From NCBI GenBank assembly GCA_031257795.1, contig JAIRNW010000055.1:1-41363 (forward strand): a DNA stretch of 41,363 bases, written 5' to 3'. Source of the stretch: Holosporales bacterium (lineage in GTDB: Bacteria > Pseudomonadota > Alphaproteobacteria > BNTO01). The notes below the pieces were generated by a model. It was not told the origin of the DNA, did no database searches, and was given only the letters and a program-made list of their open reading frames with translations. A program made the translations under genes and the position numbers. Positions within the stretch are counted from its first letter, which is position 1. Each line of letters opens with the position of its first letter. Shown here piece after piece: positions 1 through 41,363 of the stretch.

Positions 1-7717: not shown

Positions 7718-8857
7718 CTACTGAGAGGCTAACGGCATAAGCGCAAAATAGACCCCGTCGATCCCAACCGGCCTGACAGAAACCGCCGTATCCGGATTGG
7801 TCAACAAAATCTCCATCTCGCTGCTGGCGATGTGCTGAGCCACGTCAAGCAGGTATTTCGCATCAAAGCTCAGGTTCATCTCGCTTCCGTCATCGTAATC
7901 AACATCTATGTCCTCTGCTGCCGAACCAGCAGCGCTCCCAACTGCAGAGCAGCGGAGCAAGTTTCTCGACACGCTCACTTTAATAACGCGCGACTTCTCG
8001 CTGATAACCGTTCCAACCCTGTCGATCAACTCGGCAAAAGCTTTCGCCGCCACGACAATCCTCTTGTCATGCTTGATATTCAAAACCGCGCTGTATTCCG
8101 GAAAAGACCCATCAATCAGGCGGGAACCAATAGTGATCCGGCTTTTCTCGAACCTCGCCGCAAGCTCGATGCGCGTGTCAGAAACCGAGAGAGAAACCGG
8201 CTCAATCGCCTCGTCAAGCAGCCTAGAAAATTCGCCAATCGTCTTCTTGCTCACTATAATCGATGACATCTCAGCTGCGCCGTCCGGCCCGTCAACCTCC
8301 ACACTAGCCAAGCGATGGCGGTCAGTCGCAACGGCTCGAAGCTTTCCAACTGTCGCGTCGTACGAAAAATTTATTCCATTTAGCGCGTATCTCATCTCAT
8401 CATTCGACGTGGCAAAGCGCACCGTTTCTATCATGTTTTTCAAAACTAAAGCCGGCAAAACAAAGGAGCAGCTAAAAGTGCTACCATCCTGCAAAATCAA
8501 AGGGAACTCGTCCGACGAAATGCACGGAATTTCAAATTTCGAGCGCCCAGAAGACAGAATAACCTGCGCGAGGTCATTGTTGAAAGCGATGTTGACGGTA
8601 GAGTTTGGCTTCAGTTTCCGCAATATTTCGTAGGTTAAGACTGTGGGAACGCATATGCTCCCCTCTTGCACAATATCAGCAGCAATGGTTTCCGAGAGAG
8701 CCATATCCATGTCGGTTGAAACCAGTGTGACAACTCCATCCTTCGCCCGCAGCAGAGTGTGGCCTAGGATCAACAAGGTGGTCTTCCTTTCTATCACGCC
8801 CTGACTATGCACAAAGGCCCTGAAAAGAGTATCGCGATTAACCTGTACGTGCATCAT
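7718..8857 (-). CDS. dnaN: DNA polymerase III beta sliding clamp
   Basis: Full-length DnaN-like 379 aa (VNRDTLFRAF..GVIERKTTLLILGHTLL.. three-domain length). aggagg SD upstream. No dnaA, recF or gyrB adjacent. Confidence 0.93.
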   Translation of the reverse strand: MMHVQVNRDTLFRAFVHSQGVIERKTTLLILGHTLLRAKDGVVTLVSTDMDMALSETIAADIVQEGSICVPTVLTYEILRKLKPNSTVNIAFNNDLAQVILSSGRSKFEIPCISSDEFPLILQDGSTFSCSFVLPALVLKNMIETVRFATSNDEMRYALNGINFSYDATVGKLRAVATDRHRLASVEVDGPDGAAEMSSIIVSKKTIGEFSRLLDEAIEPVSLSVSDTRIELAARFEKSRITIGSRLIDGSFPEYSAVLNIKHDKRIVVAAKAFAELIDRVGTVISEKSRVIKVSVSRNLLRCSAVGSAAGSAAEDIDVDYDDGSEMNLSFDAKYLLDVAQHIASSEMEILLTNPDTAVSVRPVGIDGVYFALMPLASQ

Positions 8858-8938
8858 TCCTCCTGTCTTCGTTCATAGTTTCCGCACTTCGTAACACGTC
8901 GTATGTCTATCAAAAGGGATTGTACTATATTTTTCATT

Positions 8939-8966
8939 ATACCCAGTCACAAAAAGTTTGACGCTT
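8939..8966. repeat. solo family-B terminus
   Basis: atacccagtcacaaaaagtttgacg matches the B-family terminal inverted repeat. Confidence 0.6.
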
Positions 8967-9058
8967 CCTAGCCACTGAAAAAATGCGGGAACACTGCTCA
9001 ACACCATACATGCCTCAGCTGCAAAATTATTCATCTGGGCGTATGAAGTACATAATAA

Positions 9059-9133
9059 GTTAACAGCGCTGTCTTAATAAATCGCACCGAATAAAAGCGG
9101 AAGAATAAACCAGAGATTTTTGGAATCGTGGGG
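9059..9133. repeat. 75-bp repeat, probable solo IS end (copy 2)
   Basis: Near-identical to 944..1018. No transposase adjacent. Confidence 0.7.
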
Positions 9134-9299
9134 CATTGAGAAAACACTGTACTTGAATTTTACTGACGCGCTACAAGCATTGTCATGAAGACGCAAATTC
9201 TCACACCGCAGGAATTGGCTATCCAAAGCCACAAAAAGATTCATGAGTGCGTCGCTATTTTTGTTGTAATGCTCAGTAAACTTCAGCTATACCCGATCA

Positions 9300-10832
9300 G
9301 TGGTTGTTGAGTCGTTGTGGCCAAGGCGGTCAGTTCTCTGTGTCCTTGGGGAGAGGGAGGTTGTGCCTAATAGAACCTACGGGTTGTTAGCCGGACTAGA
9401 TATTGGCACGGAAAAGATTTGTTGCGCGATCGGCGGGTTGTCATACGAGCTGCCGGGTGATTCCGCGGTTAGTGCGGCGGACGGCGACCCATCGGTGGAA
9501 TACGACGCTTACGCGGAACAGCAAGTAACTCACTGGGTCATCGATCCATCGCTTCCCTTAAACAGCGCGCAAGCAGCTCCTCTACTCTTCGACGAATATT
9601 CAGCCTCCGATTCTTCCGCATACGCGCCCTTGCAAAGAGAAAGTATCCAAGACACAGCGCAAACTCAAAACTCTTCCCCATGGAAAATAGAGCTGCTCGG
9701 CTTCGGGCAACACGCCTCCTGCGGCGTTGGGCCCAATGGGATCACTAATATTGATCTGCTCGAAGGGGCTGTGTTAAGCGCGGTGTATGCTGCAGAAGAA
9801 ACGGCAAAAAAGAACATTAAGGATGTGTACATTAATGTTCCGGTAAATTTAATCAAAACATACAAGGTGCAGACCAGCATTTCGCTATCCGGGCAAAACC
9901 CCGTTCAAACCGCGCACATGCGTAAATTATTCAGCCTTTCCAAGAGCCTCCAAGTTCCGCCATCGCAGCATATCATCCACATTTGGCCGCTATCGTACAA
10001 GCTGGACGACATGGATCACATAGCGGACCCCGTTGGAATGATCGGAAAGGATCTGTCTGCCCTATGCTACATCGTTACCGCCCCGAAATCGTACATCACT
10101 AACGTTACGCGTTGCGTTGGCAAGTGCAATCTTGACGTCGCCGGTTTTGTGGCTGATGTGTATGCGGACGGCTTGGCCTGCTTGGCGGACGATGAGGCGG
10201 AGCTCGGGGCCACTCTTGTGAATATCGGCGGCAAAGTAACACAGATCGCGTGCTTTTCGCACGGGAATTTGGTCTGGATGGATTCGGCGGCGATTGGCGG
10301 CTTTCACATTACGTCTGATCTGGCCCGCATTTTGTCCACCACGATTCCGCAGGCGGAAAGGATGAAAACGCTGTATGGGGGGCTTTTGGAGTCGTCCAAG
10401 AAGTCTTTTGAGCAAGTTCCCTTTTCGCAAATCGCCAACAAAAATTCGCCGTCAATTGAATATGTTCCAAGGAGCCTTGTTTTGGACGTAATAAAGGCGC
10501 GCTTGGATGATATTTTCGATTGGATAATCGCTGTGACGAGGAAAATTCCCGCGAACATCGACAAAGCAGTTTTGCAGAAAGTTGTTTTCACTGGTGGATC
10601 TTGCGGTTTTCACGGACTCACTGAATTTGCCGAGCAAAGACTTGGTGTGAATGTACGAGTCTCTCCGCAAAATGGCATTTTGGGCGTTGATCGCATACTA
10701 AATTCAACGGCGATCTCGACTTGCTCTGGGCTTTTGCATTATGCGGCGAGCGAGTATATAGGAGAGAAAAATGACAAGAAGCCACTGAATTTTTGGCAGA
10801 AGATGTCGTTGTGGTTGAATGAGCATCTCTAG
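9300..10832 (+). CDS. ftsA: cell division protein FtsA with a large N-terminal-domain insertion
   Basis: GLDIGTEKICCAIG actin-fold phosphate-1 motif, later VFTGGSCGFHGL. The start is uncertain: GTG 9300 or GTG 9363, the latter preceded by gggagagggagg. An insert of about 81 aa lies at 9441..9683. Confidence 0.85.
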   Translation: MVVESLWPRRSVLCVLGEREVVPNRTYGLLAGLDIGTEKICCAIGGLSYELPGDSAVSAADGDPSVEYDAYAEQQVTHWVIDPSLPLNSAQAAPLLFDEYSASDSSAYAPLQRESIQDTAQTQNSSPWKIELLGFGQHASCGVGPNGITNIDLLEGAVLSAVYAAEETAKKNIKDVYINVPVNLIKTYKVQTSISLSGQNPVQTAHMRKLFSLSKSLQVPPSQHIIHIWPLSYKLDDMDHIADPVGMIGKDLSALCYIVTAPKSYITNVTRCVGKCNLDVAGFVADVYADGLACLADDEAELGATLVNIGGKVTQIACFSHGNLVWMDSAAIGGFHITSDLARILSTTIPQAERMKTLYGGLLESSKKSFEQVPFSQIANKNSPSIEYVPRSLVLDVIKARLDDIFDWIIAVTRKIPANIDKAVLQKVVFTGGSCGFHGLTEFAEQRLGVNVRVSPQNGILGVDRILNSTAISTCSGLLHYAASEYIGEKNDKKPLNFWQKMSLWLNEHL

Positions 10833-11607
10833 TGCGGGGAATGGTGCGCAGTCACGACTTTATTCGACGAAGAAAAGACCAATCAGCGTTCTGTTGTTTA
10901 GTGGGGAGAGTACAGGTAGAGAAGACCACAGGGAACACAAGGTGAAAACATTTCCATCGTTTGAATACGAGCAGAGATTTGCCTCGCAAATTGTTGTGGG
11001 GATAGATGAGGCCGGGCGCGGGCCGTGGGCTGGGCCGGTTGTTGCTGCGGCGGTGATTGTGCTAGATAAGGAGGCTTTTCTAAATTTGTTTTCTGAAATC
11101 AATGATTCGAAAAAGCTCTCTGGCGTGAGGCGAAAATATTTTTTCGATAAGTTAACTGAGGCAGATTGCGTTCTGCAGTGCACGGGAAGCGCGACGGTTG
11201 AGGAGATTGATTCGCTTAATATTTTAAACGCAACTTTGCTTGCGATGCGCAGGGCTTATTTAGGTCTATGTGAAAGCGCAGCAAAAACAGAATTACCCCA
11301 AATCACCGGAAAAAGCATAATATTGGTCGATGGGAATAAGGCAATTGACGCCGGAGTGCCGTGCTATCCTATAATAAAGGGAGATAGCAAAAGTTATAGT
11401 ATCGCTTCTGCCTCAATTATTGCTAAAGTTTCGCGAGATGGGGTTATGAGCGAACTTGCAAAGGATTCCCCGCAATATCACTGGGAAAAGAACGCGGGCT
11501 ACGGAACTAAGGAGCATCAAGAGGCGATTGCGAAGTACGGAATTACCGTGCATCACAGAAAAAGCTACGCCCCTATTGCAAAGTTGTTGAGGCAAGCCGC
11601 TTTTTAA
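10819..11607 (+). CDS. rnhB: ribonuclease HII
   Basis: VGIDEAGRGPWAGPVVAAAV catalytic motif, DSKKLS, and IIKGDSKSYSIASASIIAKV. The true start may be the internal GTG at 10942, because the N-terminal about 40 aa are not RNase HII-like. Confidence 0.9.
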   Translation: MSISSAGNGAQSRLYSTKKRPISVLLFSGESTGREDHREHKVKTFPSFEYEQRFASQIVVGIDEAGRGPWAGPVVAAAVIVLDKEAFLNLFSEINDSKKLSGVRRKYFFDKLTEADCVLQCTGSATVEEIDSLNILNATLLAMRRAYLGLCESAAKTELPQITGKSIILVDGNKAIDAGVPCYPIIKGDSKSYSIASASIIAKVSRDGVMSELAKDSPQYHWEKNAGYGTKEHQEAIAKYGITVHHRKSYAPIAKLLRQAAF

Positions 11608-11726
11608 ATATAGCCGGCCACCGAAAGTTTGTTGGCCAGTCGATCCGGTTCGGCAGGAGCAGTACGTTGAGTACAGCTCTGCGGCTCCGTGTCTCCTGGC
11701 CACAGTTCAATTGTAATTGGCTATAT
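11608..11726. repeat. family-B-like palindromic element
   Basis: Termini atatagcc...ggctatat. Starts immediately after the rnhB stop. The interior is homologous to the murC insert. Confidence 0.85.
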
Positions 11727-11772
11727 TGCCTTTTTGCAGCTATAACGATACACTGGTGTAGTTAGGTGTTTC

Positions 11773-11843
11773 GGCCGAGTGGCAGAATGGCTATGCAGAA
11801 GACTGCAAATCTTTGTATGTCGGTTCAATTCCGGCCTCGGCCT
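11773..11843 (+). tRNA. tRNA-Cys (GCA)
   Basis: Manual cloverleaf: acceptor ggccgag/ctcggcc; anticodon stem gaaga/tcttt with loop ctGCAaa; T-arm gtcgg-ttcaatt-ccggc. Discriminator U73 is typical of tRNA-Cys. No encoded CCA. Confidence 0.88.
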
Positions 11844-11851
11844 CGTGACTT

Positions 11852-12553
11852 ATGGACATCACATTACGTAACGCCATAAAAACGCTAGCGAAGTTACCTG
11901 GACTTGGTCCACGCTCATCGCAACGTGCCATCTTGTTCGCTATAAAAGACGACTTTTTGTTGTTAGATTTGCTGATAAGCGACCTGCAGTGCGTCCGCAA
12001 TTCCCTAAAGAAATGCCGGATTTGCGGGAATTTCGGTACAAGTGATATTTGCGATATTTGCGGAGACAGCAAACGAGACGCACACCTGCTCTGCGTGGTT
12101 GAGAGCGTCGCCGATTTGTGGGCGATAGAGCGCTCGCAAATTTACCGCGGACGCTATCATGTTTTGGACGGCGTGTTGTCGGCAATCGAGGGAGTCGGGC
12201 CAGCTCAGCTCAATATGCAATCGTTACTACGCAGGTTCGACGACACACAACACCAGCGAGGAGCTGGAGACGCCGCGGAAGGCGGCGGGACGGCTATCTC
12301 AGAGGTTGTGATCGCTCTGAATGCAACGATCGACGGGCAAACAACGTTGCATTATGTGGTAAATTTGCTCAAAGATAAGAAGCTCAAGATTTCGTCTTTG
12401 GCTCACGGCATCCCAATTGGAGGAGAGCTGAATTATCTGGATGAGGGGACATTGTCCACGGCATTTTTGGATAGGCACGACGTACAACAGTTTAATGGCT
12501 CCGCTCACGATATTCCGGACCACGCGTATCAGTTGGTTCGTCGCTCGGCCTGA
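11852..12553 (+). CDS. recR: recombination protein RecR
   Basis: LPGLGPRSSQR helix-hairpin-helix, C4 zinc finger CRICGNFGTSDICDIC, and Toprim VVESVADLWAIE. Carries an extra acidic/Gly insert and a C-terminal extension. Confidence 0.93.
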   Translation: MDITLRNAIKTLAKLPGLGPRSSQRAILFAIKDDFLLLDLLISDLQCVRNSLKKCRICGNFGTSDICDICGDSKRDAHLLCVVESVADLWAIERSQIYRGRYHVLDGVLSAIEGVGPAQLNMQSLLRRFDDTQHQRGAGDAAEGGGTAISEVVIALNATIDGQTTLHYVVNLLKDKKLKISSLAHGIPIGGELNYLDEGTLSTAFLDRHDVQQFNGSAHDIPDHAYQLVRRSA

Positions 12554-12582
12554 GCGGGACATCATAATTTTACAAGAGGAAT

Positions 12583-14337
12583 ATGACAAAACGTTACTTA
12601 GTTACCAGCGCGCTTCCGTACATAAACGGCATCAAGCATCTCGGGAACCTCATAGGCTCCATTCTCCCCGCGGACGTGTATGCCCGCTTTCTGCGGCAAT
12701 GCGGAAAGGAAGTTCTGCACATCTGCGGAACGGACGAGCACGGAACTCCCGCAGAAATCGCCGCGCAAGAGGCCAACCTTCCCGTACCGCAATATTGCGA
12801 GGAAATGCACAAGACGCAAAAGGAAATTTACGAAAAATTTGACATATCTTTCGACTTTTTCGGCCGCACGTCGTCCCGCTCTAACCATATTCTAACAACC
12901 CAGATATTCAAGGAATTGTACAAAAATGGCTACATAAGCGAGCAGGAAATTTCCCAATATTACTCAGAGGCCGACAAACGCTTCCTCCCAGACAGGTACG
13001 TTGAAGGGACGTGCCCACACTGCGGCTACCAAAAAGCTCGCGGCGACCAGTGCGATGGCTGCAGCGCTTTGTTGAACCCGGAGGACCTGAAGGACCCTTA
13101 TTCCGCAATAAGCGGCTCGCACGATGTGGAGCTCAGGCGGGTTAAGCACTTTTTCTTAGATATGCCTAAGTTAGAGCCGCTGGTGACGAAGTGGATTGAG
13201 CAGCAGAAGGAGTGGTCTGACGTTGTGCGTGGGGTTGCCAGGAAATGGATTAGCGAAGGGCTGCAGCAGCGTTGTATTACGCGCAATTTAAAATGGGGAA
13301 TTAAGGTCCCCAACGATCTTCCGGCGCTACACGCAATTTCGCAAATAGATCCTTCCAACGAAGAGGACGCAGAAGACAAAGTCTTTTACGTGTGGTTTGA
13401 CGCCCCGAACGGCTACATCAGCATCACACAGGATTGGGCTATAAACTCCGGCGATCAGGAAGCCTGGAAGAAATGGTGGCAACCAGACAACGAGAATGAT
13501 GTGTTTTATGTGGAGTTTATGGCAAAGGACAACGTCCCTTTCCACACAGTTTTCTGGCCCTCCATTTTGTTCGGGCTTGACACGGACTTCAAAAAAGTCG
13601 ACGACATCAAGGGCTTCCACTGGCTCACGTACGAGCACGGGAAATTCTCAACAAGCCAGCAGCGCGGCGTGTTTACCGATACGGCCTTGGAATTGTATCC
13701 AGCCGATTACTGGCGCTATTTCTTGCTGGCTAATTGCCCGGAGGGGGCTGATTCGGATTTTTCTTTCGCTTTGTTTGCTTCTGTTGTTAACAAAGACTTG
13801 GCGGATATCTTGGGGAATTTTGCGTCGAGGGTTGTGGCGCTGCAAAAGAAGTATTTTGGGTTGGTTGTGCAATCTGAATTAACAGACGCAACTATAGACC
13901 GGGAGCTTGAGGCAAAAGCCACGAAGATAGCGCAAAATATTGCTTGTTTGCTTTCTGAAAGGAAGTTCAGGGCGGCCACGACTGGACTGCGGTCTTTGTG
14001 GGTGTTGGGGAATGAGTATATAACCCAGAAAAGCCCGTGGTTTGTGCTTCCTGAGGACTTGGAGCAAGGCGGGGTGATATTGACGCATTGTCTGCATTTG
14101 CTTAGAACATTCGCCGTAGCGAACCTTCCTTTTATTCCGTCGACGGCGCGGAAAATTGTGCAGTTGCTGAATGACGAGGAAAGCGCGGTCAGCTCAACAA
14201 AAATTGATGAGAGCGTGAACTTTAAGTATTTCAAAAAAGGACACGCCGTGAGGGAAGTTGGGATCTTGTTTGAGAAGATCGACGAAAAGACTGTGCAGGC
14301 GCTGACGGCGAGGTTTAATGGTGGGAGCAATACCTAA
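12583..14337 (+). CDS. metG: methionine--tRNA ligase
   Basis: SALPYINGIKHLGN (HIGH-type), CPHCGYQKARGDQCDGC zinc knuckle, and KFSTSQ (KMSKS-type). Confidence 0.95.
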   Translation: MTKRYLVTSALPYINGIKHLGNLIGSILPADVYARFLRQCGKEVLHICGTDEHGTPAEIAAQEANLPVPQYCEEMHKTQKEIYEKFDISFDFFGRTSSRSNHILTTQIFKELYKNGYISEQEISQYYSEADKRFLPDRYVEGTCPHCGYQKARGDQCDGCSALLNPEDLKDPYSAISGSHDVELRRVKHFFLDMPKLEPLVTKWIEQQKEWSDVVRGVARKWISEGLQQRCITRNLKWGIKVPNDLPALHAISQIDPSNEEDAEDKVFYVWFDAPNGYISITQDWAINSGDQEAWKKWWQPDNENDVFYVEFMAKDNVPFHTVFWPSILFGLDTDFKKVDDIKGFHWLTYEHGKFSTSQQRGVFTDTALELYPADYWRYFLLANCPEGADSDFSFALFASVVNKDLADILGNFASRVVALQKKYFGLVVQSELTDATIDRELEAKATKIAQNIACLLSERKFRAATTGLRSLWVLGNEYITQKSPWFVLPEDLEQGGVILTHCLHLLRTFAVANLPFIPSTARKIVQLLNDEESAVSSTKIDESVNFKYFKKGHAVREVGILFEKIDEKTVQALTARFNGGSNT

Positions 14338-14865
14338 CTTTCTTTCAAAAAGCTGGAACACATCGACAAAGCTTGGGAGTTTTTGGCGCCAAGTGAGCAA
14401 TGCAAGGTTATGCAGGACTTTGTGCATACGGTTTGGCTGAGCAGGCAAGGTGTGACGATTGAGTTTGCTGCAGCGCCCAACGAAACCAACCACGTCGTAA
14501 CAATAGATGGGAGTTTTTACAACAGAAAGAATCAATCGCAGGTGTTTGTGAAGCGCGAAGGACCGAATGAACCGAAAGATCCTGTGATATTGAAGGCGCT
14601 GGTATTTGCTGAAATTTGGCAAGGGCAGCTTGACGCTGGGAAATTTCGAACGCATGAAGAAATTGCCCAAGCCTACAACGTCGACAAAGAATATGTGCAG
14701 CGCGGATTGTTTTTGGCGATGCTATCTCCTCAAATAAAATCCGCGATAATCCGCGGAAAACTTCATCCGCAATGGCGCCTACAAGATTTTAAGCGCAAAC
14801 GCCCATCGCCAGATTGGCGCAAGCAAAAATCTGTGTTTTTATTTGAGGACGCAATCATAAAATGA
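14338..14865 (+). pseudogene. C-terminal remnant of a large serine recombinase
   Basis: The frame is open from directly after the metG stop. KAWEFLAPSEQCKVMQDFVHTVWLSRQGVTIEF and ..YVQRGLFLAMLSPQIKSAIIRGKLHPQWRLQDF resemble conserved C-terminal blocks of alphaproteobacterial recombinase-family proteins (..W..L.P.EQ......L.ERV... and ..L.LAPDIV.AIL.G.QP..L). No N-terminal catalytic Ser domain is present. Confidence 0.6.
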
Positions 14866-14869
14866 ATTA

Positions 14870-14957
14870 CCAGCAGGAGCCTCGAAGCACAGGCGCCGAG
14901 CTGTACTAAACGTACTGTTCAAGCCGAGCATCGAAGCGACGAACTGGGAAACATTTT
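14870..14957. repeat. repeat core copy without clean termini
   Basis: ccagcaggagcctcgaagcacaggcgccgagctgtactaaacgtactgttcaagccgagcatcgaagcgacgaactggg is homologous to the interior of 17176..17297. Confidence 0.75.
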
Positions 14958-15040
14958 ATGATTGCGTCTTGTAGGTCACGGGTTCCACCCAAACCTTGGT
15001 TCATTGCGAGTCTCCGGGCACAGGTGGGGAAAATATCGGT

Positions 15041-15177
15041 CAAAATAGTCTCCAACTCAAGGCTAACCAAGGCATACACGGTTTTGAACGGAGACCATTT
15101 TTAACCTACTGGTGTGGAGAATATTAGTCTCCGTTTTCGGAAAAATTGGGCATCAGTAGGTTGCGGAGACTATTTTG
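15041..15177. repeat. cluster of short inverted repeats built on the tagtctcc/ggagacta motif
   Basis: 13-bp perfect inverted repeat caaaatagtctcc (15041-15053) / ggagactattttg (15165-15177). aacggagac (15087-95) / gtctccgtt (15127-35). aacctactg (15103-11) / cagtaggtt (15154-62). Confidence 0.7.
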
Positions 15178-15182
15178 CTGAT

Positions 15183-15394
15183 TTTTAGTTACTACTCAGC
15201 TATCCACCAACCCCCTAAAAGCCTTGATATTGCTGGCTAACAGTCGCATCCAACGCTTCGATAATTGCTAAAAATGGCCAATTTCTTCGCCTATTCCCCT
15301 CCTTTTTTGCGATGCACAAAAAATGTGAGTCATCATTAACTAGCAATATCAAGGCTTTGGGTTGGCTGACGGATAGGTGAGTAGTAACAAAAAG
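15183..15394. repeat. imperfect ~58-bp inverted repeat flanking a ~96-bp spacer
   Basis: The left arm tttttagttactactcagctatccaccaaccccctaaaagccttgatattgctggctaa pairs with the right arm ttaactagcaatatcaaggctttgggttggctgacggataggtgagtagtaacaaaaa. About 48 of 58 positions match, with one indel. Confidence 0.75.
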
Positions 15395-15509
15395 TGATCA
15401 TATTTTGTTGCTTTTTTTATGCGTAGGCCCTGTGGCCATGAACTCGGTATAGACGCTGTGCGAACAAATTTGCTAGCCTGGCTCGTAGGTTTTTTGCGTT
15501 TGGAGTCAG

Positions 15510-16982
15510 ATGGTAAGCTCTTTATTTTTGTACAATAGTCTCTCTCGTTTGAAAGAGAAGTTCGTTCCCCTATCAGACCAGCGCGTGACCATGTACGTTT
15601 GCGGGCCAACGGTTTACGATTTCGCGCACTTGGGCAATGCCCGAGCTATGGTCGCCTTCGACATATTGTACAGGGTCCTGCTGCACGAGTACAAAAACGT
15701 CACGTTCGTGAGAAATATCACAGATATTGATGACAAAATTTACGCAGCAAGCCTCGAGAAAAAGTGTTCATTCCTCGAAATCTCAGCAAAATTCGATGCC
15801 GAGTTTCAGCGGGACATGTGCTCTCTGAATGTTCTGGAGCCAACTTATCAACCGCACGCCACGGCCTTCATCCCTCAAATGCTGGAGATGATTGGCGCCC
15901 TGATACAGAAAGGATTCGCCTACGAACACAGCGGCCACGTTTTATTTGCAGTTAGCAAATTCCCTGATTATGGCAAATTATCGCTCAAAAACAGAGACGA
16001 ACTGATCGCCGGGGCTCGCGTTGAAGTGGCCCCTTACAAGCAGGACGCGTGCGATTTCGTTTTATGGAAGCCGTCTTCGGACGAAATGCCCGGATGGGAC
16101 AGCCCATACGGCCGCGGGCGCCCTGGTTGGCACATAGAATGCTCCGCTATGAGCGCCCACTATCTCGGCAAAGTGTTTGATATACACGCCGGCGGCGTAG
16201 ATCTGATTTTTCCGCATCACGAAAATGAAGTCGCGCAGAGTAGGTGCGCCTGGGGAACTGACCGTATGGCGAATTTCTGGCTGCATAACGGGCATCTCAT
16301 CGTTGAAGGGAAGAAGATGTCGAAGTCGCTTGGGAATTTTTTCACGGTGAGGGAGATCCTGCAAAAGTATCATCCGGAGGCCGTGCGCCTAACGTTTTTG
16401 CAGACGCATTACAGGCAGCCGTTGGATTGGAGCTCTTCAGCGATTGAGCAGGCAAAACTTTTACTAAACAAATGGTACAGAGTTATAGAAAAATTTGAAC
16501 AAAAGGCGGATTTTGCGGAGTTGTTTGAAGGCGAGGTAGAGTGGGATGACGCTATTGCTGTGAAAGCGGCCAGCTTTTTTGAGGCCATGAATGATGATTT
16601 GAACACGCCGCTTGCTTTGCAGAGTTTTGCAAGGTTAGTTAAGCATTTGGATGAGGTGAGTTCGGGGGCACAGCGGGACGGAGAGCTTGAGGCGGTGAGA
16701 TTGGAATTGAGGGCGGTTCTGTACTGCGCCAAGGTGTTGGGCTTGCTGACTGTGCGAGCTGTAGAGTGGTTTAGGTATTCCCCTGTTAATGCAGGAGACG
16801 GCGCTGGCACTTTGGATGGAGGTGTTCTCAGCAACGAAGACGTGGAGGCGAAACTACAAGAAAGGCAAAACGCGCGGGCAAACAAGGATTTCCGCAAGGC
16901 GGACCGCATAAGAGAGGAACTGGAGCGTGCCGGAATCGTGATTGAGGATTCAGAAAGAGAGACTAAGTGGAGACGTCTTTAG
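15510..16982 (+). CDS. cysS: cysteine--tRNA ligase
   Basis: CGPTVYDFAHLGNAR (HIGH) and KMSKSLGN. Full length, 490 aa. The stop codon TAG lies inside the first bases of the downstream repeat. Confidence 0.95.
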   Translation: MVSSLFLYNSLSRLKEKFVPLSDQRVTMYVCGPTVYDFAHLGNARAMVAFDILYRVLLHEYKNVTFVRNITDIDDKIYAASLEKKCSFLEISAKFDAEFQRDMCSLNVLEPTYQPHATAFIPQMLEMIGALIQKGFAYEHSGHVLFAVSKFPDYGKLSLKNRDELIAGARVEVAPYKQDACDFVLWKPSSDEMPGWDSPYGRGRPGWHIECSAMSAHYLGKVFDIHAGGVDLIFPHHENEVAQSRCAWGTDRMANFWLHNGHLIVEGKKMSKSLGNFFTVREILQKYHPEAVRLTFLQTHYRQPLDWSSSAIEQAKLLLNKWYRVIEKFEQKADFAELFEGEVEWDDAIAVKAASFFEAMNDDLNTPLALQSFARLVKHLDEVSSGAQRDGELEAVRLELRAVLYCAKVLGLLTVRAVEWFRYSPVNAGDGAGTLDGGVLSNEDVEAKLQERQNARANKDFRKADRIREELERAGIVIEDSERETKWRRL

Positions 16983-17157
16983 AACCCGTTGACATAATGA
17001 TTTAATTTGTGGATTTTGCAGGAGACACGGAGCACAGAAGCGGAACGTACTTAGATGTACGTGAGCATTCAAGCACCGGATCGACGTACCCAAAAACTGA
17101 TTTTGAAGAGTTTGGAAAGAGGTCCAATTTAAATCTTATGTCAACGGGTTCTAAGAA
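16980..17157. repeat. composite element: E termini enclosing a half family-A copy
   Basis: tagaacccgttgacataatgatttaatttg ... caatttaaatcttatgtcaacgggttcta inverted termini. The interior equals the right half of family A in inverted orientation. Confidence 0.85.
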
Positions 17158-17175
17158 CTAAATGGCCCTGGCGAG

Positions 17176-17297
17176 TACTCAGCCACAAAAAGAATTGTGA
17201 GCAAGAGTCTCGAAGCGCAGGCGCCGAGCTGTACTTAACGTACTGCTCAAGCTGAGCACCGAAGCGACGAACTCACAAACTTTTTGTGGCTGAGTAT
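17176..17297. repeat. family-B palindromic element (full copy)
   Basis: Termini tactcagccacaaaaag ... ctttttgtggctgagtat, with a central gtacttaacgtac palindrome. Confidence 0.9.
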
Positions 17298-17315
17298 TCA
17301 CGCCGAAACGGGCTC

Positions 17316-17783
17316 TTACAAGTGTACTCTATGGTCATCCTGTACGGTAACATCTAGGTTTTGCATGGTGCCCCAGTTGTTTTTTACCTCTGGCTGGATC
17401 GTGATCCTCCCTCCCCTTATTGTAAAATTACCATCAATAACAGAAAAGCGATTTAAGGAAAGTTTGCGCCAGTGCTTCCTGCAAAAGAACCAACTAAAAA
17501 GCGCAGACGTGCATATTGATGCAAGTATTATCACTGCTGGATAAACAATGTTCGGATTATATTCGCTTATTGAAGAAACGAGTTTTGGATATAATGTCTC
17601 CTTCGCGTAGCTTACAGCTACACCGCCTTTTTCAATTATGCTTTCTGTTATAGGTGACCTTCTTACAATATCAACAAAGCCCTGCACAGAAGTCCCAAGA
17701 TTATCCCAACTAAACGACGACGCATTGCTTGCCCAACAAACCAGCGTAATGGAACAAAACACCGCTACCTTAATACTTTTCAT
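17316..17783 (-). CDS. hypothetical membrane protein (signal peptide plus one TM helix)
   Basis: MKSIKVAVFCSITLVCWASNA signal-like N-terminus and an internal helix VYPAVIILASICTSALFSWFF. No family recognised. Confidence 0.5.
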   Translation of the reverse strand: MKSIKVAVFCSITLVCWASNASSFSWDNLGTSVQGFVDIVRRSPITESIIEKGGVAVSYAKETLYPKLVSSISEYNPNIVYPAVIILASICTSALFSWFFCRKHWRKLSLNRFSVIDGNFTIRGGRITIQPEVKNNWGTMQNLDVTVQDDHRVHL

Positions 17784-17816
17784 AGTCCCCCTCTCTAAAA
17801 AAACAACAGGCTTGGT

Positions 17817-18662
17817 TTACTCGGCGACTTGTACCTCAGTCTTAAAGCTCAAAAACTCTGCAATTTTGGCAACCAAACTTTCCAAAGCCTCCACCCTCGT
17901 AACTATGTCGTCAGAGTAAATATTCGTGTTTTCCAGAGCTTCGTTGAACTCCTCCTCCGCTCTCCTTAAAGACACCTCAAACTCCGTAATCGCCGTGTGC
18001 ACTTCATGGAAAAGCGAAATAACGCTATTCCTTTTACTCGAGCTGCGAATACTTCTTATAGTGTGCCCAACTTCATTATCATCGTTCTCTATGTCGAAAA
18101 GACTGCGTATCCACAATGTTTTAGAAATGAGACTCCCGTTTTTCCCTTCCGAATCGCTAATCGCCTTCAGTGCCGTCTTTATATCGGTGGCATTCCCGAA
18201 GACGCTGATGAAGTGCAGTAATGACACATCGTCGCTGATCGCCTTCAGGAGATTAGACGGCTCTGCTCCTTCTGAAAAATTAGCAGTGCACCATTTGTGT
18301 ACCCCTTGCATTTCTTCGTCTTCAGTGTTTTGCGCCAAGAAGGCTTGCAAGTCATCTAGCGTCTCTGATACATGCTTATTAGCCGTTAAACACTGCAACG
18401 CTGGACTTTCTTCTCGAGGCCGTAGGGCTCTGTTCCCAAGGATAGCTCGTATAATCACCAAATGTTGTAGAGATGCGGAGTCTCCATAATTTTTGCGCAT
18501 CCCATCTCTCAGCAGATCTCCTATGTTTCCCGCTAATACTGCCTCACCACCAACAGGCGAATAGCAGTGGCAACCACAACACAACTGCCCCACGGCAACA
18601 GTGAGCATTGATAATTTCACTAACGAAAACGTTTTCCGCACATATAGCATTTCTTCCCCCAT
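17817..18662 (-). CDS. hypothetical secreted protein or lipoprotein
   Basis: Hydrophobic N-terminus LVKLSMLTVAVGQLCCGCHC, followed by a helical acidic protein. No family recognised. Confidence 0.5.
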   Translation of the reverse strand: MGEEMLYVRKTFSLVKLSMLTVAVGQLCCGCHCYSPVGGEAVLAGNIGDLLRDGMRKNYGDSASLQHLVIIRAILGNRALRPREESPALQCLTANKHVSETLDDLQAFLAQNTEDEEMQGVHKWCTANFSEGAEPSNLLKAISDDVSLLHFISVFGNATDIKTALKAISDSEGKNGSLISKTLWIRSLFDIENDDNEVGHTIRSIRSSSKRNSVISLFHEVHTAITEFEVSLRRAEEEFNEALENTNIYSDDIVTRVEALESLVAKIAEFLSFKTEVQVAE

Positions 18663-18792
18663 CCAATAGTCAAAAGTTACTGATTCCTAATACATTGAAT
18701 TCTTCCATAAGAATATTAATTAACTATTAATTTTGAGGTTTCTTTGTGCTGATGCGCTGAGTTGTAGAGAGAGCTGATGGAATCCACAGTCA

Positions 18793-18940
18793 TCGGACCT
18801 CTTTCGAAACCTTCAAAATCAGTTTTTGGGTACGTCGATCCGGTGCTCGAATGCTCACGTACTAATAAGTACGCTCCACTTCTGTGCTCCGTGTCTCCTT
18901 CCCAAAATTCTGATTTTGAAGGTTTCGAAAGAGGTCCATT
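18793..18940 (+). repeat. family-A palindromic element, full copy
   Basis: Near-identical to 30812..30960 and 579..723. Confidence 0.9.
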
Positions 18941-18947
18941 GAGTATT

Positions 18948-19062
18948 TCCCAGTAGGAACGGAGCGCCGAAGTGCAGCGTACTTATTAGTACGTGAGCAT
19001 TCGAGCACCGGATTGGGCGAAGAAAAGACCAATTTAAATCATTATGTCAACAGGTTCTTAGT
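18948..19062. repeat. composite element (B-like left terminus, shared core, E right terminus)
   Basis: tcccagtaggaacgg ... gtacttattagtacgtgagcattcgagcaccgg ... aatttaaatcattatgtcaacaggttctta. It ends 1 nt from the dnaK stop codon. Confidence 0.8.
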
Positions 19063-19063
19063 C

Positions 19064-20962
19064 TCATTCTCTATTTGGAGTCTCCCCCTCAACCACTCTC
19101 TCATCGCCGCCCGCTCCACCGGCCGCCGCCTCTTCTGCTCCAGGGACACCGCTTGTCTGAGCCGCCTTATACATAGCTTCCCCAATTTTCATAGAAGAAT
19201 TAGACAGAGCCTTAAGCCTCTCCTCAATCAAGATCCGCTCGTCTCCCTGCAGAGCCTGTTTGAGCGCCTCAATATCAGCCTCAATCTTCGCTTTATCATC
19301 AGCTCCGATCTTCTCGCCATGCTCCGCTAACGACTTTTCCGTGCTCGCGATCAAGGCATCCGCGCGGTTTCTCGTTTCAATGAACTCCTTCTTTTCCTTA
19401 TCGCTTGCCGCATTAAGCTCAGCATCTTTAACCATTTGCTTGATCTCTTCATCCGAAAGCCCGCCTGACGACTGTATACTTACTCTCTGCTCTTTCCCGG
19501 TCGCCTTATCTTTCGCAGAGACCTGCACAATTCCGTTGGAATCTATATCAAAGCTGACCTCTATCTGTGGAACCCCGCGCGGGGCCGGCAAAATGCCCTC
19601 CAAATTAAACTGCCCCAACAACTTATTTTGCGCCGCGATCTCGCGCTCTCCCTGGAACACACTGATTGTGACCGCCGTTTGGTTGTCCGCCGCGGTTGAG
19701 AAGACCTGGCTCTTGTGCGTTGGGATCGTGGTGTTGCGATCTATAAGGCGCGTGAAAATTCCGCCCAGCGTCTCGATCCCGAGCGAAAGCGGCGTCACGT
19801 CGAGCAACAAAACATCCTTAACGTCCCCTTTGAGGACCGCCCCTTGTATCGCCGCACCAATCGCCACAACCTCATCCGGATTCACCCCTCTATGAGGATC
19901 CTTGCCAAAGAAATCGCGCACAGTCTCCAGCACCTTAGGCATGCGCGTCATCCCGCCAACCATGATCACTTCTGTTATGTCTCCCTTGGAAACCCCCGCA
20001 TCGCTCAGTGCCTTCCTGCATGGCTCCACCGTTTTCTGGATCAAATCCTCAACCAGGGACTCCAACTTCGCTCGCGTTAGTGTCATCTGGAGGTGTTTTG
20101 GGCCAGACGCATTCGCCGTAATAAACGGCAGATTAATCTCAGTTTGCAAAGAAGAGGACAGCTCGATCTTCGCCTTTTCTGCCGCCTCCTTTAGGCGCTG
20201 CAAAGCCATCTGGTCTGTGCGCAAGTCTATCTGGTTCTCCTTTTTGAAGGTATCCGCAATGTAGTCCATGATGCGATTATCGAAGTCCTCCCCGCCGAGG
20301 AACGTGTCCCCATTAGTGGCCTTCACCTCAAACACACCATCAGAGATCTCCAAGACCGACACGTCAAACGTTCCGCCGCCAAGGTCATACACGATAATCG
20401 TTCCGCCGTTTTTCTTTTCGAGGCCGTATGCGAGGGCCGCGGCGGTTGGCTCGTTTATGATGCGCAGCACGTTCAGGCCGGCAATCTTCCCTGCATCCTT
20501 TGTTGCCTGGCGCTGGGAGTCATTGAAGTATGCGGGAACGGTGATGACGGCGTCGGTTACCTTTTCTCCCAAGTGCGCCTCGGCCGTTTCTTTCATCTTT
20601 TGCAAAATAAAGGCGCTAATCTGGCTTGGGCTATACTCGGTTCCTCTGACGTTTACCCACGCATCCCCGGATTTATTTGCGCAAATTTTGTACGGAACAA
20701 GCTCGATATCCCGCTGCGTCATCGGGTCGTCGAATCGGCGCCCTATAAGCCTTTTGATGGCGAAAAGGGTCCCGGTGGGGTTGGTGATGGCCTGGCGTTT
20801 GGCCGGGCTTCCGACGATTTTTTCTCCGGAACTGGTGAAAGCCACAACCGACGGGGTTGTCCTCATTCCTTCGGAATTCTCCAAGACTTTGCCGGAGCCT
20901 CCTTCCATAATGGAAACGCACGAATTCGTGGTTCCCAAGTCTATTCCTATAACTTTTGACAT
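19064..20962 (-). CDS. dnaK: molecular chaperone DnaK (Hsp70)
   Basis: [16 protein letters not shown] start at 20962, preceded by an aaggagg SD. Full Hsp70 length. The ORF-track extension to 21067 is not supported. No grpE or dnaJ adjacent. Confidence 0.97.
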
Positions 20963-21270
20963 GATCTCCTCCTTTACTAAAATCTCAAGAGTGGTGGTAG
21001 CCCGACTCTGAATCCCGAGTGAATAATTTCTCAGTGATCTTGCGAGGTTTTTCTCGTTAGCAGCCACCTCTCCACAGTGCTAATAGTAACGCCGATTCTA
21101 GTTGAACGCAATAGGAGATTTTATTTCACGGTATTTTCAGCGAATGTGCCGAGTCACCGGAAATCATATGAAAATTGCGCCGTTATTTTCCAATCATTCA
21201 TGCCGAAAAGTGGTTCAGGAACAACGACCCATTTCCCAGAGCTCGTTGCCTCCTGGCCTAATCACCACCT

Positions 21271-21447
21271 GTGAGCATTCGAGCAACAACGGGCTCCCGG
21301 CAAAGTCGTAGACTTTGTTGGGGCTCTGTTCGACGAACTCGCAATCTTTTGATTACTGGGGATACTATGATTTATTTCTACGTCGGGTCCCTGCCAAAAC
21401 CCTGGAGTATAGAAGAACTCGCAAACTTTCGAGGGCTGAGTTATACT
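21271..21447. repeat. repeat fragments (core plus C module plus solo B terminus) upstream of dnaE
   Basis: gtgagcattcgagcaac core. ggctcccggcaaagtcgtagactttgttgggg is the reverse of the C module. gaactcgcaaactttcgagggctgagtta resembles a B terminus. Confidence 0.7.
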
Positions 21448-21483
21448 CGCCGCAAGTCCGCCAGCAACACAGGCCGTTTCGCC

Positions 21484-24400
21484 ATGGCTACACCCAGCTT
21501 TGTCCACCTCAGAGTACACAGCGCCTATTCTCTTTCTCACGGCGCCATTAAAGTGTCTCACATCCCAGACTTGTGCTTGGCGAACTCCATGCCGGCCGTT
21601 GCGATCACGGACATAAACAATCTTTTTGGCGTGATGGACATAGCTAAAACCCTGAGCAGCAAGGGCATTCAACACATCGTGGGCTCTCAGATCACGCTAA
21701 ACATTCAGGATTCCGTCTCCTCATTTTCCGCCACAATAGTGCTGTTGGCCAAAAGCCTCGTCGGCTACAAAAACCTCATAAAATTGTCCACCGCCTCATA
21801 CCAGCACAAAAACTTGCAGTCAGAAGGCCCAGCGATAACTATGGACCACCTTGAGCAATATCACGACGACCTCATCTGCCTAACCGGCGGAGATACGGGG
21901 CCGCTCGCTCATTTTTTGCTGCAGAAAAACCACGCCGCGGCAGAAGCTCTATTATCAAAGCTATTACTTTTATTCAAAGATAATTTATACATCGAGATTA
22001 TGCGGCACGGCCTGCCTCCCCAAATAACCCTCGAGCCGCAATTTCTGGATCTCGCCGCGAAACACGGCGTTCCCATCGTTGCAACCAACGACGTATATTT
22101 CGAGGACAGAACGATGTTTGAGGCGCACGATGTCCTGCTTTGTATAGCAAACGCGCACTATCTCAGCGAAACAAACAGAGAGCAATCGATCCCCGACAAA
22201 TACTTCAAGTCACAAGAAGAGATGCAGGCGTTGTTCGCCGACCTCCCAGAAGCCCTAGAAAACACCGTCAACATCGCCAAGCGCTGCCATTTCATCCTGC
22301 AAGAGCGTGCCCCAATTTTGCCGAAGTTTACGTCTGAGTCTGGTTTGTCCGAACCGGAAGAGCTGCGCTTACAATCCGCAAAAGGCCTGCAGCACCGTCT
22401 TGAAACACGCGTGTTCCCTGATATTTTGCGCTCTAGGGCAAAAAACGGCCAAACCGCGGATTTAACGGAAGAAGAGCGCGCCGCAATCGTTGATAAATAC
22501 ACAGCCCGCCTCGAAAATGAATTAGGAGTCATCGAGAAAATGGGCTTTCCAGGGTATTTTCTGATCGTTTCAGATTTTATCAAATACGCCAAAAGCCAAA
22601 ATATTCCGGTTGGCCCAGGGCGCGGGTCTGGGGCAGGCTCCATTGTGGCCTGGGCGCTGACGATCACGGACATTGATCCGATCAAATTCTCGCTCATTTT
22701 TGAAAGGTTCTTGAACCCGGAACGGGTTTCCATGCCAGACTTCGACGTCGATTTCTGCCAGACTCGACGCGCAGAAGTGATCGATTACGTGCGCCGACGT
22801 TACGGAGACGACAAAATCGCGCAGATTATCACATTCGGAAAACTTCAGGCCCGTGCGGTTTTGCGCGACGTTGGGCGGGTGCTGGCGATTCCGTACGGGC
22901 AGGTCGACAAGGTCTGCCGCCTGGTGCCAAACAACCCGTCGGCTCCGGTTACTTTGAGCGAGGCCGTGAAAAAGGATGAAACCTTTGAGGCTATGATGAA
23001 AGAGGACCCGGCGATAGAGAAGCTGATCAATATTGGCTTGAAGCTTGAGGGGCTCTATCGGCACGCCTCCGTTCATGCGGCTGGGGTTGTGATCGGAGAT
23101 CAGGTTTTGGCTGATGTGGTGCCTCTATACTACGACGGCGAGTCCCCAATCGCGATCACGCAAATAAATATGAAATATATAGAAAACGCGGGCCTACTAA
23201 AATTTGATTTCTTGGGGTTGAAAACATTATCTGTAATACAGATGTGCGTCGATTTGCTGAAGAAGCAGAATATCGACGTCGACATAAGCTTAATTCCCCT
23301 GGACGACCCTAAAACCTTTGAATTGCTGTGCAATACGAATGTTTTGGGGGTGTTTCAGCTGGAAAGCGGCGGGATGAGGGAGGTTGTGAAGAAATTGCGG
23401 CCGGATAGGTTCGAGGACCTCATCGCCCTTGTCGCCTTGTACAGACCAGGCCCAATGAACGACATCCCAAAATACCTCGCCAGAAAGCACGGCCGCGAGG
23501 AGGTCGCGTATCCGCACTCCAGCATTCAAAGCATCTTGGAAAGCACGTATGGGGTGATGGTCTACCAAGAGCAGGTGATGCAGATTGCCCAGGTAATGGG
23601 GGGGGATACGCTCGGAGGGGCCGATCTTTTGCGGCGCGCGATGGGAAAGAAAATCAAGGCCGAAATGGACGCCCAGCGGAAAAATTTCGTTGATGGCGCG
23701 ATAAAAAACGGGGTGGCCGAGGAAACAGCATCTGATGTGTTCAGCTTGATGGCCAAATTCGCGTCATATGGCTTCAATAAAAGCCACTCCGCCCCATATG
23801 CCCTGATCTCGTACCAAACGGCATTTTTAAAGGCGAATTTCCCTGTGGAGTTCTTCGCGGCCACGGCTTCGTTTGCGAAAGGAGACACAGACGGACTGAT
23901 CGCGCTTTTTCAGGATCTGCGCGAAAATGGGCTGGAACTTTTGCCTCCCGATATCAACAAATCTTTCGTGGACTTTGTTCCAGAGGGGAAGGGCGTACGG
24001 TATGCTTTGTCCGCGATAAAAAATGTTGGCGAAAAGGCGATGGAGGGATTGGTTCAGGAGCGAGCGAAAAACGGGGTGTTCTCGTCGTTGGAGGATTTTG
24101 CGGCTCGCCTCGGTGACATAATAAACAAGCGCCAGCTCGAAAACTTGATTGCCTCTGGGGCGCTGGACGCCTTTGGGCACACTAGGAAGCAATTGTTTAA
24201 CTCTGCGGATCTCATAGTAAAGTACGCGAACATGTACAAGCAAGAGAAGGCCAAAGCGGCGCGCTCTTTGTTCGGGGACGAGGCGGCCGCGGCTAATGAG
24301 CCGTTGAGGCTGAGGATATCTGGTGATGCGGGCGAAGGAGGGGAGCCTGGTGGGAAAAACAATACAGAGCCAGAGTGGAACCTCCTAGAGAAAACGCAAA

Positions 24401-25077
24401 AAGAGTTTGAGGCGTTGGGATTTTTCTTAAAAGATCATCCGCTTGACGTTTATAGTGACGTGACAAGCATGATGAATCTGCACGACAGCTCTTCGTTTGC
24501 CAGGTTAGCCCAAATCTCTGAAAACGGGGTTACTGTTCGATTTGCCGCTATTATTTTGTCAAAAGAGGAGCGCACTTCCCAAAAAAATGGGGGAAAGTAC
24601 GCATTTGTCACGCTATCTGATAAGTTTGGGATTTTTGAGGTCCCTTTCTTTTCGGAGAGCTACGCTAGGATTCGGGATATCGTGGAGCCGGGGCGAGCAG
24701 TGTATGTGGAGGCGCTTGCGCGCCAGAATGGGGATTCATTCCGCCTTACTGGTCAAGCCATGGAAAGACTGGAAGACAATGCGAAAACGGCAGACGAAAA
24801 CAAGATACAGCGCTTAAGTTTGCAGATTCAGCCGGATTGCGGTATTGCGGAGAAGCTTAGTGGCGTTTTGAGTCGATTGGAGAATGGCACTAAGGTGGGC
24901 GGCTCCAGCGAGGAGGTTGTGAACCCTAGTGAAGTGAACGTTTACAATGGCAGTTTAGTCGAATTGATTGTTCCGTACGAACACGTTATTTTGAAAATAT
25001 CGTTCCAAAAATTGTACGAGATCCCAACAAGCGTTAAGGCTGAGATTTTGTCATGGAATGGAGTCCACTATGTTTAG
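21484..25077 (+). CDS. dnaE: DNA polymerase III alpha subunit
   Basis: Starts at the ATG at 21484 (MATPSFVHLRVHSAYSL, PHP domain). Polymerase core motifs follow (GPGRGSGAGS, PDFDVDF, beta-binding and OB regions). The ORF-track N-terminal 71 aa read through repeats. Confidence 0.97.
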   Translation: MATPSFVHLRVHSAYSLSHGAIKVSHIPDLCLANSMPAVAITDINNLFGVMDIAKTLSSKGIQHIVGSQITLNIQDSVSSFSATIVLLAKSLVGYKNLIKLSTASYQHKNLQSEGPAITMDHLEQYHDDLICLTGGDTGPLAHFLLQKNHAAAEALLSKLLLLFKDNLYIEIMRHGLPPQITLEPQFLDLAAKHGVPIVATNDVYFEDRTMFEAHDVLLCIANAHYLSETNREQSIPDKYFKSQEEMQALFADLPEALENTVNIAKRCHFILQERAPILPKFTSESGLSEPEELRLQSAKGLQHRLETRVFPDILRSRAKNGQTADLTEEERAAIVDKYTARLENELGVIEKMGFPGYFLIVSDFIKYAKSQNIPVGPGRGSGAGSIVAWALTITDIDPIKFSLIFERFLNPERVSMPDFDVDFCQTRRAEVIDYVRRRYGDDKIAQIITFGKLQARAVLRDVGRVLAIPYGQVDKVCRLVPNNPSAPVTLSEAVKKDETFEAMMKEDPAIEKLINIGLKLEGLYRHASVHAAGVVIGDQVLADVVPLYYDGESPIAITQINMKYIENAGLLKFDFLGLKTLSVIQMCVDLLKKQNIDVDISLIPLDDPKTFELLCNTNVLGVFQLESGGMREVVKKLRPDRFEDLIALVALYRPGPMNDIPKYLARKHGREEVAYPHSSIQSILESTYGVMVYQEQVMQIAQVMGGDTLGGADLLRRAMGKKIKAEMDAQRKNFVDGAIKNGVAEETASDVFSLMAKFASYGFNKSHSAPYALISYQTAFLKANFPVEFFAATASFAKGDTDGLIALFQDLRENGLELLPPDINKSFVDFVPEGKGVRYALSAIKNVGEKAMEGLVQERAKNGVFSSLEDFAARLGDIINKRQLENLIASGALDAFGHTRKQLFNSADLIVKYANMYKQEKAKAARSLFGDEAAAANEPLRLRISGDAGEGGEPGGKNNTEPEWNLLEKTQKEFEALGFFLKDHPLDVYSDVTSMMNLHDSSSFARLAQISENGVTVRFAAIILSKEERTSQKNGGKYAFVTLSDKFGIFEVPFFSESYARIRDIVEPGRAVYVEALARQNGDSFRLTGQAMERLEDNAKTADENKIQRLSLQIQPDCGIAEKLSGVLSRLENGTKVGGSSEEVVNPSEVNVYNGSLVELIVPYEHVILKISFQKLYEIPTSVKAEILSWNGVHYV

Positions 25078-25097
25078 AAAGCGGAGAAAATAAAATA

Positions 25098-25484
25098 ATG
25101 GGAATGCCAGCTATCCTTTCGGGATTGTGCAAGTGCGTATTCGGAGCTGCTCCAACGCCTTTAATTGTGCCGCCGATCGACTGTGTGGTCGCAAAGAATA
25201 TGCCGATGGCCACGATAATGAACCACATACCGTTCATGAATATCACGCCATTTGGAACGTGCATGAACATAGCAAACCCAATGGTCGCGGCGGCAACGGC
25301 GGCGGCCCTCGGTGTTCTGACGCCGATGCCTTGCATTCCGATAACAACGGGGCCCTGGCTTCCGATCAAACCCACGATTGTTGTTAAAAACAAGCCAGCC
25401 CTAGACAACACGTCTATGCTTATGTGTCAGTGGGGAGGGGTTATACAGGTGTCGTTCCCCGGACTAACAATGTGCACAATGTAA
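25098..25484 (+). CDS. DUF4280 / PAAR-like domain protein
   Basis: 128 aa. The pattern LSGLCKCVFGAAPTPL..., NITPFGTCMNIANPMVAAATAAALGVLTPMPCIPITTGPW, ...ALDNTSMLMCQWGGVIQV matches my recollection of the DUF4280 consensus (C.FG..P, NI.PFG.C....NP.VAAAT.AA.G.L.P.PC.P....W, C..GG.I). The gene starts 21 nt after the dnaE stop. Confidence 0.7.
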   Translation: MGMPAILSGLCKCVFGAAPTPLIVPPIDCVVAKNMPMATIMNHIPFMNITPFGTCMNIANPMVAAATAAALGVLTPMPCIPITTGPWLPIKPTIVVKNKPALDNTSMLMCQWGGVIQVSFPGLTMCTM

Positions 25485-25486
25485 AA

Positions 25487-25598
25487 ACCCAGCCACAAAA
25501 AGAGTTGTGAGCAGGAGCCTCGAAGCGCAGCGTACTTGTGGTACGTTAGCCTTCGAGCAACGGATCGGCGAACTCTCGAACTTTTTGTAGCTGGGTAT
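25487..25598. repeat. family-B palindromic element
   Basis: acccagccacaaaaag ... ctttttgtagctgggtat. It lies between the DUF4280 stop and the permease stop. Confidence 0.9.
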
Positions 25599-25600
25599 AT

Positions 25601-26878
25601 CTAGGTGTTGCTGAAGATTATGCTTGCCAACTCACACGCAACAACCAGCACAGCAAACAGCACGCAGCTAAGCAATATCGGCTTATTGTTGAGAATAGTA
25701 AACTTGAGCGGATCTTTGATTTTTGCGAGAAGGAACGCGGGCAAGAAAATCGCAATGATCGCCAGGATCATCCCAGCGAAACTCAACACTTTGACGAAGG
25801 CGTTAGGCACCCAAATCGCAATCAACAAAGATGGAACAACCGCAATAATCGCTGACCATATGCGTCTAGCCATAACAGCTGAAGCACTTTGGGCGGGTGT
25901 CGTGTCAGCAGAACTGTCTCCCTCCACCGAGGCGCTGCCAACCATCTTCGCCAGTCCTTTCGAGAACTTCCCTTTCCCGCAGAATGCGCCGAGAGACAAA
26001 TCCAAATCGTCCACAAGCGCCAGCCCAACCCCAATAAGCGACGTAACAATCGCCAACACCGAGATCACGAACACAACCGCTTTCACCATTCTGGCATCGG
26101 AAATCGAGCACAGCGCCTGTACCAATTCGTTGACGTCTATCCCTTTAGCCGCCATCCTCGCAAAAAGATCCGGGTGAGTACCAAAAATCAACGCGATGAC
26201 GCCAATAACCCAGCCAGCGTACAGAATCGCCGGCATCAGGCTCCCCCAGAAACAGGCTGTTTTTATCAGCTTTGGGTCGTTGTTGCAAAATTTTGTAACA
26301 GAGTGCAGAGAGCCCTGAAACCCAAAAGACGTGAATAGTGTTGGCAAGATTATGCAAAGCTGCGGGAGTGCGATTGCGTTTGTGTTGTGGGGTAGAGCCG
26401 TAAAGTCGATCTTCAAAACCATGCCGATAACCGCCGCAATAATAACGAGCACTAGAGATATAAAAACCTTGTGATTCAAGCTGATGATCCGGTCCGTCGC
26501 CAACACGAGAAGCACAAAACACCCGAATCCCACAATGATTTTCAGAGTGTTATCGTTTTCCACTAGAACAGAGCTCAAACCATATATGTAGGCCGACAGT
26601 AAGGCGAATTGTAGGAGTCTGAGACTGATTTTCCCGACGTACGCAGCACCTTTGCCGGAAAATCGGAGGCCAACAAGCTCAAGCGTGAAGCGGCTGTCGG
26701 AGTGTAAATTGAGCTCGGTACGCATGAGGGCGGAGATGTACGTCATGAATACGCAGACAAGCATTAGAAGGATGGACGGGATTATTCCAATATGAGCCAG
26801 CACTATCGGCAACGACAGCATTCCGGAGCCAACGGCCGTTCCGGCTAGTATGAAAATGGCTTGCATTTGCTTTTGCAT
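25601..26878 (-). CDS. aromatic amino acid permease (HAAAP family, TyrP/Mtr-like)
   Basis: AGTAVGSGMLSLPIVLAHIG N-terminal signature, about 11 TM helices, 425 aa. Confidence 0.85.
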   Translation of the reverse strand: MQKQMQAIFILAGTAVGSGMLSLPIVLAHIGIIPSILLMLVCVFMTYISALMRTELNLHSDSRFTLELVGLRFSGKGAAYVGKISLRLLQFALLSAYIYGLSSVLVENDNTLKIIVGFGCFVLLVLATDRIISLNHKVFISLVLVIIAAVIGMVLKIDFTALPHNTNAIALPQLCIILPTLFTSFGFQGSLHSVTKFCNNDPKLIKTACFWGSLMPAILYAGWVIGVIALIFGTHPDLFARMAAKGIDVNELVQALCSISDARMVKAVVFVISVLAIVTSLIGVGLALVDDLDLSLGAFCGKGKFSKGLAKMVGSASVEGDSSADTTPAQSASAVMARRIWSAIIAVVPSLLIAIWVPNAFVKVLSFAGMILAIIAIFLPAFLLAKIKDPLKFTILNNKPILLSCVLFAVLVVACELASIIFSNT

Positions 26879-26880
26879 GG

Positions 26881-26998
26881 TGCCCAGTCACAAAAAGTTC
26901 GAGAGTTCGTCACCGCGGTGCTCGAATGCTCACGTACATAAGTACGCTTGCGCTTCTGCGCTTCGGAGCTCCTGCTATCAACTCTTTTTGTGACGGTG
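26881..26998. repeat. family-B palindromic element
   Basis: cccagtcacaaaaag ... ctttttgtgacgg. The interior core ccgcggtgctcgaatgctcacgtacataagtacgcttgcgcttctg is almost the same as the family-A core. Confidence 0.9.
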
Positions 26999-27078
26999 AT
27001 ATTTCTCGACTAAATATACAACTGCATAACAAATTGTACAGAACCAATGCAAGGAAAACCTCATTATACACACCCAAC

Positions 27079-27459
27079 TTATTGGTGGTCCGTCAGCAAG
27101 GAAAGCAATTTTACGCACACATCCTGACGCACTGAATCGGATAGACCATCGATCAATATTGTCTTCCTGTCTGACGTGTGCCCGCGGATGATACTAACGT
27201 TTTGCTTCGCGATATTTAGTTCGCTTGCTATCAAAGACACAACCTTTGCATTCGCCTTCCCGGCCTCTGGAACGGTTGTAACATACAGCTTTAAGTACTT
27301 ACCAGCGTTTGAATTCGGAGAAGCATAAGGTTCGAAGCCGGCAACTTTGTTGTGCGCCGCTTTTGTGATCACTTTAATAAAAAACGAAACAGCTCCGTTC
27401 TTCACGCGAAATGGACTCCTCTCGTCCGCATTATCCATATTTCTGATCATCAAACGCAC
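27079..27459 (-). CDS. DUF167 (YggU-like) protein
   Basis: LKLYVTTVPEAGKANAKVVSLIASELNIAKQNVSIIRGHTSDRKTILI matches the YggU core (P..GKAN ... G..S..K). The start may be the internal Met at 27438. It overlaps the upstream MFS stop. Confidence 0.72.
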   Translation of the reverse strand: MRLMIRNMDNADERSPFRVKNGAVSFFIKVITKAAHNKVAGFEPYASPNSNAGKYLKLYVTTVPEAGKANAKVVSLIASELNIAKQNVSIIRGHTSDRKTILIDGLSDSVRQDVCVKLLSLLTDHQ

Positions 27460-28789
27460 GAGCCCGCGTGTTCCAGGCCAACAAGAAACACATAGCTCCC
27501 AGGCACGACGCTAACAGCATCGAGGAAAATACCAGATTCCACCCGTGCCCCCACTTAACCAAAAAAGCCGTTCCAATCCCCGCTGCAGCAGTTCCCAAGT
27601 AGCCGAATGTTCCAGTGAGGCCAGAGGCCGTGCCCGCCGCTTTTTTCGAGGCGAAATCGACTGCCGCAATCCCAACAATAACTTGTGTCCCTGCAATGAA
27701 AAACCCAAGCGACAGCATAGTAATTATGCTAAGCACCTGACTCCCCGCGGGAACGAAGCACAGCGCGGCCATTGAGATAATCAAGCCAATCGAGAAAATA
27801 AAGCCAACGCGAGCCCTGTGCCCACTAAAAAATTTATCTGATAGATGCCCAGCGTATAAAGATCCAACGATCCCAGTAATGTGGAAGATGGCCGCTTGTA
27901 TTCCAGCAGACAGTGTGGAAACCCCTTTGGCCTCACACAAAAACATCGGCGCCCAATTTAGGATGCTCATTTTGACAAAGTACGAAAAAAAATTGGCAGA
28001 GCTCATGGTCAAAACCATCTTGTTGCGTAAAACGAGATCCGCAAAAGTCTTGAGCCCATAAGAGCCATCCTCTTCGTCTGCGGCTTTCGCGTTAGTTTTT
28101 TTTCGCCTGTTGCCAGCGTGCTTCACTACAGGAGGCGCCCCATCGTATTCTTCAACACTTTTTAGGCCAACTGCTGTTGGATCGTTTCTTATTCCAGCAA
28201 AAACCAGCCAAGCTACAAACATCCCAACCGCCCCTGGAAGAAAGAACGCGTAGCGCCAGCCAAGAATCGGCAAAAAGGCGGCGATGCAGATTCCTATGAT
28301 GGCGCTTCCTATTTGTTGGGATGAGCTCCAGAGTGCCCAGTGTACACCAAACGTGCGGTGGCTAAACCAGTAAGCCAAAAGTTTGGCACACGATGGAGCT
28401 CCCATGGACTGGAAGCACGAATTCAGAGACCAAATGATCGTCATGGTCACAAGGGAAGACGTGCTCCCCATAAACATGTTTGCTATGGCAGAGCATAGAA
28501 GACCTAGAGAGAAGATGACGCGCGCGCTGTGCTTGTCTCCGACGAGTCCGCTTATGACTTTTCCAAAGCCGTAGATAACGCAAGATGTTGAAGTAAGCAT
28601 GCCGAGCTCTATCTTGGAATAGCCCAAAGACTCACTGATGCCAGGTAGCGCGAATGAGATATTGTGCCGAATGAAGTACAATGCCGCGTAGCCCAGCATA
28701 AGAAAGAACATTATGCGGAAACGCCAGTACGCGTACAGAGAGGCTTCTGTTAAATTTTTCTTCAACATTAAATTAAAGTTAAACAGCAT
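27431..28789 (-). CDS. MFS organophosphate:phosphate antiporter (GlpT/UhpC-like)
   Basis: YWRFRIMFFLMLGYAALYFIRHNISFALP...YGFGKVISGLVGDKHSARV parallels the E. coli GlpT N-terminus. 12 TM, about 453 aa from the ATG at 28789. The ORF-track extension to 28942 reads through a repeat. Confidence 0.9.
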   Translation of the reverse strand: MLFNFNLMLKKNLTEASLYAYWRFRIMFFLMLGYAALYFIRHNISFALPGISESLGYSKIELGMLTSTSCVIYGFGKVISGLVGDKHSARVIFSLGLLCSAIANMFMGSTSSLVTMTIIWSLNSCFQSMGAPSCAKLLAYWFSHRTFGVHWALWSSSQQIGSAIIGICIAAFLPILGWRYAFFLPGAVGMFVAWLVFAGIRNDPTAVGLKSVEEYDGAPPVVKHAGNRRKKTNAKAADEEDGSYGLKTFADLVLRNKMVLTMSSANFFSYFVKMSILNWAPMFLCEAKGVSTLSAGIQAAIFHITGIVGSLYAGHLSDKFFSGHRARVGFIFSIGLIISMAALCFVPAGSQVLSIITMLSLGFFIAGTQVIVGIAAVDFASKKAAGTASGLTGTFGYLGTAAAGIGTAFLVKWGHGWNLVFSSMLLASCLGAMCFLLAWNTRARAFDDQKYG

Positions 28790-28805
28790 TTCCCTTCTGT
28801 GTTGT

Positions 28806-28961
28806 CCCCAGCCCATGAAAGTTTGTAGGTTCGTCGAACGGCGCCCCAACAAAGTCTGCGACTTTGCCGGGAGCCCGAAGATACGGCAGGAGCAGCACGC
28901 CGGCGCAGCTCTTCGCCTGCGCGACATGTCTTCTGCCCTCAATCCTTTCTGGGACTGGGGA
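28806..28961. repeat. family-C element (B-type termini plus inserted C module)
   Basis: tccccagcccatgaaagtttg ... ctttctgggactgggga termini. Internal ccccaacaaagtctgcgactttgccggga module is shared with 36097, 7545 and 21300. Confidence 0.85.
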
Positions 28962-28964
28962 GGC

Positions 28965-29084
28965 CCTATTGCGAAAGCGATTTTTCAAGCATGAACCTCG
29001 AAACGCAGCCACAACATACTCATGGTACGCGTGCATTTGAGCATCGAAGCGACTGCCACGAATCTAAGAGGCTTTCGCAATAGA
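28965..29084. repeat. family-F element (different termini, shared core)
   Basis: Termini ccctattgcgaaagc ... gctttcgcaataga. Core cctcgaaacgcag...gtac...gagcatcgaagcgac is homologous to the B core. Confidence 0.75.
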
Positions 29085-29206
29085 TCTACCAAATAACCAC
29101 AAGAGGATACACGGCTAACTGCCTTAAAGCAAACAATAGAAATCAACGAACTTCGTTTGGAGTCCGGCGCTTCCGTGATAAGACGCTTTACCTTGGGAAT
29201 TCCGCC

Positions 29207-29497
29207 TCATGAGGCTTTTCCTGTTGTGGCTTTTATCTTCCTGAGCCTTTCACTATTACTCAGACCGCCCTTCCTTCCCATCTCCACGAATCCGTAGTGC
29301 GTGAGCTGGTCGGATCGCTTACGACCGCCTCGTCTCCCAAGCTCGACGTATCCAACATGCCCGAGCTGCTTCGCCCTAGCGAGCCCACCGGCCCTCGCTA
29401 TCGCGGCAACCTTTCCTTTTGGCATGGAAGCAAACCCGCGAAACTTAATGCGGCTTTCCTTTACAACACCAGTAGTACCATCGCTCATCGTCTTCAA
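29207..29497 (-). CDS. KGG-repeat general stress protein (YciG/GsiB-like)
   Basis: Repeated motif ARAGGLARAKQLGHVGYVELGRRGG / QLTHYGFVEMGRKGG. Confidence 0.6.
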   Translation of the reverse strand: MKTMSDGTTGVVKESRIKFRGFASMPKGKVAAIARAGGLARAKQLGHVGYVELGRRGGRKRSDQLTHYGFVEMGRKGGLSNSERLRKIKATTGKAS

Positions 29498-30076
29498 CTC
29501 ACTCCCAAGAAACAGCGCGAACCGAAGTTCGCACGCATTGCAACCGAGCGGCAGAGTAGCAAAAAGGAATTCCAGGAAGTAAGAGATAAAACCGGCAAAA
29601 AAACAACTATAGATTGCGTTTGTGGTTTTATTTTTTACCGCGGATTATGGTCAATTGTTTTGGGGCAATTAATGTTATTGCTGTTTTTTAATAAAAGAAG
29701 TTGTTGTTTGTATAGAACTTTTGATTTCTTCAAAAAACATTTTCCCACTAACATTCTTAAAAAGAGAAAAAGTTATTAAAAAACAATTTTAATGAGAACC
29801 CTTTAAGCCACAGGAAGGATGGCTGGAATAGCCATAGTCAGCGTCCAAAACGTTTTCCCCGGCGAAATGTACTCCGCACAAGCCTACTCGTTCAGGTGTA
29901 ACTACATCCTGTTCAGATGTAGCACCATTTGGCATTGAATGGTCTTCATCCGATGGCGGATCGCATAGTTGATGACGGACCGTAATGGAAAGATACGACT
30001 CACACATTTTTGCCGTTTTACTTATTTATATAATGTGATACACTGCAGTCATGAGAGTTTTATTTATGGATATTTT

Positions 30077-30811
30077 ATGAGTAACAAAGCATATATATCT
30101 TTGTTTTTAAGCGTCACTTCCCTCAGCGTTGTATTTGGTGAACTTTGGTGTGATTTATTTGGGAAAGACTCAGCGTCACGTGATGGGCAGCAGGCGGGAG
30201 CAAATGCAAACGGTAATTCAGAGACAGGATGTGACCGCGCTGTGCGCTTGCTTGACAGCCGACGAATTCGAGACCAAAGGCAGGGTTTGGAGCTTCTCAT
30301 GAGGCTGGCTAATCAAGTGGTTCCCGAAGCACAATTTCAGCTTGGTAAGCGTTTTTTTCAGCTTGGGTCTGATGCCGGGATAGCTTGTGGGAAGGAATGC
30401 CTAGAAAGAGCGGCAAGTCAAGGCTATCAACCAGCGAGAGTCCTACATGAACAGTATTTCCCAAAGAGTGGTGGAAACTACCCCCAACATCGCATGACCA
30501 CCAATCACGATCGGTTTGTCCCTCTGATGGACAGGGCTGCTCAAGGAGACCGTGATGCACAATTTCAGCTTGGAGAATATTTTATCAAAGATGGGGATGG
30601 AAGTTTGATTTTCAGTTTAGAATATCTGAGAAGAGCAGCCGATCAAGGTCATCCAAAAGCCCAGGAGCAATACGGGTGGCGGTTATTCTGTTTGAGCAAG
30701 GAGGAGCCAGAAGATCAGCAAGGAATAGAAGCTGCCAGACATTACTTAGAACTAGCCGCACAACAAGGGCGTAAGAAGGCACGAGAGCTTCTTACCGTGA
30801 TTGGGTATTGA
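30077..30811 (+). CDS. Sel1-like repeat (SLR) protein with signal peptide
   Basis: MSNKAYISLFLSVTSLSVVFG N-terminus. Repeats EAQFQLGKRFF..AASQGYQPA and DAQFQLGEYF..AADQGHPKAQEQYG..AAQQG. The stop is immediately followed by a family-A element. Confidence 0.8.
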   Translation: MSNKAYISLFLSVTSLSVVFGELWCDLFGKDSASRDGQQAGANANGNSETGCDRAVRLLDSRRIRDQRQGLELLMRLANQVVPEAQFQLGKRFFQLGSDAGIACGKECLERAASQGYQPARVLHEQYFPKSGGNYPQHRMTTNHDRFVPLMDRAAQGDRDAQFQLGEYFIKDGDGSLIFSLEYLRRAADQGHPKAQEQYGWRLFCLSKEEPEDQQGIEAARHYLELAAQQGRKKARELLTVIGY

Positions 30812-30960
30812 TTGGACCTCTTTCCAAACTCTTCAAAATCAGTTTTTGGGTACGTCTATCCGGTGCTCGAATGCTCACGTACATCTAAGTACGCTCCGCT
30901 TCTGTGCTCCGTGTCTCCTTCCCAAAATTCTGATTTTGAAGGTTTCGAAAGAGGTCCATT
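30812..30960 (+). repeat. family-A palindromic element, full copy
   Basis: ttggacctctttccaaactcttcaaaatcag ... ctgattttgaaggtttcgaaagaggtccatt. Confidence 0.92.
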
Positions 30961-31038
30961 ATACAAAATTTTGATGCCTTGTCGTAGGACAAGCGCAATG
31001 CTACACTGCAGCAGGTAGTGTTTTGTCAGAAGTGTTCA

Positions 31039-33027
31039 ATGATTAATGTTCGCGTCAAGGGAGCTGAGCCGCTCGTCATACAGTCAACCGCCTGCGTCAG
31101 CGGCGTCGAAGCTGTGAAAGCTCTCCTAGAGAAAAGCCAAAAGCTAGAAGCCCCGGCGGTTTTGTGTAATGTGAACGGCACGACATGCGATCTAACAACA
31201 CTGATCCCAGATAAAGCCGATGTAGAGATTCTCACGCTGCACTCGCCAGAAGCCCTAGAGGTGATCCGCCACAGCACGGCTCATGTCATGGCAAAGGCAG
31301 TGCAAGAGCTCTATCCCGGAACCAAAATCGCGATCGGCCCGGCAACGGATACGGGCTTTTTCTATGATTTCGCCACTCCACAGCCGTTCTCGCAAGATGA
31401 CCTGCTCAAGATAGGAATCCGCATGAAGGACATTGCCACCCGCGATTTGCCGTTTGAAAGGCTTGTGGTCTCGCGAAAGGAGGCTCTCGAGCTTTTCTCG
31501 AAACTTGGTGAAGAGTTCAAGGTCGACATAATAAACGGCCTGGACGCGGACGAGGTGTCGCTTTACAAATTGGGCGAGATGTACGATTTGTGCAGAGGGC
31601 CGCATCTGCCTTCCACAAAATACATATGTGGCCAGGGACATGTCCTGCCACTGAAGGAATTAGCAACAGGAGAATTGACGGACTCACAAACTTTTGATGA
31701 CGTGGAACGGGCTCAATTCGCATTAACACGTGTCTCCGCCGTCTACTGGAAAGGCGACGCCAGCAAGCCGTCCCTCCAAAGAATCACAGGCGTCTCCTTC
31801 GCCTCCAAACACGAGCTGGACGAGTACTTTTACAGGCTAGAAGAGGCCGAGCGGCGCGATCACCGGAAGCTCGGCGTTGAGCTGGACCTCTTCCACATGC
31901 AGGATATCGCGCCAGGTGCCGTTTTTTGGCACGCCAAAGGGTGGGCCCTCTACAGAACGATCAAAGGATTTATCCGCGATAAAATGCAGAAATTCGGCTA
32001 CGACGAAATGAACACCCCGATGATCGTCGACAAAACCCTATGGGAGAAGTCGGGTCACTGGGAGAAGTTCCGCGAGAATATGTTTGTTACAGAGGCAAAC
32101 GATGGCGAGCAGCTCGTGCTTAAACCAATGAATTGCCCGTGCCATGTGCAGATCTTTAACAAAAAGGTGGTTAGCTATAGGGACCTCCCTTGGAGAATCG
32201 CCGAGTTCGGTTCGTGCCATAGGTATGAGCCGTCCGGGGCTTTGCACGGCCTTTTGAGGGTGCGCGGCTTCGTACAAGATGACGCCCACATTTTTTGCCG
32301 CCCGGACCAGATTGTCGGCGAAACGAAACTTTTCTGCAAGTTGCTGAACGAAATCTATTCCGAACTTGGGTTTAACAGTTATTCTGTGAAGTTCTCTGAT
32401 AGGCCAGCCAAAAGAGCCGGGAACGATGCGATCTGGGACCTTGCTGAGCAAGCATTAAAAGAAGCTGCAGAAGCGGCAAATCTGAGTTATTCGTTGAATC
32501 CGGGAGAGGGGGCTTTTTATGGACCGAAACTTGAATTTGTTTTGAAGGATTGCCTTGGGCGAGAGTGGCAATGTGGGACGTTGCAGGTGGATTTTGTTCT
32601 TCCTGAAAGACTCGAGGCGCGCTACGTCACAGAGCAGGGGACGAAGGAGCATCCAGTTATGTTGCACAGGGCGGTGCTCGGTTCTATGGAAAGGTTCATA
32701 GGAATTTTAATTGAGCATTACGCGGGGAAGTTCCCGGTATGGCTGGCTCCTGTGCAGGCGGTTGTTGCGACGATCACAAACGACGCGGATGATTACGCGG
32801 AACGAGTGGTGGATATGCTTAAGGGGGGCGGAGTGCGCGTGGAGACGGATCTGCGTAGAGAGAAGATCTCTTACAAAGTGCGCGAGCATTTCAGCCAAAA
32901 AATCCCATACATTTTCGTGGTTGGGAAGCAAGAGGTCGAGAACAAGACGGTTTCCGTGCGCGAACTCGGTTCGGAAGATACGCAGACAAAGCGTGTTGAC
33001 GAGCTTCTCGGCCTTTTCAGGGCGTAA
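31039..33027 (+). CDS. thrS: threonine--tRNA ligase, with an apparent in-frame repeat-derived insertion
   Basis: MINVRV TGS-domain start at the ATG at 31039. Class II motifs follow (FGSCHRYEPSGALHGLLRVRGFVQDDAHIF, GEGAFYGPKLEF, MLHRAVLGSMERFIGIL). There are about 29 extra aa between CRGPHLPS and AVYWKGD relative to E. coli ThrRS, aligned from memory. Confidence 0.96.
   Translation: MINVRVKGAEPLVIQSTACVSGVEAVKALLEKSQKLEAPAVLCNVNGTTCDLTTLIPDKADVEILTLHSPEALEVIRHSTAHVMAKAVQELYPGTKIAIGPATDTGFFYDFATPQPFSQDDLLKIGIRMKDIATRDLPFERLVVSRKEALELFSKLGEEFKVDIINGLDADEVSLYKLGEMYDLCRGPHLPSTKYICGQGHVLPLKELATGELTDSQTFDDVERAQFALTRVSAVYWKGDASKPSLQRITGVSFASKHELDEYFYRLEEAERRDHRKLGVELDLFHMQDIAPGAVFWHAKGWALYRTIKGFIRDKMQKFGYDEMNTPMIVDKTLWEKSGHWEKFRENMFVTEANDGEQLVLKPMNCPCHVQIFNKKVVSYRDLPWRIAEFGSCHRYEPSGALHGLLRVRGFVQDDAHIFCRPDQIVGETKLFCKLLNEIYSELGFNSYSVKFSDRPAKRAGNDAIWDLAEQALKEAAEAANLSYSLNPGEGAFYGPKLEFVLKDCLGREWQCGTLQVDFVLPERLEARYVTEQGTKEHPVMLHRAVLGSMERFIGILIEHYAGKFPVWLAPVQAVVATITNDADDYAERVVDMLKGGGVRVETDLRREKISYKVREHFSQKIPYIFVVGKQEVENKTVSVRELGSEDTQTKRVDELLGLFRA
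31612..31713. repeat. degenerate family-B fragment inside thrS
   Basis: The reverse complement cacgtcatcaaaagtttgtgagtccgtca matches the B terminus cacagtcacaaaaagtttgcgagttcgtcg (36773) at about 24 of 29 positions. It also contains the palindrome ggacatgtcc. Confidence 0.6.
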
Positions 33028-33113
33028 AGACAAGTGTGGCGAGTTGGTTACCGAGTTACAAAAGTGGCGAGCAGAGGATCGACGAGCTATCAAACTTTTG
33101 GCGTACGAGTTGT

Positions 33114-33234
33114 ACGCAGCCACAAAAAGAGTTGAGTGCAGGAGATTCTTCCGCGCAGGCGAAGAGCTGCGTCGACGTACTGCTCGAGCCGAGCAGAGAA
33201 TCGACGAACCATCAGATTTTTTATGGCTGGGTAC
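33114..33234. repeat. family-B palindromic element (with additional fragment 33036..33112 upstream)
   Basis: cgcagccacaaaaagag ... ttttttatggctgggtac. It ends 1 nt before the ABC-F start codon. Confidence 0.88.
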
Positions 33235-33235
33235 C

Positions 33236-34807
33236 ATGATTATTGTAAAAAATCTCGCTAAGAGTTTAGGGGGCAAGGTCATTCTCGAAAATTTTTCGTA
33301 CCAATTCCCAAAAAAAACAAAAATCTCGTTGATTGGCGCGAACGGCGTGGGAAAGACCACTCTCCTGAACATGCTCTGCAAACTAGACGAACCGGATAGT
33401 GGCGAGCTAATAATCCCGCGAGAGTGCGTGGTTGGCTATCTCCCGCAGTCTCCAAACGAGTTCCCTAAAAAAACAATTCTGCAAGAGTGTATGTCTGGGG
33501 CCGTCGCCTTGTGCTCTCTTCAGGAAGCTCTAGACGCATCACTAGAAAACATGACGCAAAATTACTCAGAAAAAACATTTGACGCCTATGAGAAAGCGGA
33601 AAAAGCCTTCGCCGACAGCGGAGGCTACGCGCTCGAGTCCGATGCGAAGGGAATCTTGGTGGGCCTCGGGTTTGAGACAGCGCAATTTTCGGAGTCCCCA
33701 CACATTTTATCAGGCGGCTGGCGCATGCGGCTGGAGCTGGCGAAATTATTGATCAACAATCCTAATTTTCTGATTCTTGACGAGCCAACGAACCATCTCG
33801 ACCTCCCGAGCTTATTGTGGTTGGAGCAGTATCTCAGTGATTTTCAGGGAACGCTGCTTTTTGTTTCCCACGACCGCGACTTTCTCAATAATATTTCTGA
33901 GACCACGCTACATATGTCTAATGGTGTGATTCGGGTTTATAACGGAAACTTCGACTCTTTCCTGCAGCAAAAAGCCCAACGAACAGAGCAAATGCATAGA
34001 GAGAAGGTCTCTTTGCGAAAACAGCAGGACCACATGCAGGCTTTTGTTGATAGGTTCCGAGCGAAAGCCACAAAAGCCAAACAGGCACAAAGCCGACTGA
34101 AGATGATCGAGAGGCTCAAGGAGATTGAGGCGAAGTTGGATGTCTCGATGGAGACAAAGGAAAAGAGGGCCAATTTCAATATTATGGTGGAGAAGCCCAG
34201 CGCCAAAGTTGTTTTAACGCTGGATGGGGCGGCCATTGGGTACGGCGAAAATATAATCAATAGCGGCCTATCTTTGAAGATTTTACGTGAAGAAAAAGTC
34301 GCAATAATTGGGGCGAATGGAATTGGGAAGTCGACGTTATTGAAGAGCATCGTCAATGAAATTCCGTTTGTGGATGGGGAATGCGTTTTTGGAACGAACG
34401 TGAAGTACGGCTATTATTCTCAGGAGCAGCTGGACATCCTGGATGCTGGGAAAAACGTGATCGAGAACGTTTTGGCGCTCGCTCCAAACATCACAAGGCA
34501 ACAGGCTTATGCCGCCCTCGGGAGCCTCTTGATCAAGGAGGATGATTCGAAAAAGCTTGTAAAGGTGTTGTCTGGAGGGGAAAAAAGCAAAGTGGCACTG
34601 GCGGGCCTGCTCGCGCAAAGAAACAATTTCCTCATTTTGGACGAGCCGACGAACCACCTGGACATGTCGAGCGTGGAGGCCCTCGCCGGCGCGCTGAATC
34701 TTTACAACGGGACTGTTTTGGTTGTAAGTCATAACCGCGCTTTCATTAATGCCTTCGCCACGCGCATCTTTCAGATGGAAAAGCGGAGGGCGTGTGGAAA
34801 AGCATAG
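33236..34807 (+). CDS. ABC-F family ATPase (two ABC domains, no TMD)
   Basis: Starts at the ATG at 33236 (MIIVKNL). Walker A GANGVGKTTLL and GANGIGKSTLL. Signatures LSGGWRMR and LSGGEKSK. The ORF-track start at 32711 overlaps thrS and repeats and is rejected. Confidence 0.93.
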   Translation: MIIVKNLAKSLGGKVILENFSYQFPKKTKISLIGANGVGKTTLLNMLCKLDEPDSGELIIPRECVVGYLPQSPNEFPKKTILQECMSGAVALCSLQEALDASLENMTQNYSEKTFDAYEKAEKAFADSGGYALESDAKGILVGLGFETAQFSESPHILSGGWRMRLELAKLLINNPNFLILDEPTNHLDLPSLLWLEQYLSDFQGTLLFVSHDRDFLNNISETTLHMSNGVIRVYNGNFDSFLQQKAQRTEQMHREKVSLRKQQDHMQAFVDRFRAKATKAKQAQSRLKMIERLKEIEAKLDVSMETKEKRANFNIMVEKPSAKVVLTLDGAAIGYGENIINSGLSLKILREEKVAIIGANGIGKSTLLKSIVNEIPFVDGECVFGTNVKYGYYSQEQLDILDAGKNVIENVLALAPNITRQQAYAALGSLLIKEDDSKKLVKVLSGGEKSKVALAGLLAQRNNFLILDEPTNHLDMSSVEALAGALNLYNGTVLVVSHNRAFINAFATRIFQMEKRRACGKA

Positions 34808-34818
34808 GCTTTAGGTTC

Positions 34819-34968
34819 ATTGGACCTCTTTCGAAACCTTCAAAATCAGAATTTTGGGAAGGAGACACGGAGCACAGAAGCGGAGCGCACTTAGATGTAC
34901 GTGAGCATTCTAGCACCGAATCGACGTACCCAAAAACTGATTTTGAAGAGTTTGGAAAGAGGTCCAAT
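34819..34968 (-). repeat. family-A palindromic element, inverted orientation
   Basis: Reverse complement of the 30812 copy. Its translation on the minus strand gives the same peptide, MDLFPNSSKSVFGYV... Confidence 0.92.
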
Positions 34969-34989
34969 GTCGGACTCTAGGTAAAGTCA

Positions 34990-35040
34990 CATGTTGTGGC
35001 GCCGCGGCGACGAACTCTCGAACTTTTTGCGACCGGGGAC
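34990..35040. repeat. solo family-B terminus
   Basis: gcgacgaactctcgaactttttgcgaccgggga. Confidence 0.6.
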
Positions 35041-35124
35041 ACCAAAAAATCTTTTGCGTTAATATATTTTTAATACTAATTTAGTAGAATTCTTTCTTGT
35101 ATAGAGTTTTTCTTTATTTGTATT

Positions 35125-36096
35125 ATGAACGGCGCTTTAAAAAAGATAGGTTATTTGCTCTGCTTTGGTTTGTGTGCGACTTGCTGTGCAGCTTCCGATG
35201 TATGTTTGCTAAGTTGGGAGCCCAATCATTGTTTAAATGTTGAGGCTTGCTCGCGCGTAACAGCCTACGATAATGATGGTGTTACATGGGCCCCAAACGA
35301 AGCTCAACACAATATGAGTCGTCCAATCCGCATTTTTAACGGGAGTCTCATTGGTTTTTCGCAGCTTAACATTATCGGCAAAGCTATAAGGTTCCTAAGC
35401 AATGATTCCTCAAAAAAAGGGTTCTCGCACATTGGAATCGCCGTAATAGCGAGGCCCTCAGATGTTGTGCGGATGATATGTGAGTCTGCGGAAGGCGGCG
35501 GCTTGGCCACGAGAGACAAAAAATACACCATAGAGCAATTAGAAATTATGCGCGAAGTGTATCCGTATCTGTGGGCTTCGGATGGAAACAAAAGCGAGCT
35601 GAAGGATTGGGTTAATTCCACGCTCGCTTCGCAGGATGAAACTCCTGATGTTTTTTGCCTCGAAGCCTGTGGGACCCCAGGTGAGGTTTTTAGAGGGCTG
35701 GGTCCCAGGGTGAAAATAACGCCATTGACTAAAGTTGTCGATAATTATAACGGTGGTGTGTGTGTGCGTTCTTTGCACGAACCGCTCGCATCAGATCAAC
35801 TTAGAGTTGCAATCGTGCGGAATTTGGGAATTAGCTACGAAAAAAGTCTCAAACAGTTATTTAATTCCGTGACCGGAGGAAATACGGAGGAGGATGGGTC
35901 TTCGTGGTTTTGTAGCGAGTTGGCGGCACACATATACAAGCAAACAAATGTTTTTGCCGATGGGAAACTCGCCAACAACACTATTCCAAAAGACTTTAGT
36001 TCGGCGAGTGAAACTGATCTCTTACGAGGAAAGGCGACTGATGAGATGTGGGTTAAGATTTCAGACCCAGCCACCTTTGAGGACGTGGATACCTAG
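35125..36096 (+). CDS. secreted YiiX/YaeF-like permuted papain-fold (NlpC/P60 superfamily) hydrolase
   Basis: Signal peptide MNGALKKIGYLLCFGLCATCCAA. The His block GFSHIGIAVI precedes the Cys block SSWFCSELAAHIYKQ, the order typical of permuted YiiX-type enzymes. The stop TAG abuts a C-family repeat. Confidence 0.6.
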   Translation: MNGALKKIGYLLCFGLCATCCAASDVCLLSWEPNHCLNVEACSRVTAYDNDGVTWAPNEAQHNMSRPIRIFNGSLIGFSQLNIIGKAIRFLSNDSSKKGFSHIGIAVIARPSDVVRMICESAEGGGLATRDKKYTIEQLEIMREVYPYLWASDGNKSELKDWVNSTLASQDETPDVFCLEACGTPGEVFRGLGPRVKITPLTKVVDNYNGGVCVRSLHEPLASDQLRVAIVRNLGISYEKSLKQLFNSVTGGNTEEDGSSWFCSELAAHIYKQTNVFADGKLANNTIPKDFSSASETDLLRGKATDEMWVKISDPATFEDVDT

Positions 36097-36215
36097 CCCC
36101 AACAAAGTCTGCGACTTTGCCGGGAACACGATGTTTCGGCAGGAGCAGTACGTCGATGCCGCTCTTCACCTGCGCTACGAGGCTTCTGCTATCAATTCTC
36201 TATTGGACTATGTAT
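36095..36215. repeat. family-C element (C module plus core plus B-like right end)
   Basis: agccccaacaaagtctgcgactttgccgggaac...ggcaggagcagtacgtcgatgc...ctgctatcaattctc. Confidence 0.8.
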
Positions 36216-36281
36216 AAATATTCTTAGTCATATTGAGCCATGGCTTCGTTGCAACGGAGTTTGTATTCATAGGAGAGTGAG

Positions 36282-36764
36282 ATGGCCACTAAAGGATTGG
36301 CACATAATTTGAGGCTGGCGTTATACCAGCCAGAAATAGCGCAGAACGTTGGCGCGATGTTACGCGTGTGCGCTTGTTTCGGTGTGTCTATGGACATCAT
36401 TGAGCCAACTGGCTTCCCATTCGACAGTAAACGTATGCGGCGGGCGGGAATGGATTACATTGATTTTGTCAAAGTAGAAAAGTATTTGTCTTTCGAGGAC
36501 TTCCACGCATGTTGCGGCCGAAGAATCGTACTGCTTGACGTGAAGGGGGAGCAGTCGTTGCACGATTTCAAATTCCGTCCAGAAGACGTAATCATGGTTG
36601 GACAAGAAGGCAGTGGTGTTCCAGAGGCCGTTTTCGAAAAGTGCGAGCAACGCGTGAGGATCGATATGCTCGAGAACATGAGGTCGCTTAACGTCAGCGT
36701 TTCTGCAGCGATCGCCATATTTGAGGCAATTCGCCAACAGTCTCTAACAACAGGCCAACAGTAG
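36282..36764 (+). CDS. trmL: tRNA (cytidine/uridine-2'-O)-methyltransferase, SpoU/TrmL family
   Basis: LALYQPEIAQNVGAMLRVCACFG, VGQEGSGVP and SLNVSVSAAIAIFEA (SPOUT knot motifs). 160 aa. Confidence 0.85.
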   Translation: MATKGLAHNLRLALYQPEIAQNVGAMLRVCACFGVSMDIIEPTGFPFDSKRMRRAGMDYIDFVKVEKYLSFEDFHACCGRRIVLLDVKGEQSLHDFKFRPEDVIMVGQEGSGVPEAVFEKCEQRVRIDMLENMRSLNVSVSAAIAIFEAIRQQSLTTGQQ

Positions 36765-36772
36765 GGAACATG

Positions 36773-36900
36773 CACAGTCACAAAAAGTTTGCGAGTTCGT
36801 CGCCCCAGCTCGAAACTCATGTACGTTTAGTACACTCCGCTTCTGCGCTCCGTTTCTCCTGGGAAAACCTCAATTTAAATCTTATGTCAACGGGTTCTTA
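36773..36900. repeat. composite element (B left terminus, core, E right terminus)
   Basis: cacagtcacaaaaagtttgcgagttcgtcg ... caatttaaatcttatgtcaacgggttctta. The last bases provide the infA TAA stop on the minus strand. Confidence 0.82.
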
Positions 36901-37116
36901 TTTTTGCCGAAATGTTATCCGCCCCTTCGTCAAATCGTATGGCGTCATCTCAACTGTAACTTTATCTCCGACTAAGATCTTGATTTTGTTTTTCCGTACA
37001 CGCCCGGATGTGTGCGCCAGAATCACACAATCGTTTTCCAGTTTCACTCGAAACATCGCATTCGGGAGCAGTTCAGTAACAACTCCAGATAGTTCTAGCA
37101 GGTCCTCTTTCGGCAT
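36898..37116 (-). CDS. infA: translation initiation factor IF-1
   Basis: [72 protein letters not shown] is canonical IF-1. Confidence 0.97.
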
Positions 37117-37170
37117 AAAACAATACTAATAACACACCACCACTACACTCTAGTACTTTTTACTATAGAA

Positions 37171-37345
37171 TGTCACAAAAAACGCATACACCCAGTCATA
37201 AAAAGTTTGCCGGTTTGTCGACACGGCCCAGTGGACCGTGCGCACCAAACCACAAAAAGTTTGCGGTTTGTTTATCCCCGGCCGCAAAAGCTTGTGAGTT
37301 AAGAACCTGTTTATACCCAGTCATCGAAAGAATTGAGGGGGGAGG
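37171..37345. repeat. cluster of family-B terminus fragments
   Basis: cccagtcataaaaagtttgccgg, accacaaaaagtttgcgg, and atacccagtcatcgaaag. Confidence 0.65.
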
Positions 37346-37350
37346 AGACA

Positions 37351-40300
37351 CTAGGCCATTCCCTGCAGGCACGCACACTCCGCCCCATTGCTTATATCAA
37401 TAGACCAAAAGTGATACAGCAGAAACCGCAAAGCCTCATACATCGTCTTCATCGTCCTCTCTTGTATTGCCCTATGCTCGCGGAATTCCTCGGTTAGAGC
37501 ATCCACCTTCCTTTCGATTAGGCGCATCGGCGAGGTCTCGTAAGCAATGGTGACCGTGTTCGCGCAATCCCCCAAAATATCCACGTAGCTCTGCATCCCG
37601 CCGTAAAATTCGCACGGCAAAACGCCAACCCCCTCTTTCGTTCCAGACAGCATTTCAGAAAACTCTGTCTTCAAGTTGCTTACTTTCGCCAAGTTTTCCT
37701 CGTCCATCCCATTTCCCGCAGCCGCCACAATCTCACATGCCATGAAAAACAAATCTTTAATCCAAGCATACACCCCAATATCCTCTTCAGAAAAATGAGC
37801 TTTTGCCGCATATTTTTCCACCTCGAACCCGGTTGAATCAAACACTGGAATGTGGGGACCAAAAATTTTTACCAGCAATGGCGTCAATGAATTGGCCGTT
37901 AGCGAGTCTGTTGTTTTTGCGAAATCACCGATAATTGAAATACTGTTTAATAAATTTTCCAGCACATCCCTATATTCGCGCAAACCGGGCTGCATTGTTA
38001 GCTCAACCAAACGTGCGGCGTAGCGGCGCAGAGAAGGTTGCATAATGGCGTCTTTGACGAAACGAGAGCCGCCGTTGAGGAGGATCTCAACGGTGCCAAG
38101 GTAGCATTGAGGCAATGAGCCAATATCTCCTAAAACTTGTGAGACAGAATCAATAGTTTGTAGGAAATTAGTGTCGTACCCAAAGGATCTAACAGTTTCT
38201 GTGAGGACTTCATGTATTCTGGTTAGCACGCTTTTGATTTTCCCATCAACTGGAACGATCCCTATCGCAGAGTATAGCGTGTCTTTGACTGAATCCTCGA
38301 CGCTTTGCAACGATTGCAGAACCTCAGCTTTGGTAGCTTTGTTTTCAGAGGATATCTCTTCTTTCGCGGATTTTTGTGAACTCAATACTGAAGCCACCGC
38401 GTTTGCTAGGCCGCCTAGTATTGCGGCTTTTGACGCGGCCTGTTCGGCAACAACGAGCGATTTTGTTGCTGTTTGTGAGTCTAAAATTTCGGCTGCTGAG
38501 TTTATTAGCTCCTTTAAAGCTGCCTTTTTGAAGGAGGTCTGCTCGTTGAGGATCGCCTCCTTAGCACTTTCTTGCGAATTCAGAATTGAAGACTCTGCGC
38601 TCGCTAGCTCTTCTAGTATCGCGATTTTTGAAGCGGCTTGTTCGGCGGACAACGCGTCCTTTGCCGCGGTTTGTGCAGCAACTAACGCATCCTTCGCTGC
38701 GGCTTGCTCAGCAGACAGTGCACTCTTTGCGGCGGATTGTGAAGCTAAAATTTCACTTGTTGCGCTAGCTAGCGTTTCTAATATCGCCTCTTTTGAATCG
38801 GCTTGTTCAGCGGACAGCACACTCTTTGCTGCGGCGAGCGCTTCATTCGTCGCCGTTTGTGCGGCTAAAATTTCAGTTGTTGAACTCGCTAGTTCCTCTA
38901 ATACAGCCCCTTTCGCGCTTACTAGTTCTTCTGATATAGCCTCTTTTGCGTTGGTCTGCTCGGCCAGTATAGAGCTTGCCGCAGCCGACACTGTTGACGT
39001 TACAGCATCTCGAGCTTCTTCAAGCTCCGATAAAACGGTTTTACTATTTGCGTCAACTTCGCCTTTTATTGATTCAGCGCCCTCAACAATTCCCTTCGCC
39101 AAATTTTCATGTTCAAGGGCCGACTGCTCTGCGAGATTCTCGATGGCCAACTGCATATGCCCTTGTTTCTTCGAGAGACAAGATTGCATGGTGATCATCT
39201 CTGTCTTCCCGCAAATGAGCATATCTCTTACTTTATTGTATCCGTTAGCCAGCTCCGACCTAACAACTTCCTGTTCGGTAGAAATTGTGTTTTGACCTTC
39301 TGCCAATTGGCTAAACAGGTCCTGCATAAGCTCCTCTTGTTCTGAGGCAATGGTTCTTTGGCCGTCTGCTAGTTGGGCGAAAAGGTCCTGCACAAGTTCA
39401 CCTTGTTTTTCGTGCAGTGTTTTCGCTTCTGTTTGGATTTCCTCCTTGTAGACACCAAGTGTTGCTTTCACACCGGCGATATCGGCCGTTACCCCCTCTT
39501 TTGCTGAGGCGATGGCGTCGGTTAGTGCGGCTTCTGCTGCCTGAGCGGCGTTTACGACCACATTGGTTATAGCGGTTTCAGTGGCTTCGATTGCGCCGGT
39601 GACAGCTGTTTCAGTGGCTTCGATTGCCCCGATTACTGCGGTTTCCGAGGTTTGTACTGCGGCTGCGAGTGCGCCGGACAGAGCTGTTTCAGTGGCTACG
39701 ATTGCCCCGATTACTGCGGTTTCCGAGGTTTGTACTGCGGCTGTGAGTGCGTCAATTATTGTTGTGTTTGAACTTTGTGCGTTTGAAACATATGTGTCTA
39801 GCGCGTATTTTACCGCCGCAATATCGTTTGTTATATCGCCTTTGGCGGTCGCGATTGTATCGGTTATGTCACCTTTGACGGTCGCGATTGCGCCGGTTAT
39901 ATCGTCTTGAGCTGTCGTAATTGCATCGATTACGTCGCCTTTCGCATCTGCGATTGCGGTTGTTATGTCGGTTTTCGAGGTTTGTACGGCTTGAGTGGCT
40001 TCCAAGATTGCTGTTGCAAGGACAGTTTCCGTGGCCTTAATTGCGTCAGTGACGGTGGCTTCCGATGCCTCGATTATGTTAGTTACAGCAACTTTCGAGG
40101 CTTCGATTGCATCAATTACTGCTGTTTCCGATATCTCGATTGCGCCAGTTATAGTGGCCTTAGAGGCTTCGATTGTGCCGACTACAGCAGTTTCAGAGGC
40201 TTTGATTGCATCGGCTACGGCAGTTTTCGGCGTTTGTACGGCCTGAGCTACCTCTGATATCGCGGCAGTTAGGGCGGTTTCAGTTGCTTTGATCGCATTG

Positions 40301-41363
40301 TTTATGACGGTTTCCGTGGTTGCAACTGCATCAGTTATTGCAGTTTGTGAAGTTTGGACGGCAGCTGTGATCGTATCGATTACATTGGCTTCCGTGGTTG
40401 CAACTGCATCAATTATTGTTGCAGCTGAATTTTGCGAGCCTAAAGCGTGTGCGTCTAACGCAGATTTTACAGTAGCAATATCGTTTGTTATGCCACCTTT
40501 AGCGGTCGCAATTGCGTCTGTTATGTCATTTTTGGCGGTTACGACTGCTCCAGTTATGTCGCTTTCGGCGGTCGCGACTGCGTCGGTTATGTCACCTTTA
40601 GCGGTCGCAATTGCGTCTGTTATTCCTGTTGCTAATGTTTGCGCAGCTAATTCTGAGACCTCTAACTCTGACATAACTCCAGCGATATCATCTGATATAG
40701 CAGAGTGTGCGGCTTGAATATCATTTGCCACGGCTGCTTGTAGATTCGCAATTTCATTTATTAGCGCCGCATTTGTTTCAGAAATATCATCCGCCAGCTC
40801 CCCCTTAGCAGCGGCGAGCCCTTCCTCCAACGAGGTTTTAGCGGCGGCAATCTCCTCGCCCAGCCCACCCTTGGCAGCGGCGAGCCCTTCCTCCAACGAG
40901 ATTTTGGTGGCAGCAATCTCTGCAGTTAGTGCCGAGCTAGCAGTAGTAATATTATTCGTCAGCGTAGTCTTGACCCCGGCCATCTCTTCCGTTAAAGCCG
41001 CCTTAAAAGTAGTAATATCTTCGTTTAACGAGGTTTTAGCGCTGACAATCTCTTCAGTCAGGGCCGTACTGGCGGCGGCAACAGCATTCTCCAACGCGGT
41101 CTGGGTTATGGCAAGCTTTTCAGCCAGTGCCGTGCTAGTAGTAGCAATATCCTCTTTCAGCTCAGTCTTAACGCCATCGATTTCACCAGTTAGCTCCACC
41201 TTAGCTCCAGTGATGCTTCCCTCTAGGGCGGTTTTGACTCCGCCAATCTCCTCCGTCAGCGCCGTATTAGAAGCTGCGATGCCATCTTTCAACACTGTTT
41301 TGACGTTGGTAATTTCTCCAGTAAGCGCCGTGTTGGCAGCGGCGATATCCCCCTCCAACGCCG
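37351..41363 (-). CDS. giant hendecad (11-residue) repeat protein with a ~300-aa non-repetitive C-terminal domain; 5' end lies outside the window
   Basis: Open frame of 1335 aa to the window edge. It carries dozens of consecutive 11-mers, for example TALTEEIGGVK TALEGSITGAK VELTGEIDGVK; DAIATAKGDIT DAVATAESDIT GAVVTAKNDIT; EAILETLASAT SEILASQSAAK. Repeat blocks lie at about 39450-41363 and 38300-39000, with a unique domain at 37351-38265. Confidence 0.8.
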   Translation of the reverse strand, partial: ALEGDIAAANTALTGEITNVKTVLKDGIAASNTALTEEIGGVKTALEGSITGAKVELTGEIDGVKTELKEDIATTSTALAEKLAITQTALENAVAAASTALTEEIVSAKTSLNEDITTFKAALTEEMAGVKTTLTNNITTASSALTAEIAATKISLEEGLAAAKGGLGEEIAAAKTSLEEGLAAAKGELADDISETNAALINEIANLQAAVANDIQAAHSAISDDIAGVMSELEVSELAAQTLATGITDAIATAKGDITDAVATAESDITGAVVTAKNDITDAIATAKGGITNDIATVKSALDAHALGSQNSAATIIDAVATTEANVIDTITAAVQTSQTAITDAVATTETVINNAIKATETALTAAISEVAQAVQTPKTAVADAIKASETAVVGTIEASKATITGAIEISETAVIDAIEASKVAVTNIIEASEATVTDAIKATETVLATAILEATQAVQTSKTDITTAIADAKGDVIDAITTAQDDITGAIATVKGDITDTIATAKGDITNDIAAVKYALDTYVSNAQSSNTTIIDALTAAVQTSETAVIGAIVATETALSGALAAAVQTSETAVIGAIEATETAVTGAIEATETAITNVVVNAAQAAEAALTDAIASAKEGVTADIAGVKATLGVYKEEIQTEAKTLHEKQGELVQDLFAQLADGQRTIASEQEELMQDLFSQLAEGQNTISTEQEVVRSELANGYNKVRDMLICGKTEMITMQSCLSKKQGHMQLAIENLAEQSALEHENLAKGIVEGAESIKGEVDANSKTVLSELEEARDAVTSTVSAAASSILAEQTNAKEAISEELVSAKGAVLEELASSTTEILAAQTATNEALAAAKSVLSAEQADSKEAILETLASATSEILASQSAAKSALSAEQAAAKDALVAAQTAAKDALSAEQAASKIAILEELASAESSILNSQESAKEAILNEQTSFKKAALKELINSAAEILDSQTATKSLVVAEQAASKAAILGGLANAVASVLSSQKSAKEEISSENKATKAEVLQSLQSVEDSVKDTLYSAIGIVPVDGKIKSVLTRIHEVLTETVRSFGYDTNFLQTIDSVSQVLGDIGSLPQCYLGTVEILLNGGSRFVKDAIMQPSLRRYAARLVELTMQPGLREYRDVLENLLNSISIIGDFAKTTDSLTANSLTPLLVKIFGPHIPVFDSTGFEVEKYAAKAHFSEEDIGVYAWIKDLFFMACEIVAAAGNGMDEENLAKVSNLKTEFSEMLSGTKEGVGVLPCEFYGGMQSYVDILGDCANTVTIAYETSPMRLIERKVDALTEEFREHRAIQERTMKTMYEALRFLLYHFWSIDISNGAECACLQGMA

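Follow-up and report, generated by a model that had tools for sequence, protein, structure and literature searches.

Does the threonyl-tRNA synthetase (ThrRS) of this bacterium carry a piece of mobile DNA within its reading frame, and if so, how did the piece acquire its present form? The window analysed, the whole stretch of 41,363 nt, holds the gene thrS and several copies of a palindromic repeat termed family B. A preliminary description of the window had proposed that a family-B copy was inserted in frame into thrS. The sequence belongs to a metagenome-assembled genome. The host is an uncultured, apparently Holosporales-like bacterium with a small genome of 0.91 Mb and a GC content of ~47.5 %.

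An extra segment in the editing domain of ThrRS

For thrS, the ATG at 31039 (MINVRV...) fitted the starts of the orthologues better than an upstream GTG at 31018. The assembly contained one ThrRS only, and the remaining matches were weak class-II paralogues. The Pfam domains tRNA_SAD, tRNA-synt_2b and HGTP_anticodon were found, and all editing-site and zinc-site residues were invariant in the orthologue alignment. Protein alignment defined a lineage-specific insert region (Table 1) at a position where 3-4 residues are present in seven same-family relatives, in the nearest metagenomic relative and in two crystal-structure sequences. The net gain is 26-27 codons. In a phmmer comparison to the PDB, the match broke exactly at the insert: query residues 196 to 226/227 corresponded to chain residues 201 to 203 in 6vu9 and to 192 to 196 in E. 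coli 1qf6. MAFFT opened a gap of 27 columns opposite the insert in all of the seven same-family orthologues and the one class-level orthologue. The closest metagenomic relative, P0002, has a ThrRS with 70 % identity that lacks the segment. The insert was absent from every relative examined, including relatives that possess the repeat family (G005, G007 and G008).

The extra segment noticed in the preliminary description is therefore real, while its dimensions had to be corrected. It adds 26-27 residues net instead of about 29, and the spacing between CRGPHLPS and AVYWKGD is 41 residues against 14 in E. coli, not 46 against about 17. It starts at about 31627 and not at 31612, for bases 31612-31626 encode the conserved STKYI upstream of the insert. 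Its site had been assigned to the linker between the editing and the catalytic domain; it lies within the tRNA_SAD (N2 editing) domain, seven residues past the histidine of the CRGPH motif. The Pfam model tRNA_SAD with its 44 positions was stretched over residues 173-249, compared to 210-260 in P0002. In the AlphaFold2 model, residues 200-223 had a pLDDT below 50, around 30, between well-modelled flanks with strands at 181-184 and 227-235 on either side. The underlying alignment was shallow (nine sequences) and residues 324-415 were modelled poorly as well, so that a floppy loop is only weakly indicated by the low pLDDT of the insert.

Table 1 Features of the thrS locus and family-B copies used for comparison (positions in the window)
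Feature	Position	Strand	Details
thrS coding sequence	31039-33027	+	662 aa; TIGR00418, 665.6 bits
Lineage-specific insert region	31627-31716	+	30 residues, C197-Q226, CGQGHVLPLKELATGELTDSQTFDDVERAQ; orthologues have 3-4
5' part of the insert without match to the element	31627-31641	+	TGTGGCCAGGGACAT; overlaps the palindrome GGACATGTCC at 31636-31645
Homologue of the family-B 5' terminus	31642-31678	+	HMM positions 5-41; nhmmer E=0.034 (search of thrS alone)
Homologue of the family-B 3' terminus	31672-31705	+	HMM positions 89-122; nhmmer E=7.5e-5 (search of thrS alone); contains the 14-mer ACTCACAAACTTTT
Continuous match to the termini-only ("short") model	31644-31705	+	25.9 bits; genome-wide E=4.9e-6, somewhat inflated (see text)
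Full-length in-frame family-B copy in murC	6538-6663	-	nhmmer E=3.2e-33; within a 539-aa open frame
Full-length intergenic family-B copy (reference)	17176-17298	+	nhmmer 122.9 bits, E=3.6e-36; comparison copy of the preliminary description

Homology of the insert to the termini of family B

Family B is a palindromic repeat of ~125 nt with ~500 copies in the 0.91 Mb genome (481-527 nhmmer matches), about one copy per 1.9 kb. The consensus folds into a strong hairpin (-66.9 kcal/mol) and has the terminal inverted repeats TATACCCAG...CTGGGTATA. Its termini TATACCCAGTCACAAAAAG and CTTTTTGTGGCTGGGTATA are mutual inverted repeats that have degenerated in the thrS copy. TA flanks the consensus on both sides, with ragged alignment ends, and in a comparison of the filled and empty thrS sites of this window and of L027, the thrS locus of the nearest relative, the flanks had diverged too far for a target-site duplication to be recognised.

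Searched against the whole 2-kb thrS, the family-B HMM produced two matches only, both within the insert. They cover the two termini of the element and lie next to each other on one strand, in colinear order. The insert lacks the centre of the element, a stretch of 54 nt or 18 codons. Confined to the termini, the model yielded one continuous match with 62 nt and 69 % identity to the consensus, so that this short match ranks in the bottom 7 % of copies. For the short model, the deletion boundaries were picked with the thrS alignment already in view, so its genome-wide E is somewhat inflated. On 2000 shuffles this model reached a maximum of 6.4 bits, against 25.9 for the thrS insert. A control on repeat-masked genome windows was partly circular because the masking had removed everything above ~19 bits beforehand; the assessment rests instead on the shuffles and the nhmmer E-value. 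The full-length HMM, applied genome-wide at E < 1e-3, did not report the thrS copy, which was detected only by the gene-restricted search or the termini-only model. The full remnant probably extends over ~31639-31710 (72 nt, 24 codons) and is, by coordinate arithmetic, read in frame +1 of the consensus.

A likeness between the end of the insert and the family-B terminus at 17268-17296 had been pointed out before and was confirmed: the 14-mer ACTCACAAACTTTT occurs identically at 17271 and 31682. When up to two mismatches were allowed, it was present at 10 sites in the window versus 0.41 expected. Repeat finding in the window also grouped 31667-31710 with 17256-17299, in the repeat families D7 and D11. 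On its 5' side, the insert has 9-15 nt that the element leaves unexplained. This part was compared to the 3' terminus of a second element, TGTGGCTGGGTATAT, and the candidate was rejected; the match of 11/15 is not significant because 3 % of random 15-mers of thrS reach the same score. The preliminary description had correctly listed a perfect 10-nt palindrome here, but by our own arithmetic ~40 such palindromes are expected by chance in 41 kb, thus GGACATGTCC alone is no evidence. The fold of the thrS insert was no better than that of shuffles (MFE -16.7 kcal/mol, z=+0.74). The hairpin is lost, so that the thrS copy lacks one of the properties that define the family.

In-frame copies in other genes and in a sister lineage

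Besides thrS, at least nine further housekeeping genes that could be recognised carry family-B copies in frame. The hosts encode acetyl-CoA synthetase, RecJ, a class-I aminoacyl-tRNA synthetase, the GlyRS beta subunit, MurB, MurC, Sua5/TsaC, a radical-SAM enzyme and a pyridine-nucleotide oxidoreductase. All these other in-frame copies found in recognisable genes are of full length. Three aminoacyl-tRNA synthetases of this genome carry such inserts. The terminus identity is 84 % for the murC copy versus 69 % for the thrS remnant, in agreement with the earlier view that the thrS insert is the shorter and more degenerate of the two. In the thrS of the nearest relative (L027), a full-length copy of 126 nt is situated in frame in the TGS domain (E=1.2e-30). 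This is an independent insertion at a site different from that of the insert described here.

Short copies are not confined to thrS. About 20 other termini-only copies were found in the genome, in non-coding DNA. Those with the same architecture as the thrS copy include C67:2321-2388, C3:8058-8130, C48:1152-1228 and C61:11443-11521, and there are further ones elsewhere; their E-values range from 1e-15 to 1e-5. Several have one junction in common, ..TCGAAGCAACGAAC.., from which the thrS junction GGAGA-ATTGACGGAC differs; the thrS linker is ~5 nt shorter. No other short copy was seen within a recognisable gene.

Origin of the insert

Both termini of family B lie within an insert whose limits came from protein alignment, without reference to the repeat, and all relatives examined lack this insert. 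The segment therefore very probably arose as an in-frame insertion derived from family B, as had been proposed, once this lineage had separated from all the relatives sampled, and added a loop of ~27 residues. A copy of the abundant, MITE-like palindrome would have landed in a loop of the editing domain just downstream of CRGPH. The copy lies in the sole orientation and frame that is free of stops (+1 of the consensus) and has a length that is a multiple of three, so that the only ThrRS gene of the cell stayed open and a ThrRS with the extra loop would now be synthesized. The termini-only state may reflect the insertion of a variant shortened beforehand or a later deletion of the hairpin apex. 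Subsequently, the copy would have drifted to 69 % identity and lost its potential to form a hairpin. As far as the sequence tells, the enzyme with the insert is probably made and active, the loop being presumably surface-exposed and functionally neutral. The thrS insert is a real but ordinary in-frame insertion of the type known from Rickettsia palindromic elements (RPE), and most likely a tolerated passenger.

The preliminary description saw an older insertion undergoing decay. This holds for the degeneracy of the sequence; the shortness need not be decay, since termini-only copies exist elsewhere in the genome. Direct insertion of an already shortened, termini-only variant of ~70-80 nt has close to an even chance. 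Short copies of the same architecture are at hand in the genome, but the deviating linker length and the confinement of the other short copies seen to sites outside recognisable genes do not fit well. Nearly as well placed, though short of probable, is the insertion of a full-length element of ~125 nt as in murC, followed by loss of the apical 54 nt through replication slippage, a deletion that persisted because its length is divisible by three. This is in line with the full length of all other in-frame copies in recognisable genes, with a missing part of exactly 18 codons, with a junction unlike that of the short subfamily and with the old age of the copy, as judged from its 69 % identity. 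On the other hand, the ~20 non-coding termini-only copies, several with a common junction, indicate that short variants recur or propagate, and no intermediate was observed at the thrS site.

It is improbable that the loop has been co-opted, altering ThrRS editing, the tRNA contact or a non-canonical interaction, and has been kept by selection. The position within tRNA_SAD near the editing-site histidine would suit such a role, the frame has been open long enough for a divergence to 69 %, and three aminoacyl-tRNA synthetases of the genome have such insertions. Yet the closest relatives work without the insert, AlphaFold2 gave no confident structure for the loop, and constraint is not measurable on an insert present in one sequence only. 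Selection on the host gene alone keeps a frame-preserving insert open in an essential single-copy gene.

Very improbable is an unrelated, lineage-specific expansion of the loop, for example by slippage duplication, with a chance likeness to the repeat termini. The match is indeed short and degenerate, 31627-31641 is without significant match and a hairpin is absent. Against chance stand two colinear terminus matches in a target of 87 nt that had been set beforehand by protein alignment, the genome-wide E-value together with the low scores of the shuffles, and the presence of the same element in frame in thrS of the sister lineage and in at least nine other genes here. An assembly artefact, in which a repeat-induced misjoin put repeat sequence into thrS, is hardly credible: many contigs end in repeat copies, thus repeats clearly disturb the assembly, but the diverged and unique thrS copy is not a collapse-prone exact repeat, and thrS continues in the same frame on both flanks of an insert of frame-preserving length.

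Relation to Rickettsia palindromic elements and other repeats

Palindromic elements that insert into genes, RPE-1 above all, have reportedly been described from Rickettsia (Ogata et al. 2000, Science; 2002, Genome Res), and protein-coding palindromic repeats are said to occur, as a second such case, in Wolbachia (Ogata, Suhre and Claverie 2005, Trends Microbiol). Family B appears to be a relative of the Rickettsia elements, judging from its DNA. In common with RPE-1, it is palindromic, has a length in the range of ~100-150 nt and occurs in an alphaproteobacterium that lives in obligate association with a host and has a small genome; a good number of its many copies are located in frame in unrelated housekeeping genes whose frames stay open. 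The model of the RPE1 domain, TIGR01045 (cut-off 30 bits), had 101 six-frame matches in the genome, ~80 of them above the cut-off. Copies of another repeat of this genome, family A, matched it with 41.5-42.4 bits. On the DNA level, family B and these RPE1-matching family-A copies have a common central core (HMM positions 11-110, E 1e-14 to 1e-17), so that family B is homologous in its core to copies whose translation matches TIGR01045 above the cut-off.

The differences to RPE-1 are equally distinct. The host appears to be Holosporales-like instead of a Rickettsia, with a GC content of ~47.5 %, and family B is far denser, with about one copy in every 1.9 kb. The termini of family B differ, and its frame +1 peptides had no match to TIGR01045 at E up to 10. 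The thrS insert peptide likewise had no match to this model at E up to 10; the remnant lacks the RPE1-related core altogether and has lost the palindrome. By description, the repeats of Wolbachia are similar in being palindromes within coding genes of an intracellular alphaproteobacterium outside Rickettsia, and differ in the host order. Bacterial MITEs such as ERIC, Correia/NEMIS, BOX, RUP and QMITE resemble family B as short, non-autonomous elements with terminal inverted repeats and with occasional in-frame fusions to host ORFs (PMC10969869). MITEs are mostly intergenic, and for insertions in frame into essential enzymes, reports of such a frequency concern mainly the Rickettsia palindromic elements, which are summarised in the same article (PMC10969869). 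In a literature search of limited coverage, we found no papers covering both Rickettsia palindromic elements and Holosporales. With the thrS insert, a known phenomenon gains a further case, from a lineage for which no prior description was found.

Implications

On its own, the remnant in thrS is a small matter of annotation: it makes ThrRS ~27 residues longer and splits tRNA_SAD. Its value lies in what it shows of the later fate of RPE-type insertions, as a diverged copy without core and hairpin in an essential single-copy gene. Read alongside the independent full-length copy in thrS of the sister lineage and the younger copies of full length that murC, murB, glyS and other genes contain, it offers a time series outside Rickettsia that covers insertion, tolerance, shortening and drift. 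It is an evenly balanced proposition that RPE-type palindromes beyond Rickettsia and Wolbachia form a modular superfamily, in which an RPE-1-like core is combined with interchangeable termini and which is, now or recently, massively active in this Holosporales-like family. If so, the superfamily would be present about once per 2 kb and in frame in at least ten housekeeping genes, and thrS would have been hit twice independently, at a different site in each of two sister lineages. Aminoacyl-tRNA synthetases would in that case be tolerant targets that are hit repeatedly, and the clade a natural experiment in which essential enzymes gain surface loops from mobile DNA. For annotators and phylogeneticists the locus is a warning that conserved marker genes of this clade contain segments derived from mobile elements.

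Extent and position of the insert

The window holds the only threonyl-tRNA synthetase (ThrRS) gene of the 0.91-Mb, 86-contig assembly; the remaining matches in this genome (G000) were weak class-II paralogues. ThrRS residues were numbered from the ATG at 31039, because this start (MINVRV...) lines up with that of the closest relative (MINVRI...). Pfam assigned it tRNA_SAD together with the class-II core and an anticodon-binding domain. Invariant in the ThrRS alignment were His78, His82, Asp183, Cys185 and His189, which we take from the E. coli enzyme to be editing residues, and Cys366, His417 and His543, presumably zinc-binding as in E. coli. The Pfam TGS domain (PF02824) was not found in the window protein or in the ThrRS sequences P0002, P0004 and P0006, their N-terminal region still aligning with relatives that have TGS; in this clade N1 appears to be a fast-evolving domain.

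In phmmer searches against PDB sequences the match to the window ThrRS was broken at exactly one place into two pieces, query residues 196 to 226/227 corresponding to residues 201 to 203 in 6vu9 and 192 to 196 in E. coli 1qf6. Among 30 relatives searched genome-wide, nearly every genome that gave a strong ThrRS match showed the same break (query 196/226-227), with a few codons only between the two pieces on the subject side. Alignment (MAFFT) with seven same-family and one class-level orthologues presented a clean 27-column gap: the window reads KYI-CGQGHVLPLKELATGELTDSQTFDDVERAQ-FALT, the orthologues, e.g., RFI-GY/GD/GK-A-FKIT. The net gain is 26-27 residues (nt 31627-31716). The extra segment of the preliminary description thus exists, but is slightly smaller than the ~29 residues estimated there, and the first 15 nt of the interval proposed encode conserved residues outside the insert.

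The insert begins 7 residues past His189, which belongs to the conserved editing-site motif DLCRGPH, and lies within tRNA_SAD, whose 44-position profile is spread over residues 173-249 (51 residues in P0002). In the AlphaFold2 model it is located between the strands 181-184 and 227-235. The linker helix (257-272) comes only after it, so the insert is not in the editing/catalytic linker to which it had first been assigned. A pLDDT of ~30 at residues 200-223, with flanks at 72-88, would fit a floppy loop but is a weak indication, the prediction being made from nine sequences and poor also at residues 324-415. That the inserted loop has a function is improbable.

Probable origin from a palindromic repeat

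The window is packed with imperfect palindromes of ~125 nt. A first HMM from 7 full-length copies of the family-B repeat yielded 481 genome matches at E < 1e-3, a second-round HMM from 86 full-length copies 527 matches covering 52 kb. The consensus (TATACCCAGTCACAAAAAGAATTGTGGGCAGGAGACTCGAAGCG...CGGATCGACGAACCCGCAAACTTTTTGTGGCTGGGTATA) folds into a near-perfect hairpin (-66.9 kcal/mol). Searched against thrS alone, the second-round HMM gave exactly two matches, both within the insert, to the two termini of the element (table), side by side, colinear and on the same strand. The relevant search space was ~90 nt and not the whole gene, since the protein alignment had delimited the insert independently. 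An earlier multiple alignment also put the segment on both element ends with the centre gapped. A termini-only model, with HMM columns 40-88 taken out and the termini joined, gave a single continuous match at 31644-31705 (25.9 bits) with a whole-genome E=4.9e-6, a somewhat optimistic value as the columns were picked after the thrS alignment was viewed; the case for a family-B origin stands apart from it. A likeness by chance is very improbable, the best score among 2000 shuffles of the insert region being 6.4 bits, and an assembly artefact is more improbable still. The element leaves 9-15 nt at the start of the insert unexplained, and with them the palindrome GGACATGTCC (31636-31645); the likeness of this stretch to the element's 3' terminus (11/15) is not significant.

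Very likely, the insert is a mobile palindromic element that entered a loop of the editing domain; its derivation from family B had been proposed from the sequence alone and was borne out by the matches to both termini. In this reading the loop was a tolerant one, the element came to lie in the only orientation and frame without stops, and it was a whole number of codons long. As thrS is essential, selection acting on it would hold the frame open, and the element sequence, under little or no constraint, would have drifted and lost its hairpin.

Coordinates of thrS genes and family-B copies (window, nucleotide positions; C, contigs of the window's genome; L027, metagenomic locus encoding P0002)
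Feature	Location	Strand	Remarks
thrS (threonyl-tRNA synthetase)	window 31018/31039-33027	+	TIGR00418 thrS, 665.6 bits
Family-B 5' terminus, HMM positions 5-41	window 31642-31678		E=0.034, HMM vs thrS alone
Family-B 3' terminus, HMM positions 89-122	window 31672-31705		E=7.5e-5, HMM vs thrS alone
thrS of P0002	L027:253-2280		JGI metagenome 3300042643, contig Ga0466704_435094
Full-length 126-nt family B in thrS of P0002	L027:407-532		96 bits, E=1.2e-30; frame 0
Full-length in-frame family B	C4:7199-7320		acetyl-CoA synthetase
Full-length in-frame family B	C61:1137-1247		RecJ
Full-length in-frame family B	C62:8029-8153		class-I aminoacyl-tRNA synthetase
Full-length in-frame family B	C71:13324-13446		pyridine-nucleotide oxidoreductase
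Full-length in-frame family B	C71:3224-3348		MurB
Full-length in-frame family B	C38:531-656		radical-SAM enzyme
Full-length in-frame family B	C48:1027-1154		GlyRS beta
Full-length in-frame family B	C56:4435-4562		Sua5/TsaC

Codons of thrS begin at HMM positions 5 and 89, thus the copy is read in consensus frame +1, whose peptide is YTQSQKELWAGD[SKRRRRAVLNVLLQPSIG]STNPQTFCGWV. The thrS peptide (..LPLKELATGE-LTDSQTFDDV..) represents the two ends of this reading; the absent centre is 54 nt, or 18 codons. Full-length copies in acetyl-CoA synthetase (..HTQSQKELMAGEATHRRGAVLDVLLKPSIDSTNQQTFCDCV..) and RecJ use frame +1 as well. The eight in-frame copies of the table have the orientation of their gene in nearly all cases and use all three forward frames; MurC likewise holds a full-length in-frame copy. 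Two long open frames, C12:223-4650 (1476 codons, at least 5 in-frame copies) and C69:557-2956 (800 codons, 4 copies), may be repeat arrays that owe their openness solely to the absence of stops from several frames of the element; alternatively, they may be genuine proteins consisting largely of repeat modules.

Decay of the thrS copy

Over the 62 positions aligned, the thrS copy and the consensus are 69 % identical. Among 168 full-length copies the median terminus identity was 80 %, only 6.5 % having 69 % or less, and the eight copies within recognisable genes had 79 % to 88 %. The insert folded no better than shuffled sequence (z=+0.74). The remnant is among the more decayed family-B copies, as the preliminary description had guessed. 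Its shortness is an ambiguous sign of decay, for ~20 further termini-only copies of 60-80 nt were present (e.g., C67:2321-2388, C3:8058-8130, C48:1152-1228). Several of these have one junction in common; the thrS junction is slightly different. Direct insertion of a short variant into thrS and insertion of a full-length hairpin with later deletion of the apex are about equally probable.

Relatives and RPE elements

By BLAST, the repeat family was present in several further genera of this GTDB family, with 48 matches in G005, 8 in G007, 5 in G003 and 1 in G008; G001, G006 and G009 had none. In the alignment the thrS insert was absent from G001, G003 and G005-G009. One same-family ThrRS carries the NCBI name "Holosporales bacterium". 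The closest ThrRS among 5.8 billion proteins, P0002 from a JGI metagenome (70 % identical overall), was without the window's insert in the sequence comparison. A separate insertion of 42 residues (IYPTAKRIDGRSLGAQALSRTSGTAQAEHRSNEPTNFLRSG) sits in its N-terminal TGS domain and is encoded by a full-length family-B element that differs from the window's insert in both site and frame. The two sister lineages thus acquired their thrS elements in separate events. The same insertion in relatives lacking the repeat, named initially as counter-evidence to a repeat origin, was found neither in the family relatives nor in P0002. Immediately 3' of thrS in this nearest relative is a small ORF with a transposase-associated DDE_Tnp_1_assoc domain (L027:2455-2649).

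A second terminus type, family A (SEFWEGDTEHRSGAYLDVREHSSTGSTYPKTD), occurs in the window's genome. Its translations scored 41.5-42.4 bits against NCBIfam TIGR01045, the RPE1 palindromic-element domain (cut-off 30). Six-frame searches gave 101 TIGR01045 matches in G000 (~80 above cut-off), 29 in G003 and zero in 14 control genomes. The family-B HMM matched family A loci across the central positions 11-110 (E between 1e-14 and 1e-17), hence both families have a common core and different termini. The thrS remnant has B-type termini only and did not itself match TIGR01045. RPEs are ~150 bp long, with 44 integrations in R. conorii, nearly half in frame within genomic ORFs (PMC10969869). Family B is similarly inserted in frame in ORFs, and by analogy its behaviour is the RPE phenomenon. 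A literature search of limited coverage found no paper mentioning RPEs together with Holosporales.

In many contigs an RPE1-type copy lies within a few bases of the start or end (e.g., C15:5-109, C13:5-109, C53:4-108, C40:4-108, C9:7-111); these repeats probably caused the fragmentation into 86 contigs. At C2:5502-5878 three family-B copies follow one another head to tail (5502-5625, 5630-5750, 5756-5878), with 88-90 % identity to the consensus in each case, and the otherwise dispersed element here forms a tandem array. Downstream of thrS, whose stop is at 33027, a 3'-terminus fragment (33068-33103) and a full-length family-B copy (33111-33236) fill the stretch that leads to an ABC-F ATPase gene. 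Because these copies stay open in the ATPase frame, the naive ORF 32711-34807 is over-extended, gaining ~190 N-terminal residues.

Follow-up and report, generated by a model that had tools for sequence, protein, structure and literature searches.

The window, the 41,363-nt stretch of DNA analysed here, ends inside a gene (37351-41363, minus strand) for a giant protein in which two conserved end domains are joined by a rod made mostly of 11-residue (hendecad) repeats. Judging by its sequence, this protein is, on balance of probability, exported and serves as a spacer or tether of the coiled-coil type whose rod has been expanded. The window holds the 3' two-thirds of a single chromosomal gene of an uncultured alphaproteobacterium from a termite gut, most likely of the Holosporales, and its neighbours are housekeeping genes (infA and the genes of a SpoU methylase, an ABC-F protein and ThrRS).

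On the minus strand the translated frame runs from 41361, open to the window edge, down to the stop codon at 37351..37353, through 1336 sense codons without interruption. The contig breaks inside a 152-nt stretch (41212..41363, minus strand) that is present in about three copies in the gene and is part of a 198-nt (66-aa, six-hendecad) higher-order repeat. The Logan unitig covering exactly 41212-41363 has a depth of 39.4, compared with 14.1-16.1 for the flanking unique unitigs. We recovered the missing N-terminus, which an earlier note on this DNA had proposed to seek in adjoining sequence, as the 743-aa protein P0001, whose last 39 residues are identical to the first 39 of the window protein. 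In the assembly graph a single path leads out of the window end, and it links the window piece to P0001: a unique 3424-nt unitig is followed by the 152-nt repeat unitig, by n rounds of a 106-nt plus the 152-nt unitig, and by a unique 648-nt unitig. The 106-nt unitig (depth 24.1) joins 41363, through 35 nt, to 41201. Depths along the path (16, 39, 24 and 14) give an n of about 1-2 extra 66-aa units, the copy number of this 5' block being an estimate from unitig depth. By the 39-aa identity and the unitig graph, which join them at the protein and unitig level, the two pieces are parts of a single gene. Both pieces and the 1-2 extra units add up to a protein of about 2106-2172 aa with about 92-98 hendecads.

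We analyzed periodicity by residue-identity autocorrelation against 200 shuffles. The first array (aa 1-640) gave z = 19.5 at lag 11 and 15.7 at lag 22, and the second (aa 771-1030) z = 8.4 at lag 11 and 8.0 at lag 33; the autocorrelation contained no lag-7 signal, and no repeat signal in the last 306 aa. TRF returned periods of 33, 66 and 78 bp. Set out with 11 residues to the row, the sequence keeps its register over 21 units (aa 1-230) and then shifts at a few block borders, where a phase map places the hydrophobic columns at (5,9), (1,8) and (4,8) instead of (2,6). The visible part of array 1 (aa 1-641; 39439..41363, minus strand), delimited by these rows, lag-11 z, position profiles, the phase map and an internal duplication, comprises about 58 units and continues upstream past the window. 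It consists of block A (aa 1-242, 40636-41361) of the ALTEEIxxxKT type, block B1+C1 (aa 243-462, 39976-40635) of the DAIATAKGDIT and then IEASETAVxxA types, and block B2+C2 (aa 463-641, 39439-39975), a diverged segmental copy of B1+C1, all on the minus strand. In the DNA of array 1 we found a 253-nt duplication with copies 657 nt apart and 71% identical. A helical linker of about 130 aa rich in Gln and Glu (aa 642-770; 39052..39438, minus strand; E 15%, Q 11%; lag-22 z = 5.0) separates the arrays and carries, at aa 654-697 (39271-39402, minus strand), a duplicated 22-residue unit, GELVQDLFAQLADGQRTIASEQ / EELMQDLFSQLAEGQNTISTEQ. Array 2 (aa 771-1031; 38269..39051, minus strand), recognized by its lag z, its hydrophobic period and the DNA families D2 and D4, adds about 24 units (EAILEELASAx / SEILASQSAAK / SALSAEQAAAK) with a 33-residue super-repeat. 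Thus the strict 11-residue periodicity reported in the earlier note is borne out, the position profiles reproduce its sub-family motifs, the linker and its duplicated unit lie between the arrays, and its count of more than 80 hendecads agrees with the roughly 82 (58 + 24) visible in the two arrays.

The composition of the repeats is compatible with helix. Hydrophobic power peaks at 3.6-3.67 residues (3.65-3.66 in the arrays, 3.66 in array 2) and is near zero at period 2.0, and there is one Pro in 946 hendecad residues, in keeping with the proposal that these are hendecads of the amphipathic alpha-helix type. Array 1 has 5% Gly. The array repeats have a hydrophobic seam, about 65 degrees wide, formed by Leu2 (100%), Ile6 (95%) and Ala/Val9, with Glu/Asp5 on one side and Lys10 on the other; the net charge of the arrays is -82. 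Hendecads with hydrophobic residues at a, d, e and h form right-handed coiled coils (PMC6131620). The arrays belong to this hendecad (11/3) class by their 11-residue periodicity with hydrophobic residues at a/d/e/h-type positions, with large residues at two of the four core positions: two large hydrophobic residues per 11, plus Ala, are lean for a classical a/d/e/h core. The two AF2 models, which cover the end domains and the segments flanking the arrays, predict helices in these segments, with a pLDDT of 86-93 N-terminally and of about 59 C-terminally.

Most repeat units are 60-83% identical as DNA and are therefore old. That the diverged repeats have kept both reading frame and amphipathic pattern indicates selection. 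The description of the 33-bp arrays as recombination-prone is borne out in part: the 5' block is the only one identical enough to collapse in assembly. The rod has been lengthened by repeated duplication of blocks of 11, 22, 33, 66 and about 220 residues, that is, multiples or near-multiples of 11.

The arrays are followed by a conserved, non-repetitive, all-alpha C-terminal domain (CTD; aa 1032-1336, about 305 aa; 37354..38268, minus strand), defined by HMMER, alignment and AF2. Its composition is ordinary, and its motifs include LPQxYLGTxExLLxG, LLVKIFGPxIPVFD, AHFSxEDxGxYAWIKD and ILGDC. The AF2 model has helices throughout (pLDDT 78.6, pTM 0.66). No Pfam or NCBIfam model matched the CTD, Foldseek of its model found no match in PDB or BFVD, and the predicted folds of the two end domains had none in PDB; the earlier remark that the last 300 residues, a non-repetitive region, lack a recognizable motif therefore stands. 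The invariant columns of the end-domain alignments are Gly, Phe, Tyr, Trp, Pro and one Asp, and these alignments contain no catalytic-looking set of conserved residues. A nearly invariant Cys of the family motif YCxxAHF is absent from the window protein, which has YAAKAHF.

Searching 1.84 billion representatives with the CTD (phmmer/HMMER) gave 17 matches at E <= 0.001, 16 of them real (P0002-P0017; E from 1.9e-61 to 1.6e-05, identity up to 37%). In the matched proteins, 567-906 aa long, the CTD is always C-terminal. The N-domain of P0001 (aa 84-312) matched P0002 (BLASTP, 7e-32), and P0001 matched P0019 (3e-26). By sequence, these proteins form an undescribed family, so far found only in Holosporales-type MAGs, in which a helical rod connects two end domains; no Pfam or NCBIfam model exists for it. 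The family had escaped the earlier note; the CTD and the recovered N-domain define a small conserved group with much shorter rods. All homologues with a named source come from Holosporales MAGs (MDR0633001.1, P0019; MDR2464439.1, P0006; MDR1598140.1, P0012; MDR1208590.1, P0011; MDR1908199.1, P0014), which agrees with the suggestion of an intracellular bacterium, most likely a Holosporales symbiont. The other relatives among P0002-P0017 are JGI and Logan proteins. The homologues are stand-alone chromosomal genes in varied housekeeping contexts, and the DnaN of the window is 59.5% identical to the DnaN adjoining the homologue P0015.

The Holosporales relatives share with the window protein a homologous beta-rich N-terminal and all-alpha C-terminal domain, a leader and a central non-heptad helical rod. 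The hydrophobic period is 3.60-3.78 in the rod of every relative, and in every rod the power at 3.5 falls far short of the peak. Their rods measure 76-296 aa, in contrast to at least 1,480 aa here (5- to 19-fold longer), where a protein of some 2,100 aa or more has a rod made mostly of explicit hendecad arrays. Expansion by multiples of 11 occurs in relatives too: the P0011 rod contains tandem repeats of 22 aa (z = 21.5), and that of P0019 a 110-aa duplication. Many relatives carry His/Pro-rich C-terminal tails, which the window protein lacks.

By inspection, P0001 opens with Met in MFTYSKSKNRK, a basic n-region (K6, K8, R10, K11), followed by the hydrophobic stretch SALAFLALGTC and by AHS before TS; Glu16 lies near the hydrophobic core of this putative signal peptide. 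Most homologues have similar N-terminal hydrophobic leaders. A Sec-type signal peptide on P0001 would suggest that the protein is exported. The proposed order is then signal peptide, beta-rich N-domain (about 220 aa), a helical rod of about 340 aa common to the relatives, a short non-helical linker, array 1 (about 68-74 units), the Gln/Glu linker, array 2 (about 24 units) and the CTD (about 305 aa). Once exported through the inner membrane, the rod would form long continuous alpha-helices, whose narrow Leu/Ile/Ala seam with 11/3 periodicity could pack into a coiled coil or helical bundle, either straight or with a slight right-handed twist. Fully extended, this would be a fibre of about 150-230 nm, a spacer that might fix the distance between two end domains without enzymatic function, of which one would be held at the bacterial envelope while its counterpart meets a partner in host or envelope. 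Its length would be an evolutionarily adjustable parameter. Here we infer oligomeric state, cellular location and binding partner. We recognized no outer-membrane anchor or known secretion signal in the protein, which could also remain periplasmic; a rod of 150-230 nm would then have to fold back.

A bolder and tentative version of the spacer reading makes the protein a Holosporales-specific host-contact fibre whose hendecad rod serves as a tunable molecular ruler, reaching about 150-230 nm in the termite-gut lineage. If true, this would be among the longest continuous non-heptad coiled coils of any bacterium; the rod would bridge the symbiont envelope to a host structure (symbiosome membrane, cytoskeleton or nuclear envelope), and its two orphan end domains would have novel folds that anchor it in the envelope and bind the host.

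Eleven-residue periodicity is typical of lipid-binding amphipathic helices, and it counts for a different reading, in which the protein resembles apolipoproteins, LEA proteins or perilipins and its hendecads, as amphipathic 3-11 helices that are disordered or loosely bundled in solution, spread on a lipid surface, for instance host membrane, lipid droplet or the cell's own outer membrane, as a lipid-coating or lipid-scavenging factor. Apolipoprotein (PF01442) is indeed the best Pfam match (E = 9.4e-11) and also matches 4 of the 18 family members, the homologue P0019 bears the NCBI name 'apolipoprotein A1/A4/E family protein', and the rod segment of the family profile matched ApoA-IV in PDB with E = 1.3e-8 and ApoA-I, ApoE and apolipophorin-III more weakly. 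However, the PF01442 score is 42.2 bits against a gathering cut-off of 90, with 20.9 bits for P0001, and LEA_4/LEA group 3 (PF02987), perilipin and synuclein gave no Pfam match at E <= 1. In class A helices the non-polar face covers about 180 degrees and is bordered by Lys at either edge, whereas the seam here spans about 65-100 degrees between one acidic and one basic flank. The window protein shares tandem 11/22-residue amphipathic helices with the exchangeable apolipoproteins (ApoA-I, A-IV, E; apolipophorin III) but lacks their Pro punctuation, is strongly acidic, with a net charge unfavourable on anionic membranes, and has arrays flanked by two unrelated conserved globular domains. Convergence is a known source of matches among helical repeat proteins (Mistry et al. 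2013, as cited by PMC5911502). Given the sub-cut-off score, narrow face, mixed flanks and single Pro, we did not assign the protein to the apolipoprotein A1/A4/E class. The narrow seam with one acidic and one Lys flank, the charge of -82 and the low score fit a coiled-coil rod better; lipid or lipid-droplet binding, as put forward in the earlier note, keeps its profile resemblance, is weaker than stated there, and is in our view unlikely.

Other readings have far less in their favour. An artefact, be it wrong assembly of the repeats, a chimeric contig or a pseudogene in decay, might be suspected where a contig ends in a collapsed repeat, Logan contigs break at several repeat borders and the 5' block was counted from depth only. 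Against this, the frame has 1336 codons without a stop, 36871-41363 is tiled by even-depth unitigs (14-17x) without variant joints within the gene, each end of the protein has its own match to the corresponding end of a single protein family, and repeats as diverged as 60-83% retain frame and amphipathic pattern. The upstream frame reaches a Met start in P0001, so that the gene is an intact giant gene and such an artefact very improbable. We consider equally poor the chances of a Thr/Ala-rich beta-solenoid, antifreeze- or ice-binding-like, with 11-residue coils. The arrays do contain 44-46% Ala+Thr+Ser and TxT-like strings such as ATETAVT, and one weak PDB profile match was to a designed ice-binding protein, itself helical; but hydrophobic power lies at 3.6-3.67 residues and not at 2, Cys or aromatic ladders are absent, the repeat-flanking segments are long helices in both AF2 models, and to our knowledge eleven residues per turn is too tight for any solenoid without disulfides. 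Tape-measure proteins of phage tails are long helical rulers, and a weak PHROG match to the tape-measure family phrog_1272 (E = 5.7e-4) raises the idea of a tape-measure or fibre protein in a prophage remnant. Its probability is close to nil: the neighbours are housekeeping genes and not a tail gene module, homologues stand alone in varied housekeeping contexts, tblastn with the CTD gave no match among 50,697 phage records or the plasmid collection, and a BFVD fold match is absent. We therefore did not place the protein in the tape-measure class.

Taking the protein again as an exported spacer, we compared it with known systems. The 89-kDa periplasmic protein of the Holospora obtusa invasion tip, implicated in host interaction (PMC9866348; PMC5911502), is lineage-specific, exported or periplasmic and similar in size to ordinary family members; this likeness is by analogy only. 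Among matches with a looked-up source in the library of 1.84 billion representatives, none was attributed to Holospora. Holospora genomes are public and probably included in that library. A trimeric autotransporter adhesin was rejected, the all-alpha CTD lacking a Pfam match to the YadA-type beta-barrel anchor and the protein lacking head or neck motifs by Pfam. Such adhesins (YadA, BadA, NadA) resemble the window protein as very long exported coiled-coil fibres of host-associated Proteobacteria with non-heptad periodicities and repeat-driven length variation. Known hendecad rods (PMC6131620) have no sequence homology to the window protein and share with it the 11-residue repeat, an a/e/h-type seam and Ala/Leu/Glu richness, and their role as rigid spacers between globular ends suggests, by analogy, a similar one here. 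These rods are 10-70 nm long and belong to cytoplasmic or S-layer proteins, whereas the window protein combines putative export with about 90 units and a leaner core of two large residues plus Ala.

The giant gene is read from the minus strand, and from 41361 to a stop codon at 37351-37353 its frame comprises 1336 codons, stop-free to the window edge. Written in rows of 11 residues, the encoded protein kept its register across most of its length. Compared with 200 shuffles, residue-identity autocorrelation in aa 1-640 peaked at lag 11 (z = 19.5), with z = 15.7 for lag 22 and 6-11 for lags 33-77; in aa 771-1030 the lag-11 and lag-33 scores were 8.4 and 8.0, respectively. There was no signal at lag 7 in the window protein and no repeat periodicity in its final 306 residues. 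At the DNA level TRF returned periods of 33, 66 and 78 bp. The hendecad frame is unchanged over 21 units (aa 1-230), with Leu in column 2 and Ile in column 6, and at block borders the hydrophobic columns move to (5,9), (1,8) and (4,8). The linker between the two arrays (about 130 aa) is Glu/Gln-rich and has a duplicated 22-mer at aa 654-697. Because the ORF, the register, the autocorrelation and the linker duplication all check out, the architecture first described in the earlier note is confirmed: about 58 and 24 hendecads are visible in the two arrays, with the linker between them and about 305 aa of non-repetitive sequence at the C-terminal end.

When the visible protein was searched against 5.8 billion proteins, the single match was P0001, a 743-aa protein on a separate 7.2-kb contig (NCBI nr), whose last 39 residues are identical to the first 39 of the window protein. 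We mapped the unitigs of the source run to the window end to trace the assembly graph. A unique unitig of 3424 nt (depth 16.1) feeds one of 152 nt that covers 41212-41363 at a depth of 39.4. From the latter a 106-nt link, at depth 24.1, exits and loops back (41363, 35 nt, 41201), and a unique 648-nt unitig (depth 14.1) continues into the window. Only one linear route is possible: from unique sequence into the repeat, then through link and repeat about 1-2 times, and out into unique sequence. Given this single path and the 39-residue identity, we concluded that P0001 and the window ORF are one intact gene, with one or two extra 198-nt units (66 aa, six hendecads) between them; read in frame, the 35-nt link encodes ELTEELGGVQT. 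As the earlier note had proposed, the complete gene could be followed into adjoining sequence, where the frame runs upstream to a Met start in P0001. An assembly artefact or a pseudogene, the latter considered in the same note, was rejected: the 1336 codons are uninterrupted, both ends match one protein family, and the N-terminal piece is joined by the single unitig path. The gene illustrates how short-read assembly splits and hides such long repeat genes.

The full-length protein has about 2106-2172 aa and about 92-98 hendecads, the first of which lies at aa 661 of P0001. Ahead of that first hendecad, P0001 has a domain (about 220 aa), a helical segment not built of hendecads (about 340 aa) and a linker of 65 aa with Gly and Pro. 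Its N-terminal leader runs from Met through a basic and then a hydrophobic stretch to AHS|TS and, judged by inspection, looks like a Sec signal peptide.

Searching 1.84 billion representative proteins with the last 319 aa (phmmer) gave 17 matches, 16 of them real, spanning P0002 (1.9e-61, 37% identity) to P0017 (1.6e-05); P0018 was rejected as a spurious repeat protein. The domain is C-terminal in all 16 real matches, in proteins of 567-906 aa. The N-terminal domain of P0001 is also common to relatives (BLASTP 7e-32 for P0002 and 3e-26 for P0019), with the motifs RYFLxxxMCE[IL]YD and PxYQ[TS]V[AS]NL[IL]GxPxxxxFxLDxxGxA, and both end domains thus show membership of one family. Most homologues have hydrophobic N-terminal leaders, and P0007 has a lipobox-like LAAGC. 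All homologues with a named source are labelled 'Holosporales bacterium' (MAG). Their product names, 'hypothetical protein' and, once each, 'apolipoprotein A1/A4/E family protein', 'MlaD' and 'ribosomal protein S8', are evidently automatic annotation. The window DnaN is 59.5% identical to the DnaN adjoining the homologue P0015, consistent with a related organism. One clade within the Paracaedibacteraceae is known solely from the guts of termites and other animals (review, PMC11909080). As judged from sequence, the giant protein is a rod-expanded member of an undescribed, Holosporales-restricted family of predicted exported proteins.

No Pfam or NCBIfam model covers the family, and no clear homology of the whole protein to a characterised family, which the earlier note had left as a possibility, was found; the protein lies outside every curated family. 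In the 5.8 billion proteins, a word-indexed search with the C-terminal domain gave no match and the family profile matched P0017 only. A genome-contig scan with the whole protein found no relative, metagenome-contig scans gave no match to a profile of the three closest C-terminal domains or to an exact 60-mer taken at the end of the window, and tblastn with the C-terminal domain found none in phage and plasmid collections. The homologue genes stand alone in varying housekeeping contexts, and at the four homologue loci where a conserved neighbour (secretion system, chaperone) was sought there was none. Three features were noted in passing. P0004 has its own repeats, with units of about 41 aa. 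Some members (P0012/P0014) have low-complexity C-terminal tails, His-rich or PEPTEP-like, which the window protein lacks. The contig of P0006 (a Holosporales MAG) encodes a further giant protein of 2895 aa at 10501-11095 (-) of locus L085, extending past the locus; Holosporales symbionts may commonly have very large genes.

We built AlphaFold2 models of both end domains from family alignments. The C-terminal model is all-alpha (pLDDT 78.6, pTM 0.66, with 85-95 over most of residues 71-290), and the N-terminal model is beta-rich and runs into a long helix (pLDDT 69, core 85-90). Foldseek found nothing significant for the C-terminal model in the PDB (best E = 0.12, TM 0.15) or in BFVD (best E = 0.07), or for the N-terminal model in the PDB (best E = 0.44); overall, the strongest results reached E = 0.07 and a TM of about 0.2. 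In PDB sequences, phmmer with both protein pieces gave no match, and profile searches left the end domains unmatched. The view that the C-terminal domain has no recognisable motif held in Foldseek (PDB, BFVD), Pfam and NCBIfam alike, and the end domains are new. The columns that never vary hold Gly, Phe, Tyr, Trp, Pro and a single Asp in the C-terminal domain, and one Cys and two Gly in the N-terminal domain. The kind of residues that are invariant suggests that the end domains are structural or binding modules rather than enzymes.

The rod between them has hendecad periodicity and a helix-compatible composition. Its hydrophobic-moment spectra peak at 3.6-3.67 residues along the entire length, with essentially no power at period 2.0, and a beta-solenoid was rejected on these grounds. 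With large hydrophobics only, the best period was 3.65 in array 1 and 3.66 in array 2. In the rods of all 16 relatives the best period was 3.60-3.78, and the power at 3.5 was far under the peak in each; non-heptad packing (11/3, 15/4) is therefore the type of the family rod. Among the 946 hendecad residues in view there is one Pro and no Cys or Trp; Ala+Thr+Ser make up 44-46%, and the net charge is -82. Fully extended, at 0.15 nm per residue, the visible arrays would cover about 140 nm and the entire rod about 210-230 nm. The extent of this hendecad expansion is new, and an exported non-heptad rod with globular ends is of a known kind. So long a natural hendecad array should be useful for structural work on coiled coils.

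The main rival reading is that the rod binds lipid in the manner of an apolipoprotein. It draws on a match of the rod to PF01442, which at 42 bits is below the cut-off of 90, and on the family profile, which matched ApoA-IV (1.3e-8) in the rod only; such cross-matches between helical repeats are often convergent. Packing between helices needs a narrow seam with flanks of opposite charge; the face of class A lipid-binding helices is wide and its edges are basic. In sub-family A, plotted on an 11/3 wheel, Leu2 (100%), Ile6 (95%) and Ala/Val9 fall inside about 65 degrees, flanked by Glu/Asp5 on one side and Lys10 on the other, with Ala scattered elsewhere. The seam of sub-family B consists of Ile5 and Ile/Val9, with Lys2 on one flank and Asp4 opposite, past two Ala positions, and that of sub-family C (Ile1/Val8) is likewise narrow. 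The narrow seam, the near-absence of Pro and the strong negative charge of the arrays all speak against apolipoprotein-like binding. Hendecads whose a, d, e and h positions are hydrophobic form right-handed coiled coils; the stalks of rotary ATPases are an example (PMC6131620). Of the two possibilities raised in the earlier note, a helix of the right-handed-coiled-coil type fits the arrays better, and lipid binding is the less likely. Two other long-protein classes were rejected: a phage tape-measure protein, given the housekeeping neighbours and the absence of a phage tblastn match, and a trimeric autotransporter, given the all-alpha C-terminal domain and the lack of any match to a YadA-type anchor.

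The same note had considered the 33-bp arrays recombination-prone. Most units are 60-83% identical at the DNA level, one 78-nt repeat pair reaches 92%, and a 253-nt segment is copied 657 nt away at 71% identity, corresponding to the blocks at aa 243-462 and 463-641. Near-identity between copies is limited to the 5' 198-nt unit. Most of the array sequence is therefore old and has been kept in frame, and only its 5' end has expanded recently; the proposal is partly supported, at the 198-nt unit. Rods elsewhere in the family have grown in a similar but more modest way, with about nine tandem repeats of 22 residues in P0011 (aa ~290-480, z = 21.5) and a 110-residue duplication in P0019. Rod length is 76-296 aa in relatives versus at least 1,480 aa in the giant protein, showing the rod to be the variable element between the end domains. 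It evolves by duplicating 11-residue-based blocks, and the expansion here is 5- to 19-fold.

We propose that the protein, which from its leader would be exported, forms a coiled coil or helical bundle through its rod, and that the rod would act as a spacer or tether, with one end on the envelope side and the other binding a partner. Holosporales live in protists as obligate symbionts, and their host-interaction proteins are, to our knowledge, almost entirely unknown. The few studied share little homology with any proteins outside the group (PMC11909080). The 89-kDa invasion-tip protein of Holospora, compared by description only, would be a tempting analogue; Holospora was not among the sources of those C-terminal-domain matches whose source was looked up. 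The family, conserved, lineage-restricted, predicted to be exported and with two end domains of unrecognised fold, offers a concrete target for studying localisation and binding in the symbioses of the termite gut, and would be of greater interest if a fibre or host-contact role and ruler behaviour proved true.

The window is bacterial chromosome, encoding dnaK, dnaE, metG, cysS, thrS and recR, as well as dnaN, murC, a secretin, bioB-like genes and one tRNA-Cys. Its sequence is present in one public run only, a termite-gut metagenome. In 185,579 species-representative genomes no match to its ThrRS exceeds 57% identity; the top ones are from Alphaproteobacteria, Caedibacter and Odyssella included.

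Downstream of the giant gene, 234 nt away and likewise on the minus strand, is infA, which encodes IF-1 (72 aa, 36898-37116; PF01176, E = 1.5e-24), and beyond it is a convergent SpoU-type methylase; a plus-strand 119-aa ORF (36770-37129) is a mere shadow of infA. Direct repeats of about 35 nt (CAGTCA[CT]AAAAAGTTTGC...) flank the infA segment at 36775 and 37193, with a third copy at 37247. One unitig of the source run omits 36899-37318 (420 nt), another connects opposite strands at 36861/36902, and depth reaches about 556x at 36716-36894 against a baseline of about 15x. These observations, made in region 36716-37330, suggest that a short element, repeated or mobile, or else an indel in the population, lies around infA.

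Elsewhere in the window, the secretin (3876-5834, minus strand; FecR_C and Secretin_N_2 domains) could provide an outer-membrane export route. A DUF4280 ORF (PAAR-like, type VI secretion-associated; 25053-25484, plus strand) overlaps the dnaE end, and no further T6SS genes were seen in the window. A 247-aa ORF (1930-2673, plus strand) has a weak Ras/Roc small-GTPase match, rare in bacteria and reminiscent of the eukaryote-like proteins of intracellular symbionts. A Sel1/TPR repeat protein, of a class frequent among the host-interaction proteins of intracellular bacteria, is encoded at 29969-30811 (plus strand).
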